Assembly: GCA_965287045.1 (NCBI GenBank) | Contig: OZ336878.1 | Location: 38,936,001 to 39,000,000, forward strand | Origin: Carcharhinus amblyrhynchos | Taxonomy: Eukaryota | Direction: 5' to 3' | DNA: 64,000 nucleotides | Shown here: positions 1 through 64,000 of the stretch, piece by piece | Position numbering within the stretch: position 1 is the first letter of the stretch | How the letters are laid out: every line of letters begins with the position of its first letter | The notes under the pieces: generated by a model | What the model saw: only the letters and a program-made list of their open reading frames with translations | Databases searched by the model: none | Told to the model about the DNA's origin: nothing | Made by a program: the position numbers and the translations under genes

Positions 1-295
1 ATCTGTATTAGTCCACCACACCTGTATGTGATTGGTAAGTTTGTATTAGGCAAACACAGAAATGCAACAAGGAGGTCCTGCCACCTTCAGTTATGCACCA
101 CCTTGTTCTGCAGGAGTGAAGGAAATATGTCAGTGTCTGTGTTGGAATATGTTTAAGCTGTCCCGGTTCAATAGCTGACATATGCAGGCTGAGCCATCTG
201 GATGTGAGGGCTTGCACATGTCAGCAGTGCTCAGCATGTGAATGAGGCCATATTGATGTATAGTTGAGTGGCAAGTGACCTGACTACAGAAGTTA

Positions 296-905
296 GAACA
301 AAGAAAAGTATAGCACAGGAACAGGCCCTTCAGCCTCCAAACCCATGCTGATTATGATGCCCTAACTAAACCAAAAAAACCTTCTACCCTTATTTGGTCT
401 GTGTTCCTCTATTCCCTCCCTATTCATGTACCCATCCGCATGTCTCTTAAATGTTACTACTATGCCTCCTTCCACCACCTCCTCTGCCACCACGTTCCAG
501 GCATGAAAGCTTCCCCACACAACTTCTCAACTTGAACCTGTGCCCCCTTGTAATTGACACTTCTGCCCTGGGAAATATTCTCCTAATATCCATTCTGTCT
601 TTGCCTCTCATAATTTTGTAGATCTCTATCAGGTCTCTCATTCTCTGTCTTTCTAGTGAAAATAATCCCGATTTATTCCACCTCCCCACATAGCCAATAC
701 CCGCAAGACCAGGCAACATCCTGGTGAACCTCCTTTGCACTCTCTCCAAAGCTTTCCAGTCCTTCTGGTAGTGTAACAACCAGAACTGCACACAATACTC
801 CAAATGCAACCTGACCAAGGTCTTATATAGCTGCAGCATGATTTGCCAGCTCTTGTACTCAATGCTGCAGTGGATGAAGACAAGCATGCCATATGTAATG
901 CCTTC
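296..905 (-). mobile_element. CR1/HER1-type LINE 3' fragment (ORF2 C-terminus plus tail)
   Basis: ORF 447..887(-) contains LYKTLVRLHLEYCVQFW...LERVQRRFTRMLPGL...TRGHRFKL, typical of the CR1 ORF2 C-terminus; simple-repeat tail near 296-310. Confidence 0.9.
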
Positions 906-3247
906 TTCGAAATCAGATTATTTGAAGATGAAGCACAGGATTGTTCAGACAGATTTACTATAAAGATTCTTGCAGAATTGGGCAGTGTCTGAGTCTGTGG
1001 TGCAGTTTGGTGGAAATAGCATTTGAAGATGTAACCACTGACCTTGAATACTCCTGTGAGCTTCATTGAAATTCTGACGCCGCATCCAGATCATGAGGCT
1101 AGACTCTTGACATTGACCTCCACAACTAGCTGCTCCCACTGTCCTCTGTATGCATCTTGAGGGCTCCTGGGATCCTGCATATGAAGAAAGGCCTGTTTGT
1201 TTTACCTACTGTGGCAAGTTTCTATTGAAGCCTCCAAAAATCTTGGAGACCAGTTTCTCCCATGTTGTGCAATTCTTTAGCATTCCCAGATGTGCGCATC
1301 TATTAGTACCTGATCCTGCCTCATTGCACCTCCCCAAAAGATGTTGGCTAGTATGAAGGGGTGCTAGCTACTCATGAGACTTTTCTCATTCTGGTAAATC
1401 CTGTCAGTCAACAATGCTGCTGATGCTAGCTGGTAGCTGGAATCTATCAAAATCCTTTAATATTTTCAAATGACCAATAGGTATAGATTGGGGCTTTTAT
1501 TTCTTTTGAAAGTTTTGTGCCATTACAAATATTTTTCACTTAAAATGTATTAAAGTTTTTATGAACTCATTAAATTGAATGCATAACCAACTGTCTGAAA
1601 TAGGAATTTAGCATGGTAGATGTTTTGTTCAAACTACTAATGTTTTTGTGATAAATTTAGACTTTAAAGGTAAGCATTAACGTTATTGATTACAGCTGAA
1701 AAGTATTCAAGTACTTCAACAGTGCAGCGAGAGAGAATGGTGATAATTCATACTTCTCAGCATATATTAATTGTTTTAGCATCCCACCTGTTTGCCGAAT
1801 TACAGGAATTTTTCTTCAAATGAACCACAATGACCTTTTCACCAGCCCAGTGCACTCGCACAATCGTTCCTGTTAGGGCACCACGCTCCAGTTGTTGTGA
1901 AAAAGTGTTTAAATGTTACTTTCATTTGTTACTTAACTGACAATTTTTTACAACTTTAATAGCTTTTATAAACTTGAACATGAAATCTTAATAGAATGTC
2001 ACAAATGTAATTTCTGTATTATTTTCTGATCACCACATAACATACTGCCGGGGGCCATCATATAAAACAGACCTCTGCAAAATGACTCAAATCTTGTTTG
2101 TAAATATTCATCCTAAGCACTATTGTATAATTCATATTTTTTTCTTGCCTGAACCATTTTTGACTCCGATCATCAGTAATGAATGTGACAGGGAACTTCT
2201 GCTCTGTCTGTGCAGATTTTTCAATGGGTTGGGTAATGCTGAGAATTATAACAGCAATTTTGTTTGGCAATTTCAGTCATTGTTACTGATTCTGGGATTT
2301 CCTGTTGGGCATATAGAACATATGGGGCAATGTATATAATATGTTGGCCCATATATGGAATGATGCAATGCGAGTAAGGACAATATATCATCCAGCACAT
2401 TTCCCATTATTTGTGCCAGGACATCACTTTATCCCTACTGGCTAGCATTTCTGTAGGTGATTCAGTGATCAGCAATCAATTGCTTAGGCTTTGGTGTCAA
2501 ATTTGAGAAGTTGAATATTTATTATGTATCTTACCCTGACATTTAAGTTACTGGTAGGTAGAGGCTTCCAGCACCTCGCAAAGCTGTTTACTACCTTCCC
2601 TTCCACATGGACTCAGCACTGAAGGTCAAGAAGCTTGCAAAAATGATGCATAGTTTGGACAATCAAATGGGGTCAGAACCCATCTTTGTGATGGGCAGCA
2701 CTCCAGCTGCACAAGGGTGCCACTGTAACCGAAAACTTAAGTTCCTACATCCAAGTTTCTGTTCAAGTTAGTAAAAAAAAAAAAATTCTGCACTCAGGAG
2801 AGTGACTAATAAACAAATGTGACATAATGTTAAAATCATGCAGGAAACAAAAATGTATCATGTATAGTGAAGAAGGAAACTGCCTGTAAAAGTGTGAGTA
2901 CTGTGATTCCAGGTTAAATGAGCAATTAATCTTTGTTCAGATGTGTTTCTGACTTGGAGGGGTAGTATGTATTGTGTGTGGAAAATGAGGACAACTCAAG
3001 TATTCTACCTCCATATAATTAATAAAATATCTCTACATGGTTCAAATCTGTAGCTAAAAACAGAAAATCCTGGAAAAGCTCAGCAAGTCTGCCAGAAGGC
3101 ACAGAACTGGTTCCAAAGTATTTTGCTTTTATATTGGTTCAGATCTGTTTTTTCTGCTAATGAAACAGTAAGCTAATTAAACACATCTCAAAATTGGACT
3201 TGTTAGTACTGAAGCAATGTAATGATATACTCTTTATTTTTGAACAG

Positions 3248-3331
3248 GTGTCTCAGTTTGATCCTGCTGAAACATTAATGGAGGTGAAACTCTATCCTCA
3301 GGAGACACTCTTCCTGGAAGCAAAGGAATGA
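3248..3331 (+). CDS. FAF1: FAS-associated factor 1, terminal coding exon (end of UBX domain)
   Basis: Pyrimidine tract and acceptor (ctctttatttttgaacag|, AG at 3246-3247), then VSQFDPAETLMEVKLYPQETLFLEAKE*, closely matching the vertebrate FAF1 C-terminus (..LLEVKLFPQETLFLEAKE). Lies upstream of DMRTA2 as in mammals. No earlier exons recognised in the window. Confidence 0.93.
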   Translation: MSQFDPAETLMEVKLYPQETLFLEAKE

Positions 3332-4100
3332 ATTCATCCATGGGACTTTGACTTCCCAGATAGTTGATAAAAGCTCAGCTTTTGTCTGAAAGCTGCAAGA
3401 TCCTCCTTTGTTTTGTCCAGCCACATGCCACAACTATCTGCCTCTTCCAGAACCCCTAAATCAACATCACCATTGTAAAATGCCTGTATGCTGCCAACCT
3501 CACAAGAATTGTAGATGTTTACAAGGATATATAGGAGGATAGCAATCTGTGATGAACACTGATTTACACCCTTCACACTATTCTGGCCTATGTTTATTCA
3601 TCAATGCACTATTCAAAGGTGAAGTGAATTATATTAGTTAGAATTGGTTTCTTTGTACCCATTCAACCACAAAACCTGTATTACAATTTGCCCAGTTTTT
3701 GGAGCAAGTGCTTTGATTTAAAATTCTGTATTTGTTTTAATTCAATACATACTTGAGACATTGCTCATAAATGTGCATAATTCAATGTCTGGATTTCTAC
3801 ATAAAGCCTAATTTATGATTTCACAGTAGGCATGGGGTCATTCTTGGCCATTGAGATTTAACAGTATTATTTAGAAAGTGTGATTTTTATACCACATGAT
3901 TGTCTTATTCGGTTTTCGGCTTTGGTAAAATGTAAGAAGGATATAATTTTCTATTTGCAGTCTTATTGAACTAATCTTTTCCACAGGCTTGGTACTGTTT
4001 TATTTTCGCCTTCAAGGAGTCAGAAAAATAACTTGTTTCAGGCATATGTCACTGCATCATTAGAATGGGATGGGAATAAATTGGTTTAGAGAAAAGAAAA
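3332..4100 (+). other. FAF1: Probable FAF1 3' UTR with candidate poly(A) signal
   Basis: Repeat-free AT-rich sequence after the stop codon; AATAAA at 4075-4080. The true 3' end cannot be determined here. Confidence 0.45.
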
Positions 4101-4759
4101 TTCAAAACTGTTATGCCCTAAATGCATTGAGTGTGTAAGTTATCCTATGCTAATGTTCTGGGCACTTTGTACAGATATTGGTCCCATAGATTACACGTTT
4201 ATTTTCTATAGTAATGATGTATTCCTCCACATCACATTCTATTTGCAGTAGATCAAACAAATCACTTCATTGTACATGTGATTAGAGTAGCTTTTAGTAC
4301 AAGCTGTTCATTTTACACACTCGAAGCCACGTGCCTGAAGGAGTGTCAACTAAGCAATTTGCTGCATTACAACAGTGACTACTTATTAAAGTATTTGGCT
4401 GTGAACTGCTTTGGAATGTCATGAAAAATGCTGTATAAATGCAAGTTTATACATTTGTATTTATGAAATGCATACCAACAGAGCAAGATTACAGCATTTC
4501 AATTTAATATCTAAAAGAATGATGACATCACTCCCTTAGCCACAATTGGCATACTGACAAAAATGAGATTCTAGAAAACTATGACAAGTAATAACTTGAC
4601 AGGTGGAATGCAGAAGACTACAGGAAAGCATAAACTATCTAGAAAAATGTGCAGGTAAGCAATGGATGTCATTTAATAGCGATAATATAATGTAGCAAGA
4701 AACATCCTTTCAAGCTTGTCGATCATCTACGTGACACAAATCAGGCTAATAATGACATA

Positions 4760-5225
4760 GTGTCCACTTGCTTGGATGAGTACAGCTCCAACAATTGTCA
4801 AGCGGCTTGATACCATCTGTGACAAAGCCACACTTATGATTGGTACACAATCATGAACCTTCACTTCCTCCACCACTGATGCACTGTGGTAGCATCTACT
4901 TTACGTATTACAGCAATTTGCTAAGGCTTCTTCAGCAGCACCTTCAAAACCCATGACCTCTACCACCTAGAAGGTCAAGGGCAGCTGATGGAATGCTACC
5001 AACTGCAAATTCACTTGGAACTATATCACCACTCCTGTCCTGTTGCTGGATCAAAGTCATGAAACTGCCTTACTAACAGCATTATGAGTGCACCTACATT
5101 ACATTGCATCGTCAGTGGCGGTTCAAAAAGGAAGCTTGCCACCACCTTCTCAAGGGCATTTAAGGATGGACAGTAAATGATGGCTTAGCCAGTGACATCC
5201 ATATCCTATGAACAAATTTTAAAAA
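4760..5225 (+). mobile_element. L2-type LINE 3' fragment
   Basis: ccacttgcttggatgagtacagctccaacaa...ccaccaccttctcaagggca...gccagtgacatccatatcc; the same 3' end occurs inverted at ~10760-10850. Confidence 0.7.
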
Positions 5226-5794
5226 TTTCAAAAACAATGATAAAAAAGTGGTTAGAAACCTTAATTGGTAAATTTCTAGCGTGGCTGTCGAACAAAGGGA
5301 TCTAAGTAATATATAATTTGGGATTATATCAGTGGAAATCAAATACCAGCACAGAAGTAGTTATTCCTGTACAGTATGATTAGGTCATATCCGTAATACC
5401 TTATGCATACTCACTCATGGAAAGAATAGCCCTAGAACAAATGCAAAACAGATAACAGGGATATGGGGTATCTGCTAGTGGAGATGAATTTTATATTCTC
5501 TCGGACTGAGAAATTTAATAGAGGTGTGCAAAATGATGATGGAATAAATGACAGACATTTTAATTGATAAAATCAGGATGAGATCACAATTTTAAAATAA
5601 GATACTTGAAGGGAAATATTAGAAAGCTTCTTCAAGGAAAGAATGTGGAATGCTTTGCTAGAAACTGGTGTTAGATTCCAACTTGATTGAAGCATTTAGC
5701 AAGTTATGGATGATGAAGGAAACAAAAAAATTGTTGGGAATAATGCAGTAAGATGTTCCTGTAAATTGTGGCCTACATTCAGCACAAAAATTGT

Positions 5795-6216
5795 GAACTT
5801 GCCAACTAATCAGTGCTCTTTTCTCATGTAGTATAAATTGTTGCTCCCAGTCTTCCATCTGTGATGAGGCAAGACAAAAGGTTTTGACAGCACAAGTGGC
5901 ACGGTATTAGCACTGCTGCCTCACAGCACCAGGGACCCAGGCTTGATTCCCGGTTTGGGTCATTGTGTGGAGTTTGCACATTCTCCTCGTGTCTGCGTGA
6001 GTTTCCTCTAAGTGCTCTGGTTTCCCCTCTCAATCCAAAGATGTGCAGGTTAGGTTCATTAGCCATGGTAAATTGCTCCTTAGTGCTAGAAGGGACAACT
6101 AGGGTACAGGGATAGGGACTGGATGAGATTGTGGTCAGCACAGACTAGATGGGCCAAATAGCCTCCTTCTGCACTGTAGGGATTCTATGGACAGCATGTC
6201 TCTTTTTACAGAAATA
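5795..6216 (+). repeat. Hammerhead-motif repeat, copy 1 (split by a SINE)
   Basis: 5795-5892 plus 6190-6216 align with 8050-8185; contains GTGATGAG-gcaaga-CAAAAGGTTTT-GACAG at 5861-5890. Confidence 0.65.
5893..6189 (+). mobile_element. tRNA-derived SINE (HE1/V-SINE-like) with CR1-type tail
   Basis: Head tggcacggtattagcactgctgcctcacagc...gattccc, central gtgtggagtttgcacattctcc; flanked by a 7-bp TSD gacagca (5886-5892, 6190-6196). Confidence 0.9.
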
Positions 6217-6910
6217 TTTAAATTTAAACAATATTTTTAAAAAAGCTAGCATCAGTAATAGGGAATATGAAAGTACAGGATTGTTAGAAAAATTCATCAG
6301 ATTCAATGTTTCTGAGGCAACTTTTCAGCAGAAGCCTCAGTAATATCCCAAGTGTTATTCCATACCATGCTTAGAGGTTTCTTATGCTTTCTAAGTTGCA
6401 CCATCCAAAAATGTTGGTTCAATTCAGACCTTCTGAAGACAATGTTAAGATGGAGATGCATGATGTATTCTCATTAATTGAAAGTCTTTATATTTGGAGT
6501 TATCGTGATGTAAAATGATCACAGTTACCTTTTGTATTCTGTAACTGGTTTGTCGATTATCATGATCTTGCAAACTATTAGCTTAGGAACTGATCAAAAG
6601 GTTTTATAAAAATACGTGGGCATCACTGGCAAGACCAGAATTTATTGCCTATGCCTAATTGTCCTAGAAGGTAGTGATCAGCTGCCTTTTTGAATGCAAC
6701 AGAGTGGTTTGCTGGGCCAATTCATATAGCATTTAAGAGTTGACTACCATGGATCTGGAGTGACGTGTAAGTCAGACCATGTCAGGTCAGCACATTTTCT
6801 TGAAGGACATGAGTGAATCAGATGGGGTTTTATGACAAACTTCTAGTTTTATGATCCCCGTTAATGATCCTAGTTTTTTATTTGATGTTTAAAATAATTT
6901 TAAATTTAAA

Positions 6911-8185
6911 TATTGCTGAAAAAAGAAATGTACTGTTGAAGCATTTTGTCTTGCCTTATCAGGACAGGCAGAAGAAAGGGAACAACAATTAATACAACAT
7001 GAGAAAAGGGCACTGATTGATTGGCAAGTCCACTTTGGCTTAGGCATTGCCATGGGGAATGCACTAGGGAATTATTGTCCCCCATGCTTTTATTTAATTT
7101 TTAACAAGGCCCAATGCCTGGACATGTACTTTTTGCCTGCAGAGGACAGGAGCCTGTGTATGAATATAGCATCCAGTAGATGTGAAGTAAGCCACATCAT
7201 GAGCCAAACTGACAATCTTAAATTTGTTAGTGTAATTCTTAGCACACTTGGGATTGTTGTCAAAGCTATCCAATCACAGAATCAGGCCACCACCTTTGGA
7301 CCTGAGAAATGACTAGTCTACCTCAAATTACCTTAAAATATCTCAACGATTTGAACAGATGAAACTTGCCATTTTACACTGCTGCTATGCAGTAGCCATG
7401 ATGTGGAGATGCCGGTGTTGAATTGGGGTAAACACAGTAAGAAGTCTCACAGCACTAGGTTAAAGTTCAACCAGTTTATTTGATAGTAAAACCACAAGCT
7501 TGTGGATTTACTATCAAATAAACTGGTTGGACTTTAACCTGGTGTGTGAGACTTCTTGCTATGCAGTAGCAACAGGAGTGATAATTTCCATTAACAGGTT
7601 GCTGCTGTCAAGCCAAAAATATCCTGCCTGTCACACAAATGAGTAGTGTGATTTATGAATTTTAGTGCCATTAGGATGCCATCAGATTGTACCAAAGAAC
7701 ATGTCCCTTCATCTGTTTGCATTAGCTGGAGTACTGCCTATACTCTAGCAGCATATGCTTACAAAACTCAGAACATAATATCTAATATTAGATGTGATTC
7801 CATGATTTAACAGTACTAGCTGAGCAACCCTGTGTGTGCTAAAAGCTACATTAACAACCAGGTAAAGATTATCTGTTGAGGTCACAATTCACTTAATGCT
7901 TACTAGAAGCTACATGTATTCATTTGCAAGGACCTGTTATCTGCAAGCAAAAGGAACATAGTCATTGCATCTTCTGTATTAAATAAAAGCATAAAGAGGA
8001 ACTAGTTCCCTGGTGCATTCTCCAGAGCAACATCTCAATTATTCTGAGTCAACTTATCAACCAATTAGCATCCATTTTCATGCAGTACAGATGGTTGCTC
8101 CCTTTGAAATTTGGTATTCTCGTGTTTGTCCTAATGAGCACAAGACGAATAGCTTTGACTAGCATGTCTTTTTTTTCAGGAATAC
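6911..8185. mobile_element. ~1.3 kb element with ~190-bp diverged inverted termini carrying hammerhead-like motifs (Penelope-like affinity inferred)
   Basis: 6911-7096 (tattgctgaaaaaaga...gaatgcactagggaa...atgcttttatttaa) is the reverse complement of 7980-8185 (taaataaaagcat...ttccctggtgcattc...tcttttttttcaggaata). Confidence 0.7.
7397..7556. mobile_element. Fold-back (palindromic) short element, copy 1
   Basis: Leader gatgtggagatgccgg; ~119-bp near-perfect palindrome 7439-7557 centred on ccacAAGCTTgtgg; 14-bp TSD tgctatgcagtagc at 7383-7396 and 7557-7570. Confidence 0.85.
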
Positions 8186-10754
8186 ATCAAGTTCTGTAGT
8201 ATTAAGCACCTAATTGATTTTAAATTGCCTAGTGGTCCTGGAATTTGAATTTGTGTTGCCAGATCATTAGTTGAAAGCTCTGGATAACGAGTCCAGTAAA
8301 ATAATCAATATGCTACCATACCCATTGGCTTTATTTGGTTAGGAATTGCTAGGTGTACTTGATGTACCACAGGCATCATAGCAATCTCATCTTCAAGAGA
8401 TTCTTCAACATATTAAAGACAAATACAACTGCTGCACAGAATTGCCCTTTTATGGATTTCAGACAAAACGGAAATTCAAGATCATAATATTTGCAGCAAT
8501 AAACAATGTGATGCAATTACAAATGAGTTAGTAACTCGTAAAAATTACCAGGAGTCAATGCACACCTGGACACCAGGACGCTCATAAAATGTAATAGTAT
8601 ACTTTGTATTGCTGCTCTGTGAGTTACACTGCTACTTGAGTTATTGGCTAATGTAGGTTTCTACACAGCAAACCATATTGGAAATTTTCAGGAGTCTGTC
8701 CGTTCCAACATTTTGAATTAACCTTCTAACAATCTTCATTGTTAGAAGACTGACTTTGTATTTGTTAGGATCTTATGGCTGTTAGCACCAGCTATCTTTG
8801 TTCTTGTATTTTGCCAGTCTTTTTTGTATGTTCTCAGTTAACCTCTATAAAATACTTCTAATTCAAATTAGCTATTGGATTCACAAACCAATGAATGCTG
8901 CCAAATGAATGTTGGGCAACCATAACCCTCATTGATCAGGCCTGGCATTGAATATCAAAGTGCTTATTTGTCAAACAACTTTGTGGAAGGAACATGTTTA
9001 CCATGAGAAGCTGAAATAACCAGTTTAATTTTTTGACAGGATACCGATTAATGACTAAAATAATTATTACCAAGCAAAGGGCTACAAAATATCATGTTTA
9101 ATTGGGAAACAAAATAATTTGCATCAGCTGCTGAAGCTGAGAGCTAATTTTCCACAATGTAGGAGAGAACAAAGATCACCACTTGGCATGCAAAATGTGG
9201 AGGTACATCATTAAGATCTCGTAGGGAAAACGTATGTTTACACCTAGATAATCTTGGTCATGGTTCCATTATGACAAGGAAATATAGAAAATTTGGGAAT
9301 GGAATTTTGAGGAAATGTTACCAAGTAATTAATAACTGGGCCTGCTTTGTGTGAACTACATCTTGTTTAGAGAGTAATGATTATTGGAAAGTGAACTGTC
9401 CTCTGATAAAACTTTAAATGCAGTATTGGATGGCATATTTATACAGACTGGTACAATGTTTGGCCAGTTTACAAAATGCAGTATTCAATATTTGAAATTG
9501 AAATTTAAAGATATTCCATTATTTCTAAAACTAAGTATCTAGTATTATCTTTATGTTGCTTTCACCAAGATACCAAAATTTTACTGCAAATTGAAAAATT
9601 GCTTTTTCATAGATGATTTTAAAAACCTTCAACCTTGCAGTTTATATTGTATGAATCTCATTGAACTATATCAAATGAGACATGTATAACATATACAACA
9701 TGTTCACCTCAGAGGTGGTGCAAGTAAAACCAATTGATAAAACTAACAAGATGATAATGTTTGCATCTTGAAACATGGACGAAAAATTTTTCTAACCATG
9801 TAAGTTTTCAGTTAAGCAGTAATGGCCAGTATCTATTATTGTGTGGATTTTAACCTTTGGCTGCAAATCTTAGGATTTTAACCTTTGGCTTCAGCCTAGT
9901 GTAAGTTCAGCCTGTACTACTACTGGTCTGCCAGCACCCTACAGGTAATGCAGGCAACTTGACAGATTGTGCAAGATTTTTTTTTGTTACTGCTGTGTCT
10001 TTAAAAGCAGGTAATGTTAGGATTTATGTTTTTCAAATAGCATGAAACCTGCAGGTAGTGATTGCAAGTTTCCAGTGATATTATTTTGATAGACATTTCA
10101 CTACATTGAGAACAAACATTTCAACTGCAAGTGCATTGCAATATTTTCTTTTTACAATAAATGTGTTTTTGTAAGTTTGTCTTAAGACTTCATTGGACTG
10201 GCCAAAAGAATTGGCAATCATGCTCATGCAGCACACTACAAATCTGTTTTTATGTAATTGCTATCCATATTCCTGTTTGAGATGTTTTTTTCCATTGTAT
10301 TATTTTTATTTTTGTTTAGTTCTTCATTGCCCGAACAACAAGTGTCCCAGTGTAGAAGAAAAAAAATGGACGGCAAGCTAGGAGTGACAAAACCCTTGGC
10401 CAGACGGTTTGGCTTTTAGGAGAGTTTTAAAAAAATTGAAGAATTCAGGCTAGAATTGCATAGTGCTGTGATCCAGGCAGATAAAGGTAAGGTGCTAACA
10501 GTAGGGCAAAACTAAATAACCGTAATGCACAAAGTAAGGCCAGAGTAAGAGGAATAGAAAATTTTATTTAAGACTTGGTTAGAGCCATTTTGATGCCATG
10601 ACAGGGACAGAAACCTCAAGAGAGTCAAATGGAGTTGAAAAAGATGAACATAGTTGTGAGGAGTTACTCTAAGTTCAAAGTATATAGAGGGTAGGGAGTT
10701 CATGGATGGCATGATGATGGCAGTTTGCAAAAAGGGAGGACAGTGCCTGAAAAC

Positions 10755-11940
10755 ATTATTATTCTTGGAATGTGAGCATCACTGGCAAGGCCAATTTATT
10801 GCGCATTCCTAATTGTCCTTGACAAGATGGTGGTGAACTTCCTTCTTGAACTGCTATAGCCCATCTAGTGTAGGTACACCTAAAAGGAAACAAATAGGAT
10901 TTTGTTACAGTGATAATGAAAGAGTAACTATCATTCCAAATTGAGTTGGTGTTTTTGGAGGCAAAATTGCAGAGGTGGAGTTCCCATGCATCTGTTGCCA
11001 TTGTCCCTCCAATTGGCAGAGGGTGCGAGTTTGGAATAGGGTTGCTGGCTCTCCAGGATTGGCCTGGAGTCTCCAGGGTATTGCTGTGAACAATCCTGGA
11101 GAAAAATTGAAAAAATAAAACAAACTTTTGTTATTTTCTTTGAATATTTCTCTTGCCAGATATAAAAATACTGAAAATTGAAAATAAAAAAATTATTTGG
11201 CAGTCAAGTAACTTCCAATTGGGTAATGAATGTTTTTGCTTTCCAATTGGCATTGGAAGGCAGTGTGGCAGAAGGGTGGATGTGTCAGCCAACTAATGGC
11301 TGGAGCATGGGGGAATGTTGTGATGAAACCTCCCAAGAATACACTTAATCACAGTCAGCAACCCTGGTTGGAAGTGCTGTAGAGTGCCTTGTATGCAGTA
11401 CACATTGCTGTCGTTTTGATGGAGAAGGGAATGGATGTTTAAGGTGGTGAATGGAGTGCCAATCAAACAGGCTACTTTGTCCTGGATTGTGTTGAGCTTC
11501 TTAAGGACCTGCATTTATCCAATTAAGTGGAGGGTATTTGTATGTCTGACTTGAGCCTTACAGATGGTGGAAAGGCTTTAGGAAGTCAAGAAGCAAGTTA
11601 CTCGCTGCAGAATTACCAACCTAAGACCATTTGTCACTGACTGTTGCAGTTAATTTGCTGGTCAATGGTAACCTCCCAGGACATTGATAATGGGGGTTTT
11701 AGCAATAGTAATGCAGTTGAATGTCAAGAAGAAATTTCTTGTTGGAGATGGTCAATGCCTGGCACTAAAGTGGCAAATAACATTTGTGCCATTTGTCTGC
11801 CCAAGCCTAAATGTTGTCCGGGACTTACTGCATATGAGCAAAGACTGCTTTGGTATCTGCAATTTAAAATGGTATTGAGCATTGGAATCATCAGCAAACA
11901 TCTCCACCTCTGACAAATTTGAAGGAGGGTCATTGATGAT
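10755..11940 (-). mobile_element. L2-type LINE fragment interrupted by a MITE
   Basis: ORF remnants LKKLNTIQDKVACLIG (11293..11514) and SEVEMFADD (RT motif, 11752..12018). Confidence 0.8.
11037..11366. mobile_element. 330-bp hAT-like MITE
   Basis: TIRs tagggttgctg / cagcaaccctg; flanks gtttggaa (11029-11036) and gttggaa (11367-11373) resemble an 8-bp TSD; the L2 sequence resumes across it. Confidence 0.75.
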
Positions 11941-12169
11941 GTTATCTAGCCTAATGCCAACATGTGATTTGGATTGGTCATCAATCAAGTAGGAATAGGA
12001 TCCAAGGGAATATCTCATGAATAATGTGAGACCAGAAAGGGCATTGGGTAGATGGGAGAAAAGCTAAAGAAAGACACATATGTGTGCTCCAAAGTGTGAA
12101 GGCATGCAATGCTCCATCTCACCCTGAGCAAGCTCCCTGCTGTAGTAGAGTTAAGCTACAGAACAAATG

Positions 12170-12890
12170 GGAATCTGTTCAACATTCGCCACCTGCAGGG
12201 CCAGATCCAAGGTTGTCCCATTTGTCTGCACACTGCAGTTCAATGACAGAGGATGGGTCTTTGAGCTCCAAGTCATCATGAACACCTTCATCAAGAGCAT
12301 AAAACAAAATCCACTTCCAATCTGTCGCTGCCACACAACACTGCCCCTTCCCCTCCCCCTTGTTATCAAAATCCTCATGGAGGCCCTGGACAACGTGGGC
12401 CACTTTCCATACTTTGGGAGCCTACTGTCAACAGGGGCAGACATCAATGATGAGGTTCAACACCATCTTCAGTGTGACAGCGTAGCCTTCAGTCACCTGA
12501 GGAAGAGAGTGAAGACCAGGACCTTTGAGCTGGCACCAAGTTCATGATCTACAGATAGTAGTGATATCTGCCCTTTATGGCTCAACAACATAGACAATGT
12601 ACAGAAGGTCCCTCAAAACCTGGAGAGGTGCTGCCTCTAAGTTCCTGCAAATCCATTGGTAAGACAGGTACACCAATGTCAGTGTTTTCATCAGGCCAAC
12701 ATTCCTAGCATTGAAGCATTGACCACACTCAATCAGCTTCACTGAGTAGGTTACATTGTCCACATGTCTGACACGTGACTCCCAAAACAAACATTTTACT
12801 CAAAGCTTTGACACTGCAAGCAAGCTCCAGGAGGGCAGAGGAAATGCTTCAATGACACCCTCATAGTCTTTTTGAAAAAAATGCAACATA
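12170..12890 (+). mobile_element. RTE-clade LINE fragment
   Basis: ORF 12167..12547: EALDNVGHFPYFGSLLSTGADINDEVQHHLQCDSVAFSHLRKRV, typical of the RTE post-RT region. Confidence 0.8.
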
Positions 12891-13122
12891 AGATCAACAT
12901 TTGTTGCCATACCTACTTGCCCTGGAATAGAGTATGATGAGCTACCTTCTTGAACCCAGATAGTCCATGTGATATAACAATATTCTATACAATTGTAGCA
13001 AGACTACCTACTTTTATACTCTTCTTGAAATAAAGGCCAAAATTCAATTTGCCTTTTTACTTACTTGCTGTATCTGCATGCTATCATTCTGTGATTCATG
13101 TATCTAATAATTTTGCTGCTTT

Positions 13123-13407
13123 GGGGCGGCATGATTGCACAGTGGTTAGCACTGCTGCCTCACAGCGCCAGGGACCCAGGTTCAATTCCCAGCTTGGGCC
13201 ACTGTCTGTGTGGAGCTTGCACGTTCTCCCCATGTCTGCGTGATTTCCTCTGGGTGCTCAAATTTCCTCCCACAGTCTGAAAGACATGCTGGTTAGGTGC
13301 ACTGACTGGAATGGTGCCGGAGTGTGGCAATGAGGGGAATTTCACAGTAACTTCATTGCAGTCTTAATGTAAGTCTTACTTGTGACGAATAAATAAACTT
13401 TAACTTT
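13123..13407 (+). mobile_element. tRNA-derived V-SINE (HE1-like)
   Basis: ggggcggca...agtggttagcactgctgcctcacagcgccagggacccaggttcaattccc; tail ...cttgtgacgaataaataaacttt. Confidence 0.9.
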
Positions 13408-14284
13408 TTGATGTACCTATATACAGACCCATTCATTTTCTAAGTGTTTTTTTAATGATAGTGGTTGTTTTAAGTTCCCCTTGTCTCTTGATTGTCTACT
13501 GTTTTTGGGATGCTTTTTATGTCTTCTGCCATGACGACAGATATAAAATATTTAATGCTTTCACCATTTCCTTGTTTCTCATTATTAATTCCCTAGCCTT
13601 ATTGTCTAAGGGACCAACATTTACTTCACAGAATTATTATGGCACAGAAGGAGGCCATTTGGTCCATTGTGTCTTCAAATGAGCATCATGACTTAGTGCC
13701 ATTCCCCTGCCTTTTCCCTGTACACATGCACATTGTTTCTGTTCAAATAATCATCCAATGCCTTTTGGAATACCTCAATTGAACATCCTCCACCAGACTT
13801 ACAGGCTGTGCATTCCATACTTAAACCATTCATTGTGTGCTATTCTGTTCTGCTTTCTATACTTTGCAGAAAAAAGCTGTTTGTTTTTATAGTTCTTGCT
13901 AGATTACTCTCGCATTCTATTTTCTTCCTCTATTGTTTTTTGTCATCCTTTGCTGGTTTCAAAAAATCTCCCAATTTCCTGCCTACCGCTGGTCTGTACA
14001 GCATTGCATACATTCAATTTGATATCACACTTAATTTCCTTTGTTAGCCATGGATAGTTTGTCCTTATTTCTCTGCTGAATACATCTCTGTTAACAGTTA
14101 TGAAATATCTCTACTGCTTATCTATCACCATTGTATCTTCATACCTCAGTGTTTATAATTGTAGAGTGAGGATTATGCCTGGCCATGAGTTTTTACATTG
14201 TGTCAAATACAATTCTGTGGCCCATAGAGTTTCACGGATCCCCAGTTTTGACCTGCTACATTCTGAGTCTGTCTGATTTAGCAT

Positions 14285-14765
14285 GGTAATAATGCCCGAC
14301 AACCCAATGGAGGGTGTTCTTAGTGTGAAAATGAATCTCTATCTCCACAAGAATTGCAGTCGCCACTCTTTGCATTATTGTCATGAACGTATTTTTGATG
14401 GGTAGATTGATGAGAACAAAATCAATGTTGGCTTTCTCATCACCTGTCTCAGGCCAAGTCAGGAAAACATGTTCTCTAGGACACAGCCATCTCAATCAGT
14501 AGTGGTGCTACTATGGGGACATTGAAGTCCTCACACAGGTACGTTCTATGCCCTTACTACCTATCCTCGGTGATTCTTCCAAGTGGTGTTCAGCATGGAG
14601 AAGCATTGATTTATCAGTTAGAGAGGGTGGTATGTGGTAATCAATAGGGGGCTTCCTTTCCTATATTTGATCTGATGCCAAGAGACTTCCTGGAGTCCAG
14701 AGTCAATGTTGAGTTCTCCCAGGCCACTCCTGACTGTATACCACTGCACCACCCCACCTGATGGG
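14285..14765 (-). mobile_element. L2-type LINE fragment (endonuclease region)
   Basis: Degenerate minus-strand remnants (SPLLITTYHP, NIDFVLINLP) resembling the APE domain. Confidence 0.55.
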
Positions 14766-15829
14766 TAAGTGCTGCTGTTTTTCTTAAACAGTATCCAAAT
14801 CAAATTCAGTTGGAGCTATGCATTTCTCCTTAATGCCTCTATTAGTACAGTATACCCACAAGCTGTTAGGAAATAATTATTTTCTTTGCAATAAAAGTTT
14901 TAATATTTCTGGATATAACAATAATTAGAATTGCCATCAAAAGTATGGTGAACTAAATTCAGGATTTAAACTGATTCCACCAAGGCTTTTCCCAAATCAG
15001 ACACCCATGATTTTCATCTCTTTGCCCATGTCATGGATACGTAATGAAAATTTACAATTGCTGCACTTTGTCCAGGGGAAAGAAGAAATTGCTTTATGGA
15101 ATGGTTGAATTTGCAGGAATGATCCACAGCTGAGCTTGAATGTTGGACCTTTGACCCATAGTGCAGAGCCCTGTGATATTCTAGCAAATAAAATTCTTCT
15201 AAATTGGCACAGCCCACAGTTTTCATGTGTAAAATGCCTGGGAATGGTTTTGGGGTCTGTTCATCTAGTCAGTGACAGATTACATTTCACGGTCACTTAG
15301 GTACCAGCAAAGGGAAAACACTTCATGTAAGCCACCCAAGATCAGTTAACCCTATGCCTTCAGGTTTTGCTACGGTAGTAAATTGATTTTGTACCACACC
15401 TTGTGTTACTAAATCGGTTCATTTTGCATTTAGCTAAATTTATAGTGTTGTCAGAATTGCCATTCATGTTCTGTTTAAAAGTAACCCTTACAAAGGGAAG
15501 CAGGTGCACTAATAGACTGCACTCATTGTGGTGTACTAACAGACTGGTCATAATTTTCAAACTACATCAGCCACATATGCTTTTCTTGATTAACACTTTA
15601 TTTCATTAGTAATTTTTTTCTTTTTAAGGATTAATTTATATCTGATGTTTTTATTTTTAAAAGTGGTGAGTTGCAGAAATAACTGAGACAGTTATTTACT
15701 CATTGTGTTTTAAAAGGAAGATATTACATTTTGCTGTGGAATTAAGCAGCAATAAATTGAAGTGTCACATTGTTTTGCAAAATTCACCTGGGGAAAACAG
15801 AAACAATGTTTCATTAAGGAAGGGAAATA

Positions 15830-16050
15830 AGGTTTTATTGGTACCTTAACAAGTCCTTAGGACATCAAAGTGTTTCCCATCGCATGAGTTACCTTTGAAG
15901 TGTGACTCAGCTACCAAACTACATGACAAGATCTCAAAAATAAAAATTAGATGAATAACCAGTTAAGTTCTTTGGTACTGGTACTTGAGGAAGGATCATT
16001 GGGCAATTCCATACTTTCCAACTAATTGGATCCTTGAAGCCTACCTGAAG
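15830..16050 (-). mobile_element. Highly decayed DeuSINE-like (SacSINE1/AmnSINE-related) copy
   Basis: Reverse complement resembles the Deu domain and tail also seen at 27960-28190 and 4355-4450. Confidence 0.45.
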
Positions 16051-16559
16051 TGCCAATGGGTGAGAAAGATTGCTGAAATTGAGCCATTTGATTTACCACC
16101 TCAACCCCACTATAATCGCCCTAGATGCCATTTTAATTCCCAACTTCAGTGAGGTGACTGAAGCACTCACTGGAAGCAGGCAAATACACCATTACACACA
16201 TTTGAATTAGGAGCAGGATTCAGCCACTCAGCCCCTCAGGTCTGCTCAGCCATTCAATAAGATCATGGCTGATCTGACTGTAAGTCCAACCCCACATTCC
16301 TGCCTACCCCCAATAATCTTTCACCCACTTGTTAATCAACAATCTATCTAACCGTTAATCCAGATTGGAATCCTGCAATGTCATCAGCGCCCTGGTGCAA
16401 TTTTAACTAGATTATGGACGTTGCCAATTGGCCAAACCAAAACCTGCTGGGACTATCAAGGCTCATAGTGTTTAATAAATTTCTAACAGAGTTTTGACCT
16501 TGGAAATTGTTTATTTCTGGTTTCCTTCTCTGTCTTATTTGTCTTATCATCTTGTCGTG

Positions 16560-17320
16560 GACACTATTTTTGTTTAATGTTGGAAGTGATTCATTTTGGT
16601 AGGAAGGAAATAAAGGGTACAATTCTGAACAGGATGCAGGAGCAGGGATCAGTGGGTATTTGTACATAAATCATTGAAGGTTGCAGGGACGGTTGAGAAA
16701 GCATTAAACAAAACGTGCCAGATCCTGGGTTATATAAGTCAGGGCATAGATTACAAAAGCAAGGAAATTATGATGAATCTGTATAAAACTAGTCTGGCCC
16801 CATCTGAAATATTGTAGGCTCACTTTAGCAAGAACATGAAGGCATTGGCGAGAATACAGAAAGGATTGTAAGAGTTGTTCCAGGGATGGGGAACTCCAAC
16901 TAGGTGGATAGATTTGGGAAGCTGAGGTTATTTGTCTTGGTGAAGAGAAGAATAGGAGGAGATTTGGCAGAGATTTTCAAAATCTTGAAGGGTCTGGACA
17001 GAGTGGTTGGTGGAAGGGTTGTAAACCGAATGTTCCTGATTTCAGATGATTGGTGTAAGAAGCTGTGATGACAGGAGGAAAAGCCTTTTTAAGCAGCATG
17101 TGATTAGAATCTGGAATGCACTGCCCAAGACTGTGATGGATGCAGACTCAATTGAGGCCTTTAAAAGAGAATTGCATTATTAATTGAAGAGAATATGTTG
17201 ACAGGACAATAGGGAAAAGACAGGTGCATGAGGCTAGGCATGTTGCTCTTCCAGAGAGCTGGCATAGGCAAGATGAGCCAAATGGCCTCCTTCTCTAACA
17301 TAACTGTCTATGATTCTAGA
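16560..17320 (+). mobile_element. CR1-type LINE 3' fragment, degenerate
   Basis: gggcatagattacaaaagcaaggaaattatgatgaatctgtataaaac...tggaatgcactgcc...aatggcctccttct...ctatgattct. Confidence 0.8.
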
Positions 17321-18749
17321 TGGAGGAATAATTGAGGAAGAGAATCACTGTCAGTCTTCATCTAGGACAACAGGTGAACTCCAATTGTTACAGCAGCATT
17401 TCTAAAAATTATGATTGAACAGCAAAGCAAGTAATAGTTACAGAGGATTGTGAAAGGACATGCTCTAAGCTATAAGCAAGGAGTGAAAATAGAAAAAGTC
17501 ATTATGAAATGGTCAATGAGTTTAAACAAAGTAGCACTGAATATAAAGGCATAGAGTTATGTTGAATTTGTATGAGACATTAATTAGGCAATGGCTGGAG
17601 TAGAATTTTAAGTATGTATGCCTGAGAGAAGGATATTAAAAATGCAAAATAATGACTCAATAGAATTATACCAGGAATGAGATTATGATGTTTCAAAATT
17701 CTTGAGAAATTGATGGTTAAAGATTATTTTCACTAGTTGAGAATTAGTAATAAGAGGCATTGGGAAGGCCCCTTTGTTGGCAGGAAGAAGGAAAAAAATA
17801 GGAAAACAGTTTTCATACAATTGATTATTAGAAGACAGAAACCTTCTGAGAAGGAGGAGGAGGTAGGGTTCACACTCACGTCTGAGTGTGTGGGTCGAGA
17901 TAACCCATTATTTGAGTGGTGGGAGAGAGGATGGCTCTCTTGTCTGAGGGATTGGTGGTACTCCCCTGGTAAGTGGAGGGGGTGGTTGTCGTTCACTATT
18001 TCATTTTGCAGCAGGAGCGTAGTCTGTCCCTGACCGCAGAGATAGGGACACCCTTTAAAAAGAGCACCCCAATCTTTGAACAGCAGAGATGACTGGTGGG
18101 TTTCCTGGATTGCATTGATTTGCATCTTTCAAATGGGTGAATCACCAATGGGAAACGCTTTCGAGTGAATTGTGGCCTGTATGTTTTCAAGAATGAGTTA
18201 AATATAGCTCATGGACCGGAAGAAACCAAAGGTCATAGGCGTAAGGCAGGATCAGGCTATTGAGTTGGATAATCAGCCATGATCATAATGAATGGTGGAG
18301 CAGGCTTGAAGGGCCAAATGTTATACATTTGCTTCTAATTTCTAAGTTTCTAGGTAACACCTTGCAAGTGGTAAAATATTGCTTCAGTTTGGTCATGAAG
18401 AAAATACCTCGCTCAAAAATGATCCTGTTCTCTCATAGGACATCACAAATTGATGACAGAATAGGAAGCAGTTTCATCTTTTACCATGATCATTTGGTGT
18501 ATACTGCATTTTATAAGCTTGTTATACAATAATATGGTCCAATGAACAAGACAGAAGACTAACATCATGATTCCATAACATTACAAGACAAACCAGTGAA
18601 GAAGTATATGATTCTGTTTGCAAAGTTTGAAGATGAGACCCAGCTCAGCGAAGAAATAATGGAGAAAGAGAAATGGGTGAAATCGATGATTGTTGAATTT
18701 GCATGGAGTATTGTTTTAAATAACATTGCTGGAAGTGTCTTTCCCAACG

Positions 18750-19180
18750 AAATAAGAACATACAAACTAAGAGCAGGAGTAGGCCATCCAGCCCCTAGAG
18801 CCTGCTCTGTCATTCAATAAGATCATGGCTGATCTTTTCGTGGGCTCAGCGACACTTACCTGCCTGCTCACAATAACCCTTAATTCCTTTACTGTTCAAA
18901 AATTTATTTATCCTTGCCTAGAAACATTCAATGAAGTAGCCTCAACTGCTTCACTGGGCAGGGAATTCCACAGAATCACAACCCTTTGTGTGAAGAATTT
19001 CCTCCTCAACTCAATCCTAAATCTGCCTCCCCTTCTTTTGAGACTATGTCCCCAATTCTAGTTTCACCTGCCAGTGGAATCAACTTCCCTCCTTCTATCT
19101 TATCTATTCCCTTCATAATCATATATGTTTCTATATGATCTCTCCTCATTCTCCTGTAAGATTTCTCCTCATTCTTCTAA
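18750..19180 (-). mobile_element. CR1-type LINE 3' end
   Basis: ataagaacata...gagcaggagtaggccat...cattcaataagatcatggctgatc...gaattccacaga...gtgaagaatttcctcctc. Confidence 0.85.
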
Positions 19181-20184
19181 TGTACAGAAGGCTTCATGGA
19201 CACAACCTAACACAGATGACTATTATATCCAAGCGGAAAAAGGAGTAAGTTCTCCCCCACCGTCTATCTATGGGTAGATTCAAATTTGGCCTTTAAAAAT
19301 TTAATATCAACAGGAACAGATTGCTGATGGATATAGCGTGGAGCTGATACAAGGTACTAAAGATTGACATTTTCAATAAATGTAAAATTGTAAAAGATGT
19401 ACAAGTGTCAGAGGAACTCAACAACAAATAATGAACACAACGAAATGAATGTACAAGGAAATCATAAGTGGGACAAAAGAGAGAGCACAACAAGTGGATT
19501 ACAGAAGAAACATTGATTAAAATGAAGATGGAGAGGAGAGAAAAAGCAGTCTTTTTTTTGAAATAGAGCAGCTAAAGCAGAAGCACAAATACAGTATAAA
19601 CAAGTAAAAAGAAACATAAGATTTAACAGGACAATGTTCATTGAAAATTTATTAAAGCTATCGGAAGATGCAGCTGTGATAACCCCTTTGAGGTCCACGG
19701 GAAATCACTGATTGATCTCCCTGTGGGTTCATTCAGTTCCCCTGGTAACAGGCAATGCCCTGCCCAGCTGGAACACATTTATTGAGGCTTTCATAAAGCA
19801 AGCCAAGGACTGGGCCTGCTGAACTGTAACTTCAGGCAGAGACTAGTGTGTGCAGACCAAGGTAGTGGTTTTACTTTGCATTCAAGTTGGGCTTCCTGAG
19901 TCATTACAGTGGCAAAACAGGAAAACATGAACTATTCAATATTCCAAAAAGTCTTTTAGGAAATAGGACAAGCCAATAAAGGAAAAGAATGGATTGTCCT
20001 CTCAAAAAAATACTATGATCAGACCTTTTTGAATTTCATATAAATTTAGAGATATGATAGTTGCTAAGCAATGGCAAGCTTTTTAATAAAACATGATGCT
20101 CAATGAATATACATTTCCTTTAAGGAAAAATCTCCACTGGAAAAGAAGAACTGACACAGTTAACTAGAGAAGTTAAGAATAGAG

Positions 20185-20545
20185 GAGGCAGTGGTGCAAT
20201 GATATTGTCTCTGGGCTTATAATCCAAAGCCCCAGGATAATGCTCTGGGAACCTGGGTTTAAATCCCACCATGGTAGATGGTGGGATTTGAATTCAATAA
20301 AATACTGGGATTAAAAGTCTAATTATGACCATGAAGCAATGGTCAATTGTTGTAAAACCCATCTGGTTCAGAGAAGGAAATCTGCCATCCTTATCTCGTC
20401 TGGCCTACATATGACTCCAGACCCACAGTAATGGGGTTGACTTTTAAATTGTCTGCTGACATGATCTAACAAGCCATTTAGTGCAAGGGCAATTTCAGAG
20501 GGGCAATAATTGCTGGCCAACGATGTCCGTGAATGAATAAAAACA
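20185..20545 (+). mobile_element. tRNA-derived SINE with L2-like tail
   Basis: A/B-box-like head (ggcagtggtgcaatg...gggtttaaatccc), body tggcctacatatgactccagacccaca, tail gggcaataattgctggcc...gaatgaataaaa. A fragment also occurs at 55968-56090. Confidence 0.75.
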
Positions 20546-22389
20546 AATATTAGATTAAAGGAAGAAGGATAAGCCTAAGAATTGGGAGGGTTTAATGGAT
20601 GACCAAGCAACTGATAAATAGAAAATAGAATGAGAGTAATGTAGCAGAAAATATAAAAATAGACTGTAAGAACTATTACAAGTGTGTAAAATTAGTGAAA
20701 CTAAATATGTGTCCCTTACAGAAAGGAGAAGTTATAATAAGGACTCAGAAAATGGCAGACATTAAATGAATATTTGGGCTAGATTTTTGGATGTCAACAA
20801 AGCTTTTAAAGGGTTTTCTAACTTTTTAATACTTTAACTAACTTTGATCACCTAGTAACTGCCCTTGGAAACATCTTGGACAAATTGCCTTGGTTTTCAA
20901 CAGAAGCACAAGTCCATAGTGAATCTTCAAACTTTAAATACCCAGAATTATTCAAAAAAGGAGCAAACAGCGTTTCCATAAAGTAAATTCAAACCCCATC
21001 TAATTCATAATCAGAGTACACCTAAAAAACAAATGATTGAATAAGTGTAGAATTTGAGCTTATTTCAGCATCTTATGATATGAGCCAACATTATGAGTTT
21101 ATGTATCTCTCCTAGCCACTGGAATCCCTCTAGTAACATTTCATCAAAGCCTTTTTAATAATGCACGATTCCACATGTTGAGTGATTGTAAATATGTTGC
21201 TGCAATCTGCATTAATTTCTCAAAGAGTTAGACACTGATACTTAATTAAAGTTATAAAGGTGATTTCTGCCTCCCCTCAGGTGTGAGCGGAATTTATGTG
21301 AAACTATGACAAAATCACAGGTAACCAACAATGTTGAAAGAGCTGACAATTGCTCACATCAATAATTTTTGTGTTGTATGATTCAAAGATCATGTTATCT
21401 TCTTTCACTATTTTGGAGTGACTCGCTGTGAGTTGTATGTTCTAACACAAAATATATTGACCATATGCTTCTATGGGGGTTATAATTATTTTTATTTTAG
21501 CAAATTGATTGAGATCTTTCACTGTTGTGAATGAAAGCAGTGGAAAAACACAAGTTTTATTGTTCAACATCCTTTATTAAGTCCAAAGTAAACCGCTATC
21601 GGTGATTATCACCCCTTTCACTGATATCCTGAACCCAGAAGGAAAAACAGAAACGTTGAAACAGTTTGAAATAATTGTATTAACATGGAACATTTTAATG
21701 GTACAACAGCTTACAAAGTAAAAAGTAGTTAATTAACACAAAAGACTTGCACTAGGCAGCTGAAGTTTACATTGTTCAGCAACAATGACCTCAAATGTCT
21801 TGCAAAGAGTTTCTGCTGCTAAAATAAAATGTCATTGTTTCACTTTCCACCTTTTGACTGATTTCCTGGGGGAGCAAGAGGGCTTTCGCCACTCTCAATG
21901 TTCAAATTGGCTACCGGCTGCTCTCTAACAACCTTTGCAGCTGCAGCCAGGATTTCTGCAGGTGACCCATGAGCCATGGTTCCAGCAACATTTTGTAAAT
22001 GGGATAAAGGGTCAGCCTTTCCTGCAGGGTAAAATGCACAACAATCCATCACAATCGTTAGCACTTTAACTGGAAATTAATATAAACTGTCCCTGATCCT
22101 ATCCATACATTGAAAATGTGATTTCAAACACTGAGTCCATTAGAAAGATAGTCAGTTATTTTGAAGTGATCTTACAATGTGATACACATGAAAGCAAGAT
22201 TTTAAATGGTAAGGTAAGTTTCTAAAAGGCACTTTAACCTTACTAAAAAGCCTTTTGCATTAGCTTAAGGGCAGAAAACAGCAAGTTGTGACAAATTATT
22301 GTTCTTCAGAATAGAGGATCATAGATGTAGGTGTTCTGCAAGTATCAGCACTTTTTTTTGATTTGCTTTGTATATCGAAATGCAGAGCT

Positions 22390-23212
22390 AAATTTCAAAA
22401 GTTTGTCAATGATACCAAACTTGGAGGTGTAATGAACAGTGAGGATGGCATCAATCAATTACAACACGACATAGATAAACTTGCAAATTGGACAAACAAG
22501 TGGCAAACGGGATTTGATGCAGAAAAGTGAAAGGTGATGCGGAAGGAAGAGGCAATAAGTATTTAATGGCCCCATTTTAAGGGGTGAGCAGGAACACAGT
22601 GAGCAATGGGTAAATGCATAGATCTGTGAAATTAGCAGGGCAAATTGAGAGAATAGTTTGAAAAGCATATGGGATGTTGGGCTTCATAAATAGATGATTT
22701 GAGTATAAAAGTATGGAAGATAAGCTGAAATTTTATAAAGCTTTGGTTAGGTCGCAACTTAAAGTTATGCCCAGTTCTGGTCACCACATTTTAGGATGGA
22801 TGTGAAGGTCCTTGGGAAGGTGCAGAGCTGGGAATGTTCTCCTTGAAGCAAATGAGGTTGAATGGAAATCGGAGAGAGGTGTACAACAGGTGTAAGGCAG
22901 ACAGAATGATACTCTTCCCATTGGCTAATGTTAGGAGAACTAGTAGAACACCGATTTAAGGCTTTGGTCAAGAGCTGCAGGAGAGATGTGAAGAACACTT
23001 TTCTGCAGCATTTGTAACTTGCTGCCTGTGAGGGTTGTGGAAGCCAAGACAGTCAATGATTTCAAATGAAATTAGATGCACTTTTGAGGGAGATGAAGTT
23101 GCAAGGCTGTGGAGATGGAGCAGAGGAAAGGGGCTGACTGGATTGCTCTATAGAGGGCTGATATGGACTTGATGGGCCAAATGTTCTCCTTCTGAGCCGT
23201 TATGGCTCTAAA
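22390..23212 (+). mobile_element. CR1-type LINE 3' fragment, degenerate
   Basis: gataccaaacttggagg...tatgcccagttctggtcacc...gacttgatgggccaaatg. Confidence 0.8.
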
Positions 23213-23800
23213 TATGATAAAAAGTCATATATATTGATACATATTTGAAAAAGTGCTTCAATCTTGCTAAGAAAGTCACATAAATTAAATTCATTTAAGA
23301 AGTCTAATCAGCCTTGCTAAAAGATTACATACAATTAACAAATAAAATCCAAATATTTAACCTTTGAGCATTTACCTCTGAAAGTTTACTCTTGCTGCTG
23401 CTTTCCTGGAATTGTGGAACTATTGATTAACAGGAAGATCTTTCCTAAATAGGCCCTGTGTCTGATAGTACCAGCTCTAACCGAACCCTTGTTAAAAAAT
23501 CAGTGTAAGTTGTGGGAAATTAGCCCAGATTCTTATGGTGCTGGTCCTGCTGCTTTAAAAACACATCAGTGGGACCTTCAATGGAGCCTGTTTTGGAGCA
23601 CATTTTAGTCCATTGCAACATATAGTTTTCAGTGCAAGTGTGCCAACGGTTTCAGTGCTGTTCCAACCCTCAATAAAGGCAAACATCTCAGTGTTTCTTT
23701 CTATTGGGAGTGCAAAATTAGCCAATATGGTTAGGTAGAGTCAACGCAGTTTTACAAAAGGAAATTATAACCTAAATCTTCTGATCAGGATCAAAAACCA

Positions 23801-25044
23801 TGGTCACGATTCTCCCATCGTGACCTGCAACATTTCTGTTGGGTCAAGGTGGGAGATGAGTGTCGCTGGCCTTGTACTGGGATTTACGCATGCGCCGGGA
23901 ACACGTGTGCATCTCCCAGAGCCAGTGAACGGTTGCCGGTCAGACCATGCTGGAAACCAGCGGGAAGGTAGGTAAATAATTTGAATCATTCTAAAATTTA
24001 TTTTAAATATGTTTTAAATGTGATTATTGGAAACTTACAGGTCCCAACTGAATCTCCCACACTGATGTTCCGGCAGGGTTTAGACTAGCTCCTCACGTTC
24101 GGGGAATAGCAGGAGAACACCGCTGGAATAAAGGGGAGCAATCAGGGCCCTCCAGGGGCTCGGGCAGCAGGGGGTGGTGCTCCTTGGGCATGGGCACCCT
24201 GGTAGTACCAGCCTGTGCTCCCTGGTACTGCTCAAAAGGCTGGCAAGGGGTGTTCCTTGGCACTGTCCATCATGCATTGGATAGTGCCAAGTGCCTAATG
24301 TGGGCGGGCCTGTTGGGGGGGTGGGGTGGTATCCCGCTGCCTCTCTGCAGACAGGATCGGTCTGGGTTGGGGAGGCAGCAATTGGGGCAGGCTGGGGGGT
24401 GGGGGTTGGTCAGCTGGGGGGGAGTCTGACCCCAGGGGAATGGGGTGTCAGCAGGGGTGATCTGCCGGGTGAGGGGGTGGGAGATTGCCACTGCTGGGGA
24501 AGTGGTGGGCTGTGCATCGGAGTGCTCCGGGTGGGGTGGCGGCGGTGGGGCGGTTGGGGGGGACAGGGCAGTTGGGGCGGGGGAAGCGTGGGGGTGGGGG
24601 GCGGTGGGGGGCGGGGGGTGGGGGGGACAGTGGTGGGGGGCGGTAGGGGGTGGTGGGGGGCGGGGGGTGGGGGGGACGGTGGTGGTGGGGGGCGGGCGGT
24701 GGGGTGGGGAAGCAATAGGACTGGCCTGGGAATTGTTGAGGAGGGGGTGCAATTGGACCTGTGGGGGGAGGACTGGAGGAGCAGCACTGCAGGGGGCCCG
24801 GGCTGGCCTGCAATCGGGGAGACTGACAGATTGGGGCCACTGTGCCTGCGCAGAGTTCCAGAACTGCCAGACTCCAGTGTGAATAGGCCCTGCCCCCCCC
24901 CACTTCGGTTTTTAATGAGATTCACAACTGGGACCTCTCCAGCGCACAGAGTGCTGAGATTTGGGTGAAAAGCTGAACTGAGAAAACAGTTGGGATCTAG
25001 AACAGTTTTCTGCCAATTCAGTGCTTTTGAGAGAATTGTGGCCC
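23801..25044. mobile_element. GC-rich TIR element (PIF/Harbinger-like non-autonomous)
   Basis: Ends tggtcacgattctccc / gagagaattgtggccc are inverted at 12/16 positions; GC/CpG-rich interior contrasts with the flanks. Confidence 0.55.
24380..24780 (+). repeat. G-rich low-complexity tract (G-quadruplex potential)
   Basis: Dense GGG to G7 runs separated by 1-7 nt. Confidence 0.9.
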
Positions 25045-25321
25045 TTGCTTCTGACCTTGATCAGACAAAAAATCCATACTTGCCCTTCTCTGATTTTTCT
25101 GAGTGATCTTTCAGTAAAGAATACTTCACTTCTGAACCAGTGCAGCAAACCTCGCAGGGAATTCACATGGAAGCCATGGCCCCTTTTTACAGCACTAGCT
25201 GCCACATTCTGGTAACTAAAGAGTTTGAATGTCCCAGACTTGTGTTATGATTAACACAGAAGATTAGTTTATTTCACATTCAAAAACCCAGAGTAGGAGC
25301 CTCCACAACATCCCACTCCAA

Positions 25322-25349
25322 TACACACACACACACACACATACACACA
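25322..25349 (+). repeat. (CA)n microsatellite
   Basis: tacacacacacacacacacatacacaca. Confidence 0.95.
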
Positions 25350-26169
25350 GAAAAAAAGAGTTTACATTACAAAATCCATAAAAATAAATATTAGTTCACA
25401 TAATTTCCTGAGTCCAAGTTAGAATCTAATGGAGAATTACTTCACATAGGTATTTCAGTTCAGCTGGCTGAAGATGGAGTTGTAGTATTTGCTTGTCAGT
25501 TCATGCTGAACACAAGATGAAGTAGGTGCAAAGAGACTGGGTCAGTACCGTAGGCGATGGTACGGAATATTCCACCAGAGACAGCTTTTGAGGTATGGAC
25601 TTTTGTTCCATCTGGAAGAATCTGCTTCTTGGTGGCTCACCAGTTGGATGTAAAAACTGCAGATTGAGGATTTCTCAGTTCTCAAAAGCATATAGAGGTT
25701 CCAAAATGGTCACTCAAGTCATGTGACTTTCTTTCCCCACATTGACTTCCAAAAGGGATGTTTACCAAGTGTCTGGAACTGACTTTGATTTTGGTACTAA
25801 TAATGTCCCAGTTGTTAATTGTTAAAAGAGTTACCCATACATACTGAGGGTCTGATATCAGAAAGCCATTGTCTAGGATGACCCACTGACTCCACTAGCA
25901 AGTTGCATTTATCAGATATGAAACATGTCCTATTTGTTCACTTTTGAAATGGGCCTAGACAGTTTCAGTTGTGATACGAGTCTGTTAGCAGCTCTGCAAG
26001 CATAATGAATTTTGATGTGCAATTCTCCTGCTTTTTGTGATTACAAAGGGTCTGAACAGTGAGATGTGAAATATTACCATTGAGAAAATAATTATTTTGT
26101 TCTTGTAACTCCTAGATAAAGGGGCAACTCTGTGTTCATGTGAGTTGTAGCAGCCATCTTTTTATCTTA

Positions 26170-26468
26170 AATGTTTATTTTGGTCGCGTCACAAGTTGGC
26201 TTACATTAACATTGCAATGAAGTTACTGTGAAAATCCCCTAGTCAACACACCCTGGCACCTGTTCGGGTACACTGAGGGAGAATTTAGCATGACCAATGG
26301 ACCTAACCAGCATATCTTTTGGAGTGTGGGAGGGAACTGGAGCACCTGGAAGAAACTCATGCAGATACAGGGACAATGTGCAGATCCAGACAGACTGTGA
26401 CCTAAGACAGGAATTGAACTGGGACCCCGGTACTGTAAGGCAGCATGCTAACCACTGTGCCACCATGC
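26170..26468 (-). mobile_element. tRNA-derived V-SINE (HE1-like)
   Basis: Reverse complement of the 13123-13407 family. Confidence 0.9.
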
Positions 26469-27959
26469 GATCCACTGAAAAAAAAGCATTAAGAATGAAG
26501 TTCTGGATTATGGTGGATAAGTGGGTAAGCTGGCAGTTGGATATGTGGGTGACATTGGTGGGTGGGTGAGGACGTAGATAGGATGATAGGTAGGTAGGTG
26601 AGTGAAATGGGTGGGATGCTAAGTGGGTGAGGTCAGGGGATGTTGGATGGCAGGGTTCACCAGTTTGTGTGTTGCCAATCTCCTTTTTATCTTAGAAAAC
26701 AACCTAAATATTCATATTTTCCAACAAAAGGCCAGTCTTCCTAAGCTCTCTTGCTAAGGCTTGACATTCAATCCCTTTTCTATTCATTTTGCCTCTTCCC
26801 CTTTTGTAAAGTCTACTGGGATATATTTTATATTAAAGGTGCCATGTAAATAAAAATTATCATTGTTTCATTGATGACTTCAGCTGCTGCCCATTCTGTG
26901 GTGAACAAATGATGGGAAAATAACATACTATTCATGGTAGTTGCATTGCAGGTATCAATCTGGTAAATGATCACTGTTCTTTCTCAAAAACTACTATTTC
27001 CTTCCATGAGTAGATGTTATAAATCATTTTAGTATATTACCCCCAGCCCCATGAACCTAATCTTTTGTGTATGGTATCTCATTGGATACCTTCTGAATAT
27101 ATACTACAACCAACTTACCTACCATGTTAGTTACACCCTTAGAAATTTGTCAAGGTCTAGGTTTTCCAGTCAATGGATAGCCTGAGATGAATGCATTCTA
27201 GAAGATGCACTATGGGGCTTCTTGCAAGTCCCACTGCAAGGTCTCTGTGGGAATTGCCTTGGAAGTTTGAACTTTCATTGGGAAATTCCTCTGTTGCCTA
27301 CAAAAAGATCTCCATCTCTGAGTTAGAGAGACTTTGGATAGTTCTGACCTACTTACCTGAATAGTTACCCAGGCAAAGTTAACACAAAACAACCTAGGTT
27401 TATTCCTAGGTAATAATACACTAACCCCGAATCACTCACACTAACCCCCGACTTTTCCCTTGACCCTGAGTACAAGGTTGAGGGAGAGAGTTTCAGGAAG
27501 TAGGGCTGAGATGATCAAAGGATCTGCATCCAAATGTAGGGAGAAGGGTAGGGAGAAGATGCACAAATGGCCCCAGTCATGGGGCTTGGCCTTAGATTGT
27601 GACCAGTATTTAACATCGAAGTTTATATAAGAAAAAAAGAGATTCAAGTCCTAAAATAAAGGTAAAGGTGGAAAATTTATTGGAGTCTTTTCAGATCCAC
27701 TGGTTTTACTTTACCAGAAATGAATTTGTGTCATACTTCTAACAAAATAAGACAGCAAACAAGGAGCAACACCAGGGAATTTCCTGACCCATGTGTGCAC
27801 CAGACCTGTACCTGCAACATCTGCTTACTAATTGCTCTCAACACAAATATTAACTTTAAAATATACATGTGAATAGATACTACTTTTAAGAAATATTTCA
27901 GACTTAAATGAATAATCTAGGCTGACAATTCAGTCTAACAGTCAGAAAATACCATAATG

Positions 27960-28190
27960 TCATAGCAATGTCCTTGGAATGAAACAGGAAACTGTGGTCC
28001 AATTTGCCAGTATCAAGGGATGTCAGAGATCTCAAGGAGTATTTAGAGAGATGTGGGAAGTTATCCTACCCCCTGGCAAACATTCCTCCCTTCATCAATA
28101 ATGCCAAAAAATCTGCAATTCATCTCACTGTGAGATGTTGCTACATGCAAAGATGCCTGTCACATTTGTCTGCCTAATAAATCATTACTG
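27960..28190 (+). mobile_element. Decayed DeuSINE-like copy
   Basis: ...ggatgtcagagatctcaagg...cctggcaaacattcctccctt...catctcactgtgagatgttgctacatgcaaa resembles the Deu domain. Confidence 0.5.
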
Positions 28191-28321
28191 TTCAGGGGAA
28201 TTCACTAAAGGGAATTCACTAAAGGGACTTAGAGATATGATACAATGTTAAGTATTTCCATATTTCTTTAAGTGTATTTATAATGAACAAAATACGCAGG
28301 CAGCTAACAATGTAAAAATAC

Positions 28322-28448
28322 AAAATCTGAAGAATGCGGATACTGGAATCTGAAATAAAAATACTGGAAATACTCAGCAAATCTGATAGCATCTGAAGAG
28401 AAAGGAACAGAGTTAACATTTTCAAGTTGATAACTTTTAATCAGAACT
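28322..28448 (-). mobile_element. Penelope-like element terminal repeat with decayed hammerhead motif
   Basis: Minus strand reads gttCTGATTA-a-AAGTT-atc-AACTT-GAAAAtGTTAACtc...cagatgct...tgctgagtatttccag; a related fragment lies at ~3056-3095. Confidence 0.6.
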
Positions 28449-28939
28449 TGGAATTTTCTGGTTTTATGACTGAAAAATACAATTAGCCAATGCTTAGCTT
28501 TGTAGTAGTAGAAATTGACATCGTATGGAATGACCAATTTTGAAGCTAATACAGTTTTGAAACAAAATAAATGACCTTACTGGATTTATGTCAGAGGGAA
28601 TATATCAGATAAAGGCCTAGAATCCATAGCTGGAGTCTAAAGTTGAAACTTTTGAAACAAAAAAAGTATTTGAGAAGTTATAAAAAGTGCATTCTGTTTC
28701 GATACTTGGGATTTCAATTCTGTATTTAATTGTTCATCTGAGATGCACTTCTGAACTGTAGGTTTTCAGTATTTTCCTACTTAAGCATTGAATTTGGAAT
28801 TTGCCTTTTGTAGGGAAGTAAATCATTGCCAGAAGACTATCAATGCTTTAATTCGCGGCATTATCAGAATCTAGGCATTGGTGACTAAGTCTGCAATTTT
28901 TAGGGAAATATAGCCAAGACTGCTTTGATACCAACATAT

Positions 28940-29765
28940 GCACTACAATCCCAGATAACCATATCTGCAATGTCTGCAGCTCAGGAAACTTGGGCTCAGA
29001 GTTGCTGAGCTGGCGACTGTGTCACAGACATTACAGGACACCAGGGAAGGGAAAAGTTACTTGGAGTTCCAGGAGGCAGTCACTCCCCTTAGTTTAGGCA
29101 AACCTTTAGAGTTGGCCAATGATCAGTGATGGAAGAGTATCACTGCAAGACAGGCAGGTAAGGGGAACCAGCATGTAGTGATGGAGAAGCCACAGCCCCT
29201 GACTTTGTCCAGCAAGTATGAAGTGCTTGCTACCTATGTGAATGAGGAAATGGACTACAAGGTGGAAGAGCAGACTGACCATGGTACCATGGTGTAGAAT
29301 GGCATTCAAGGAACGAACGGGGATATGATAGGAGACAGTGTAGTCAGGGGGATAGATTTTTTTCTGCAGTTGAGAGAGTGAATCAAGGTGACTGTGTCAC
29401 TTGTTTGGTGCCAGATATTTACTCCAGATTTGAGAGACACTTGCAGTGGAAGATTCAGTGGTCATGGAACATGTAGGTACCAGTAACACTGATAGGACTA
29501 GAAAAAAGCTATAACATTCTAACAGGATTAGGCAGAGGAGATGCAAGAAGGATGTTCCCAATGGTGGGGGAATCCAGAACCAGGGGTCATAGACTGACGA
29601 TACAGGGTAGACTGTTTAGGATAGAGATAAGGGGAATTATTTTCACCCAGAGAGTGGTGAGCCTGTGGAATTCATAGAAGGCAGTTGAGGTCAAAACATT
29701 GCATTTTTTCAAGAAGGAGTTAGATATAGCTCCTGGGGCTAAAGGGATAAAAGGATTCACTGTAG
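28940..29765 (+). mobile_element. CR1-type LINE remnants (ORF1-like part joined to a 3' part)
   Basis: ORF1-like remnants (ataggagacagtgtagtcagggggatagat; catgtaggtacca) followed by tccagaaccaggggtcatag...cagagagtggtgagcctgtggaattc. Confidence 0.65.
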
Positions 29766-29784
29766 GGGAGGATTGAAAGAGAGA

Positions 29785-30312
29785 GTCATAGAGGTTTACA
29801 GCATGGAAACAAGCCCTTCAGCCCAACTTGTCCATGCTGCCCTTTTTAACCCCTAAGCTAGTCCCAATTGCCTGTGTTTGATCCATATCCCTCTATACCC
29901 ATCTTACCCATGTAACTGTCTAAACACTTTTTAAAAGACAAAATTGTACCTGCATCTACTACTACCTTTGTTCCAGACACTCACTACTTGGAAAAAATGG
30001 CCCCTCTGCACCCTTTTGTCTCCCCCTCTCATCTTAAACCTATCTGCTCTAATTTTAGACTCCCACCTTTGGAAAAAGATATTGACTATCTTGCTGATAC
30101 GTGCCCCTCAATATTTCATAGACCTCTATAAGATCATCCTTAAGACTCCTATGCTTCAGAGAAAAAAGTCCCAGTCTATCCAGCTTCTCCTTATAACTCA
30201 AACTATCAAGTCCCAGTAACATCCTAGTAAATCTTTTCTGCATTCTTTCTAGTTTAATAATATCCTTTCTCTAACAGGGTGATCAGAGCTGTACACAGTA
30301 TTCCAATTGTGC
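29785..30312 (-). mobile_element. CR1/HER1 LINE 3' fragment
   Basis: ORF 30055..30243: MQKRFTRMLLGLDSLSYKEKLDRLGLFSL...DLIEVYEILRG. Confidence 0.9.
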
Positions 30313-33300
30313 TGGGATCCACTTGATCCAGCTCATCCACAAAGCACCTTCTGGTAGCAGTGACTGCGCCTGTGCAAATCTTATCTGAAACAGCCAATCA
30401 GCGTCGCTGCTCTGCTGCCCTCACCTGCACACTTGCCTTCACAGGAAGACAGTGGGTGTCTTCCAGAGATCAATCTTCTGGCAGCAGGGACTGTGCCAAT
30501 GCAAATCTGACTGGCTGTATTATTCTGATGAGTAAAGTTCAAATGTCAAAAAGTTTCTTCGAAAGGCTATTGAGAGAAGTTAAATGGATAAGGGAGTAAG
30601 ATGGGTGAGGCAACTGGGTAAGGTGGCAGCGGGGTAGGGTGGTGGCATCTCGTTAGGGGCTAGTCAAGTCCGGTCGAGGAGCCGGTTGATAGGGGCTGGC
30701 CAGGTTGGGTCGGGAGAAATCAGGAGGTCGAGGGGCGGTCCGGCATATCTGTTGTATAGTTACCAAGAGGCATTTTATATCCTGCGTAACTATTTAGGCA
30801 AGTCTCAACTCTAACTCTGAGTTGAAATTTTTTTCGGAGGGGCCACTGGAGCAGGGGAATTACCGATCGGAAGTTCAAAATTCCTGGGCAATTTCCAGTC
30901 AGCGTGCTGGGATTGCAGAAGGGTCAGATAGTTCATTCTGAAACCTTCCAGAAGCCGGAAGATTTGTGCCTCGAGGCGAAATCTTGCTCAGCAATGTACC
31001 TTGCCGGGAGTAATTTGACAGTTTAAAGATGTAATATTATTAATATCATTGTTTCTTCATTAAGATTTGATATCTTCAACAAAATCGTGTCAACATCAGC
31101 AAGAAATATTTACCACAAATTCCCTCTGCTTGAGCTAAGCTTCATCTTCCTTCCAGGTGACAACACCGATTGCTGCAGTTTCCACTTCAACTGAAATACC
31201 TTTGCTTTCTCCCGCAAATTTCTGTAGGAGATTTAATAATGAATGAATAGTTTAAATGTCAAGTTTTGTAACCTGTAGTGTGCATTCCAGCCATAAATTC
31301 GGTCCTTGTAAATGCGAGCGATTTGCATTTAACTAAACGTAATTTATAGACCATTTTCAATAATAGATAATCTAAAAACAATCCTGAAGTATGTTCCTAG
31401 CGCATAATCAAACAGAACTATAGTCTTAGGAAGTCCAGTTAGCAAAGGAAATACATCTATGTGAAAAAAACATTTTATTTTCATTACTAACTGAGGTAAG
31501 TAAGTTCGTGTCTCTAATTGCTTGAGTTTTGAGAAGTCGGACATTATTCTACAACCACTCGATCGGCAGATTGAGTCTGAAGTGTTGCACACGCCAGGGA
31601 TCCGCTTGTCCAGTTGCTGTTCACACTCCCAGCCTCTGCTGCTACACACCTGGCCATGACTTGCACATATTTCTGGGTGATCAACTTAATTCCATTCATT
31701 TCATCACCTCAATAGCACAGTGCGCTTATGTCCCTTTGTACAGCGGAAACAAAGTGATTCCGCGCACCATCTATTAAAAAAATGCTCTCCATCGCAAATC
31801 TGATGCTGACATTTATGAGGAAAAAATACTTAGTTCATCTTGAAGCTTTGATGTAGGTAGCATTTTGCGGTTAAGTGTGAATATCGATTATTTTCCTGAA
31901 GTGCCTATATTGCGGAATTTGGGAAGTGTCTCCAAAAGTGAAATTTTTAGAGGGAAACGGAACACGATAATCAAGTTGGGTGAACAGTTGGGTGGGCCGC
32001 TTCCAATCAATTTAGGAGCCCAGTTGTGAAGGTGTTCTTGTTTGTCAGGGGATATTTTAAAAATATATAATTATACTTGTGCAATTTAAATTCCAAAGTA
32101 CTTTTAATTGAGTTGTACATGGGGGAATGACACCTCCTTTGCGAGGTACCGTCCCCTCTTTCCGAAATTAGAAAGGTGACACTTTCTCTATTTGTATGAC
32201 CCTTTTATACGGACCTGGAAGCTTTGCTGGGGGACACAAGTGTTGAAATAAGGGCCAGCTGAGTCGTTGGGGCGCAGCGGAAATCAGAGCATGATTATTG
32301 TTCATTGGTGACATCCTCTAAACTGCACTGTGCTCACTAGTGAAACTCCTGCCGCAAAAATTTAAGACGACCTGACCTCGGCATATTGGTGTATGCTGGA
32401 AAGTTGGCCTCCTCGCCTCGTGGAATGGAAATGTGGCATAACGTTCCAGTCCATGTCCATGGGAAGAACAATTATAGAAATCTCTAATTTTAAAGAATCA
32501 CACAGTGAAAAGTGTGAACGGTTGAATACTTCCAGTCTGGTCGTCAGCCCTGCAGCAAACGATTACCGGCGCTTGGAATTGAGTTGCATAACTACGTGTT
32601 GTGCATTGCTCTCTGCTATGTGTACACATTCTCTATGCAGTTTTAATCAAAAGGTCGATAGATCGAAGCCTATAGTTCATTGTCGGCTTTACACAGGCAC
32701 CATTTTTGCTCATCAAAATCCGCGAAGTTGCTCAGAGACAGCCCCTGCCATCTGTACACATGTCGTTACTAAAGTCTGAAAGTTTTTTTTTCGCTTTGAT
32801 GCCTGTCAGTCTTTTAGCACCTTAAAGATCCCAGGCTGGAATTTGGAATGGCTTTGTGAGCCGCACTCATTTCCAAATGAATAAACGCAAGCAACAGATT
32901 TGACAAAAATAGTCATCGCGTGGTTTTAACGAGTCGCTCCGGGCTATTTCTGGCCTGTTGCAATGTCTTTCTGGTTTAACAAAACAATTATGGCATTTCT
33001 TTCATTCGCACGCATGTGTTTTTAAAACCAATAATTATACGTTGAAGACATTTAGACCGCTGGCAGAAGTTGTCTTTTGGAGATGGACGATTAATGGGAA
33101 TTCTTAAACAGGCACATCCAGTTACCAGGCCCGGCGTGTTCCCAAATTTCATGGCCAGCATTTACTTGATGTAATCATTCTTGATAGTTGAGGTTTAATA
33201 AACAATTCGCTGGGAAGGGGCAATCATTTACCACGTTGCAGTTAAATAATGAACATTTCGGGTATTAGATATATAAAAAAAAACATAATTTAACAGGAGT

Positions 33301-36300
33301 GTCTCACACAAGTAATGACAACTTAACTCTAGAATATTATTTAATGGGTTATCTCTCCGCAACTGAGTTGCTGCACCGTAGCTAGTTCCGTGTTAAACTC
33401 AGATTTGCCGAGAGTAATATCACACTCCAGTGGTGACTAATGGGGTTGTTCAGCGAGGCGACTATAAATTTGTCTTATTAATTTAACATTTCAGATCCAA
33501 TAACTTCGCAATACAAGTGCTTACGGCCTTCTAGTTAGTCATCAAATATGGTGGCGTAACGGTCAAACTAGTTACTGAGGCCGGAAAGTACCATCCATCT
33601 ATCTACTTTCCATATTTAATTACTTGGCTTTGTTCGTCACACATCTTTCTGTTCGAAGATATCGAATCTCAATCTGATCCATCATATCATGTAGTCCCCA
33701 GTTATTGTTCATGTTGTAAAAATTGAATCTATAAATTACATTGACAGCATAACCTATCAAAACTATAGGACAACGCCCAGCAGAAAAAATATGGATGAAT
33801 TTTAAATTTTGTGATAAACAATGTTCTACAAGGCTGATGTGTTAAGTTGATTAAATAAGTCTCTAGGTAAAGGGGCATTGCTGAAACGGCGTTACAGCTC
33901 GCTTGCTCTTTAGGATTCCAGGGTTTGTTTGTGTATGTTTTACATTTTTTGAATTACATATGTTCAAAAATATGTATCTTCATAAATATATTAATAATGG
34001 TCATATAAGAGAACGATGATATATGGGAAATGCTCCCAGTCGATTAAGCTACACAATTTTTATAATTAAGGTATTAAAATGGATAAAGTTGATAGTAAAA
34101 GATCTAAAAGCAGAATCTACGCAGGTTGGCAGAAATAATGTCACGATTCGTCATTTCGTATAGAAACAAGGAATGTAATTTTCCAAAGCTCTTCGGGTAA
34201 AGGTATATTTTTATTTAAATGAATTGTCAGTATTCTTTTATTGAAATGTGTTTATAAAACACAAGCCCAGCAGTGTTCAGTTGTAATGTATAAAATAGTT
34301 TCGCTGTTCTGCAATCTGGTTAAATCTGGTCGTTTATTTCATTTCATTTTCAACACAGGAAACCTTTCAGACTTCACGAGATTAATTTAGAGCCAGCTGT
34401 ATAGCTCAACTTATTTTTTAAAAAAAGTAGTTTAGAATTTAGCATCCCCATGTTGAATGGAAACCGTAGATCGTTTTTCATCAGTGAGATCCATAAGTGT
34501 CTCGTTTAAAACGTAATGGAGTTAGACGTAATTTGATGTGAATGCCACAGTTTAAACAATGGCAATGTAATTCTGGCTTGCATGCTTTTCTTAAAGAAGA
34601 TTTATTTTGTAAAACCAAACTTGACTCTGACACACAAAATTCCAACGCTAGCTTGCTTATTTATTAAATACCAACCAAGGTTTCAATTGATATCGATACA
34701 ATAGAACAGGATAAAAACATTGAAGCCTCCCAGCCTTAACCACAACCGTTTTCATTGCATCTGCCTTTCTAACAGAGAGGGAAGTTTATATTTCTATTTG
34801 CTGCTATTTTTTCAACTGTTAATATTTAACAGTAAAATTGTACACTGTTTACCTTTGTTTGTGCCTCATCTAATTAATTACCAAGAAATTGATGGCATTT
34901 TAATTAAATACTGGACATGTCAACACGCTAGGGTATCGAGTCCTATTTTTTCATTTCAAATTAACAGTTACTGATCTCCCATCGGAAGCCAACGTCTTAA
35001 TGGAAAGAAAAGTTTATATTCATATTCATACACTAATATTGATATAATTAAATCTACACATAACAGGAAACACGCGGAGCAATTATGGTGGATATTGGTA
35101 TTTATAATCATATTTCTGCTTTGTATGTGATTAGAAATAAGGTACATACAATTAAATATTATGTACAATATTTTCCCTTCATGAATTTCAATGTTGAAAC
35201 AGCAAAAGCGTTTAGCTAGGTAAAGTATTATGGGAGGATGTGCAAAACACATTCGGTGCAAATCAAAGCTGGGCATCTAATTTTCTGCACTGATTTTGGT
35301 TTAAAGTTAAGCATCTTTGGACATTTCCGTATTTCAGAAAATAAGTCTCGGAGTAATATGATGTACATTTATGTTTTTTTTTCCATCGGCTGTAATCCTA
35401 GTTATTGAGAATTCTTTGAGTTAATAGTTACTTCGGTGTATATTATTTCGTGATCTTTACGTTGAACTCCAGATAATTAACTTCAAGTTTTGTTGTCTGG
35501 GATTGTCTTTACTATCACCCTTTGCATTCCTATTGGAGCTGTAAATCTGATAAGCTACTTGGCAACTACATCTACCCACCTCCTTTTAAAGAAAGAGCTA
35601 GCAGGGACGGTGATCGTCTAAGCTGCAAGGAACGGCTTCCTTGGAAGCTTTGGCGTGCGGACTAAGTAGCATAATTATTGCTTCATAATTGTACTCTTTT
35701 TCTTTAGCTTTTTATAACATTTAGAATCAGCCACGCTTGGAATCAGAATGGTTGTGACATTTAGGACTGGAGTGATTGTGTGGAACACTTCAAGTTTAAA
35801 AAACAAGTCTAATGCAACTCCGAAGGCTAAAGAATACTCCTTTCAGCGAACACATTGAGTTTTGATTTCGGACAATGGTGTTTCTCAAATTTCTTCCAAA
35901 ACCTGCACCCATCTGTGATCTAAATGCAATCTTTTTTCCTCTTCAATTCATTTGGCAAAGACGAAGCAGATGTATGTGACGGGGTTTGAATTTTAATTAC
36001 AGCGAATACCTGGTGCACAAGAAATGAAAATCGTTTTCATAGGGAAGGAAGAGAGGAAATAAGTATCATTAATATATAACTTTAATCAGCTATTAACATA
36101 TAACTTTGATCAGCTATTCTCATGAATTTTGAAGAGAATCACATTTGACTACTTTGGACAACCAGATTAAATATTCCTATGAATTATTATCTCATTAGGA
36201 TCATTTTCATTGCAGTAACCAGCACTATTTTTGCTTAACCCTAAAATAAACTTATTTTTAGTTGCATAAAAAGACACGTGCTATTGCTATTGGTGTAGGC

Positions 36301-39300
36301 ATTAAACCAACGCATCTCCTTTGTAAACAGTTTTGAGGCTAGTCTCCGAAAGATGTAGTGCACAGTCCGTCGTTTTAAGTGATCAATTAGTACTTTGTAG
36401 ATGTTTGTTCCTACAGTTGCCGTAGCCCCTTTCAGAATGGTCAGTGGTGCAGTTATAATAACATGCAACTTTTTTTTTCTCTTAAAGCCCCCTATTCACA
36501 TTACCTCAAAGTGCCTTTAACCGGCGCAGAGGTGCGAAGATAAAATTGTCTGACGCTTTAATCCATGCCCGAGGGGTTGGAAAATAAAGAGAGAGACAGA
36601 AATGGTCCTAAAAGAACCGAAAATCCACACAATAGCTGTGGGAATCTGGTCAGAGTTACTCATTTCGGGCTCTTCCCTGGAAATCCATCAATTAGAAATA
36701 AGAGCATTATTAAACGGAACTGGCGGATTTCTTTAAAGGTGAGGCTGTTTGCTTAAAAAGCCATTCACTTTCTAAACTTGAAGAGCTCCGACATGCTGCC
36801 AGCAGCGATTCTTGAAGGCGATTAAACAGAATGAATTGGGGCATGGACAGCCTTCTGTCAGATGTTGCTTTACCCCAACTCGTATAAGAACAATGTGCGA
36901 TCTTTGTTACGTGGGACTCTGTACTTTAAGAAATTTAGATAAAACCAGCTCAAATTTAACCATCTAATTGTACAAGACCCTAAATCCTTGCACATATATT
37001 ACAGACATGCACGTATGCTAATACGTTTTTACAATAAATCGCCGAAAATGGAATTTTTCTGGGAATATTGATTTGCATTCAACAGCAATTAGCTGGAGGT
37101 GATGTGAAGAAAATGATAACGCACAGAACAATTTATCAATGCAATATCAACGGATCAAATATGCATAAATTCAAACGCTATGCATTACATTGTAAACCTG
37201 ATTTAAACAGCCTTTAAAAATAGAACCAGAGTCGTCAACATAAACATTATAAAATGATATCTTGTAGCCACGTTGATCGATATTTCACATGCCTTTTAAT
37301 TGTAACGTATCGATTAAAATCACAGTACACCGATGAAAAATATAATTACCATTTAACTTAAATAGTTCCCTTGCAGTTCTACAAATAATTAAAACTAAAG
37401 AAAACTATATAGTCCAGTTCTGTATCTTTGCAGTTATTTTTATGTTTTGTGAACTGCCTTAAGGGAAGGATTGTATTTGTGAAGAGGACATTATCACATG
37501 CCCTTTGCTTCTCAAAGAGGTTAACAACCTAATGAACACTTAGTTAGGAGACGAAGCGTGCATAAGTGCTGGGTTTCCCAAAGCTTATCTGATGTTATAT
37601 GTGCTACTCTAACCTTGTAGTAACCTAATTGTTTCAGCTCCCGCTCCGGGGAGCGGCTCAATGGCAATCCGGGACTGGGCAGCCTTCAGGTGGGACAGCA
37701 GCAGCCAGCAAGCTGTGAGAATGCCGCACTAGGGAGCCGGGGTCAGCAACATGCTGCTACATATGTTGGGTCAATCTTTTCCTTTGTGAAAATTTAAAAA
37801 CCTGGAAAAACTCAATCGTCTATGGGTTTTAAGAAAATGTTCCTGGATTTGGTCCAGAATAGCTGAGAAAGAATAACTTGTTCAAAGGTGGATTGTTTGA
37901 AGGAAGAAGTGACTCAGTCACACTGAAACTATGGTTCGATTTAAACCGAGACCATAATAAACACGGGTTAACCAAATATAAAGCCGCTTTTACAATCTAC
38001 CGCCTTCTAAAGGCTAACCCATTTAACAAGATGAAGTTTGACAGTTAGTGCTGCATTTATACTTATGTATATGCATGATGATGTGTGCACACGTTTTGTT
38101 TGCATGTACAATACAAAAGAGTGCATGTACTTCAGCTGCTTATATAACTCGATTCTTTTCATGTTTTAACATAATGCATGAAGAATCCTATGCTGAATGG
38201 CTCAAGTAATTCGTAATTCGTTTCCTAATGTTATCGATATTGAATTTCAAAACAAAAATTAAAAACCAAAACATCCCTTTCTTAAGTATTTGCCGCGTTG
38301 ACACGGAATAAGATTCAGTATCTTGAAATATGAAATGTAGATTTAATTTGCAGACATTGTCAATATGTAACATTCAGGACGATAGCAATGATCCTTAAAA
38401 AAATCTTTATGTTGTAATTCGAACCGTCTGAAACATGGTAATCAGCACATAGATATCATCACGCAGTTGATGTCAGTGTGCAAAAAAAATTAAATATTGT
38501 GTAAATCTAGATGAGTGACGTTTGTGAAAGCGAGCATCAAAATCGGATGTCTTCGAGGTAATTTTCATGCGTGTAAGATTCGTCCTGAGATAATTACTTT
38601 TAATGTCAAAAAGATTTAGTTTAATATCATCTCTATTAGACTCTTGGCTGGGTAATTAAAGGTGCAGATTAAACCAGCGGGAAACAGATGGCATTTACTT
38701 ACACTGATTCATTCAGTAAACAATGAAAAAGTCAATGGAACAGCCCTGGAACAAATGAAACCTTAAAGACCACTTACATTAGCAGGTACATGAGGACTGT
38801 CATCTGTCAAAAGGAGTGAGGACGGATAATAAACACTTACGGATAATTCCAGCAGAGAGAAAAAAAAGAGTACTTGCATAAGCATTAATACTGGGCAGTT
38901 TTGTTACTGAATTGACAGGCAGATATGAGAATAACTACCAGAAGAAGAAAACCATTAATAACAACTTTTCAAAGGATAGATACGTAATTTAGTTAAATTC
39001 AAACTGTGTGCATGTGTCAGTACATTTGAAAGAATAGATAATAGGTACATACTTGAAAGGATCCTGGTATGTGGTTTTTCTAAAAAAATAGCAGAGAAGA
39101 TATAAAAGAGTGCATATTGATAAGTCCTGATTGTTTTAATAAACGCATTTATTAAATATAAACCAACTTTCAACATTATGATTTGGAATGGATACGGCTG
39201 TCTCCATAGATGAGTGATATTTTTTAAAGCAACACAGCCCGTGTATTAGTAAACTAGCATTATTATTGAATGGTGTGGGTGCATTCATCTCGACATTTCT

Positions 39301-42300
39301 CCGTTAAAGCAGATAAGCTTGTTTTAATACATATCTAGTTGTAGATGTATTGATTTGTGTATTGCTGCAAATGTTTTTTAAATAATTTTGGGAGGGTTCA
39401 GCAATATCTGATCTCGGCCTGATCCTACTGCAGAACAACTCCGAAAAGGAGAAACACTGACAACAGTATTTTTCTTCGATGGCCACACGGTCGACATACT
39501 TTTATTGATGCAAAATGGTGTGATTGTACAGGATATCAACTGAGTCAGTTCGTCTTACCCTTTCGGTACGAATGAATTTAGATCTAGATTTTAAAAAAAG
39601 AACAAATAGACCATTAAAAGTAAGCAGTTCCCAGCGTTTACCGCTATAGGACAAAATATAGAGTATTATTTTTCATTCTTAACATGTCATGCTAATAACA
39701 TTTGCAACCATAGCTAAAAACTGCAACGTTTCTTCACTTTATGGTTCCACCGTTTGTAACAATATGTATAGACATTCTACTTTTTAGCTAATTATTTACC
39801 ACCGTCATTTCACTGTCAAAGTTATTTCAACCCGTGTCTTGATTAAGCCGCGTTTAAACTTTCCCTGATATACCCGCTGCTTGATTTTGACCAAATTTTA
39901 TGCTTTTGTATCAAAATGAAAGATTGCACCGATTAAAGTGGATTGTACCTTTAAGGCCATTGCCTTTAAAAAAATCTAATCGAGAAACGGCCCTTTATGT
40001 CAACCTGAAACGAACCGTGATGCCATTTTAAACGAATGCTTTTAGTGTCTGTAATCGCGAACAGATTGAAAAGGATGAGTAAATACCTAAATTGCGGGCA
40101 GAAAAAATAGAATTATTTTTCCCTTCACGGATGCTGACTGGCTGGCTGTGTATTTCAGTAACTTGTGTTCTCAACGCTGCTGGTACATTTTTGAAGCAAT
40201 ACTTTGAAACCATCTGCGTACTCAAACTATCAGAAAATGTTAAGATCAATGTAGAAAGTGTTTGCAATCTGCCGCAAGACAGTCAGCCTGCACATTTCCG
40301 ATAGCCCCTACAGAAAGGGAGATTAAATCGTCTAGTGGAACGTTCCTCGTTACATAATAATTCGATTTTCAAACCCAAAACAACCACATTATATTCTCCC
40401 AAGCCAAGGACTTTATCATTTCACGTATCCAATTAGCAGTCAATATCACGTGAATTACATAACCACATAGACCTGTAATCCTGCCCTTGCTTTCTCTTAA
40501 TTAAAACCGCGTCCCGCAATTCTTTGGTATCGAGGCGCGAAATTTGCTCCAAAGAATCTAGTCGATTCAGGTTAAACGATGCATCTTGCAGTGAATAAAA
40601 GCGAACGGCGGATGAAATTACTAGTTAAATTAGCCCGGCCGCTCTAATAAGGGAGGAGGTGTCTGGCAGCTGATTGATTTATGTTAGTTTGAAGACTGGC
40701 ATCTCGGCGGGACCTTTTCAAATCCAGAGCATTTTTTTTGTTTGGCTGTTGCTTCGGCCAATGTCGGCTACCCTCGATTTAGACTGTTGTTTCCGACAAC
40801 CTTGTAACATTGTTTAGGTATACTGTGCTGTAAACGGTAAAGGAAGGACAATTAATTCACTCAGGTGGAGAGCTAGGCATGTTTTGTCAATTAATCTTAA
40901 TTATCACCAATTATGAAAACAAAATAAAGCGCACTCGAATGTTTGACACGGCTGTTCTGAAGGCAAAATCTTTCAGCTCCAGCAGACATTGACCCAGCTT
41001 GTGGCTGGGATCTGCCTTAAATAATCAAACATAACACAGATATTTCACAGGATGGCAAGCTTTAATAGAAATGCCGCACTTAATTAGGGAGCTGTCACAG
41101 ACAGTTCTTTAAAATATTAATTCAGTCTAATATTTATTTTTACATTTCAATAAGGCAGTTCACGCGCGACAGATATTTTGGGAGTTTCACTATCCCAGAT
41201 TCGCAACTCAATGTTACTCGGAAGCCGTTCACTTGGAGTAGATGAATAACACTTTTCCTTCTGCCCCTTTTGTGTCTTTAGTCGGAGGGGGTAAAACCAC
41301 ACGGTTTGGTGGAAGTCATGAAATCAGGTTGCACATTTTATGATGTTTAAACGAGGGCAGATGGGAGCAACAGTAAATACTCATCGGCCATTTCCGGGAA
41401 CGTATCTCTGCAGCGACGTGAATTGCATTGCTTCACTCTCGTCATTCACCCGTTGCTCTACCACCCGGGACATTGCCGGATTTATTTCTTTGGGAAGAGG
41501 GAGCAGAAGGGTTCTTTTGGCGGAATTTTTCGTCTAAAATTATTTGTTGTCTTACGATGGCGAAAGTGCATTTTTTTAAAAAATTACTGATATAGTAAAA
41601 CTCTTTTGGTCGTCCACTTATGCACGACCAAGACGCCCACTTAGGCACGACATGAACTGTTTTCTCGTTTGTTATATCAATATATCTCGGAGGAAATTAA
41701 CAAACCCCTTAAAGGAATTTCATTTCTTTTCAGGTCTAGATCACTTTACTTTGCCTTCCTTCTAACACTATCACGCTTGAGTAATGTCAGTATTACCCAT
41801 TTTAAGATATATGAAACTTACTGACGAATTATTGATTCGATGATATGGTCTCGTGCGAATTTTAAAGTTAAAATTGCTTCGTTTCATCAAAACTGGTTGA
41901 AAGAAATTGAATTTTTCTTCGCCCCCCCAAAGCAGTCTACAACCAATGAGTTAAATCGATCTGACAATGAGAGCAATGCCCAAGTTGGGATGCACGGATC
42001 TCAAAAATATGAACTAAAGTGTGCTATTCCTTCCAAAAGCTGCATGTGTTGATGCAGCAGACTGATTTTTTTTAAAAAAAACCTTTTGCAATCAGCAGAG
42101 GAAATAATTAATAAAGTATACTTGTTACTTACCCAGAATTCAACGTCTGGGTTACTTGGTAATTACATCATCATGATAACGACTGCCTGTAAAAGAAAGT
42201 AGAACTTAATTTTTTTTAAAGTAACCATTGGTAAAAGCCTTAATGTCTCTCAACTGCACCGAGTATAAAATAAAGGCTAAAAACAGCCGTTCAAGTTTGG

Positions 42301-42379
42301 TATGGTAACAGTTGCACCTATAAGATACTGTTGTAATGTTCACTTGGTTATTTTCGAGGGTTCAGGTGGACACTAGGTA

Positions 42380-42470
42380 ACAGTAACCATAACCAATCAG
42401 AAGTGTGCTTTCACCCGCGTGCCATTCGGCCAATCGCAGGCGCCACATGTTGTCAATTTCATTCTAATGA
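42380..42470 (+). promoter_or_regulatory. DMRTA2: Probable DMRTA2 promoter with paired CCAAT boxes
   Basis: aaCCAATcag (42393-42397) and ggCCAATcgc (42430-42434), both in good NF-Y context, 37 bp apart and ~300 bp upstream of the ATG. Confidence 0.6.
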
Positions 42471-42722
42471 AAACGTAAGGAGTAACAATAGGGAGAGTGC
42501 GAGTGTGAACTCATTGAGCCTCTGTATCCAGCAGTATTAATGCTAATGTCATACATATCATCGCCTTCTTCCCACACAGCTCTTAGTGCCTTCCCTACGC
42601 ATTAATACGTGGCGGTCTCACCGGTTTCCAGCAGAGTTTGAGAACTAGGGTTTTTTTTAGGGAGGGAGGTTGGAATCTGAAGCAACCGTTTCAAGTTTAG
42701 CAGCAATCTCTTGTGAAAAGTA

Positions 42723-43146
42723 ATGGAATTGCGCACGGAGCTTTCTGCCACCCAGACTACTCCGACAGCCATACCTGTGTCAGTGTCGGGGACTCTCCTC
42801 CGCGCTCCGCCTTTGCTGCTACGTGCCACCGAAAAGTACCCGAGGACTCCCAAGTGCGCCCGATGCAGAAACCACGGGGTCGTCTCAGCGCTGAAGGGCC
42901 ACAAACGCTACTGTCGCTGGAAGGATTGCATGTGCGCCAAGTGCACCCTGATCGCCGAGAGGCAGAGAGTGATGGCGGCTCAGGTAGCTCTGAGGAGGCA
43001 GCAGGCACAGGAAGAGAACGAAGCCCGAGAGCTGCAACTTCTGTACGGGACGGCAGAAGGATTGGCCATCGCAGCCGCCAACGGCATGATCCCGTCCCGA
43101 TCTTCTTACGACGTGTTTGGTTCGGTCTGCTCCGAGGGTAACACAG
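42723..43146 (+). CDS. DMRTA2: Doublesex/mab-3-related transcription factor A2 (DMRT5), coding exon 1 with DM zinc-binding domain
   Basis: MELRTEL...[85 protein letters not shown]; Kozak gtaATGG; phase-1 donor ACAG|gtaaaa. Confidence 0.97.
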
Positions 43147-44532
43147 GTAAAAAAAAGATTATTTTCCAAAAGTTTTGAAAACTTTTATCTGGTCGATTGA
43201 AAATTGCCTGTTCACTCTCACAGTGATTAATCTCAGAGAGATAAATTCAAAATCCAGATGATGAATCCGTTTTTGTAGAAAGGTTTCTGCCTCAAAAATC
43301 TTGCGTTTATTTAAGAACATGATAATAAAACTTTTATAATTATTCAATGTGTACCTTGTTTGATGAGTTATTTTAACATGTCCAAATCAATTAGGTAATG
43401 GTTTTTCAAGATCAAATTTACTAACTCGGGAAGTTTGATCTTGAGAGAAGATTTAGACAAGTTCACATCGCCCTGGCCTCTCCTGCCATTCACACTCAGT
43501 GGAGTTTTCCTTAGGCCGCGGATGTGCAATGTAATTCTGTAAAACCTGATTTAGTGGATACCTCGCCCGTTATGTTCTTATGTTTTAGAATCTAAACTTT
43601 CAACTCAGTATGATTTAGATTAAAAAAAGACATTTTTCTGCTGTGGAAATTGGCGTGTAATTGACCAATTATTGGGATTGCATTATCTCAGTGATGATGA
43701 TACCTATTCTCTTCAGAGAACATTGTTGTATTTCTGTCCACTTCCCGCCTACAGATTAAAGAGTATTTATACCATTTTATGGTGCATAAAAGAATAGGAA
43801 TAATGTGAATTTGCCGCCTATCCAAATGTAAACCGACACACACAAGGCAATCGGTTTAACAACATTTGATTACAGCACACGCTATTTCCTGTAAATCCAC
43901 ATTGTGAAATAATGAAATGCCATTTAGTAATGCATGAAACTAATTAACATATCGGGAGAATTGGTTTATTTCAGAATAATTTGCACAACAATTTGTCTTA
44001 ATCTTAAAACACCGCGGTGTTTGTTTTCCCCTCCTTGAGTAAATCTTCAAATGGATCGTTATCAGATTCGTTCAATGGGAGAAGCCGTTTACCAGACCTT
44101 AATTTGAAAAATAACATTATTCAATTAAAAGTAATGATTAAGAAGCAAAGTAATTCCAAATACTATTTAAATAGAGCGCTTACAAAAAAATGTTTGAATA
44201 ATCACTCCTTACTTGGGGAGCGGCTTCAAGTTCTGAAAAATCTAATATTAGGAATTGTTATAAATTTTTACTGTCATATTTCGCCCTCTGACTCTGAAAG
44301 CAGTTTATTCAAGCGCAGTACATATAATGGTAAATAAAATTACCAATGTCAAGTTGTTAATTGTCAGATGTAACCTGAGCATGCCATCAGGAACTTTCAG
44401 AATTCCACTGTTTCTTTCTTATTTACAACTGGTCATGTCTTTATAAAGAATGACTGACTGTAGGAGAATCTTCCAGAAAAATACCACATTGGATTACAAT
44501 AGTTTAAAACATTTTGCATCTTTGATTTGCAG
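43147..44532 (+). other. DMRTA2: DMRTA2 intron (1386 bp, GT-AG, phase 1)
   Basis: gtaaaa...tttgatttgcag; splicing gives G+AA (Glu) in frame with the exon 2 ORF. Confidence 0.92.
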
Positions 44533-45404
44533 AAACTAAACTCCAGAAGTACGAATTATTTCAAAAGAGTTTATTGCCACGGGCGGGAACTCCACAGCAG
44601 TCCTTAGTCAAGCCCATAGTCGGGGACAGCGAGTCGGGGACTGGCAGTGTTCCTGGGACTTCATCGCCAGATATTCGCCACGGATCTGGGTCCGAGAACG
44701 GAGACGGAGAATCATTCCTTAGCTCTCCCATCTGTAAGGTTCTTAAAGAAGGGCAGGATAGTCCAAGGACCATCACGCCACTGGGCTCTGATTCTGGGTC
44801 AGAGGCAGAAAAGGACGAGAGAGACGGCACCCCCTCCACGGGTGCCCGTCAGAGGACTCCCATTGAAATTCTAACCAGAGTCTTTCCTTCGCACAAGAGA
44901 AGCGTTCTGGAGCTGGTCCTGCAAGGTTGCGCAGGGGATATTGTCCAAGCCATCGAGCAGATTCTCAACAACAGAGAGCAAGAAAAGGTTTCCGAAGAAA
45001 CTTGGCACCGTGACAGGACTCATCAGACTGTCCAAGGACCTACATCACATCGACCTCTGGTTGCTGGGGCCGTGCCTCCTGCCATTGGGACTCTGGGCAA
45101 CAGGTCCGCGTTCTCACCTCTGCAGCCCAATGCGGCCCATTTTACTACAGATCCCAACGCCTATGCCATTGGGCCACATCTAGGACTCAATCCTCTTCGC
45201 TTAGCATATTCAGCCCATAGTAGGGGACTTGCTTTCATGACGCCTTACTCCACAACCGGCCTTGTCCCAACACTGGGCTTTCGTCCACCAATGGATTACG
45301 CCTTCAGCGACCTCATGCGAGATAGGTCCAACTTACACAAAGATCAAGTATACACTAATGGACTTTACGGATCAGTTGTAAATAATAACCCGGATAAACA
45401 GTAA
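44533..45404 (+). CDS. DMRTA2: DMRTA2 coding exon 2 (DMA domain and conserved C-terminus); spliced protein 431 aa
   Basis: [41 protein letters not shown] (DMA domain), [16 protein letters not shown]...[18 protein letters not shown]; stop TAA at 45402-45404. Confidence 0.97.
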
Positions 45405-46045
45405 GTTGCAACACTGAGGCGTCTTAAAATTTCACAAAGCAAAGGCCGGATTGTTATTAATTGCTCCGCGCCTATGTGGTTATGTTAGAACATGCAGAGG
45501 AGAAAGTTAAATATTTAATAATAATAAACATGATTGTACAATTAAAGTGCTAACGTGCAATTTTGTTAACGGTATATTTCGCTGGTATTGTAATTCATAG
45601 CCATAATCACAGAATTCCTTTGATTGTGTACTTAGCTACTCAAGTGTAATGTCTATAAGCAAAACTGAATTAATCCTAAATTATTAATGTAATATGTAGA
45701 GATTACGATATTCTAACGGAAGAGCGGACAATGTTCTACGTACCTGGTTAAGGTGCAGGTTAAATATATTATAGGTTTTTGAGTTAGGACTTGTTTTTGC
45801 AACTGTTTCTTTCAACTAGACGTCGGGAAATGTGTACATATCAAACGTAAAGGAAACTAGCTGCATTTGTAATTGTATGTAGAAAAAGGCTACAACAAGA
45901 TGTAGTGTAATGTTCATTCATACATTTGCATTGTATATAGAAGCTTGGTGCTGACCCGTGTTGATTCTAGCATTTATTTTTCGTGTAAACAGTCAAAGTT
46001 ATGTGCTTGCATTTGATAGAAATAAAAGTTATTTTGTGAACACAT
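45405..46045 (+). other. DMRTA2: DMRTA2 3' UTR with poly(A) signals
   Basis: AU-rich; AATAAA at 45523-45528 and at 46021-46026, the latter followed by a GT-rich tract (tgtgtttt) ~30 nt downstream. Confidence 0.6.
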
Positions 46046-46437
46046 TTCTGGACATGTGTTTTGACTTAAAGCTGTAGCTGGACTAAAGCTGGACAGCACA
46101 ATGTTTGAATATGTTCCGTTGGTTTCTTATCAAGTGGAAACGCAGAAAGAGTATTTAGCTGTGGGAAATCGAAATCAGGTGTCCAATTCCGAAAATGTTA
46201 AAGGAATTTTCTGATGTCAGCGAATGCACAGAGTTAGTGGGGTGTTGTGCTATCAAGCTTACCTCGAACTGTTTCGAAAAACATTAAAGAAAAAAACCAC
46301 CATTGGGTTCATGAAATGCATGGATGTAACTCGCTCTGAAGAGTACACTCAATTGACATTAAAACTTTATGACTGTCCTACATATAATAAAGAGTGGCTT
46401 GCTGTATTGAATTAAGATTGCACAACTCATCAAACTC

Positions 46438-46451
46438 GTAACCATGGCAAC
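46438..46451. promoter_or_regulatory. RFX X-box motif
   Basis: GTAACCATGGCAAC, close to the GTTGCCATGGCAAC palindromic consensus. Confidence 0.5.
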
Positions 46452-49400
46452 CTAATCCTGCTAAACGGCACTCTGGCTCAGTTGATCTATTTACTTTCTT
46501 GCATCAAGTATGACTGGGTAAACATCATGTCTAAAAGGACAATGTTGAACTTACAGCTACCGCTCATATATTGGTGCCCAAAAAGAGAAATATGAAGCCT
46601 TTTTGAAACTTCTATCAACTGCTCGGAACCCCCGGATTGATTTCCCCCCTCCCATGTTTATTTTTCCCCAATTTTTAGTTTCACAGACCAACATGGTCCT
46701 CGAATTAGTTAAAAAAATCTGCTATTTTAATGGACCCCATACAATAATCCCGTCAATTACTGCGGCACCCATTTTGCAAGTAGTCGGGCAATGTTACAAA
46801 ACTCTTCCTGGATCTTACAGTCAGTGAAACATAATATGGCTACAATACAACGATTTAATAAACCGGGCTTTAATAGCAGGCTAACTTGATTGGGATGCCT
46901 AATTCCACTTTAATTGGAAAAAACACTGTATTTAAGATGGTAGCAGAGTGTCGGTACCAGGAAAGTGGCCAACATCTGAATAAACCTTCACAGCTGAATT
47001 TGTTCAGGATGAGTTTCTGTATCTGGGATTACTGCCGTGGGCGTCAGGACTCAGAGAGAATTGCCACCGCGGTTATATAAGGTCACATCATTTTTATCTT
47101 TTCACTCGGTGCCTGTCAAGGCTTTTCCAATCATCATTGAATATTCCACCTATTTTAAAACAGCAGTGTTGTAATTAATCCGACATCATGGTCAACAAAA
47201 CTGCACCACCTTTGATGCCACGTTGATTCGGTATTTAATAAAACATATTTCATATTTATAAACATCGCCATCATGTAATATTATGGGACCATCAACTTGA
47301 TATATTCACGAAATACATTCAGACAGGGCAATAAGAAACCCACTCAAGTGCAGATTTGGATAGCTTTGTAATCAGAACTGGTTAGAAAACTTAGGTTTTA
47401 GAGAATTAAAACCAAACTATTTACCAGAAGCTCTTCACGTCTTGAAATATAAAATGTCATTATTCAATAGCTTACAACATCAAAAACAATACAAAATACT
47501 AACTGCCAGGGCAATTATTTTTTAAAATATTCACCGTGGAAACCGAAATCAAATAGCGTTTAAGTATCTCTTTCCACGGTGTGTAACGGACATGTAAATG
47601 CTATTTGAAGGGACTTACACCTTTCGATATATTTAACTTTTTGATGCCTGTTCGGAGAATATGTTTGAAAATTATAATTACAAGTACTGGATCACTATTA
47701 CATAAAGCGAAGGCAATTAGAAGTCTTTATTTAGGCACTTTGAATTATTCTCAAGTTAAAACAATAGACATGGTCTTTGCTGTATTAGCAAAGAAGAAAG
47801 TCAATTTCCTAAAGCCGTTAAAACACTTAACTGCACCAGGAAACACTTCATAAATTTACACGGCCATTAAACGTTTGTCTTACAAAAAAAATCCCTGGTT
47901 GCTTTCAAGGGCCTTCGTTACGTTATTTGCATTTAATGAAGATTTTGTAACAACAAATTATCGAAGTATTTTCACGTTTCTGTTATTTAAAACAGTTTAT
48001 TAATTTGGGGAGCAAATATTCTGCAAGAACTCAGACAACAGACTGAACCAAAGCATTGTATGAAAGGTGTTTCTGTCCCGGATCATTAAACAAACTTTGA
48101 ATTTGCGAGACCGACAACAAGAAGCAAATTAATATCGCAGCGACAGGTTAAGGAAAAGTGCTGGTTAAAGTTGGTGACGTGCATTGAAATGGGCGACCGC
48201 ATCAGTTCCGATATTTGCTCATAAATCACAGGATCACAAAATAAAAGGTTTCTAAATTTCCAAGGTATTCAGTACATTTCAAGTGTAATACGAACTCCAA
48301 GATCATTTCCCATTTTGCATTCACCGCCAACAATGCACATCAGAGGGCTGGCTTTCTCACCAAAGTAACAAGGGGACCGGTTTTACATTCTGCAGTGGGA
48401 AAAGTTGAAGTTTAAAGTTTTATTGAATTTCACAGGAGGACTTTGCAGCTAAGAAAGTTTTATTTTTCGGGAAATAACCCCGATTTTGTACATGTCTTCA
48501 CATCGAGAATGTGGGGGCTTGGCAAATCCCTCTGTGCGATTACTGCTCGAGTCACGGTTCGTACAGCTGGCTGGTTTGTTTAAACCACCGATTGTGCCCG
48601 TGGTTGTTTTACATTTAAGAAATATTTAGCATTATAAATTCACTAGGAAGACCATGCGAACTTAAACACGGCGCACAAATCATGTGGAGTAGTGTAATTA
48701 ATTTGTCTTTTTGGGGTAGAAGTTGTGTTAGGTGTCTGAAATGTAGACAGACATCGGCAAGCCGCCTTTCTGTGTTTGATACAGTGTAAAACAGGAAAAT
48801 AAAACTTGACAAACTTACTGGCGCTACTCAGAGTTCAATCAGCAGCAGGTTAGAATCTCGAAATATTCCTCAAGAACTCAGCAGCAGACTGGACTATTCG
48901 AGCTCAGAAAAAAAAGGCGACGAGTTTAGCTGTTCAAAGGGTAGAACTGGATTTTCATCAATTTCAGGAACACTGCCGATCTTTACCTGGAGAATGTATT
49001 CACTTCAGGTCAGAAAGATTCGTTATTTTGATGACACAAATACTTCACACACTCCTTTCATTCAAGTCTTTACTTATTTTCATCTTATCGTGGACACAAT
49101 GTAAATAAAATAAACACATCAAGTAAAAGAAGGAAAGTTTAGTTGGTAGAATGGTAACAAGGCGCCCGGGTACTATTAACGGCAAGTGTTTAAAAATGTG
49201 GGTGATATAAATTGAAAACCACACGTTCCGCAGGCCTGTCAGACGAGGGAAGGATTGCTCAACAGCGGAATCAGTTGTGACATTTATTACTTAAAATTGT
49301 AATTTTAAGATGAGTGAGAGCTTGGAGTTGGAGAGGCAAATCAAATCAGTGCAGGTACGTAGTGACAAAGCTATTTTGTCGCGGCACATTGTAGATTGCT

Positions 49401-49566
49401 ACAGTTCTTTTCCTTTTATGCTTTGCACTAATTATGATGTTGAAACGATATTTAATTACAAATGCCACCCCATATTATTGGTGAAAATTACTTTGCTCAG
49501 GATTTACAATGAAAGAAATAAGCATTGAATTCAAAGCGCCTCCCTCTTCCGGCTTGTTTTGTGCTT

Positions 49567-49584
49567 TAGCGCCCCCTCATGTCC
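49567..49584 (-). promoter_or_regulatory. CTCF-like motif
   Basis: Minus strand GGACATGAGGGGGCGCTA compared with consensus GGCCACCAGGGGGCGCTA. Confidence 0.55.
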
Positions 49585-50279
49585 CAAGTGTCTATTGCAA
49601 GCTAGGGTTATTAAGGAAGTCCCTGCCAGGGTATACTTAATAGATTCTACTTATTTCATATCGATATAAAATGTCGACATAGGACACTCTTAGGTATTTT
49701 TAAAATAACAAATGACTATAATTATGTAACTTAATATCTCATTAGGAATAATTCCTCGCCGTGAAGGTCAACGCCCGCCAATAATAAAATTGGTTCAGAA
49801 TCTTTGAACACCGTGTTCAACTTTGGACATCAAGACACAAATTGAGCAGAGACGAGCAGTGATATTAGTCTCTAATTTCAAAGGACTGAATTACAAGGAA
49901 ACACGGGATATCTGATACTCCTTAGCATTGAAATAAAACTAAAAGGACCTCATACAAGTATAAGGGTAGAGGAGCATAGATGATGTGCGTATCGAATGTG
50001 TAAGTATCAAAATGTACATGGCATATCAGAGTATACAATAAAATGGACATGGGTCAAAACTAGTGAAAGTGAAATTTGAAACAGCGCCAGGACCACTTCA
50101 CCAAAAGGGACAGGACACTCGGAATGGCCTTTCATGTACAATACTGATGTCAAAATAAGGCAAAACCAAATGTCATGCCAGTAGGGGAGGCAATTTTTTT
50201 CTTTGTCCCGAATAAATGAGTTAAAATGGATCAAGTGTTTGTCTCTGGTTTCTGTATCTATAGTTCTGATCTCTCCATT

Positions 50280-50573
50280 GGGGCGGAACGGTGGCACAGT
50301 GGTTAGCTCTGCTGCCTCAGAGCAACAGGGACCGAGGTTCAATTCCCAGCTTTGGTGACTGTTCTGAGTCAGTACGTTCTCCCTGTGCCTGCGTAGGTTT
50401 CCTCCAGGTGCTCTGGTTTCCTCCCACAGTCTGGTTAGGTGCATGAGCCATGCTAAATTCTTCCTCAGTATTCCTGAACATGCATCGGAGTGTGGCGACT
50501 AGGGGATTTTCGCAGTAACGTTACTGCAGTGTTAATGTAAGTTTACTTGTGACACGAATGAAATGAACTTTAA
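50280..50573 (+). mobile_element. tRNA-derived V-SINE (HE1-like)
   Basis: ggggcggaacggtggcacagtggttagc...ggagtgtggcgactaggggatttt...cttgtgacac. Confidence 0.9.
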
Positions 50574-52360
50574 ACATTCAAGTTTGAAGCAGTTCCCAAT
50601 AAAAGGCTGCATTTTGCCCGGAAAACATTGACGTGTCAATTGGTTGATATAAGTCACTCAGTTCTGGTTAAATGTCTATCCCAAGTCTTACAGCTAACAT
50701 GACACAAAGTCGAGTTAGCAGCAAGGAGTGATGTGCAGCATTAGATTCTACCTATTATCACAAGGCTGAAGAGAAAGTTCTTTCCAGGGCTGGGTGACAT
50801 TCTGCAGCTCCTAACGTTCTTTACTTGCTTCATGTTTATTAGATTTTTTAATGATGTATGTTACTTACCTCTTAAAATATTTGTACCCTTTACTTTTAGG
50901 GACAACCTGTATTATGCAACGTGGCTGAATCAAGAATGCAGGCCAATATCCTTCTCCCAGTTTGTTGCCGACCCTAATCTGAAGCCACGCACGTGAATGG
51001 AATTATGTGTAAGTCAAACTGAGTATTTCTTCATATGGATTATTTTCTTATCATCTATTATACTGTAACCAAGAGTTATGTAACTTCTGAAGCAGTAAAA
51101 TTAAATGAGAAAATGGACTATATATAGAGCTACAGCTGGTTGAAAATGCAATAATGCGTACAGATTTTGTACTTATGACTAGTTTTTTTACATTTCAAAA
51201 ACATGGGTAATTATTATTGTTGCGACAAGGAGTGATTTTCTGTGGAATTGGCAATAACTACTTCCCTTTACTTCCCCAAATATATTGTTTGTTATTTTCT
51301 GCTTTCCCTGTGGCCACTTATTCCTACACCATTCTCTGAAGAAAGCACCCATGACCTGTTCCCAGGCCTCTTACAAAAGAGCTTTTTAGCTGACAGCTGG
51401 TTGGAATTCAAAATCCATACTGTTTGACTTATCCTCTGTTTTTTTTCTTATTCGTTTGATTTTACTTCCACTTGGAAACTCTTCTGGGCAGTTTATATGT
51501 GCTTTGGGTCTGTCTGAATGTAGAATTCATGGGATGACCCACATTATATCAGTTTATTGGAACACTGACAACTTACCACTCTTCATACGCTCCTTAAAGC
51601 ATGAGTGACTGTGATATCTCAGGACATGTGCTCCCCTTGGAGTAATCAACGCTTTCAGATCTTAAATCCATAATCTGATTGATTATATTTTATCCATACA
51701 AATCCACAATTAGAATATATTTGCCAGAAATCACATATTTTATCAAAAATCAGTTAGCACCAATTCCCATTACATTATGTAGAATTAGTAACATAATATT
51801 TGCCCATTAAATTGAATATGCTCTTCTCTTTCTTTCATGAATATTTTATATCTGTTTTTCATTTGTCCCACACATTGATTAGAAATATAATATAACCTTA
51901 TTTTAGTTTAACATTCTTTAACATTTTGAAGTTAAGGAAAAATAAAATGTTAGGAAACTTTGAAGGTAAATTTACTTACAAATGTGAACCTAAGCTATTG
52001 CTCTTCATCACACTGACTATTTAATCACTTGGTTAAGGGGTAATCATGTATTAATAAATAGTTACCATAGAGTTTAATTATGATGGAAAAAATATATCCT
52101 TGAATCAGATAATGATGGGGAATATCATAGTAAGTCCTTGGAAAATACTTTGGTTAAAATATTGCTTGCTTACCTATAATTTCCTAGAGTATGAGTCTGT
52201 GATTTCACTATTGTCAATCAATGCTAACAGTATTTCCCCACAAGTGGACAGAGAAAAATGAAAGCACATCACCCTGAGTTGTTCATGCACACTTCACATG
52301 GGTAGATTTTCAAATTGTTACCCAGGTGGAAAACTGATGCTGCAGATTGGCTGTCCATAA

Positions 52361-54235
52361 TAGAAACATAGAAACATGTAGGTTAGAAGCAGGAGTAGGC
52401 CATTCAGCCCTTCGAGCCTGCTCCACCATTCATTTTGATCAAGGCTGATCGTTGAATTCAATATCCCCCCTTCCTCGTATATTCCTTGATCTCTTTAGCC
52501 CCAGCAGTTATATCTAATTTCTTCCTGAAATCAGACAACATTTCGGCCACAACTATTTTCTGTGGTAGCGAATTCCATACATTCACCACCCGCTGGGTGA
52601 AGAAATTTCTCCTCACCTCAGTCCTAAAAGCTTTACCTCTTATTCTAAAACTATGAGCATAAGGGGTAAACCTTTGTAGGGAAATATTGACAGCATTGCT
52701 TGACAATAGTGACTGAAGTCATAGACCCATATTCTCGGAAATTGTAGGTGTGAACTTACTTCCAACATTTGCATGACATTGTGCTATATATGTATACAAT
52801 ATTTTAACCAAAGTGAATTCCAGGGGCTTACAATGTTATTCCCCATCATTATCTGATTCAAGAACATAAATTTTCCATCATAAATAAACTCTGCAGTAAC
52901 TATTTATTGATATATGAGTTCTGGACACCCCCACCATTGGGAATGGTCTTTTTGAATTTACTGTGTCTAACCCTGTTAGAATTTTATAAATCTCCATAAG
53001 ATCCCCTCTCACCCTTCTAAACTCCAGTGAATATAATCCTAACGACTTAATCTCTCCTTACATGACAAACCTTCCATCCCAGGAATCAGCCTGGTAAAGC
53101 TTTGCTTTACTCCCTCTATAGCGAGGATATCCTTCCTTACACAAGGACAACAAAACTGCACACAGTACTCCAGTTGTAGCCTCAACAAAGCCCTATACAA
53201 TTGCAGCAAAACATCCCTATTCCTATACTCAAATCCTTTCGCTCTGAAGGCCACCATACCATTTGCCTTCCTCACTGTCTGCTGTACTTTCAGTGACTGA
53301 TGCACAAGGGCATCTAGGTCTCGCTGAGCATCCACCTCTCTCAATTTACATCTATTCAAGTAATAATCTGTCTTCCTATTACTGCTACCAAAGTGGATAA
53401 CCTTAGATTTATCCATATTAGACTGCATCTACCATGCACATATCTACACACTCAGCCTGTCCAAATCAAGTGAAGGTCTCTGCATCTTTCCCACAGCTCA
53501 CCCCACCCCCCACCCAACTTTGTATCATCTGCAAAGTTGGAGATAATCATTAATATACAAAGTGAACAGTTGGATTCCCAGCACAGATCCCTGCAGAACC
53601 CCACAAGTTACTGACTGCCAATCAGAAAAAGACCCATTTATGTCAACCCTTTGCTTCCTGTCTGCGAACCAGCTTTCTGTCCATCTCAAGACATTACCTG
53701 CAATCCATATGCTTTAATTTTATATAGTAGACTGTTATATGAGACCTCCTCAAAAGCTTTCTGAAAGTCTAAATATACCACATCCACTGGTTCTTCACGG
53801 TCAACTCTACGATTTACATCCTTGAAGAATTCCAGTTGATTCATCGAGCGTGATTTCCTTTTGTAAATCTATGCTGACTTTGTCTGATTATACCATTACT
53901 TTCCAAATGTTGAGTTATGAAATCCTTGATAATGAATTCTAGCAACTTCCCCAATACTGATATTAGGCTCACTGGTCTATAGTTCCCTGTTCTCTCTCTA
54001 CATCCCTTTTTGACTATCAGGCTTACATTAGCTACCTCCAATCTGTAGGAAACAGTCCAGGGTGCAAAGAATTTTGGAAAACAATCACCAATGGATCTAC
54101 TATTTCCAGGGCCACCTCCATATGTACTTTGGGATGAAGATTATCAGGACCCGGAGATTTATCCACCTTCAATCCCATCAATTTCCCCCAAACCATTTCT
54201 CTATTAATGCGGATTTCTTTAGGCTTTCATTAAAA
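52361..54235 (-). mobile_element. CR1-type LINE (RT domain to 3' tail) with an internal insertion at ~52658-52912
   Basis: ORF remnants NYRPVSLISVLGKLLE (53841..54041), LQLYRALLRLQLEYCVQF (53039..53428), RNFFTQRVVNVWNSLP (52458..52706). Confidence 0.93.
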
Positions 54236-54399
54236 CTTGTTTGTGGCAATAATTAGTTATTCAACTTTTTTTATTTTGGCCATCCTGGATATAAAGAAGT
54301 GACCCTTTGGAATTCAATTGCGTTTTTATTTCTTTATGGAGAGATCTAAATCTTTAATATTAGCAGGAAATATTGACAATATTCCATCTCCACATTCTT

Positions 54400-55965
54400 G
54401 CTCAATCATTTAACTGGTCTATATTGTTCTGCAACTCCTCTATGTCCTCTTCATGACTTACTTTCCTTCTTAACTCTGTCTCATCAGCAAGCTCAGATAT
54501 ATTACACTCAGTCACTGAGATAAATTGCAAATAGTTAAGGGCCAAGTTCTGATACTTGCAGCACTCCACCCTTGACAGCATGTCATCTAAAGATGACTCA
54601 TTTACTCCTACCCTGTTTTCTTTCTGTTAACCAAGCCACAATCCACGATAATATATTAACCCAAAACCATAAGCTCTAACCTTATGTAACAATCTTTCTG
54701 TGATACCTTATTTAATGGAATTTAAAACTCCAAATATGCTGTATCTGCTGGTCCTCCCTTTTACACCCTGCCAGTTGCACCCTGAATAGTCTCTAGTAGA
54801 ATTGCAAAACACAATTTCCCTTTTATAAAACTAAAGATTCTGCTTAATCATTTTATAGTTTTCTAAGTTCCCGGTTACTGTGTCCTCAATAATAGATTCT
54901 AGCATTTTTCTTATTGCTGATATCAGGCTAACTGGCCTTTGTTTCCTTGCTTTCTTTCTCCTCCTTCCTTGGACATCAGGTTACGTTTGCTGTCTTCCAT
55001 GGGGACCGTTCTAGAGTCTCAGGAATTCTAGAAGTTCAAAACCATTACACCCACTATCTCTACAACCACCTCTTTTAAAACCTAGGGTGTAGGTGATTAG
55101 GTCCAAGGAATTTTTCAGCTTTTGATACCATTTTGTCTTCAGTAGTGTTTCTGTACTAATACTAATTACTTAATTTTCTTACTTTCATTAGGCTCTTGTT
55201 TCCCAACAATTGTTCATATGCTATTTCTGTTTTCTGCTGTGAAGGTAGACATAGATTATTTGTTTAACATCTTGGCCATTTCTTTATTCCCCATTATCAT
55301 TTCTCCTGTTGCTGTCTCCATATGACCCACTTTTACATTTGTTAGTCTTTTCATTTTTACATAGTTGTAAAAACTGTTAAAATCTATTTTTATATTTCTT
55401 GCTAGTTTGTTCTCATTCCATTTTCTTTTTATCAATTCCTTGGTGATTCTTTAAAACATTCTCAATTCTCAGCCTTGATCTTTGGCAACATTATATGCCT
55501 CCAGTACTGTACTCACTTCCTCCATAAGATCCTTTACTACAGCATTACTAATTAAATCTGTCTCATTACACAATACCCAGATCCCTAGTTGGTTCCTTGG
55601 GATGTAGTTCCAGAGATCTGTCTCATAACTACTCCATGAAATCTTTGTCTAAGTTACTTTTGCTAATTTGTTTTACCCATCTATATGAAGATTAAAGACC
55701 ATTACAGCACTCTTGCTATATGCTGGTCTAATTTCCTGATTCATACTGAGGCCAACACTATGATTACTGTGAGGAGGGCAGTAAAGAACCCCCCAAAAGT
55801 GTTTTCTTAGTGATTTCTTAGCACTGATTCTACACCCTGATTTTCTATGTCTAGATCCTTTCTTCCCACTGCCTTTATCTTATCTTTTATCAGGTTTGCC
55901 CCACCTTCTTTTCCATTTTCCTATCTTTTTCTTAGAAATCAGATAGCCCAGAATATTTACCTCCT
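54400..55965 (-). mobile_element. Older CR1-type LINE ORF2 fragment
   Basis: Degenerate RT/endonuclease-region sequence (gatatcaggctaactggcct; gtcttccatggggaccgttctagagtc) parallel to the neighbouring CR1 copies. Confidence 0.7.
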
Positions 55966-56136
55966 AACCTGGTCTGGCCTAGATGCGACTCCAGATCCAC
56001 AACAATGTGGTTGACTCTCAAATGCCCCCAGGGACGGGCAATAAATGCTGGGCCAACCAGTGACACCCACATCCCATGTACAAAAAAAAATTCACCCAGA
56101 AATCCTGTCTTGGTGATAGCGACTAGATCAAACTCT

Positions 56137-56990
56137 GGGCCCGATTTTACCAAAAATTTGCACCTATTTTCTGGTGCGAAATCGCGGTAAATTCGGAAGT
56201 TGGGCCTGTAACGCAATCTGCACCGGAAACTGAGCAGATCGCGCCTTTTGGTCCGCACCCCAATCGGACAGCCCAAAGATTTAAATGCATTAAATCAATT
56301 TAAATGCATGCTAATGAACCGCGTGTCCAACTCTACCGCCAGATCCCACTTTACCGTCTTCGGATCTGTTTTGGATCTGTGCTGTTATCAATCTGCAGAA
56401 TAAAAATCCAAAGTGGATTCCTACTCAAGCACCTTTCACATACCCCCCCAGGAGGCAGGACCCCGCCTTGGCAGAGCACACCCCCCAACCTACCTTGATT
56501 GCTGCTCATCTTCCATCGTCCTTCTGACCTGCACTCGTTGATGTGGAGATGCTGATGTTGGACTGGGGTCAACACAGTAAGAAGTCTCACAACACCAAGT
56601 TGAAGTCCTGTTGGAGTTTAACCTGATGTTGTGAGACTTCTTACTGCACTCATTGGACAGCCTGCAGCACCTTCCTGGCCTTCCGCTGGCGTCTGCTGGA
56701 GGAGTGGGGAGGGGGGTGGGGGGTATGGAGAATGGACTTGGGAGAATCTCTACCTCCCACACACCCTGGGGCATTTTTTGCACCCGGGCGCAGTGTTTCA
56801 GATTTTTTTTCGAACTGCGCATGCACAGTTCAGAGCTCCAATCGTTCCGGCAGCACTAAGGCCCACCCAAAGCGCAGACCGGACTGGAGCTGGCAAAAAG
56901 TGTATGGGCGCGCTGAAACAAGGATTCTGAGCTTGGACCCATTTTATGTCTGGATCCAGCCCTTAGCCTCCAATTGGTAAAATCGGGCCC
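56137..56990. mobile_element. 854-bp MITE with perfect 17-bp TIRs (PIF/Harbinger-like)
   Basis: gggcccgattttaccaa (56137-56153) / ttggtaaaatcgggccc (56974-56990); 3-bp flanks tct / tca; CpG-rich interior. Confidence 0.88.
56540..56646. mobile_element. Fold-back short element, copy 2 (inside the MITE)
   Basis: Same leader gatgtggagatgc...ggactggggt; arms cagtaagaagtctcacaaca / tgttgtgagacttcttactg; TSD ctgcactc(g/a)ttg at 56529-56540 and 56644-56655. Confidence 0.85.
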
Positions 56991-58110
56991 TCAATCTTTA
57001 ACTGTGCCATTGATTCAGCTATTCTATTCTAAATGCATTGTATAATCAAATAAGATGCCTTAATTTTAACTTTTTGGCATTCTTCCCAGTGGCCCTGGTT
57101 CCTAAAGCTGTATCAATGTTAGGAAACTCTCTATACTCCTGACACAATCTACTGATTTTATCCAAATGAATATTCTGCTCTACAGCCTTGTCTCTTCAGA
57201 TGCATAAATTTATCCTCGCTTGAACCTACCTTCCACATTTAAAGCCCTATCACCCTGGTTATTCGGTCACCTCGTCACTGCTCCCTGCCTGGCATTACAA
57301 ATGAATTGCGGGGAAAGCTGAGTTAAGCCACTTTTTGTATTTTTTTCTTCTTCTCATTTTTCTGCCTCTTACTCCACTGATCAGGCAGTTAAGCAAACAA
57401 TTTACTCCCAATCTCTACTGATGCTGACCAGTATCCGACTAGAGGATATGCAACAGCAAAATGAGACGGTTCTCCCTTGAGAATCTAACAATTCAATAGG
57501 AAATTAATCTTATGTTCTGCCAGATGGCATGGGCTGAGCTTTGTGATAAACCAATGAGGAAACCATGGGTATGAATCAGTACATCACCAGCAATTTTTGC
57601 TTACAAGTATTTACTTAAATATTTGCAGATTTGATTCTAACATGCTAGTTTTTCACGGTCAAGAATATCTTTAAATTTACTGGAAAAAGGTATAAGGAAA
57701 TTTTCCCTTAAGGTTTCTAAAATCTAATCAAATATTCTATCCCTTTCATATAGTTTAATTATTGGAATGTGAGGGAAATATAACCAAATGATAAAGCAGG
57801 TTCTTTGGAAAATGGAACGTTCTTAGAAGAAAGCTTCATGGTATCAAATTGCTTACCTTCTCATATGGTAAAATATTGGTTTAAAATTGGTAAAGTGGCA
57901 CCTGAAAAAAATGGTTATCCCCACATTTACTCTATTTATTGTAATTGCCGGTGCATGTAATGCAATATTTTTTGATATCATGTTTGCAGACATAAAATAA
58001 GTCATGGTGTACTATTTTGAAGCAAAAACTGTGTGTACATTTAAAGATACCTGACTTTAAACTTCAATACACTCTGTCACAATATTGTCAATTAACCCCA
58101 CTTTCTACTG

Positions 58111-58697
58111 GACAAACGTAACGTGATGCATTTTGGTAGATCCAATTCAGTGGGAGCTATAAAATAAGTGGCAGAACCATCAGGAGCACAGACAGAGAGA
58201 TCTGGGAGTACAGGTCCACAGATCCTTAAAAAAGGTTTATCAGGATATTGCCTAATATGGAGAGTATTAGCTATGAGGAGAGATTGAATAAACTGGGATT
58301 GTTCCTCCTGGAAAGATGGAGGCTGAGGTTGAGGGTCAACCTGATAGGAAGTTTATAAAATTATGAGGGGCATAGATAAGGTGAACAGTTGGAAGCTTTT
58401 TCCCCAGGGCAGAAATGACAATCACAAGGGGACACAAGATTAAGGTAAGAGGGAAAAGTTCAGTAGAGAAGTGTGGGGTAAATCTTTTACACAGAGGGTG
58501 GCGGAGGCCTGGAATGCATTGCCTAGTAAGGTGGTTGAGACAGATACATTAGCGACATTTAAGACTTATCTGGATAGGCACATGAACAGGCTGGCTATAG
58601 AGACATATAGATGGTTGGTCTAGGAAGGGCAACGTGATTGGTGCAGTCTTGGTGGGCTGAAGGGCCTGTTCCTGTGCTACACTGTTCTTTATTCTTT
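58111..58697 (+). mobile_element. CR1/HER1 LINE 3' fragment
   Basis: gtgatgcattttggtag...gatctgggagtacaggtcca...cagagggtgg...tggaatgcattgcc...gggcctgttcctgtgct tail. Confidence 0.88.
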
Positions 58698-60368
58698 GTT
58701 CACTCAACTTGTCCAAATCGCACTGAAGCACCTTTGCACCTTCCTCACAGCTTATGCTCCCAACCAGCTTTGCAAATTTAGAGATACTAAATTTAGTTCC
58801 TTCATCTAAATCAACAAAATATTTTGTGAATATCTGGCATTCTAGCACTGATTCCTGTGGTACACCACTAGTCACTGCCCACCATTTGGAAAAAGACCCA
58901 TTTATTCCTACCCTTGCTTCCTGTCTGCCAACCAGTTTTCTACCCATCGCAATACACCACCCCCTATCCCACGCGCTTGAATTTTACACGCTTATCTTTT
59001 ACGTGGGACCTTGTCAAAATCCTTCTGAAAATCCACATAAATCATATCCACTAGTTTCCCCTCATCTAGTCTACTGGTCATATTCTCAAAGGATTCCAAT
59101 AGACTTGTCAAGCAAACCCTTTCATAAATCCATGCTGACTCTGTCCAATCCTGTCACTCTTTTTCAAGTGCTCTGCTATTAAATCTTAATATTAATCTTT
59201 AACATTTTCTCCACTACTGACATCAGGCTGACTGGTCCATAATTCTTTATTTTCTCTCTATTTCCTTTTTAAATAGTGGAGTTGCATTAGTTACCCTCCA
59301 AACCATAGCAATTGCTCCAGAGTCTATAGAATCTTGGAAGATGATCACCAACGTACCCACTATTTCTAGGGTCACTTTAAGTACTTTGGAATGTAGATAA
59401 ATCCTCAGGGCCTGTTAATCAGCCTTCAATCCGATCAGTTTCCCCAACACCACTTCCCTACTAATATTGATCTCCTTCAGTTCCTCTCTCTCACTAAACA
59501 CCGTGCTGCTCAAAATTTATGGTATGTTTTTAATGTGTCCTCCTTTGTGAAGATAGAACCAAACTATGTATTTAATATGCCAGCCATTTCTATGTACCCC
59601 ACTATCAATTCCCAGTTTCTTACTGCAAGGGACCTACATTTGTCTTCACCAATCTTTTTCTCTTCACATACCTATAGAAGCTTTTATAGTTAGTATTTAT
59701 GTTGCCCACAAGCTTACTCTCATACTCTATTTTCCCCTGCTCAATCAATCACTTGACCCTCCTTTGCTGAATTCAAAACTGCTCCAAATTTTCAGGTCTT
59801 TTGTTTCTTTTCGAGCCAATTTGGATGCCTCTTCCTTGGATCTAACACTATCTCTCATTTCCCTTGTAAGGGAATGGTTTGGCCACCTTTCCCATTTTAC
59901 TTTCGTGTCAGACAGGAATGAACAATCGTTGCAGTTCACCCATGTGCTCTTTGAATGTTTGCCATTGTGTGTCCATCATCATCCCTTTAAGTATCGTTCT
60001 GCAATCCATCATAGCCATTGCCTCATACCATTGTAGTTACCTTTATTTCAATTTAGGACCCAAGTCAATTCTGAGACTATGTCACCTCCACATTGATGAA
60101 GAATTCTATAATGTTTTGGTCGCTCATCTCCAACGGGTCTCGCACAACTAGATTGCTAATTATTCCTTTCTCATTACAGAGTACACAGTCAATTCGGAGC
60201 TAATACCCTTCCTCATTCTGGTGTTAATTTCCTCTTTAATGAGCAATTCAATTCCACCGGCTTTTCCTTCTTGTCTGTCCTTCTTAAATACTGAAAACCC
60301 CTGGATGTTCAGATTTCATCCCAGGTCACCTTGCAGCCAAGTCTCCATAATCCCAACTGTATCATACC
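58698..60368 (-). mobile_element. CR1-type LINE ORF2 fragment (endonuclease end to RT)
   Basis: RVGINGSFSKWWAVTSGVPQESVL...ISKFA (ORF 58549..58947). Confidence 0.9.
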
Positions 60369-62412
60369 TGTTTATTTTCAGCCTCCTTCCTGCAGTTATT
60401 ATTAAAACTTCATTTTTTTGTTTAAAACCTGTAACCCGTTTTGATGCATTCCACCCTAAAAAAATAAACTCAACTCACAGCTTTTGACGAAAGTCTTGCC
60501 AACTCATTCTTATGGCTGAAAACTCTGCGAACAGTAAGAATAAGTAAGAGAAACAGCATTGTCTGACTGATTCAATGCACTCTAAAATGCAACAGCACAC
60601 TAACAAGAAACAAGAGAAACCAATACTATTTTTGTTGCAGGGTAATGAGTGAACATGACAGTAAAAAACCGTCAGTGCAATTTCTCGCTATACACTTGTT
60701 CTCAGACTCGCTCACTCCAGCCCTGGACCCAGAGTATTTGTCATTCATGGTGCTGAGGCAGCGGACGGGTTGAGCGGGGGCGGAATCCAGAAATGGAATC
60801 CTCACCCTTTTTGGTGCTGCATGGTCTGGTGCTGTGCCGTCTGGTGGAAGTGAAGTAACTGAGAGATACATTCAGTTCCACATCCAGTAAGTTTTCCTCC
60901 TGATCACATTTGGTTACAGAGACTAAAATGAATCAATAACTTAATGGTTGCCTGGTTCAATCCTCACCTGTTGGAAAGTCACATTGATCCTGGTGTTTAC
61001 AGCGGCTTATGATTTTCTCAATTGTGTGATGTTTTAAAAAGACCAATGATTCTATTGGCTCTTATTTATTGAACTAGATTGTGGATATTGTGATAATCAA
61101 AATCCTATTTATATGTTTATTTTAATTCATTTATGGGATGTGGTTGTGCTGGCTAGGCCAACATTTATTGCCCATCACTGTGGTTTGATAATTTCATAAT
61201 CCCTGACATATGTTATCCAGACATAGAACTTGCTCTGCTATATTTTTGCCTCAATTTTTATATCGACTTTTTTGTTTGTGAGCTTTTCTCCCCCCCTTTT
61301 TGGTACACCATCTTGCATTGCAACACTAGACAGTAGTTTTAATTATTTACTGCCTCAAGTTTTCATAAGCCATTTCAAACATTGGGGGCTTAAAATGATA
61401 CCACTCTCCTCTCTGCACTGTATCTCTAACTTTCACCTCCTGCGATTCACTTGCAACCACTCTGTGCATCAGTAGATACTGTTGATTTTTATAACACTGT
61501 GTCTTTTGCCAACCCAAGATGGCTGCCAGTACCTGTCTGTGCAGTGCACCAGTCCACACAGAAATCCAATGACATCATCCCACTGTGCCCAGCCTGCCGG
61601 GAAGCCTTTAGTTTCTTGTGGCAATGTTTTATCAATAACGCTGTTGATTATATACATTTGCTTAATGGCATGTAACTAGGGTTGTCAGCACAGATTTGAC
61701 CCTAGAGATTCAGTCACACAACATATGCTGCATTCTTTAAGTGTTATTTTGTTTACTCAATGGCTTGACAACTGCTCCCCTGGCAGGATGCAAGGTAACA
61801 AATGGTGTTTTGAGGTTGCGAATGCTCAGGTTGGTCTTGACAAACTGGTCACTGCCCAAGCACCATATAATTGTGATATGATATCAGTCCAGTATGTCAC
61901 AGTAACTCACAATAAGGGCAGACATCTGCAAATGTTTTTAAAATGAATTTCTAAGGGTTGTGGTGTGTTTTAAATGGACATGAATCACACAGTTGCAAGT
62001 GATCAAGTTTAGAAGGCAAGGCGGAAATTGGTCTGCCTTCTTGGCTACCGTTCTAAACAAAATCTGTCAATTTTATAAACCATGAGAAACATGAAACACT
62101 TTAATTTGCATTATTGCTGCTGCCTCTTTCTAAACTGTTTAATGAGCATCCTTGCTCCTGGCAGCTGCCTACTTGCCTACTCTATCACCCATAATGGAAT
62201 AAACACTAGGACAATGCACGCACAGCACTAGCTACAAACCTAGCTGTTATATACACCTTTTGAGCCACACCCAAGGTCCAATGATGATTCAGTTTCCTGC
62301 TTACAATTAACACTTATTTAGGCAATCACTTACAGATGGTTGCTAGTTAACTACTTCTGACAGGCAATTTCTGTTAACCAGCTTGCAGTTTCTTTTGTTG
62401 CCTTTAAAAAAG

Positions 62413-62710
62413 TTGAAAGTTTATTTATTAGTCCTAAATAGGCTTACTTTAACATTGCAACGAAGTTACTGTGAAAATCCGCTAGTTGCCACATTCCAGT
62501 GTCTTTTCGTTACACTAAAGAAGAATTTTAGCATGGCCAATCCATCTACCTGCACATCTTTTGGACTGTGGGAGGAAACCAGAGCACCCGGAGAAATCCT
62601 ACACAGACACGGGGAGAATGTGTAAACTCCGCATAGGCAGTACCCGAGCCAGGAATTGAACCCGGGTCCCTGGCACTGTGAAGTAGCAGTGCTAATCCCT
62701 GTGTCACCAT
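62413..62710 (-). mobile_element. tRNA-derived V-SINE (HE1-like)
   Basis: Reverse complement of the 13123/50280 family. Confidence 0.9.
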
Positions 62711-63614
62711 TTAAAGTTCTGAATTAAATTTTATCTATTGAACCAGACTAGTCTCACCCAATACTTAATAGAGAAATTCCACTTCCACCAAGTTCCCAAC
62801 TTTTACACTCTATGCTGTTCTCCTTTTAATGACTCCTATTTGTGACCACTCTTTAGTCAATTATTTTGAAAGTTCCATCAATACAGAAATTTTAGAAGCT
62901 CAGGCAAAGGGTTCAGCATTCTCACCCTTTTCAGCTATATAGGGGTGTGAGATGACACCTTGAACAGTTTGATTTCCATTCTTCATCTCATTTCTTTTTC
63001 ATAAACTCTGCTTCAAGTGTGAACTCGTACTGTTCCTTGCAAGTGAAAGGGCATGGATTCTCCACTGAATAGAATTCCAATTCAACTTTCTCCATGTCAG
63101 TACAGTCAGATGAAAAAACAGTGTTAAGCACAGGTGTTCCTGCCACTTTGGTTAGGCCCAGTAAAGGTATGTGATATTTAAGCTCAGTACAGAGTTTTCT
63201 CCATAGACTCAGAACTACCTCGAGTCTCTGGAAAGTTCCTAATTGAATGACCATGGATGAATGAACATACCAAGATGAAACCATTTGTGGAATTCACACC
63301 TCCTATTGTTTGAGAACTTACCCAGAACTCAGTAGACTCACTTGAAATTTGGCAGGAGCTGGTAGGGAAACCAATTCATCATAAGTAGGTTGAATAGGCA
63401 CCATGCATCTCCCATTGTGTAGCAATGGCTTCCAATTTCAAACCATTCTGGGGGAACATTAGAAGTATTGATTAGGTAGTCACATGACTAAAATCAACCA
63501 CAGATAACAAATCTTGTTGCCCCAAGAATCAGGGAGACATCCATCATTCTGCAAACAACACAGTGAGAAACAGCAGCAGCAAAGGTAGCAAAATCTATGC
63601 CATAAGGTTGGAGA

Positions 63615-64000
63615 CTGTAATATTGTATGAAAAGCTGGGAATGGAATTAAAAAGTAGAACCGACAAGGTGGTTATCTCCGGACTACTGCCTGAACTGTGT
63701 GCAGACGGGCGTAGGATTGATAAGATTAAGGAAGTGAATGGGTGGCTCAGGGATTGGTGTGGGAGGAATGGGTTTGAATTTATGGGGCATTGGCACCAGT
63801 ATTGGGGTAGGTGGGACCTGTTCAGGTGGGATGGGGTTGGTCTGAACCGTGCTGGGACCAGAGTCCTGGCGAATCGTGTAGATAGGACTGTAGATAGGGC
63901 TTTAAACTAATTGGGGGGGGGGAGGGTGTGAGGGTAGGTGAAATTTGGGGTCTAAAGTTAAGGAGAGGGTACAGGTAAGAGAAGAGGCCAAGGATGTCCC
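63615..64000 (+). mobile_element. CR1-type LINE ORF1 C-terminus (SGNH esterase-like domain), continuing beyond the window
   Basis: LKSRTDKVVISGLLP...VNGWLRDWCGRNGFEFMGHW...LFRWDGVGLNRAGTRVLA, matching the CR1 ORF1 esterase (DGLHLN-like motif). Confidence 0.85.

Follow-up and report, generated by a model that had tools for sequence, protein, structure and literature searches.

Hammerhead ribozymes of Penelope-like elements (PLEs) have been described as type I motifs with an intact core, a G10.1-C11.1 pair, a short stem I and a palindromic stem III that needs a dimer; they lie in the repeat behind the open reading frame (ORF) for a GIY-YIG endonuclease (EN) and occur mostly in single truncated copies (Cervera and De la Pena, 2014, PMC4209133). 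As published, their helix II has 3–8 bp, an extra base usually follows A9 and tertiary contacts are absent (PMC4209133, PMC6155905, PMC7761336), the published descriptor specifies a helix II of 3–7 bp and 'gaaannuh' for stem III, and the alignment rows examined all show at least 3 bp in helix II (PMC4209133). The role of these ribozymes is still called unclear (bioRxiv 10.1101/2021.04.23.441226; PMC7761336), partly because those tested are very slow and are thought to lack tertiary contacts. PLE insertions are typically 5'-truncated, with an inverted copy adjacent at the 5' end and a tail of 30–40 nt; EN+ PLEs are defined by a CCHH motif whose two Cys lie between GIY and YIG, and criteria for the Penelope/Poseidon type come from the same source (bioRxiv 10.1101/2021.04.23.441226).

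Pseudoknots occur in all three hammerhead types and in about 40% of representatives, as a Watson-Crick helix of about 6 bp between the regions of stems I and II (Perreault et al., 2011, PMC3088659). The one-pair stem II example tested in that survey, a bacterial type II ribozyme from a metagenome, needs its pseudoknot for speed, and spacing mattered there. In the PK hammerhead (Zhan et al., 2024, PMC11300833, PDB 8YDC) stem II is likewise a single G10.1-C11.1 pair and the loop forms a 6-bp pseudoknot replacing helix II, the partner strand coming from the loop that closes a 5-bp helix IV, alongside an A-rich triplex linker. Chrysovirus hammerheads with an unbraced 1-bp helix II cut slowly (PMC13725137). 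Poseidon of Anolis carolinensis (PAc; Frangieh et al., 2024, PMC11167929) has a hammerhead at the repeat-ORF junction that cuts 26 nt downstream of the start codon, and its tail is the ORF start; the main text makes no mention of a pseudoknot and reports that catalytic mutants inserted normally in vitro and that no reads ended at the cut.

The window analysed here, a 64,000-nt stretch of the Carcharhinus amblyrhynchos genome (contig OZ336878.1, 38936001–39000000) with 38% GC, holds three decayed hammerhead motifs within copies of a PLE (Table 1). Our reading, which we consider well founded though short of certain, is that they are broken hammerheads in dead PLE repeats, that the intact ribozyme of the family is predicted to carry a pseudoknot brace of 6–7 bp, and that it would likely act as a dimer and cut a few bases upstream of the start codon.

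Table 1. Features of the PLE locus (window positions; c1–c3, copies 1–3).
Feature	Position	Strand	Remarks
c1, PLE terminal repeat, last part	5793..5892	+	82/100 aligned bases identical to c2; three lesions in common with c2
c1, TATA box	5832-5837	+	
c1, decayed hammerhead	5858-5890	+	
Later insertion, presumably SINE-type, splitting c1 directly after the hammerhead	5893..6196	+	Repeat families D4/D6; 7-bp target duplication at 5886-5892 and 6190-6196
c1, remainder (ORF-start tail) and flank, probably duplicated from beside c2	6197..6445	+	72% over 114 nt, E 6e-12
c2, 5'-truncated PLE, inverted partner abutting c3 at 7284	6903..7284	-	
c2, decayed hammerhead	6933-6967	-	
c2, end of GIY-YIG frame	7258-7100	-	Terminal repeat follows
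c3, 5'-truncated PLE, RT-thumb/EN linker to terminal repeat and ORF-start tail	7284..8215	+	blastn E 4e-63, 5e-17, 7e-34; tblastn of family model E 9e-30
Later palindromic insertion inside c3	7397..7556	.	77-87% to Neptune-type ends of L112 and L130; 14-bp target duplication at 7383-7396 and 7557-7570
c3, GIY-YIG remnant	7560-7974	+	
c3, predicted pseudoknot strand	8118..8124	+	Complementary to loop II 8139-8145; 6/7 pairs still possible
c3, decayed hammerhead	8126..8162	+	Predicted cut after 8156
c3, first codons of PLE ORF ('tail')	8164..8215	+	ATG at 8164
DMRTA-type gene, one of two exons	42717-43175	+	DM, DMA and DMRT5_DMB domains (both exons)
DMRTA-type gene, other exon	44526-45401	+	

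The three motif strings pointed out in the earlier note lie where it placed them, sit inside longer homologous stretches and exceed chance: with the 27 specified bases of the family motif the window gives two matches at four substitutions (c2 and c3), c1 requiring a 3-nt gap, and none appears in any of 40 order-1 Markov windows. The similarity reaches 80% over 105 nt between c1 and c2 (E 4e-21) and 67% over 210 nt between c2 and c3 (E 1e-8). They are not three separate insertions. Copies 2 and 3, read from 7284 down to 6903 on the minus strand and from 7284 up to 8215 on the plus strand, meet at their truncated 5' ends and are one inverted insertion in the usual PLE arrangement, which is also found at another locus of the family (L030). 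Copy 1 probably arose when the end of c2 was duplicated locally in inverted orientation, and the presumed SINE split it afterwards. The two copies have in common the loss of 1 nt from the loop, G12-to-A and the deletion of 13 nt upstream, and the first ~100 nt of the c1 flank match only this locus among all loci collected. The palindrome inside c3 consists of two Neptune-type PLE terminal-repeat ends, head to head, joined within the palindrome of stem III at a point 3 nt short of the predicted cut; it also accounts for the miRNA matches that Rfam gives in 5000–9000.

A catalytic base is lost in each copy, as expected of inactive ribozymes, and the window copies are dead and of no functional interest in themselves. 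In c1, C3 and two stem I bases are missing in addition to the G12 change; c2 has G8-to-A beside G12-to-A, and its first stem I pair is broken; c3 has G5-to-A (8133) and A15.1-to-U (8150). These lesions were described in the note as largely different; c1 and c2, however, have several in common. An orthologue comparison was made for c3: contigs of four other organisms span it at ~97–99% identity and none lists a difference at 8150, which makes the A15.1 lesion look old and common to all four. Retention in these organisms, together with a DM-domain gene at 42.7–45.4 kb, might suggest that the host has co-opted the locus, for instance as a regulator 35 kb upstream of this DMRTA-type gene. A catalytic base missing from every copy, a lesion that looks common to the four organisms and copies split by two later insertions make this extremely improbable. 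Elsewhere in the window, a G-rich low-complexity tract is found at 24300–24720 (GC 0.52).

Judged from homology, the motifs belong to terminal repeats of an old PLE family with a reverse transcriptase (RT), a C-terminal GIY-YIG domain and no Neptune linker, as the earlier note supposed in calling them fossils of a hammerhead-bearing Penelope-like family; the PLE link is carried by RT and GIY-YIG matches, and cleavage is predicted. Upstream of the motif, the majority reading frame encodes the last part of a GIY-YIG endonuclease. The family model, which covers the C-terminal ~330 codons (N-terminal parts are known as fragments), matches a full-length RT-EN protein containing RVT_1 (P0002) with 42% identity over residues 519–835 (E 1.5e-77); it shows YVDD, GIY-YIG with CxC and later His residues. 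The CCHH motif of EN+ PLEs is present, its Cys pair lying between GIY and YIG. RT and EN are collinear within single genomic copies, and one of these (L035) runs on into the hammerhead. Pfam gives nothing significant for six endonuclease fragments or for a further protein, P0001. A zinc-finger linker CX2-5CxxC between RT and EN is absent from the model and present in an unrelated young family (L112); an assignment to the Neptune clade was dropped for lack of this linker, and by published criteria the family would be of Penelope/Poseidon type. The young Neptune-type family (L112:892-3657, L126–L130; e.g., G000:C15:70551500-70560500) has many open frames of ~917 aa and inverted repeats that are almost identical; its minimal hammerheads are intact and of the classical form, with a long helix II and the extra A, and it looks recently active.

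The shark family is old. Its copies diverge from the model by 11–29% (median 19%; 92 copies), their 3' ends lie 40–80 nt past C3, no intact copy flanked by two repeats was found in the genome, the longest copies spanning P0002 residues 207–724 or 353–790, and a search with the RT for a young member gave a different family. DNA search of the 2.9-Gb genome with c2 gave 2066 first-look candidates, of which 40 were scored, and protein search with an endonuclease fragment gave 7123, of which 150 were scored; neither figure is a copy number. An exact search for the core with G10.1-C11.1 gives 183 matches genome-wide vs 56 for the reversed control, which suggests, as a rough estimate, some 10,000 copies. 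Animal retrozymes have been described as derived from PLE terminal repeats (bioRxiv 10.64898/2026.07.22.740005), and the motifs could on that account belong to a tandem retrozyme, non-autonomous and giving rise to circular RNA. The active retrozymes published there are tandem units; at this locus, however, non-coding head-to-tail units each with a hammerhead are not seen, and the copies hold remnants of the endonuclease frame of variable length and are inverted, so that a retrozyme origin is highly improbable.

Ninety-two copies were gathered without selection on the motif. At family level the type I core is present (CUGANGA, GAAA and UH, with A15.1-U16.1 and the closing pairs), which bears out both the expected type I topology and the family consensus check set in the earlier note; it is found in none of the three window copies. 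CpG decay, claimed in the same place, is evident at two CG sites of the motif (TG 48, CA 24, CG 3 and TG 45, CA 25, CG 4). The loop of six or seven bases proposed there should be read as seven: loop II of the family has 7 nt, a genomic pattern search finds 20 matches with N7 and none with N6, and among the 92 copies only c1 and c2 have six. Core bases are intact in 25 copies, one of which keeps G10.1-C11.1 as well, and 11 of 150 copies, many of them picked for an intact core, keep core, stem I, brace and palindrome together. Conservation of the core columns (0.91) is only slightly above that of the flanks (0.86), a difference from which no selection is inferred. Stem I pairs and covaries at −5/+30 (C-G 42, T-A 11, mixed 18; p=0.002), essentially through one subfamily change, and in relatives it has 4–6 bp with different letters. 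The letters of stem III also vary, and the stem is palindromic in five families and nearly so in a sixth (L165); a 6-nt self-duplex is worth −4.3 kcal/mol. A palindromic stem III unstable in the monomer is what the PLE minimal hammerheads show, and it suits the dimer form anticipated earlier.

The family copies L033–L094 include at least two subfamilies that differ in the length of the 3' UTR and in the fifth pair of stem I (C-G vs U-A), and the brace is kept in them. In ten related loci (L167–L170, L172, L173, L175, L177, L178, L180) core position 3 is U and no longer C, so that a catalytic pair with G8 takes a wobble form; this is kept in all ten except for a change of G5 in L180.

The feature that sets the family apart is loop II. 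In the family alignment its seven bases, which sit on the single G10.1-C11.1 pair of stem II, are the reverse complement of seven bases located one base before stem I. CpG decay has affected this helix too (CA 37, TG 22, CG 4 of 92), and the pattern points to an ancestral brace of six Watson-Crick pairs plus a G-U. Chance would give 7 bp of complementarity no more than 25 nt from stem I in 0.4–0.5% of cases, a figure to be read with the brace having been found post hoc. Among at least 29 related loci from a metagenome scan, the brace occurs in all 15 of the closest among the matches listed (38–58% protein identity to the family model, best segment): a strict scan recovers 12, a relaxed one adds L164 and L178, and L177 was recognised by eye, these last three with one lesion or bulge. 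It occurs in none of the 14 more distant loci among the matches listed, several of which have short flanks; four of these (L183, L184, L190, L191) have minimal hammerheads with a long helix, and L181 is doubtful.

With one sequence per family (the C. amblyrhynchos genome, L164, L165, L167, L171 and L174), all 36 cells of six positions by six families are Watson-Crick pairs, and both sides change at every position. As MAFFT left the brace strands out of register, the pairs were counted by script. The seventh position is G-U in four families, G-A in one and absent in one. A loop paired with its own tail gives 6–7 pairs, and with swapped partners 3–6. The pseudoknot strand ends 6–10 nt before C3, so the geometry varies, and 1–4 nt separate it from stem I. 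A tree of 23 rows, anchored on the model and omitting L166, L168, L172, L175, L176, L179, L189 and L192, unites the braced rows in a single clade; its support is 69, or 84 when L174 is left out. The covariation is strong, yet as the families are related and kin share letters it does not amount to independent sixfold evidence. Nested folding is of unremarkable stability (z from −1.4 to +0.5, seven sequences).

Could the same bases form an ordinary PLE minimal hammerhead whose stem II has two pairs, G-C and a U-A closing five bases, the complementarity of loop and tail being accidental? A second pair is possible in 76 of the 92 copies, and 2-bp stems II are common among hammerheads (PMC3088659). 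The unbroken brace pairing over six families, with changes at each position, has already largely refuted this explanation, and in L164 the second pair fails (A opposite A) while six brace pairs hold; we regard it as very unlikely. The motif of the family is accordingly best described as a predicted pseudoknot-braced type I hammerhead, unlike the published PLE minimal hammerheads: helix II is reduced to one pair, the extra base after A9 is absent and loop II is predicted to pair with the 5' tail. In core, G10.1-C11.1 pair, stem I, stem III, position behind the GIY-YIG ORF and copy structure the family agrees with them. The earlier note was right that stem II has one pair, overlooked the covarying helix and was mistaken in equating this form with the published minimal hammerhead, whose descriptor demands 3–7 bp (PMC4209133). 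The hammerhead-model search that it recommended came back empty: Rfam gives no hammerhead match in the whole window at gathering scores, none in 5000–9000 at E up to 10, and no hammerhead family match in nine related loci at E up to 5.

With the pseudoknot hammerheads the family shares, as judged from covariation, a helix of about 6 bp joining the stem I and II regions (PMC3088659) and the single pair of stem II with a 6-bp loop pseudoknot (PMC11300833). It differs from the tested one-pair example in being a type I motif of an animal retroelement with a stem III predicted to depend on a dimer, and from the PK hammerhead in lacking helix IV and its A-rich triplex linker, helix IV being unable to form in the 1–4 nt available. 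PAc has the same Penelope/Poseidon layout; its cut lies within the ORF, whereas the predicted cut of the braced PLEs lies 3–15 nt upstream of the start codon in three families. A full-text literature search (including PMC6765202, PMC7229834 and PMC10085705) found no description of a pseudoknot-braced PLE hammerhead, though Lunse, Weinberg and Breaker (2017), the Perreault 2011 dataset or preprint supplements could contain one.

Within the element the motif sits between TATA box and start codon. The brace strand begins 30–35 nt after a TATA box in five of six families (L164 has no TATA match), and CCAAT boxes lie upstream in four. Transcription starts at a characteristic, textbook distance from the TATA box, and this spacing implies that the RNA would begin with the brace strand. 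The predicted cut falls 6 nt before the ATG in the shark family, 3 nt in the L167 family and ~15 nt in L165; in L164 the distance from C3 to the first ATG is 78 nt, and no clear start is seen in L171 or L174. The ATG after the cut opens a KFCTTK-type N-terminus, and as these codons resemble the full ORF start of L164, the genomic 3' tails of the copies are, on sequence grounds, ORF starts. The T-rich run behind the motif had been considered as a splice acceptor, an idea dropped since the run encodes the ORF start. Between hammerhead and ORF start, look-alikes of the histone 3' stem-loop (Rfam RF00032) are found in L164 (296–340) and L171 (1319–1365 and 1385–1420), scoring 33.1 and 27.7 bits against a cut-off of 34.

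On the favoured reading, the CCAAT/TATA promoter of the terminal repeat would start the RNA at about the pseudoknot strand, and the first ~40 nt would fold into the core, a 5-bp stem I and the single G10.1-C11.1 pair, with the 7-nt loop II pairing back onto the RNA 5' end and holding stems I and II parallel. Stem III would be unable to close alone, and its palindrome would find its partner in another copy of the motif, that of the next repeat downstream on the tandem transcript. The products of cleavage would be a capped piece of ~40 nt and an uncapped RNA beginning 6 nt before the AUG. In this way the RNA would likely be sorted, what stays uncut serving as template and what is cut as message or unit-length RNA. 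The copies end 40–80 nt past the core, as they would if reverse transcription had, as is likely, begun inside the ORF start.

The same fossils and the same helix would also be expected if the pairing of loop II with the 5' tail were an off-switch or a protein-binding fold and cleavage were minor in the life cycle. In L093, L165 and L171 the fold of minimum energy contains the tail-loop helix around the core and leaves out stem I (from a program that cannot draw pseudoknots), all genomic copies span the cut site, and the anole Poseidon inserts in vitro from uncut RNA (PMC11167929). Yet stem I covaries as well, both at −5/+30 and through its other letters in relatives, conservation of the core bases extends over the families and takes in U3 of the L167 family, and the pseudoknot hammerheads tested require both helices together (PMC3088659, PMC11300833). 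We hold an off-switch to be unlikely, if not negligibly so, and prefer the braced ribozyme.

More tentatively, and with considerable doubt, the proposal may be extended to one Penelope/Poseidon clade reaching from sharks to metagenome hosts: its transcripts might begin with a compact hammerhead that combines a pseudoknot brace of bacterial style with a stem III closing only in a dimer, which would be much faster than the slow minimal PLE ribozymes, would cut only once the second repeat has been transcribed and would decap the RNA 3–15 nt before the AUG, deciding between translation and reverse transcription. Since the published descriptor (PMC4209133), which would miss the braced variant, and Rfam both pass over such motifs, counts of animal ribozymes would be too low. 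Intact natural versions of the braced hammerhead exist in L165, L167 and L171 and in the genomic copies L092, L093 and L094, and a variant whose place between TATA box and start codon is fixed leads to sharp predictions for brace mutants, dimer dependence and cap loss. If the proposal is true, these elements would provide the first tractable system for what PLE hammerheads do.
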